A DNA stretch of 63,814 nucleotides, filler included, from Collodictyon triciliatum (lineage: Eukaryota), in the NCBI GenBank assembly GCA_043381765.1. It is 12 parts of 12 records of this genome, joined end to end, with 100 filler letters (N's around TTAATTAATTAA, not from the genome) between each part and the next. Parts side by side here need not be neighbours in the genome. Positions count along the whole stretch, not along the records: positions 60,386 to 63,814 come from JBHJMP010005248.1; 11 more parts are not named here. One strand, 5' to 3'. Shown in pieces: positions 1-63,814 of the stretch (the first letter of the stretch is position 1; the number at the start of each line of letters is the position of its first letter). Both the position numbers and the translations under genes were made by a program. Under the pieces are notes generated by a model, which was not told the origin of the DNA, searched no databases, and saw only the letters and a program-made list of their open reading frames with translations.

Positions 1-27553: not shown

Positions 27554-29954
27554 TTATTTCATGATGAAAAATGCTACCTTTCCTATTTCCTTTGGTGGTT
27601 GGTCCGGGCGAGTATAGTTACTCTTGAAGCTATTAGTACTAGTGGTTGGAACACCGATTCTACTGAAACCTAGGGAGCATGAGTCTGTCATTTTCAGTGA
27701 ATTTATGAATATTAACAAAATAATCCTATTATACATATTTCATGCATGATTTCATACGAAAAAGAAAATTTATGTAGAGTTTGATTTGTCAGTGTTTTAG
27801 AACCAGAATTGATACCAGAATCTTTCTGTTGAGATTCTTTTGGTTCATTGGATGAAAAGCGTGAGCCATTAGAAAGGTAGTTGGCATCGGTTCTTGACGC
27901 ATATGGAGATTTTGGAGGAGTCTTTGTTCCGGACGTAGGGTTCATTTGAATCTATTCGAAGTATCTGAATTATTTCTCATTCGAGACGAAATGAAGGATT
28001 TCTTCCACGTATGATGACATAAAACATATAAAAATACCTGACCGCTCGTGAATTTTGATTGAATGTCACTTCGCTCCTGAGCAAATAATGAGTTTAGTCT
28101 CGATTTCATCATCTTAAAATCATCAGGGGAAGGAGGACACACAAATATGTATATTTATATTGAGTAAGAAGAGTTCAATCATATATCATATCACAAACAT
28201 CTGGTTTTGAGGGCTTGTATTCTTGACCGATTTTACTAAAATTCATTTATTTTACAGACATGGTTAGTCATTTGAAGTATATAAATGCGAATCATGAGTA
28301 ATTGTCCTCTAATATCACATCTATGATGCCCCAAACCTCTCAAATGCCCATTTTCCAGCAGCAGATGACGGTATGTCTTTGATTGGTGAACGATTAGGTA
28401 CCGAATCATCAACCACAGTACTAAGCAGCGAGGGTCTATAGTTACACATGTAGCACATAAAGTGCATAATATTCAATTCATAAAAATTATGAAGAAAGGA
28501 AGGGAAGGTATATACGTTCATAAAAACAAATACATACGGGCGATTAGATGCGAATGGCGAGGTTCCAAAACCAGTTTTTGAGTTATCTGAGAATATGTAG
28601 CAATTTATTTAATTTTTTTTTTTATAGAGATTGCACAACGAGTAAAAAATGTACGGAATGAAGATACTTGCGCTGATGCACACCTTCTTTTGCTGAACTT
28701 GGGCGTGAAGAGTAATCAAATGTAAAGCGAGTACTTTGGTCACTCGGGCTTTCAAGCCGCCTTGGAGGAGATGGATATGGTTTACGGGTAGTAATCTGTA
28801 TAGTAAAGAGAAATATTATGTTTGGGGAAGAAATTGTTGGATATGTTTGAGGCGACCAAGGCATAGACACATACCCATAGGCAAATTTATCACAAAAATA
28901 AACCTTGGGAATATTAACACAATTGATAAGTCAACACAAAAAAATATAAGCAATGGTGCAAGGTACTTCTGTCGTATCGCGCACAGGATCATCTGACGAT
29001 CTGTCAAACTAGTATGTGTCTCAGTATCAGGATTAGAAATGCCGATTCATTAAAAAAAAATAATGCAAAGAGTATGAGGATAAATTTCTAGAAAGGAACA
29101 TGAGCTATTCGTTTTTTAATACATGGGTGGCTGATTTGGCAGCTGATTGACTAGATTGTGCTAAAATTGCATACATGAGTTTATGAGTCAATTAGTATAC
29201 CTCGGGATTATTAGATCATTCTGCTAACTTAATGATAATTTTTCTTTGAATCGAATAAAGGAGAAAAAAATTGTAATACTTTTTATAATATTTGTCCTCC
29301 AAAATGTAGAATAAGCATGAGGAAAGGGGTCCAAAAACAAGACAAGGAAAAATTAATCTCGAAGAAAACAAGAAACCTAGTAAAACGATATATGAATACA
29401 AACCAGGTCTTTGGGCAGGCTTGTCTATAAACTGTGCTAGAGAATCATAAGAGTCATACTTGGAATTCAGCTGCTCAGAGTATTTGGAAGCATGTGCTGT
29501 CCCTGGTTTGGATGTATTTGAGGAATAGGGAGACGGCTTTCCGGATGGCTATATTTCAAGAGTTCTAGCTTTAAAACGATGAGGACTGAAGACGAATTTA
29601 AAAGCTAAAGATCTTCATACATACATACATACATACATACATACATACATACATACATACATACATACATACATACATACATACATACATACATACATAC
29701 ATACATACATACATACATACATACATACATACATACATACATACATACATACATACATACATACATACATACATACATACATACATACATACATACATAC
29801 ATACATACATACATACATACATAAAGGTAAAAAAGTAAAAAAAAGTAAAAAAAAAGTAAAAAAAAGTAAAAAAAAAGTAAAAAAAAAAGTAAAAAAAAAG
29901 TAAAAAAAAGTAAAAAAAAGAAAAAAAAAAGTAAAAAAAAAGTAAAAAAAAAAG

Positions 29955-30030
<76 letters not shown>

Positions 30031-32316
30031 AAAAAAAAGTAAAAAAAAAAAAGTAAAAAAAAGTAAAAAAAAGTAAAAAAAATGAAGTAAAAAGTACAGA
30101 GGTATGTATTCACAACAAAGACTGTAGAATCTCTCACCCCAGACACACCAGTGGCACTTATTGGAGGTGACGTAGGCCGGACGGTATCCTTTTTTGAGAT
30201 CCCTCCAGCTGTATATAATAAAAATATAGTAAAAATAAAAATAAAAATAAAAATGCGTTATTTTTTTATTAACATTATAGAAAAGAATAAAAGGGTGTAT
30301 GCGTTTTCGTAAAAAAACAAATGTTGTAATTTCGAATGATTAGGTCGTACTGCCTCCTGATTCTTTCAGTTTCTGGAACCGCTCAAGAAATTCTTTGAAT
30401 CCCATATCAGATACTTGAGGCTTTCCTGGCGGATTATCAGTGGCGCTCGACGTTTGCTCACTAAAGTAAAAAAATAAAATAAAAGAAGGGCACGAAAATT
30501 GAAAAAAACTTTTGATGCTCAGAAATTATATATATTATACGTTCGGCTTGGGACATTTGGTGTGCCATAACGATGCGGATAGATGCCGATGTTAGGAGCG
30601 GGCTTTGAATAAGTTTGTCCAGTGGAAGAAGTCCGATTTCTGTGTCATTATTGTGACTTGTATTAAAATAATTATATAAGATAATTATTATTCTGAGCAC
30701 TATACCCAGGATTCGATGATGTAGGAATTGCATGAATTTTGGTCTCTTCGTTAAGTCTAAAACCAGATGTTTGAGATTGATATTTTGAGGCAGTCGATTC
30801 TGATGCGGCAGACCTGGATGATTTGGTTCGAATAGTAAGTAGTAGTTGTAGTAGGAGTAGCTATTATATACTCTATTTTTTTTTTTAAAAAAAAACTATT
30901 GAGACTCATAGACCGAGCAACATCCGACAAGAAAAATTACTTGGAGGCGGTTTTATAATCGTCCTAAAGAGCAACATTTAGATGACTTCACATTCTTGAA
31001 ATTATGGGGGAAAATCACAATTCATTCACGTAACGTTAAATGATTATGAATTTTACTAGTGTTGTGCTCCGTCTGGGCAAAACTTGGTCAGATTTTGGTT
31101 GTCCTTGTGACGTTGTAGGCTCAGGCCTTATTTATTATTGTAAACATATATTTTAAAAAGAATACATAATTTCGTTACGGTCACCGCCCTATTCAAACAC
31201 TTAACTTGGGAGCTATAAAATCGAAAGGAAGAGTTTTTAATGAACATGCTGACAATCATACCTCGATTTCGAAGCTCCATGAAGAATTTTGCTTGGATCT
31301 CCAAAGCGTTGGTATGGATCCGCCACCTGAAGGAATACGTTAACAACATACCAAGGGCTGAGCTGTGGGACGATAACTGGCGAGTTATCAGGTATTTGGA
31401 CACATACAACAACGCAGTGTAAGGGATTGTCTTACTTTCACCCCAGTTGGAGAAGATGGGCGTTCTGTGGGCTTGAATGCATCAATGGTGGTTGTCGGCT
31501 TTGGGCGTCCCTATAAGTGAATTTATTCATATTTTCTCCTGCCCATAGTCTTAAATTTGGCAAACAAAACAAAACAAAACAAAACAACACATAATGAAAG
31601 GAATGTTACCAGATATGTACTGAATCTATTCGAGTCTGTGTCAGGGGCGTCAGAACCTGGGTCGTTTAAAACGCATAAAGTTTTTACAGAAAGAGAAATC
31701 TGCATAAAACGGACTTTTTTATTAAAAAAAAAAAGGAGGAAAAGCATATGACTATAAACCAGGTCGATTTCCAGATAGAATACTGGGGACAGTTCCAGAC
31801 GGAGCAAACTTATCGAGGGTGGCACCAGCAGCAGTAGGCCCTACGTGGAAATATATCAATAAATCAAAAAGTGTATTATAAATCATATTATCAAAATGGA
31901 TTAATTGCTTTCAGTATCCCTGGCGGTCCATAATAGAATTAATGACGGTGAAAAGGGATCGTTGTAACAAAAGGTTTGCAATACACGTATCAACACAAAC
32001 TGGTGGATGTTTCGACACGGGTTTTCAGTCGACTCATGATCGCATCGATGTCCTTTGCAGAAGATGACTTTGGGGCAGCCGCAGCAGCCGACTGGAACGG
32101 AATGACCGAAGGGGTCTTTTGCGCCGTGATCGCCGCGGCGGACGATTTTTGGCCCGAGTTTTGAGCAGAGGAAAGAAATGCTGTTGAGTTTCCCGACGAG
32201 CTGCTTCGGCCGCCGAACTGTGCGTTGCCTGCGGCTGAATAAGCTCCGATCGGAGGCGATGAGGAGCGGCCACCCGGAGAAGAAGCGCCATACGAGCCGG
32301 ACGGGCGGGAGTGCAT
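27554..32316 (-). CDS. Uncharacterised Ser/Pro-rich multi-exon protein, partial
   Basis: GC-richer first exon MHSRPSGSYGASSPGGR...DIDAIMSRLKTRVETS followed by many short low-complexity exons with GT-AG boundaries. Confidence 0.5.
29244..29270 (+). mobile_element. LINE 3' tail remnant in intron
   Basis: CTTTGAATCGAATAAAGGAGAAAAAAA matches the tails at 34963-34993 and 1074-1099. Confidence 0.55.
29617..29822 (+). repeat. (ATAC)n microsatellite
   Basis: Directly visible; many similar simple repeats occur throughout the window. Confidence 0.9.
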
Positions 32317-33192
32317 CGGACGTTGTGTTGGGACAGTGATGCGTCGCTTAGAGAGTTGCAGTGGACTATGCCTTTGCTGACTATGAGCGGCGATACGTTT
32401 TACATTTGCTTGTGGATGCTGTGAAGTGTGCTCATGGGGATTGCTTGTTGTGGTGGATCGTGAAGCTAAAGTCTCACAAACCAACGATCACAAAGACGCG
32501 AAAGCAAGGATACTGTTCTGGAAAATATAATTTAAACTATCATGGATGCTAATGTAGCATTTATAAATCGCAATAATTTCTTGAATCGAATAAAGAATAA
32601 TAAAGATTGCAATAATTTGAAAAATTCGCACAAATTTTTTTTTATATATGTAAATTTCTTTTTTTTTTTTATTCTAAAAGTCTTAGCTGTTGAGCCCGTC
32701 TCAACAATCTTTCATTCAACCATCAGGCAAGTAGTTCCAAAGTAGGTGGTGATGTGTGNNNNNNNNNNNNNNNNNNNNNNNNNNNNNNNNNNNNNNNNNN
32801 NNTTAATTAATTAANNNNNNNNNNNNNNNNNNNNNNNNNNNNNNNNNNNNNNNNNNNNACAAACAAACAAACAAACAAACAAACAAACAAACAAACAAAC
32901 AAACAAACAAACAAACAAACAAACAAACAAACAAACAAACAAACAAACAAACAAACTAACTAACTAACTAACTAACTAACAAACTAACAAACTAACAAAC
33001 AAACTACAAAAAGGTCATTAAACACATCCAACGAGACAAAAAGAGCCGCAACGGAAGCACAGTCAGTTTCCGCGGCGAATTTTTTTCTGTAGTATAAATT
33101 TCAACTGTATGTTGGTGGGTTTGTTTCTGTGAGCCAAAATTCCCAGGAGTTGATTTATCCCATGCCTCACATACCTCGCTCTAGGTAATGTA

Positions 33193-34567
33193 GAACCACA
33201 CTATCGAAATGTGAAAACATCTCTAAAGTCGATTGCAAAGAATGCGGATGGCTATGATAAAATCAACGACACAGTTTATTGTGTCATAATTTGGTCACCA
33301 ACACTTATCTGTTTGCAAAATGCTAGATATTGAAATCACAACTACCCCCAACAATCGATGAAATGTGTTTTCTGTACGCTTTAAAGACAATCGGAATAGT
33401 TTCACAAGATAGACCCGCAAGTTTAAAAAAACCAGATACGAGTAAAGACATGATGACATTTTATCTCAATGATTTTCGATTCCTTTTGTCCCAAGAAGAA
33501 CGCTTTCCGTTGGTTGGACTGTCCCATGTATTACCATACTTGGCGAAGCAAACGTTAGTAGCTTATCATCATAACATTAAGGAGCATTATGTTAAGAGGC
33601 TACTGCGCTTTATAAATCAAACAGTTCCTAAATATGAGAATATGACGGAAGCTATTAAAAAGATAGAGTTACGAAACTTAAAAAAAAAAAGCCATCTTCA
33701 AGAATCTCGAAATACCGGAGCAATATTAAGAATGGATTAAATGCATTTGCATCATATCATTCCCAGCGACGTTGTAAAAGGTATCGAAAATAACCCAAAG
33801 TCAATCCGAATAAGTACATTCTATATCTGATTTACATGAATCGTATTTTTGAGGGCATCGGGCCCAAACTGTTTCAACCAATCTCTAAAAGAACTACCAA
33901 TATACCATGTCATATTACTCTAGATACTGCATGTTTGATAGATATATTAGTATCAAATGGAAATACATAATTAAAGAAGAATATATCAGGATGCAATGAG
34001 ACCATATGGGATAAGTTTTTTGAAATGAAGAAGAGGGTTTTTCATCAAAGAGACCACCATTTTAAATACATGGTACAAACACACGGCTTGGCAGTGTAAT
34101 TATTGTTTGAAAAAAAAAGGTATTTCAAATTCAAAATTCAAATATAACCAAAACAAAGAATATGTTTATATACATGAACTTTCCGAAGAGCAGCTATCTT
34201 TATTAGCGAAAAAAAAAAAGTAGTAGTGGGCGCAGGCAAGTTTAATTTTGTTTACATGGTGGGTGAGACAGGTAAGAAATTACGTTATTCAGCGCACCAA
34301 AAAAGACTTGATAGCAAATTTCTTAAAAATCACGAAATACTTTTGCGCGAGAAAAAAGTGCAATGCTTCAGGGATATGCATGGCAACAGGTTTACAAAGT
34401 GTTGTTTCTTTTGGTCATATGACTTTTGAAGAGAATCAGCGGTTTGAGGCATCAAGACTATCTTTAATCTATTTAGAGACAGAACTGAGTAAACATAATT
34501 CATGCACGGTCAATTATGAAAAAATTTCGAAATATGAATATATGAAACCAAGTTACCAGATAGAATT
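33193..34567 (+). pseudogene. Truncated, frameshifted Fanzor copy (N-terminus to just after RuvC-I)
   Basis: Colinear with ~61506-62865, roughly 85-90% identical by eye in a sampled stretch. RuvC-I Asp codon changed to GGC (34229-34231). Several stops and frameshifts. Ends at a LINE fragment. Confidence 0.85.
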
Positions 34568-34993
34568 GTCACAAGGGGACATGTGCTGCGGTCCTTAAGG
34601 AGCGTGCGTGCATTCTCTCGCTCTAATGATTCACCCGAACGAGAAATCGATGTATACAGGCTTGAGAGCCTCGTGCAATGCAGCTTCCTGAACAGCCTGC
34701 TGAAACACGCTCGCATTCTTCGCTACTCTGACCGCAAGCGAAGAGAGATGTGGGAACGTGTCGTAAGATATCTCCCACAGTATATCCAACCCTGCTACCC
34801 ACGCAGCCAATCAACCAGTTGGGTCGCTCGCCTGACCAACTCGCTATCATCGATTTCTTTCTAGCGTTTGCTTCTTCCTAGTAGTGTCTTCTCCTACTCA
34901 CGTTTGCTCTCTACCATGCGCGCCTATCTCGCCTTGCCTTTGTATGGCATAACCATGTTGCACTTTGAATCGAATGAAGGGGAGAGAAAAAAA
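34568..34993 (+). mobile_element. 5'-truncated LINE 3' fragment abutting the Fanzor remnant
   Basis: Aligns with 681-1099 from GTCACAAGGGGACAT to the tail TTTGAATCGAATGAAGGGGAGAGAAAAAAA. Confidence 0.75.
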
Positions 34994-35451
34994 CTCCGTC
35001 TGGCTTGTGCCTCTTGTCTGGAACTGAATTCTTCCAGGCTGGTGAGAGGGTTTTGCTGCGGCGGATATGATGTTGCCTCTTATAGCGTCCCAGATTCGCA
35101 GATATGCATGCCCATGTATAAGGGGATGAGGGATCGAATCTACTTTTCCAATATTGCCAATCGGTTGGAAGTTGTCATCAGTATATTTTTCATTCCAATG
35201 GACTAGGCTCCGAAGGATGAAGAAGGGATTGAATATGCCAGCGCGAAGAGAGACTGATAATAATCAAATTTTGAGGAGGTTGATTTGTATTTGTTCTACA
35301 GATATACAGCTTCTATATTTTGAATCAACCACAAGAAAAAAAGAAGGGAGAAAATAAAATTTCCATTCTTCCTTTAACTCGAACTATAGTGTGTTTGACT
35401 TCTCTTGTTCAAAATTTTATTTTATTTTTGAATCAGAGCCCATCAGCTTAC

Positions 35452-38090
35452 TTAAAACGTGTGAAACAGATTCTCGTAGAACGAAACACCTTCTGGGGTA
35501 TCGTCTCGGCAAAGAAGACCCAAACGCTCTGCGCACTAGGATTTTAAATAATTTCTCAATATATCTTACAATATTGTTATGAGATAAAGGTTCCATCGAA
35601 AATCCAAGTCAGAAATGTTTAAATACCAGGAGCTTTTCCTTGGCAATAAAAACAGGAATGCTCTGCAACTGTGATAGCTGGTATGGTGTCATCTTCATTC
35701 GTTCTTTCACCTACTCCGTACATTGATTGTCACAATAATATAATGGTGAATGGTGGGACGTTTTAATGTTTGTGATTTTGAAAGGGAAGAATACGAAAGA
35801 TGTAACAGCCTCTGATGATTGCCTTTCGTCATGGTTTCCTAAGTTAAAATAACGAATCAGTTTTTAAATAAAATTAAAGTTTTTTTTTTGTTTTTTTCCC
35901 CACTTCTTGATTCGATTCAAAGTTTTTTTCCTTTATTCGATTCAAAGCTAACTTTGAACTTCAATAATTTGGACTTTATTGTAAACTGCATTAAACTTAA
36001 ACATGTAAGATATATGACAAAATCCTTTATTACGAGATTGAAGGACTTGGAGTCCGCTTTCAAATTTTCTGGGTGTAATGGGTAAATTGAGCTGACCAAG
36101 GATTTTACATGCCTGGTGCATATCATCCGTCGTGATGAAGGCTTCAATCAGAGGTATTTAGGGAGGATCAAATGTATGCATTCAAAAATATTCATCTTTT
36201 TCTGTTTATTTTTCACATTCTTTTTACATCATACCTGTTCCTCGGGCTCTGTTATAGAGACAAAAAGCATCAGGAAGTGTCATCATCCCACCACTTTGCT
36301 GGATTGGTTGCTCGAGGAAATCAGAAAGCTGCCGTGCAAGTTCGCGGTGATAAGAAACCCCGGCTGACTCTCTTGGTGAATAGTAAATTAGAGTAAGAAA
36401 TAAGGGGAAACGAATTAATTCACCACAATGCGTCCATGGTTATTACAAACACTCCTCCAAATATATGAAAAATAACAGAGAATGATATAAGGAATCAAGA
36501 CTAGTTTTAGAATATTGAGAAAAGAAAAAGAACAGGAATTATGAGGACCATTCCAAAGCAAAACCCCTTTTAAATAATGCTGCCCAGTCATGATGGTAGA
36601 CAGTAAGACACATACATACATACATACATACATACATACATACATACATACATACATACATANNNNNNNNNNNNNNNNNNNNNNNNNNNNNNNNNNNNNN
36701 NNNNNNNNNNNNNNNNNNNNNNNNNNNNNNNNTAAGATATTCTCTCCTGTAATTCCTTACTTTGTCACGGGGCTAATAATACCAAAGTTAAATAGAGTAG
36801 CCTGCAGCTCGTCGTTTCCAGTTGATTCCTTTGGAGCACTAGAAACAAGCTTTTCAGCAAGTTGCACCTAAAAATTGTACAGGTAAGCAAATATGGTATA
36901 CTCGAAATTTAATTATGGGATATAAGCAAATAATAAGAGAAACACCCCTTTGATTGGAAAGAAATGCTAGTATTCCTGGCATAAAATTGAAATAAAAAAA
37001 AGGAAACCATTTCTTTTCCTTTTTCCATTAAAGATGACAAATCGGCAAACGCCTGGTCCAAGGTCATGTCTGTTTGTTGCATCTTTTTTTCTTCAGTTCG
37101 TATAATACCGGCTGTAAAGTATATTAGAGAGATGTAAATAAATGATTAAATAAATTAAAGTAAGTTTATTCGGCTCGAAAAAAAAAGGACGGGTAACTAG
37201 AGCCAAATTCCCAAATGGAATCGTTTATCCATCCAATAAAAAAAAAAAAAACATGTGAGAAGTGCTACTAAGCGAATAAATATATGAATACTAAACAATT
37301 ATTAAATATCAAACCAACTCCTGCTTGATAAGTTGAGAAAGAAGGTACGACAGGTTGAACAGGCTTTTGTTTTACTATCTACCAAGCAACATTTTTGGCT
37401 TAACGGGTGATAATAAACAGAGAAAGTTCACAATTTACTGAAGAATATCTCATGATATATAATAATATATAAGGAATCTTGAAGAATAGAAAAAAATCAT
37501 GCATGTGCAACTTCAGAAATTGTATTCGCTCACCTCCCACGCTTTCTTTTTCATGGCCATATCTACTTTGCTTGAAAACACATCGCCCTTTCCAGAATCA
37601 AACCTTATGTAAAAGAATTCGGGCTCTGCTTTTCCTTTGACAGTTACTTTGACCTTTAATCTCCCATAAGCAAATAAACCAGCAGCCTAAATATCATCAA
37701 AGCGTAATTTTTTGATTTATAAAATGAGAAAGAAAAAAAAGTACATCAAACGTCATATCCCGAGCTTGCATAGGTATATGGTTATGTTATCCACACCTCC
37801 ATAGATAATTACACATGGGGAAATGTTGGTGAGGAGCAAACAATACCGTGAATTTAAAGTCATTCACCAATGACAAAGGTAGGCGATGCTTGGTTGACGA
37901 TGAGAGCAAGAATATGTTGTGTGTTGAAATGATTGCAGAACATGACAGTAATTCTACTTTATTTCTATATATCAAAGTATAAGTTAATCAACATGGATTA
38001 TCAACAAAAAAAAAAAAGGAATTGTCAATACAATGCGGTAATGATGTTGTCGTTGAATACGAGATTCGTTATAGCCTGGGAGAACCGAAT
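35452..38090 (-). CDS. VPS36: ESCRT-II subunit VPS36/EAP45, multi-exon (5' end uncertain)
   Basis: Exons AGIIRTEEKKMQQTDMTLDQAFADLSSLMEKGKEM, FGIISPVTK, YHRELARQLSDFL...GGMMTLPDAFCLYNRARGT, AERLGLLCRDDTPEGVSFYENLF*; GLUE-like N-terminal exons. Confidence 0.9.
35891..35947 (-). mobile_element. Two tandem LINE tail remnants in a VPS36 intron
   Basis: TTTTTTTCCCC...ATTCGATTCAAAG followed by TTTTTTTCCTTTATTCGATTCAAAG. Confidence 0.55.
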
Positions 38091-38186
38091 TGTTGAGATA
38101 GGAAAGGATACCAGAAGGAACGACAAAAAGATAATAGAAAGAACCATACTGGAGGGAAAAAACAAGGAAGGAGAACACGGTATTAG

Positions 38187-38253
<67 letters not shown>

Positions 38254-38629
38254 GAAGAAGAAGAAGAAGNNNNNNNNNNNNNNNNNNNNNNNNNNNNNNN
38301 NNNNNNNNNNNNNTTAATTAATTAANNNNNNNNNNNNNNNNNNNNNNNNNNNNNNNNNNNNNNNNNNNNTTCGTTTTGTTTTCGTTTTGTTTTCGTTTTG
38401 TTTTCGTTTTCGTTTTCGTTTTGTTTTCGTTTTCGTTTTCGTTTTCGTTTTTTTTTGTTTGTTTGTTTTGGTTTTGGTTTTGGTTTGTTTTGTTTTGTTT
38501 TGTTTTGTTTTGTTTGGTTTGGTTTTGTTTTGGTTTGTTTTGGTTTGTTTTGTTTTGTTTTGTTTTGTTTTGTTTTGTTTGGTTTGGTTTTGATTTGGTT
38601 TGTTTTGGTTTGTTTTGTTTTGTTTTCTA

Positions 38630-39090
38630 TAGGGAGAGCACCACCCACCTGGGACAAAGTCTGCAGACAGCGCCGTGCGAATCAGCTGTTCAGGGTCCGT
38701 CATGTAACCGCCTTTGTCGCCTGTGCTCTTGTCCGAGGAAGGCGCCGCTGCGACCAACGACAGCTTTTCGGCTGCATTAATCTGTTCGAACTGCCCATGG
38801 CGAGCTTTTTTCCCACCCGACAGAGCTGCAGACCAAAAGGCGTGTAGTAAGGCGCATGTCGAAGTGAGAGGACTTGTTTGGGGTTGTTTGGAGTTCTCGG
38901 TGCGGTCTTGCGCAGCCTCCAAATCCCTCGACCTTGTCTCCGGTCCGTGCTTGTCTCCAGCAGCAACAACAATGGCGGATGCTGCAAAGCCGCTTTGTGC
39001 TGAAAGTGCGGCACTCGCGCAGAGTTTGCTTGCGGGAGACAAACGAGCCCAGGTACGCGTGAAGCTGAGAAGCAGGCGCGTGTGCCACAT
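38630..39090 (-). CDS. Possible first exon of an unknown protein (N-terminus resembles a targeting presequence)
   Basis: GC-rich ORF MWHTRLLLSFTRTWARLSPASKL...ADFVPGGWCSPY; runs into a repeat and the contig end. Confidence 0.35.
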
Positions 39091-39471
39091 CTGAAACGAT
39101 TCAATGGCGGGGTTACCGCTTGGTTATGTTTGTCACAACATCCACAAACTTATATTCGAAGCGTCCTGTCAAAGAGCCGTATATGCAGACTGTGTGCTGC
39201 TGACGCAGAGCTGTCATGCTTTCGTGGGTGTTTTCATCTAGACTTCGTTTTTGTTCTGTTTCGTTTGGCTGCCCACAGAGAAACGTGTGGTCACTTTGCG
39301 CCTTCGGAGTTTCAATGGAGGTATTGCAATTATGGAAAAATAAATACTCGACAAATGGAATTCGGGCCTGAGTAGCTTCGCTTGTGGGAAAGGAGTAGGG
39401 GACACCCGAAAGAAGCTGCCTTTTCTCTTTGGTCTTTTCCACCACTCTCTTTATTTTGCATCGCGCGGGCA

Positions 39472-54683: not shown

Positions 54684-55134
54684 TAAAAGAAAGAAAGAAA
54701 GAAAGAAAAGTGATAGCGAAGCACGAAAATTACTTTTTGAACCATGAGAAGAGAAAAAAAGAAAAAAAAGAGAAAAAAAAGAGNNNNNNNNNNNNNNNNN
54801 NNNNNNNNNNNNNNNNNNNNNNNNNNNTTAATTAATTAANNNNNNNNNNNNNNNNNNNNNNNNNNNNNNNNNNNNNNNNNNNNAAGAAAAAAAGAAAAGA
54901 AAAAAAGAAAAGAAAAAAAGAAAAGAAAAAAAGAAAAGAAAAAAAGAAAAGAAAAAAAGAAAAGAAAAAAGAAAAGAAAAAAAGAAAAGAAAAAAAGAAA
55001 AGAAAAAAAGAAAAGAAAAAAAGAAAAGAAAAAAAGAAAAGAAAAAAGAAAAGAAAAAAATAAAAGAAAAAAGAAAAGAAAAAAAGATAAGATAAGAAAA
55101 GAAAAAAAAAGAGGAAAGAATAAAGATAAAAAAC

Positions 55135-56598
55135 CTTGATGTCGAGGGCGTAGATGGGGTCCAGTCTCGCATCCGGGTCTTCTCCAGAGTCGCTTTCATC
55201 CTCATCGTCCTCGAATCGTGCCGCGTTCATCAGGTCAATATAGCTGTCTGCTGGTGCGAAAACACCAGATGAATTGAGTGGACGGAATTCACCGCCAAAG
55301 CCAGGCAGGAAGGTGCGCTTCCCTCCGTTTTCGTTGGATTCGTCCTCGTCCTGCTCATCATCCTCTTCATCTTCGTAGCCATCATCATCTTCATTTGCGT
55401 CGTTAGTAATCTAAGCGAAGTAAATGGATAAGTATCAGGCTTTGAGATGTTTTTAGCTTTCTTTCTTTTAATGTTATTGGATTATGTGTTGGCTTCGAGA
55501 TGGGTTTGTTCAATTTTAATTTCTGTGCGCCGAATCAAAGGATTATAGACGAGTCACAAAGGCATCAGTTATGTTTCTGAAGGCGCTTCACAAAACCTAA
55601 AATATATGCACGGAAAACTCACCGTGTTGGCCTCCTCGCCGGCGATTTCCACAGAGAATTGGTCGACAAGAAGGTGCAGTATTTTTGCGTAGAGCGGTAC
55701 CAAGGTGTACTTATCTGGTTTGCATTCGAAAATGAAGAAGGATGGGTGATAAATACCAACATCATGAAATTATGAATTTAGCAAAAGAAAGACCAAACCT
55801 TGTGTCGATTTGGAGCGCAGTTTATGGCGTCCAGGTGTTGCAATCAAGTCTCCTTGGACTGGAATATTCATGAGTCTGGCATCCCGCGATTGCAAAACTT
55901 TGGTCAAAGCTGTCAAGCTAAATTGTTTTTTTTTTTATTACTATTCCGACCGGAATATCTAAAAAGACTCATTTCAATAGTTTATCTCTTTCAAAGAATT
56001 CTGGGAAAAATAACCTGATTTTAATTTCGTAGGCGCCATAAAAGAACGACTGATTGTTCAGCCATGAAGTTAGAACAAATATCAGTCCGTTCGTCTCCCC
56101 AACAGGAATTGTTGACAGAAAGTCGAGGACAGATAGCCCGCTCGAATGAATCAGACGACAAAAGACAAGAAGGAGAGACTACAAAGAAAGGTAGTTGAGT
56201 AATCCAGATATTTTGTCAACAGCTCATTACGTTGGCATTGTTTTTCCCCAAAATAAACAAATAAGCAGACAAATTTCGAATATTGAAAAAAAAAGTAAAT
56301 AAGTAAATAAGTAAATAAATAAAAATAATAAATAAGCAGACAAATTTCGAATATTGAAAAATTAATTTTCGAATCATTCAGTGCCTGAATAAGCGAGAGC
56401 AGCTTCGCAGTGAAAAGGCGACGAACACATGCTTCCAACATTTGGTTGATAGAATTCCCAAGGGCGCTTCCGTACTTCATATATAATAAAATAAAAGATA
56501 AAAAAGGGTGAGATGATAAAATAAAAGCATTACGAATTTTTCATAAAGGATGAGTTATATAAACACACTCCCTTTCATCTGATTCATATCTCCGAGCT

Positions 56599-56642
<44 letters not shown>

Positions 56643-57730
56643 GCTATAACAAAATAGGTGGAGTGTAGAGTTGGAATTTTTACCTTTAAGATGAGCTTCG
56701 AAACCAAAGCCCCAACAAACACGCTCGCATTCTCATCCAGTGATGGGTCCAGCAATTTGGAGACAATTGTGAGAATATGGTGCAGCAGACTTACTCCTTG
56801 AGCATCAGTCCTTTTTGATGAATGAAAGATAAAATGAAAAAAAAAACATAATAAATGGTGTAAAATTTGAAATATAAAAATGAAATAAAAATACGATTAA
56901 CAATTCGAAAAGAATTATGTGAAACCTCTCAACAAGCAAAGGAGAACCCACACGCACAACACTCATTAAAAAGTGGGCACCATTCTGTAAGAGCGAGCTG
57001 TCAGAGGATGTTTGCATTGCCGCAATCAGATTCGGGAGAAACATTTCCACGACAATAGGGTCCAAGTGATTTTCCGAATGCTTAATCAGGGCATGAGCGA
57101 CCTCCACAACATTCTAATGTACAATTTTACAATGATCAGAGGTAAATAAATGCGGCGCCCTATAGCATAGACAGGGAAAAGCATACATTTCTCTTATATT
57201 TTAACCGTACTTCAATGACACCAAGTTGGTGAGGCTGGGCAAGTGCTTGGCTCAATAGCGGAATACACCTCTGGTAAAGGGAGGAACGGCATTGAGGAAT
57301 GCGAGCCAGTTGCTCGATGATATCTGTGACGTTTGCAGCCATCAATGGATCAGTTGGCTGGCTGGTCCACAGATTTAGAATAAACGGCGTCAGCTCGGGT
57401 TCTACAGCAGCACTTGCTTCAGCATCGACCTATAGGTATGTCACAATTTGGATAATAGGTTGCCTGTTTCTTTATCCAAACCTCTCTATGGCCTTTTCGC
57501 TCTCTCATAAACAACATCAAAAAGAAAATATAAACAAATCACATTCGAAGTGCAAGGATAATTCATCAAAATTGATGGAGATAGACATACTCGAAGGATG
57601 GCGGTCAGTGTTTCCAAAACTATGTGGAAGGTGTCATTACTGGTCAAAGAGATTAATTGGCAAACACTCTGACAGATGGAGCCGATGGCGGCTTTCATAT
57701 CAGTTGGTGACAACTTGGCGGAAAGCCTTT
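55135..57730 (-). CDS. IPO9: Importin-9, C-terminal exons (partial)
   Basis: LLQNGAHFL, LLDPSLDENASVFVGALV, FFYGAYEIK, LVPLYAKILHLL, acidic loop and EDPDARLDPIYALDI. Confidence 0.85.
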
Positions 57731-58484
57731 GAATTTGTGGGAATGAAATGTGGTGTGTGAGTGTTAATNNNNNNNNNNNNNNNNNNNNNNNNNNNNNNNN
57801 NNNNNNNNNNNNNNNNNNNNNNNNNNNNNNNNNNNNNNNNNNNNNNNNNNNNNNNNNNNNNNNNNNNNNNNNNNNNNNNNNNNNNNNNNNNNNNNNNNNN
57901 NNNNNNNNNNNNNNNNNNNNNNNNNNNNNNNNNNNNNNNNNNNNNNNNNNNNNNNNNNNNNNNNNNNNNNNNNNNNNNNNNNNNNNNNNNNNNNNNNNNN
58001 NNNNNNNNNNNNNNNNNNNNNNNNNNNNNNNNNNNNNNNNNNNNNNNNNNNNNNNNNNNNNNNNNNNNNNNNNNNNNNNNNNNNNNNNNNNNNNNNNNNN
58101 NNNNNNNNNNNNNNNNNNNNNNNNNNNNNNNNNNNNNNNNNNNNNNNNNNNNNNNNNNNNNNNNNNNNNNNNNNNNNNNNNNNNNNNNNNNNNNNNNNNN
58201 NNNNNNNNNNNNNNNNNNNNNNNNNNNNNNNNNNNNNNNNNNNNNNNNNNNNNNNNNNNNNNNNNNNNNNNNNNNNNNNNNNNNNNNNNNNNNNNNNNNN
58301 NNNNNNNNNNNNNNNNNNNNNNNNNNNNNNNNNNNNNNNNNNTCGCAGAGCGTTTTGAGCAGCCTACAGCGACATATAACATTCGATTGAATTGATTTCT
58401 AAAATAAATAACAAAAAAAAAATATGTATGATAGGTAGAAAAGGGGAATGATGGTATGATAAAAAAAGGACAAGAAAACAGAAA

Positions 58485-60032
58485 CCTGCTCAGACTCTTG
58501 CAATTTGCTCAGCTGTAATTCCACACTTTTAAAAGCATCGATGAGCAGTGCATACGATTTCTGAAGTTCAGAATATCTCACCTGCGACTGTGAAAAAAAA
58601 GATGAAAAATTCAAGCATGAAAATATAAATAATATATCGTGAGATTTAAGTTTGGGTTCATTTTTTTTTTGAATCGTACAAAGGATAAAAAAAAAATAAT
58701 AATAAAAAGTTTAGATTAAATAAGGAAATATGAATATAATATCAAAGAATTCAAGCAACCTCCTCATTTTCAATAGTACTTTTCTCATGGACAGAGCCTC
58801 TTTCTTTTTGTTCTAGAATTTCCTCCAATGTGCATATTTGATTGAAGTAAACCTCAATTTGAAGGGTTTTCAGTTCAATCTATTGGACAAGGTTTCATTC
58901 GTCAACAAAAAAGAAAAAAAAAGGAAAATAAAGTACACATACCCGTTAAATTATTCAAGTACTCCTTACAACAATTTAGAACGGCTGAAGAGATTTCATA
59001 TTCATTTTAATTACTTATATATAAATAACAATGATACCTCATTTTTATTTGAGAGAACAATCTGTTCAAGGAGTTGAATTCTATGCGTTAATGACTTATT
59101 ATCTGACTCTAAAGCATCATTTTTGGTCCTCGCTGCTTCGAGTCTTTTCTCTAGAATCAATATTTCCTCATTCTTTTTATCATTATCCAAAAGTGAAGCT
59201 GATGTTTGTTTGAGAAGACTATTTTGCAAATTGTCCTATATAATAAAATAAAGAGCCATTAGTTTTTGATGCTTATCCCGCTACGAAAAAAAAAGTATTT
59301 GATTTCTTTGAGCACAAAGTATTATTACCAATTTAGTGGAGATAATAGATAATTCCATTCGCTTGTGTGATAGATGACCTCTGAGAATATCAGGTGATTT
59401 TATTTGGCTGTAATATTAAGAAATTTAGGGATGAAATTTGTCGAATTTTTTTTTTATCAAAATACATTTACTTTTACATTTACATACATATATACATACA
59501 TCACATAACAATATATCAATGGCCATAGTAATGCGATTGAGAATTATATTCATTCTGGCCCTTTTTTTTCCTCAAGGAGATTATTCGACTGATATTATTC
59601 AAATCAAGAATTTTAGAGCAGTTCAATACCTTTGCTTGTTAAATATATTTTCTGAACTGTGCCTGACTGAACTCGTAAACTAAGATACGTTTTTTTTCTT
59701 TCCCTTAGTAAAAGAACAAATAATATGTATGTCATATTCTGATAAACCTCTTGATTGGAAGCCCCAAGTTCACTTGTGTGGTTATGTAACTCTCCCTCAT
59801 CCTCATGCCCTTGCATCTGATTATCATATTCAATTACAATAACATGAAAAAATTGCATGCAATATATGTATTTCTTCACACTGGTTGATATCATGTATTT
59901 CCTCCATCTCTTATACCCATCCCTTCAGCTTCGCGGAGGATTTGTGTGAACCAATCTTAAATTGGTTTACATTAATTGCCATTAATCTCATTTTCCCCGA
60001 CTCAAAAATAATTACCTACTTTCCTTGAACAT
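58485..60032 (-). CDS. Uncharacterised coiled-coil protein, 5' exons
   Basis: Exons such as EEILILEKRLEAARTKNDALESDNKSLTHRIQLLEQIVLSNKNE with GT-AG boundaries. Confidence 0.5.
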
Positions 60033-60190
60033 GCGTCTCTAAAGAGTAGAATATATACTGTATCGAAAATTGTAAATCATTATCACCTCGACAAATTGAA
60101 GGGAAGAAAAAACAAAACATTGAAAACTGTAAGGCATGGCCAACCTACTATATATATAAGGACTAAGCAGCAAGAGTCATAGCCATAGTC

Positions 60191-60285
<95 letters not shown>

Positions 60286-60385
60286 NNNNNNNNNNNNNNN
60301 NNNNNNNNNNNNNNNNNNNNNNNNNNNNNTTAATTAATTAANNNNNNNNNNNNNNNNNNNNNNNNNNNNNNNNNNNNNNNNNNNN

Positions 60386-60471
<86 letters not shown>

Positions 60472-61406
60472 GATGATAAAGGTGAGTAAAAAAAAAAAAA
60501 AAACGGATCGAGTTCTAGCCATTGAGCCACGGGTAGAATGGGACAACAAACTACAGGAGAAGGGTTTAAGGTCTCAACCTCAAGCTCAAGCCACCAGCCC
60601 ACGGGCAGCATGATAAGTATGAATAAAATAATCAATATTGATTGTTCTGATTCATTCATCTGTTTCTTTTTTCTTTTCCTCTTTTCTTTTTTCTCTTTTT
60701 TCTCTTTTTTCTCTTTTTTTCTCTTTTTCTTTATTTTTCTTCGGTCTCATTCAGTCTGTAAATGGATAAACTTCATTACAAGGGTTGTGACAAACTTGGT
60801 TTTATCCCTTTCAAGGAACAACACTTTTTATACAACGAAAGTGTACCCATGTATATAGCAATTTATTGCACAGACAACCATCGAATTAAATATGGATTGA
60901 CGAAAGCTGGAGCTTTGATGAATCCAAGAAACAATCTGAATAATATAATAGTATAATCAGGATATATAGTAAGGTTAAAAAATACACAATAATCTCATTC
61001 TATTCCTGTAACTAGTTTATATTTTATTTTCATTTATGTAATATTAAAACTCAAAAATTCAAAAAATACAAACAATCTGTTGCGCTGGCCCAGACAGAAC
61101 CCAGCCTATAAACCTGCCACCAAATACGCATTTCAAAAAATAAATCCTATCCACACTTGCGGCGGTAATAATGTTGTTTGGGGCCGATATGTTGACTTTC
61201 AGTCGCAATTGCTATATGGCCGTCCTTTCGAACTCGCCGAATCGGCTCTCAGCGTTTTGTCTCAAATAATCACTCGTAAAAAACTTTGTGTGTTTGTTTG
61301 CCGCAATGCGCACATTTTGAAAGTCTCGGCAGATGCTTAATTTTACCTAAATTGATTTTATGCATTTTTTATTTTATTAAATTGACTGATTGACTAAGGT
61401 TTTATA

Positions 61407-61430
61407 AAAATTGAAAACTCGGTAGTTTTC
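61407..61430 (+). promoter_or_regulatory. AAAATTGA motif and overlapping 7-bp hairpin upstream of the Fanzor ATG
   Basis: AAAATTGA at 61407-61414, ~46 nt before the ATG; GAAAACT-CGGT-AGTTTTC inverted repeat at 61413-61430. Confidence 0.25.
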
Positions 61431-61460
61431 TAAAGGAAAACGTAAAACAAAGACCTTCAC

Positions 61461-63290
61461 ATGAAGAAAAGAAAACGCCTTGAGTTTGAGAATCTAAAGT
61501 CTGGAAAACCAGACTATCGAAATGTGAAAGCATCTCTAAAGTCGATTGTAAAGAATGCGGATGACTATGACAAAATCAACGATACGGTTTTATTGTGTCA
61601 TAATTTTATTATCGACACTTATCTGTTTGCAAGATGTTACATATTGAAATCACAACAACTCCAAACAATCAATGAAATGTTTTTTTTTAATGCTTTAAAG
61701 ACAGTCGGAATAGTTTCACAAGATAGACTCGCAGTTTTTAAAAAAAACCAAATATGAGAGATGACATGATGACTTTTTATCTCAATGATTTTCGATATCT
61801 TTTGTCCCAATAAGAACGCTTTCCATTGGTTGGACTGTCTCGTGTTTTACCGTACTTGGCGAAGCAAATGTTAGCAGCTTATCATTATAACATTAAGGAG
61901 CATTTTGCAAAGAGGTTTCTGCGCTTAATAAATCAAACAATTCCTAAAGATGAGAATATTATGGAAGCCATTAAAAAGGGAGAGTTCCGAAAGTTAAAAA
62001 AAAGCCATCTTCAAGAATCTCGAAATACCGGAACAATATAAAGGATGGACAATAATGCATTTGCATCGTATCATTCCCAGCGACATTGTAAATGGTATCA
62101 AATATGACGTCAAAGTCAATCCAAATAAGAACATTCCATTACTGATTCACATGAATCGCATTTTTGAGGACATTGGAACCAAACTGGTTCAACCAATCTC
62201 TGTAAGAGCTAATTATGTGCCATGTCATATTACTCTAGATAATGCATGTTTGATAGAGCTATTAGTATCAACTGGAAAAACATTATTACTGAAGAATATA
62301 TCAGGATGCAAAGAGACACTATGGGATGAGTTCTTTGAAATGAAGAAGAGGGACTTTCATCAAAGAGACTACAGTTTTAAATACATGATACAAACAGACG
62401 GCTTGGCAGTGTCATTATTGTTTGAAAAAAAAGGTATTTCAAATTCAAAAAACCAAGAATATGTCTATATACATAGATGAACTTTACGAACAGTTATCTT
62501 TATTAGTGAAAAAAATAGTTGGAATGGACGCAGGCAAGTTTAATTTTGTTTACATGGTGGACGAGACAGGCAAGAAGTTATGTTACACGGCACACCAAAC
62601 AAGACCTGATAGCAAACCTCTTAAAAATCACAAAATACTCTTGCGCGAGAAAAAAAATGCAATGTTTCAGGGATATGCATGGAAATATATTTACAAAGTG
62701 TTGTTTCTTTTGGTCTCAGGACTTTTGAGGAGAATCAGCGGTTTGAGACATTAATAGTATCTTTAATCGATTTAGAGCAGAACTGAGTAAACATAATTCA
62801 TGCATGGTCGATTATGAAAAAATTCGAAAATATGTATCTATGAAATCAAGATACCAGATAGAACTATTCATATTTTATGAACACGTAACTTTTCTAAAGA
62901 TGAGATGGAGACAGTATGTTAATACAAAAAGAAGTGAACAGTTGTGTATGGACTGAATCGAAAAGACATTTGGCAATGATGTTGTACTGGCGTATGGATG
63001 CTGGAGCAGAAAATGTCAGGTGAAACATTTTATGCCTACAATCGAAAGAGGATTACGAAAAATACTATCCAAATGTTTTGAAACAGTTAGTGTAGATGAA
63101 TTTAGAACATTCAAGATGTATGCAACTGCGAAATAGAACTGGATTATATGAGACTGAAAGGAAATAGGAAAACAGTGTATAGATGTCTCATATGTAAAGG
63201 ATGCAATCGGTCAGAAAGCAAACAAAGTGTATTCTTGACAAGGGACTTAAACAGCGCTAATAATATACTCAAGAAAGTTCTGTTAACCCT
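61461..63290 (+). pseudogene. Fanzor (Fanzor1-like, TnpB/Cas12-related RNA-guided endonuclease), near full length (~600 aa), decayed
   Basis: N-terminal MKKRKR. RuvC-I IVGMDAGK (D 62527-62529). ELSKHNS...KMRWRQYVNTKRSE...TFG..VVLAYGCWS..QVKHFMPT..GLRKIL. RuvC-II VSVDEFRT (E 63098-63100). Cys-rich segment ..CNC...CLICKGC. RuvC-III TRDLNSANNIL (D 63244-63246). Stops at 61811 and 62954 and several frameshifts. Confidence 0.9.
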
Positions 63291-63323
63291 TCCAAAAAAA
63301 AAAAAACACTCTCTTTAAAAAAC

Positions 63324-63451
63324 AGGCTGTTGGGTCTCATCTGGCAGCCTTCACCACTACGCAATCTTCGTGAAAAAAATGGTGAGACCTTGAATTCTAG
63401 CGCACCAGGTTCTCCAATCGAAAGATTGGTATACTCCGCCTAGTAAAATTC
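63324..63451 (+). ncRNA. Candidate Fanzor omegaRNA scaffold
   Basis: Begins just after the Fanzor ORF. Contains stem AGGCTG/CAGCCT, stem TCACCA/TGGTGA, a CCAATC-GAAA-GATTGG tetraloop hairpin, an enclosing GAATT-CTAG/CTAG-taa-AATTC stem, and loop GGTCTCA complementary to TGAGACC. Confidence 0.6.
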
Positions 63452-63814
63452 TGCTTGTATTGGACAATAAAAAAAATCATTCTATACCTCGATTGTAAAT
63501 ATATATTTTCCATAAATAGTCATAAAGGAACCATTCCGAGCACACATATCTAATTTGTTGTTATGGTAGGACGAAGCAACCGCGCGAACGTGTTTGCGAT
63601 GAAGTTATTGCGCGAAGGTGTCTTTTGGATGATTGAATTTATCATCATTTCTCTACTTTTTTTTTCAATTCAAAACTGCTTTTATCATACTTATTTCTTT
63701 CTCATTCGATGTCCTAAAAACAGGGCGTACATAATCTCATCTGTTTTTTTTTTCTTTCGTTTTTTTTTTTTTTTTTTTCATTAAAGAATTTTCAGTTTTA
63801 CCTTTTTTTTTACT

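Follow-up and report, generated by a model that had tools for sequence, protein, structure and literature searches.

Positions 61461-63373 of the DNA analyzed here – a stretch of 63,814 nucleotides from Collodictyon triciliatum, filler included, which we call the window – very probably hold a Fanzor1 gene copy that has decayed and lost its function, within a multi-copy repeat unit of ~2.3-2.4 kb at ~61080-63446. Fanzor1 proteins are eukaryotic RNA-guided nucleases under development as compact tools for genome editing, and how they have spread among giant viruses and protists is still an open question in evolution. This gene copy (copy 1) is an added member of a known Fanzor1 group, not a new system, and the locus brings in one further host lineage in which a Fanzor1-only element is present in high copy number.

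A sequence-only reading had placed a near full-length, intronless Fanzor gene at 61461-63290. Its start stands, but the coding region runs beyond the proposed end to a stop at 63371-63373. Alignment of related proteins by tblastn was collinear across the locus, with residues 1-642 of one relative (P0158) and residues 2-604 of another (P0004) falling on 61461-63361. The protein is read in eight frame segments, and the named motifs are spread over three plus-strand frames. Stitching these segments over 61461-63315 gives 621 positions (including eight X marks), and the tail to 63370 adds ~20 further codons, which bears out the description as near full-length and intronless. All five motifs that had been named (MKKRKR, GMDAG, YGCWS, VDEFRT, and TRDLNS) were located. 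The features of copy 1 are as follows:

61461-63373, plus strand: Fanzor1 pseudogene copy 1, from collinear tblastn of P0152, P0153, P0002, P0003, P0004, and P0158
61461-61478, plus strand: MKKRKR, beginning with the start ATG at 61461
61461-61745, 61748-62002, 62004-62432, and 62434-62655, plus strand: frame segments 1-4
62658-62780, 62783-63118, 63121-~63304, and 63305-63370, plus strand: frame segments 5-8
62391-62402, plus strand: QTDG, the 'TDG' motif of the Fanzor1 WED domain
62521-62535, plus strand: GMDAG, RuvC-I, with the catalytic Asp kept and the Pro of 'DPG' changed to Ala
62658-62780, plus strand: in-frame insertion of ~41 residues after RuvC-I and before the following helices
62993-63007, plus strand: YGCWS (family consensus YGxWS), followed 30 residues later by the alternative glutamate
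63092-63118, plus strand: VDEFRTFKM, with the alternative RuvC-II glutamate (Ealt) at codon 63098-63100
63098-63118, plus strand: EFRTFKM
63119-63222, plus strand: damaged zinc ribbon, whose first Cys site reads TA with a one-base loss, followed by CNC and CLICKGC
63121-63141, plus strand: CNCEIEL, within the zinc ribbon
63238-63255, plus strand: TRDLNS, with the RuvC-III catalytic Asp
63371-63373, plus strand: stop

The YGxWS motif presumably marks roughly the site occupied by the RuvC-II Glu in canonical TnpB. Copy 1 ends in the C-terminal tail LFKKQAVG, as does P0158. The insertion after RuvC-I is subclade-specific, being present in P0002 and P0158 and missing from P0004 and the viral clade. 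An intron at 62658-62780 was considered and ruled out, as a segment of equal length forms part of the open reading frame of P0002 and of P0158.

The repeat unit also has non-coding parts on either side of the gene, and a second copy (copy 2) lies in the window:

33189-34574, plus strand: Fanzor1 pseudogene copy 2, cut off at both ends (blastn, translations, and tblastn)
61080-61460, plus strand: 5' non-coding part of the repeat unit, where the depth of contigs from runs X2 and X3 equals that over the ORF
63374-63446, plus strand: 3' non-coding part of the repeat unit, with cover dropping after ~63360 and gone by 63447

Copy 2 matches 61507-62863 with 85.7% identity over 1382 columns (blastn). 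Missing from it are the first ~14 codons and all that would follow about P0158 residue 480 – and hence RuvC-II and RuvC-III – and it carries many stops and shifts and a Gly at the RuvC-I Asp position. Differences between the two copies are equally common at codon positions 1, 2, and 3 (52/446, 11.7%; 58/448, 12.9%; and 53/450, 11.8%), a pattern that indicates neutral decay of the copies. Judged by their lesions, both copies in the window are dead.

Copies beyond the window were seen in contigs of two public sequencing runs (X2 and X3, whose RNA or DNA type was guessed), with 401 and 394 contigs, respectively, falling on 61040-63446 at 80-99+% likeness and showing internal-deletion joints. Two window copies and ~400 diverged contig pieces in each run make the Fanzor1 element a multi-copy family with many diverged copies. 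Loose contig ends pile up at 61080 and 61086, placing the left limit of the repeat at ~61080-61086, and the Fanzor1 gene is the only predicted coding content of the unit. The 3' part at 63374-63446 may represent the end of a guide-RNA scaffold; folding of 63200-63480 gave a weak signal (z -2.45, with 4 of 200 shuffles equally stable), and an Rfam search of the whole window returned no match.

Consistent with the earlier remark that no transposase is visible, tblastn with the Tc1/mariner-type transposase of a sister clade (described below) found no homologue in the window at E<=10. A scan of the copy 1 flanks for terminal inverted repeats remained at chance level, with 175 of 200 shuffles scoring as high. 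The best end-to-end match, picked by eye between 61083-61108 and the reverse complement of 63324-63352, scored 11.5 and was equaled by 13 of 2000 shuffles. We rejected this pair: control windows reach 11.0, and its right arm lies within the conserved coding tail.

The sequence-only reading had further suggested that the host carries its own, possibly uncatalogued family of nucleases. A multi-copy family is indeed present, as copy 2 and the ~400 contigs per run attest, but 'own' and 'uncatalogued' are not supported. The closest full-length intact relative found, P0158, is a 648-amino-acid protein already public on a 2610-nt metagenome contig (ENA) and identical to copy 1 at 362 of 610 aligned positions (59.3%), and both window copies are dead. 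Nor is a private family supported, its lineage being nested in a Fanzor1 clade abundant in metagenome assemblies of giant viruses and in aquatic metagenomes. Stretches encoding relatives were found for 262 of 402 IMG/VR candidates, many of them on contigs named GVMAG, and for 460 of 598 metagenome candidates. Viral contigs searched with a piece of copy 1 gave seven pattern matches, none of which was confirmed, and a protein atlas gave no usable match for P0152.

We placed copy 1 in a tree (LG+G4, quick search, midpoint rooting, with rows chosen by likeness to P0004), where it joins P0152, P0153, and P0002 (SH-aLRT 99). This group is sister (96) to a clade with IMG/VR loci L081 and L083, and a 47-row clade (97), in which IMG/VR loci are numerous, takes in both groups. 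By this topology, the copy 1 lineage falls within a set of Fanzor1 genes from giant-virus metagenome assemblies – though, given the midpoint rooting and the P0004-based choice of rows, the direction of virus-host transfer is not fixed by the tree. In the sister clade, a 3.3 kb element at 4631-7952 of locus L003 has inverted repeats of 30-33 bp at its ends, is flanked by TA on either side, and encodes a divergent DDE_3 + HTH_28 transposase, a homologue of which is present in 39 of 159 fetched loci (some contigs being counted twice, once per collection). The carrier in the viral sister clade is thus, by its predicted transposase domains and ends, a DDE_3, Tc1/mariner-like element, and the phylogeny ties the copy 1 lineage to Fanzor1 genes on such transposons of giant-virus genomes. 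Fanzor1 genes are expected on eukaryotic transposon families other than IS607; the sister-clade carrier is of such a family, and around copy 1 neither a homologue of its transposase nor significant terminal repeats were seen.

This proximity raises the question of whether the copies descend from giant-virus DNA that became integrated – an endogenous viral element – and do not belong to a cellular transposon family. IMG/VR giant-virus contigs abound in the nearest larger clades, the G+C content of the AT-rich element is 34.6% (versus 59.9% in the neighboring kinase-WD40 ORF), and virus-integrated Fanzor elements are described by Bao and Jurka (PMC3627910). However, when the window was compared by tblastx with 159 viral and metagenomic loci, including flanks of up to 6 kb, only the two Fanzor copies matched, with other rows at ~30 bits. 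The neighboring ORFs are of ordinary cellular types (kinase + WD40, HMG box), high repetition with deletion derivatives is transposon behavior, and the small clade to which copy 1 belongs includes proteins listed under ncbi and jgi genome annotations. We consider a viral integrant an improbable source and keep to the reading of a decayed copy in a repeat family.

Copy 1 had been described as inactivated by two stops and by frameshifts in runs of A. Both stops are in frame, and five of the seven frameshifts fall at A8-A13 runs, with the remaining two outside homopolymers:

61811-61813, plus strand: premature stop TAA, where copy 2 has E (GAA) and P0158 has Q
62954-62956, plus strand: premature stop TGA, where relatives have K or N
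61740-47, 61996-62003, 62425-32, 62650-57, and 63294-63306: five frameshifts at A8-A13 runs
62781-82 and 63119-20: two frameshifts outside homopolymers

In addition to these lesions, copy 1 has DAG in place of DPG and Tyr in place of the first zinc-finger Cys. The Cys-rich zinc ribbon reported earlier is therefore present but incomplete, retaining three of its four Cys; relatives and other copies keep the first Cys without base loss. With seven shifts and two stops, copy 1 no longer encodes the protein. A non-standard genetic code for the TAA at 61811 was ruled out, since the codon is GAA in copy 2 and a changed code would leave the frameshifts in place.

The A8-A13 frameshifts could be assembly errors, which leads to a second alternative, that copy 1 is far less broken than it appears, its homopolymer shifts arising in long-read assembly and the locus or an allele still encoding a working nuclease. 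Retention of the catalytic D, E, and D fits this idea, as does the behavior of other family copies, which are in frame at two of the copy 1 lesions: an extra A follows 62777 in six (X2), five (X3), and two (X4) contigs, some copies have G at 63120 with an extra T behind it, and these are exactly the sites of the two non-homopolymer shifts in copy 1. Those two shifts and the in-frame stops nevertheless remain when the A-run shifts are discounted, as do the Tyr and DAG replacements, and the even spread over codon positions of substitutions between copies 1 and 2 also speaks against a working gene. None of the listed public sequencing runs contained half of the locus words, and no RNA run was listed as containing the locus. 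We regard a functional copy 1 as very unlikely and treat it as a pseudogene.

Assignment to Fanzor1 draws on both single pieces of copy 1 and a family profile. A read-through piece at 62747-63133 (129 amino acids, with X at the TGA) was searched against 1.84 billion proteins and matched 1075 at E<=1e-3, of which 241 reached E<=1e-10, with a best E of 1.8e-33 – matches that, by these scores, are far above chance. Against solved structures, the same piece matched Fanzor1 of Parasitella parasitica (PpFz1, 9CF0; E 1e-5), Spizellomyces punctatus (SpuFz1, 8GKH; 0.0036), and Guillardia theta (GtFz1, 9CER; 0.11), and a piece at 61998-62480 matched upstream residues of the same chains (9CF0, E 7.8e-4; 9CER, 0.038). 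All copy 1 pieces with structure matches found Fanzor1 structures only, and the RuvC-I and RuvC-III pieces, each searched alone, found no solved Fanzor in the PDB. Pfam searches of seven copy 1 ORF pieces gave noise only, and of five relatives examined, P0015 alone passed the PF07282 cut-off. The family profile, built from 26 full-length relatives, matched PpFz1 at E 2e-97, SpuFz1 at 1.4e-91, and GtFz1 at 7.3e-74; the next-best structures were LaTranC (0.02) and a Cas12m (0.07), and no Fanzor2 or TnpB chain appeared at E<=1.

The catalytic residues of copy 1 fall where this assignment predicts. Across the 26 relatives, D372, E530, and D581 are invariant, as are P373, R580, and N583, and the three acidic columns align with SpuFz1 D383, E541, and D606, which are described as coordinating two Mg ions (PMC10432273). 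Ealt aligns directly with E935 of the 8GKH chain (SpuFz1 E541, an offset of 394), and the RuvC-III Asp column with D1000 (SpuFz1 D606). The D of GMDAG, E of VDEFRT, and D of TRDLNS of copy 1 all lie on these columns, as had been claimed. A failure to align with the RuvC fold, or a displacement of D/E/D from the catalytic columns, would have spoken against the identification, and neither was seen.

Further signatures agree in part. Yoon et al. (2023, PMC10711439) give as fingerprints of Fanzor1 and Fanzor2 a RuvC-I D-P-G and an Ealt six residues upstream of the zinc finger, in contrast to a glutamate ~50 residues upstream. In copy 1, Ealt precedes the first zinc-finger position by six residues. 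D372-P373 is present throughout the 26 relatives and aligns with D383-P384 of SpuFz1 (itself DPN). Copy 1 has D-A-G at 62527-62535, which reads as decay of a DPG ancestor and not as another family, and in copy 2 the Asp position is Gly. The same source describes the TDG motif of the WED domain as characteristic of Fanzor1 (PMC10711439), and among the relatives T318 is invariant and D319 and G320 nearly so. Bao and Jurka (2013, PMC3627910) give a Fanzor/TnpB motif of D-X(125,275)-[TS]-[TS]-X-X-[C4 zinc finger]-X(5,50)-RD. In copy 1, the RuvC-I Asp codon (62527) lies 580 bases, or ~193 codons, from the Thr codon (63107), the [TS][TS] pair is T-F (T-S in P0158), and RD follows the second CxxC by 12 residues; the motif thus appears whole in the family and damaged in copy 1.

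Taken at sequence level, copy 1 is a Fanzor1, that is, a member of a eukaryotic family of TnpB-derived RNA-guided DNA endonucleases, which sharpens the earlier call of a TnpB-derived Fanzor. Although D, E, zinc finger, and RD follow one another in this order throughout the TnpB superfamily (PMC3627910), identification as Fanzor2, as TnpB of the prokaryotic type (cargo of IS607/IS605), or as a chance run of short motifs is hardly credible given the profile's strong matches to the three solved Fanzor1 and to no Fanzor2 or TnpB chain at E<=1, the Fanzor1-specific TDG motif in copy 1, and collinear alignment over ~640 residues.

By analogy with SpuFz1, PpFz1, GtFz1, and the TnpB literature, the intact ancestor of copy 1 would have bound a guide RNA (omega-RNA) produced from the 3' end of the element that encoded it. 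It would have cut double-stranded DNA beside a short target-adjacent motif, using a single RuvC site with the alternative glutamate, as solved relatives and TnpB suggest. Its mobilization may have been in trans, by a DDE transposase of the Tc1/mariner type found next to the gene in the viral sister clade, and its lineage may have been exchanged between giant viruses and protist hosts. It is possible, though we hold this only tentatively, that the host, and likewise the source organisms of runs X2 and X3, carry hundreds of copies of a compact Fanzor1 element (~620-650 amino acids) that was recently shared with giant viruses, some of them intact and active. Were this so, RNA-guided nucleases would be passing naturally from viruses to this host, which would also supply a new small editor. 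Copy 1 itself is a fossil, of practical use as a probe with which to screen the full assembly for intact members of the family.

In the literature, prokaryotic TnpBs, ISDra2 TnpB among them, are RuvC nucleases whose zinc finger separates RuvC-II from RuvC-III, and they take their guide RNA from the 3' end of the element that encodes them. The Fanzor1 protein here is ~200 residues longer, with its glutamate at the alternative position and a RuvC-I of the DPG type, a difference from TnpB described in PMC10711439. SpuFz1, PpFz1, and GtFz1 have the same domain order as copy 1 and the same catalytic columns: the DP(G/N) Asp, Ealt six residues before the zinc finger, and the RD Asp. These solved proteins are distant, single pieces of copy 1 reaching them only at E 1e-5 to 0.1. 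Unlike them, copy 1 is a pseudogene for which inverted repeats were not established in the flanks, and its subclade has the extra ~41-residue insertion after RuvC-I.

At the level of the element, the Spu-1 locus is described as ~2.1 kb with a single ORF between inverted repeats and many full and partial copies (PMC10432273), and the copy 1 unit is likewise ~2.3 kb, single-ORF, and multi-copy. Tc1/mariner elements reported to carry Fanzor1 include PGv-1 of Phaeocystis globosa virus and PUl-1 and PUl-4 of the oomycete Pythium, with PUl-4 portrayed as a Fanzor-only derivative dependent on transposase in trans, and viral and cellular Fanzors are said to intermingle (PMC3627910). The giant-virus sister clade is comparable, with Fanzor1 beside the DDE_3 transposase, 30-33-bp inverted repeats, and TA flanks; in contrast, the window has neither a homologue of that transposase by tblastn nor recognizable mariner-type ends. 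P0158 is the nearest intact counterpart, sharing with copy 1 the MKKRKR start, the subclade insertion, and the C-terminal tail while differing in its uninterrupted reading frame, its DPG and TS, and all four zinc-finger Cys.

Read over the three plus-strand frames together, the Fanzor1 pseudogene at 61461-63373 (copy 1) contains every motif named in the sequence-only reading, and both of the stops reported there are in frame. Relatives mapped by tblastn carry the coding region about 80 bases beyond the previously proposed end at 63290. The features are as follows:

61461-61478 (+), MKKRKR
61811-61813 (+), in-frame stop TAA
62391-62402 (+), QTDG
62521-62535 (+), GMDAG
62954-62956 (+), in-frame stop TGA
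62993-63007 (+), YGCWS
ending at 63118 (+), VDEFRTFKM
63121-63141 (+), CNCEIEL
63238-63255 (+), TRDLNS
61461-61745, 61748-62002, 62004-62432 and 62434-62655 (+), frame segments 1-4 of eight
62658-62780, 62783-63118, 63121-~63304 and 63305-63370 (+), frame segments 5-8
61740-47, 61996-62003, 62425-32, 62650-57 and 63294-63306 (+), five frameshifts in A-runs
62781-82 and 63119-20 (+), two frameshifts outside A-runs
63371-63373 (+), final stop

By tblastn, copy 1 is collinear with two full-length relatives, P0004 (residues 2-604) and P0158, an intact 648-aa metagenome ORF (residues 1-642). Read through over 61461-63315, copy 1 gives 621 positions (8 of them X marks), with 59.3% identity to P0158 (362/610 aligned positions) and 43.0% to P0004 (247/574). 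An in-frame insertion of ~41 residues after RuvC-I (62658-62780, +) is common to copy 1, P0158 and a third relative, P0002, and is absent from P0004 and the giant-virus clade; as a sequence character, it marks this subclade.

As a check against chance, we searched 1.84 billion representative proteins with the translated piece 62747-63133 (X at the TGA); 1075 reached E≤1e-3, 241 of them also E≤1e-10 (best E = 1.8e-33). Pfam did not recognise the pieces of copy 1; it recognises relatives weakly, through PF07282 (Cas12f1-like TNB domain), and relatives bear a precomputed PF26935 label that no scan against the local Pfam copy returned. Searched against solved structures, two separate pieces of copy 1 retrieve Fanzor1 entries and no others, and their matches are collinear. 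The profile built from 26 full-length relatives matches the Fanzor1 structures PpFz1 (9cf0, 2e-97), SpuFz1 (8gkh, 1.4e-91) and GtFz1 (9cer, 7.3e-74), followed by LaTranC (0.02) and a Cas12m (0.07), with no Fanzor2 or TnpB chain at E≤1. Because pieces and profile both match these structures, the family is settled, at the level of sequence, as Fanzor1 – a narrowing of the original Fanzor assignment, which was right.

Columns invariant in the 26 relatives are T318, D372-P373, E530, T533 and R580-D581-N583. The 8gkh alignment places the DP(N) Asp, the LDEYKTS Glu (chain 935) and the NRD Asp (chain 1000) on invariant columns; once the fusion offset of 394 is subtracted, they correspond to SpuFz1 D383, E541 and D606, reported to coordinate two magnesium ions (PMC10432273). 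The D, E and D of copy 1 align to the same columns. Two outcomes had been named beforehand as refuting the Fanzor claim, failure to align to the TnpB/Fanzor RuvC fold and D/E/D residues off the catalytic positions; neither refutes it here. Yoon et al. describe as a general Fanzor fingerprint a RuvC-I DPG and a glutamate six residues ahead of the zinc finger, and as a Fanzor1-specific one a WED-domain TDG motif (PMC10711439). Copy 1 has the glutamate and the TDG; its DPG reads DAG.

Besides seven frameshifts and two stops, copy 1 carries amino-acid substitutions, in keeping with the inactivation originally proposed: the Pro of DPG is now Ala, the Ser of the TS pair is Phe, and Tyr replaces the first Cys of the zinc finger. 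The A-run frameshifts could in principle be assembly errors. The gene is dead even so, because the remaining lesions suffice, and copy 1 is a fossil. The same window holds a second copy:

33189-34574 (+), copy 2, 85.7% identity to copy 1 over 1382 aligned columns

Copy 2 is truncated at both ends, with many stops and a Gly at the RuvC-I Asp position. It has GAA at the codon corresponding to TAA 61811, which rules out a variant genetic code for that stop. Since the copies differ alike at first (52/446), second (58/448) and third (53/450) codon positions, their divergence reads as neutral decay, not purifying selection.

Contigs of four public sequencing runs were aligned to 61040-63500 at 80% likeness. 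On 61080-63446 there were 401 contigs from one run (X2) and 394 from another (X3), ranging from >99% to <90% alike, with many joints skipping 42-232 bases; whether X2 and X3 are RNA or DNA is a guess. Loose contig ends cluster at 61080-61086, and cover drops after ~63360 and is gone by 63447. Because of this pile-up and the end of cover, we put the repeat unit at ~2.3-2.4 kb: a non-coding leader (~380 bases) followed by the ORF and then a short tail. Among the matches listed, an extra A follows 62777 in some copies, and some have G at 63120 and then an additional T. The two places coincide exactly with copy 1's two non-homopolymer shifts, the second also with its Cys-to-Tyr change. Repeat scans of the flanks and ends of copy 1 established no terminal inverted repeats around it. 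In the 3' tail, immediately ahead of the end of cover by other copies, lies a hairpin of six perfect base pairs closed by a GAAA loop (CCAATC GAAA GATTGG; 63416-63431, +). The main use of copy 1 is as a probe for intact family members in the full genome.

Closest to copy 1 are P0152 (331 aa, 59% identity, NCBI), P0153 (NCBI and JGI), P0002 and P0158 (ENA), the last of them intact. Relatives are encoded in 460 of the 598 candidate stretches from JGI metagenomes and 262 of the 402 from IMG/VR; the wider clade abounds in aquatic data, and GVMAG-named contigs and contigs of 150-290 kb carry many relatives. In a 70-row tree (quick LG+G4), copy 1 groups with P0152, P0153 and P0002 (SH-aLRT 99). Their sister (96) is a clade that includes P0004 and two IMG/VR loci, L081 and L083; both groups fall within a 47-row clade (97), which takes in every one of the tree's 28 IMG/VR rows. 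Because rows were selected by likeness to P0004 and the tree is midpoint-rooted, it gives no direction of transfer. By its placement, the family is part of a known clade linked to viruses; that it is the protist's "own, possibly uncatalogued" family is not supported. The copies could also be remains of giant-virus DNA that had integrated, a weaker reading: tblastx of the whole window against 159 fetched loci and their flanks matched at the two Fanzor copies only.

The window is eukaryote-like nuclear DNA, with GC-rich ORFs amid AT-rich, microsatellite-laden DNA. An intronless ORF of 1300 codons (11806-15708, -; one N block inside) encodes a protein-kinase domain and a C-terminal WD40 propeller, its G+C of 59.9% strongly above the neighbouring DNA. 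A further ORF (17055-18005, -; G+C 51.3%) has a C-terminal HMG box (PF00505, E 1.6e-8). Rfam gave 0 matches across the window. Long microsatellite or low-complexity arrays (10977-11480, 23413-24349, 29598-30339, 38314-38847, 44009-44619, 52408-52997), with units including CAAA, TATC, ATAC, TAT and poly-T, occupy much intergenic DNA and give rise to long spurious ORFs. Pairs of N runs, each run of 44 N with 12 bases between the two, are repeated every ~5.5 kb over 5415-60385, and larger blocks lie at 11903-12024, 36663-36732, 40078-40578 and 57769-58342 (N total 2235 bases); these look like masks or scaffold gaps, not biology.

By homology with characterized relatives, an intact ancestral protein is likely to have been nuclear; copy 1, P0152 and P0158 all begin with a basic MKKRKR, which may be a nuclear signal. 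The protein would have taken up a guide RNA transcribed from its own element's 3' end and cut matching double-stranded DNA through one RuvC site with an alternative glutamate, while transposition of the element would have relied on a transposase provided in trans. In copy 1, the 3' region folds slightly better than shuffles (z -2.45) and is partly coding tail conserved with P0158, so the guide RNA stays putative.

In the viral sister clade, the Fanzor1 gene sits inside a 3.3-kb element (L003, 4631-7952) that ends in terminal inverted repeats of 30-33 bp, has TA on either side, and encodes a divergent 346-aa transposase (DDE_3, E 1.4e-13; HTH_28). L003 is the same contig as L081, and L001, L005, L006 and L007, also giant-virus metagenome contigs, carry a like element. 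In this element a 69-codon small ORF lies in between, and the right repeat starts ~20 bases past the Fanzor stop, after a short GC hairpin. Homologues of this transposase occur in 39 of the 159 fetched loci, some contigs being counted twice, once per collection. A non-exhaustive scan of our window agrees with the earlier remark that no transposase is visible: tblastn with the sister clade's transposase gave nothing at E≤10, and Pfam found none in ten larger ORFs. The Fanzor1-in-mariner arrangement was already described by Bao and Jurka (2013; PMC3627910), who also report Fanzor-only derivatives and an intermixing of viral and cellular Fanzors.

Follow-up and report, generated by a model that had tools for sequence, protein, structure and literature searches.

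We tentatively interpret positions 63324-63391 of the window, immediately downstream of a broken Fanzor1-type gene in Collodictyon triciliatum, as the decayed 3′ omegaRNA region of a dead Fanzor1 element, with a core of two adjacent stems (hairpin 1 and stem 2) and a scaffold-guide junction near 63386-63391; this is our preferred reading, and we hold it with somewhat less than even confidence. The window is the whole stretch of DNA analyzed, 63,814 nucleotides in length, filler included. The guide RNA of a TnpB or Fanzor nuclease is a transcript that continues past the nuclease gene, in which a scaffold bound by the nuclease is followed by the guide. The features concerned are these (stop codon, stems, and complements as found in the sequence):

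61461-63318, + strand: Fanzor1-type (TnpB superfamily) pseudogene, identified by tblastn, by RuvC-like motifs, and by matches of its relatives to solved structures
63316-63318, + strand: TAA stop codon closing the last Fanzor frame, with homology to protein profiles reaching as far as 63315
63324-63350, + strand: hairpin 1, SL1-like, AGGCTG (63324-63329) with CAGCCT (63345-63350), 6 Watson-Crick bp
63351-63385, + strand: stem 2, TCACCA (63351-63356) with TGGTGA (63380-63385), enclosing 23 nt; either SL2-like or a counterpart of giant-virus SL0
63383-63389, + strand: TGAGACC, complement of the hairpin-1 loop sequence GGTCTCA (63333-63339); proposed pseudoknot or alternative long-range helix
63392-63451, + strand: bulged stem 3 holding the GNRA hairpin CCAATC-GAAA-GATTGG (63414-63429); an additional stem of the scaffold, or else flanking DNA
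63466-63471, + strand: AATAAA hexamer ~150 nt after the stop, possibly a polyadenylation signal
33189-34565, + strand: second Fanzor1 fragment lacking both ends, 86% identical to 61502-62863

Relatives of the upstream gene were gathered by a library-wide phmmer search with the window piece 62422-62754, which matched 40 proteins, several of them 585-758 aa in length. Two full-length relatives, P0012 and P0005, align by tblastn across 61473-63315, P0012 with 34-52% identity per matched segment. Both match the solved Fanzor1 proteins SpuFz1, PpFz1, and GtFz1 (for P0005, at 2.2e-31 with SpuFz1 structure 8gkh, 2e-28, and 1.6e-27, respectively); among the eight relatives scanned with Pfam, P0005 passes the gathering score for Cas12f1-like_TNB (28.8 vs 26.3 bits), and P0009, P0012, and P0034 match the same family below threshold. 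The window's own ORF pieces (61461-63318) match no Pfam family at its cut-off, and three RuvC-like motifs, VGMDAGK, VDEFRTFK, and TRDLNSANN, are still legible in them. By homology to the solved proteins and by these three motifs, we classify the gene as a Fanzor1-type TnpB homolog. Of the protein-atlas clusters, the one nearest to the Fanzor piece of the window occurs most often in Mucoromycota (score 0.92), which we treat as a lead only.

The gene is a pseudogene with no intact ORF, because the tblastn alignment along 61473-63315 passes through the frames in the order 3>2>3>1>2>1, with at least five frame changes, and because in-frame stops lie within conserved blocks at 62954-62956 and 63134-63136. 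Two of the frame changes fall between neighboring residues of P0012 (183/185 and 536/538), and since the P0012 residues are adjacent there, we read both, on this alignment, as true frameshifts rather than introns. As the nuclease gene is dead, any RNA from 63324-63470 is at best a relic, and selection on it has probably lapsed. A separate segment of ~125 nt (62655-62783, + strand), situated between two conserved Fanzor blocks, has no counterpart in P0012, and the fragmentary relatives P0003 and P0007 match residues within it (...EE.QRP...SL.ELE.ALSKHN); we take it for an insertion specific to the lineage or else for an intron that was retained. A search for terminal inverted repeats around the element returned A/T runs only, and Pfam recognized no transposase among 9 neighboring ORFs.

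A second, partial copy of the gene begins ~40 nt inside the ORF and stops at the equivalent of ~62866; it too has frame changes, and since its 3′ third is missing, it carries no counterpart of 63324-63470. A blastn search of 61000-63814 against the whole window returned itself and this fragment only (33194-34565); a looser search of 63324-63470 against 32600-36600 added nothing further; and a repeat search of the window yielded mostly microsatellites, with no copy of the interval among the 20 of 51 direct families and 25 of 2310 inverted pairs shown. The same window contains, between 5415 and 60385, eleven pairs of N blocks (two runs of 44 N with 12 bases between them) spaced every ~5.5 kb with long microsatellites alongside, probably an assembly or masking feature, together with larger N gaps at 11903, 36663, 40078, and 57769. 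A 1255-aa ORF at 11806-15573 (- strand), interrupted by an N gap, has an Ala/Pro-rich N-terminal half (GC 0.68-0.78 over ~14465-15584, in a window of 39% GC) and a C-terminal half that by eye looks like WD40 repeats. Beyond the window, a search of viral contigs with the window ORF pieces found no closer relative; the subfamily alignment A3 found 5 loci at 47-53% in metagenome contigs and 1 locus in viral contigs; and the alignment A7, its matches ranked by the window piece, found 80 loci, the best at 56-60% over ~55-60 residues. Neither the viral nor the metagenome contigs thus yielded a close relative of the window element.

All of the stems and complements described in a first-pass annotation of this DNA were found again in the sequence at the same coordinates, and so was their location directly downstream of the Fanzor gene: the structured interval starts at 63324, 6 nt past the stop codon, on the same strand. 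The GC-richer island that the annotation saw there is present but modest: 63324-63451 has a GC content of 0.46, the window as a whole averages 0.388, and the flanks have 0.26-0.37. The raised GC continues to about 63455. Hairpin 1 grows to 12 bp when G-U pairs are counted (-14.3 kcal/mol). Measured against 500 dinucleotide shuffles, for interval boundaries that were picked after the stems had been seen, hairpin 1 has a fold z-score of -3.40 on the + strand (2/500 shuffles as good) and -1.52 on the - strand, stem 3 has -3.30 (2/500) and -1.76, and the whole of 63324-63451 has -2.69 (6/500) and -0.88; the piece containing stem 2 (63351-63390) is not significant alone (-1.27, 49/500, and -0.91), the interval of the annotation itself (63324-63470) reaches only -1.42 (46/500) and -0.34, and the 181 nt of 63300-63480 give -2.14. 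Better-than-shuffle folding is confined to the + strand, as expected of an RNA with G-U pairs.

Less likely, but a substantial possibility in our view, is that these are chance hairpins in a 3′ UTR, in intergenic DNA, or in a decayed C-terminal tail, and have nothing to do with a guide RNA. Several observations fit such an origin: i) after regression of minimum free energy (MFE) on GC across 128-nt windows, the GC-adjusted MFE of 63324-63451 is equalled or beaten by 6.4% of the 1855 such windows in the same stretch; ii) the z-score of the longer interval 63324-63470 is weak; iii) perfect 6-bp hairpins of the GNRA-hairpin kind occur 144 times per strand in the window, so that the GNRA hairpin alone is unremarkable; iv) 61000-63814 has no Rfam match at E<=1, no part of the window reaches an Rfam gathering score, and neither tRNA nor tmRNA was found; and v) the AATAAA hexamer would suit a 3′ UTR. 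Chance does not readily account for the strand bias, nor for the position of the two stems. In the candidate, hairpin 1 (6 Watson-Crick bp, or 12 with G-U pairs) is followed at once by the 6-bp stem 2. A search pattern fitted to it post hoc, namely a hairpin of 6 bp and then, no more than 10 nt farther on, a stem of 6 bp around 15-45 nt, occurs at 7 sites per strand in ~61.6 kb, and one of the seven begins 6 nt past the Fanzor stop. Also against chance, a scaffold lies at the same place in every relative with enough 3′ sequence, as set out below.

An alignment of eight full-length relatives, used to scan giant-virus contigs, defined a giant-virus Fanzor1 clade of 421 relatives, with 78 loci kept (385 relatives in the other of two scans; loci L001-L164); P0012 is 88% identical to one of the 78. 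Past the stop codon, all 74 loci with at least 200 nt available there share a conserved non-coding segment, forming one blast cluster, which ends in GGTGTA. Among 62 locus pairs sharing at least 93% identity in the 90 nt that precede GGTGTA, 49 are less than 60% identical in the next 40 nt, and per-position identity drops from ~1.0 to ~0.3 within two bases after GGTGTA. We take this collapse as the signature of a scaffold-guide junction at the right end. Of 57 distinct loci, 55 have this junction 44-92 nt past the stop, and the other two have it farther away than 92 nt.

A covariance model of the segment, R1, recovered the element in two metagenome loci on which it had not been trained (39.8 bits), and, out of 80 further loci, it matched 76; the four that it missed are truncated within ~700 nt after the match. 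A second model, R2, adds the SL0 hairpin inside the coding tail. In the R2 alignment of 79 distinct sequences, which is fitted to the model and so favors the structure, 86.4% of cells are paired as compared with 42-50% for slid partners, and both-sided changes occur at 23 of 28 pairs, values reached by none of 500 shuffles; the slid controls and an independent MAFFT view agree. SL0, which begins in CTTTCACC, covaries at 7/7 pairs and SL1 at 5/5. R1 and R2 still match clade members with no more than 44-48% protein identity to P0012, and every relative with enough 3′ sequence has the scaffold at its stop codon. In order, the ~130-nt giant-virus scaffold comprises SL0 in the coding tail, an SL1 lying over the stop, the TTGATTTTAC linker, and a closing stem that contains an inner hairpin and ends in GGTGTA (for example L026:2695-2837 and L012:1647-1789). 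In two of the giant-virus loci (L064:4854-4916 and L086:1701-1820) the scaffold leaves the family pattern after a TTGATTTTACA linker and lacks the GGTGTA end that the others have, continuing into unrelated sequence in L064 and into a GC-rich palindromic segment in L086; the right end of the element may have been broken or re-targeted there. That giant viruses encode Fz1 is already known, as passages of PMC10432273 indicate, and no giant-virus Fanzor1 scaffold is described in the titles and abstract openings among the papers listed for Fanzor1, Nucleocytoviricota, and covariation.

Neither model recognizes the C. triciliatum locus. R1 gave 18 matches at E<=10 in the whole window, none of them in 63324-63470, and when confined to 63230-63520 it scored 3.1 bits at best, on the wrong strand; R2 gave 17 matches in the whole window, none in 63290-63560, and within that interval its best scores were 0.9 bits on the + strand and 6.1 bits on the other, wrong one. 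A blastn search of 63200-63560 against the first 78 loci found similarity in the coding part only (63211-63282). On the evidence of these two models, the window locus does not share the scaffold of the giant-virus clade.

A decayed coding tail is the form of the chance explanation on which profile searches bear most directly. Using two related profiles that describe the 3′ region of the relatives, nhmmer aligned 63319-63362 to their coding tail, weakly (E 1.8 and 3.8 window-wide); the match ranks fifth and third, respectively, among the matches listed and is not significant, so that it is suggestive only for a search restricted to where such a match would be expected. The ORFs of the relatives run ~37-38 codons beyond the NI motif as compared with 16 in the window gene, which accordingly stops ~21-22 codons before their end point. 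From this weak match and the shorter tail, part of the interval, including hairpin 1, may be former coding sequence. Protein profiles argue against such an origin, finding no coding homology past 63315: 63319-63390 reached E 2.6 with the A1 profile, and was not among the 20 best matches of the C-terminal tail profile. A frame-1 read-through ending in ...VRP* was at one point likened to the ...VRPS* of the relatives, and was dropped as unsupported by the tail-profile search. A coding past would not exclude a role as scaffold, since the scaffold of the relatives itself overlaps their coding tail.

The same region can also be laid out by eye as collinear with the giant-virus four-helix scaffold: stem 2 would correspond to SL0, GAGACC to an AGACC motif, stem 3 to SL1 with an insertion, TATTGG to a TATTGA linker, and ACAAT/ATTGT (63464-63468/63492-63496) to the closing stem, with the junction near 63497. 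The order of the motifs is the same; the clade SL0 starts in CTTTCACC and covaries throughout; and the foot of stem 2 is a similar motif, CTTCACCAC, to which the nhmmer alignment assigns the same place. We nevertheless judge this arrangement as a whole to be very improbable: R2, which was built to include SL0, has all of its 17 matches elsewhere in the window and scores under 1 bit on the + strand here, the nhmmer matches are not significant window-wide, and the motif matches are only 5-9 nt in length and were found by inspection.

Our preferred reading, that of a relic omegaRNA with a two-stem core, draws in part on three considerations: i) the structure begins 6 nt past the stop of a Fanzor1 gene and on the same strand, the position of published Fanzor omegaRNAs, which are described in passages of PMC10432273 and PMC10530073 as lying 3′ of the ORF on the same strand and abutting the right end; ii) the nearest relatives found, in giant viruses and with proteins 34-52% identical per matched segment, have a covarying scaffold at the stop; and iii) the fold is strand-specific, and the two stems, in this arrangement, come directly after the stop. 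Three others cast doubt on it: i) R1 and R2 miss the locus, yet find clade members at 44-48% protein identity; ii) there is no Rfam match, foldability is in the top 6.4% and no higher, and the z-score of 63324-63470 is poor; and iii) the window has no second copy of the 3′ end, and the gene is dead. The omegaRNA interpretation of the first-pass annotation accordingly survives as to position, strand, and the Fanzor1 identity of the gene, and is weakened by the failure of R1 and R2 to match and by the death of the gene.

In a working element, the transcript leaving the nuclease gene would fold into the nuclease-bound scaffold, and the next 15-20 bases, drawn from DNA past the right end of the element, would serve as the guide. 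The scaffold core would most likely consist of hairpin 1 and stem 2, with the scaffold-guide junction near 63386-63391, 68-73 nt past the stop, and stem 3 would be either flank or a dispensable extra stem. This two-stem core is the most economical arrangement because it agrees both with the layout of solved Fz1 omegaRNAs, a 7-bp SL1 followed by SL2 and then the guide in a total of 75-150 nt (Xu et al. 2024; sections of PMC11423790), and with the 44-92 nt junction range of the relatives.

The first-pass annotation had instead proposed a scaffold of ~130 nt with three stems, a pseudoknot between the loop of hairpin 1 and 63381-63390, and an end at 63451-63460, followed by the guide. We consider this longer model unlikely. 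All three stems exist, stem 3 equals hairpin 1 in how far its z-score departs from shuffles, GC remains raised to about the proposed end, and the GtFz1 omegaRNA, of 150 nt, has four stem-loops (SL1-SL4) with loop-loop contacts between SL2 and SL4 (sections of PMC11423790). Placed here, however, the 44-92 nt range of 55 of the 57 distinct giant-virus loci corresponds to 63362-63410, which argues against an end at 63451-63460, and the hairpin of the GNRA kind inside stem 3 is one among many in the window. A junction at 63451-63460 would therefore need a long scaffold like that of GtFz1, which is possible but unsupported.

The pseudoknot fares no better. When the 120 nt downstream are shuffled, the 7-nt complement GGTCTCA/TGAGACC turns up in 164 of 5000 cases, and although a chance expectation of 3.3% speaks mildly for the longer model, this single complement competes with both neighboring stems. 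It overlaps stem 2 by 3 nt, bearing out the remark in the annotation that the second stem partly competes with the loop pairing, and on the loop side it falls within the extended hairpin 1; because of these overlaps the pseudoknot helix, hairpin 1, and stem 2 cannot all form. A nested fold with the GGTCTCA/TGAGACC helix has -16.8 kcal/mol as compared with -20.8 kcal/mol for hairpin 1 plus stem 2, and the SpuFz1 omegaRNA of Spizellomyces punctatus, a 75-nt scaffold with two stems, is without the TnpB pseudoknot according to passages of PMC10432273. As a more distant speculation, which we would call extremely improbable, the window element could represent a eukaryotic, possibly mucoromycete, Fanzor1 lineage whose scaffold is unrelated to the giant-virus one and in which the first loop pairs with the last scaffold bases; if true, such loop-to-end pairing would be the first pseudoknotted Fanzor1 omegaRNA, with the guide positioned as in TnpB RNAs.

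If the relic omegaRNA is real, it would be one more, apparently dead, Fanzor1 guide-RNA region, adding little alone. Fanzor omegaRNAs differ greatly between lineages, and a scaffold that cannot be aligned to those of relatives at 34-52% protein identity would illustrate a fast turnover of the RNA relative to the protein. The giant-virus result is more solid than the window candidate, resting as it does on a covarying four-helix scaffold and a base-precise scaffold-guide junction, and the set of scaffolds can be used for annotating guides in such viruses and for testing candidate scaffolds elsewhere.

Among known systems, the giant-virus scaffold resembles the window candidate in starting at or over the stop on the same strand, and in having hairpins followed by a closing stem ending GGTG... 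before variable flank; it differs in its linker TTGATTTTAC and its terminal GGTGTA, both of which are absent from the window. The omegaRNA of ISDra2 TnpB is likewise a guide RNA taken from the 3′ end of the nuclease gene and running to the right end, but belongs to a bacterial IS200/IS605 element, and the pseudoknot proposed for the window by comparison amounts to one 7-nt complement with a chance expectation of ~3%. GtFz1, of Guillardia theta, is in architecture the only known precedent for a three-stem model with a tertiary contact, as far as sections of PMC11423790 describe such RNAs, although its contacts join SL2 to SL4 rather than the loop of SL1 to the 3′ end. PpFz1, of Parasitella parasitica (Mucorales), is the smallest known Fz1 scaffold in those sections of PMC11423790, with a 7-bp SL1, a 4-bp SL2, and the guide in 75 nt; compared by layout, the order of stems is the same, and the window differs in that its stem 2 closes a 23-nt loop. 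For SpuFz1, passages of PMC10432273 describe an omegaRNA that is shared between loci in conserved form, is expressed, and binds to the protein, whereas the window gene is broken and its putative RNA is likened to SpuFz1 by layout; in that layout both lie just downstream of an Fz1 ORF on the same strand, and the two-stem reading of 63324-63385 shares the SpuFz1 arrangement.
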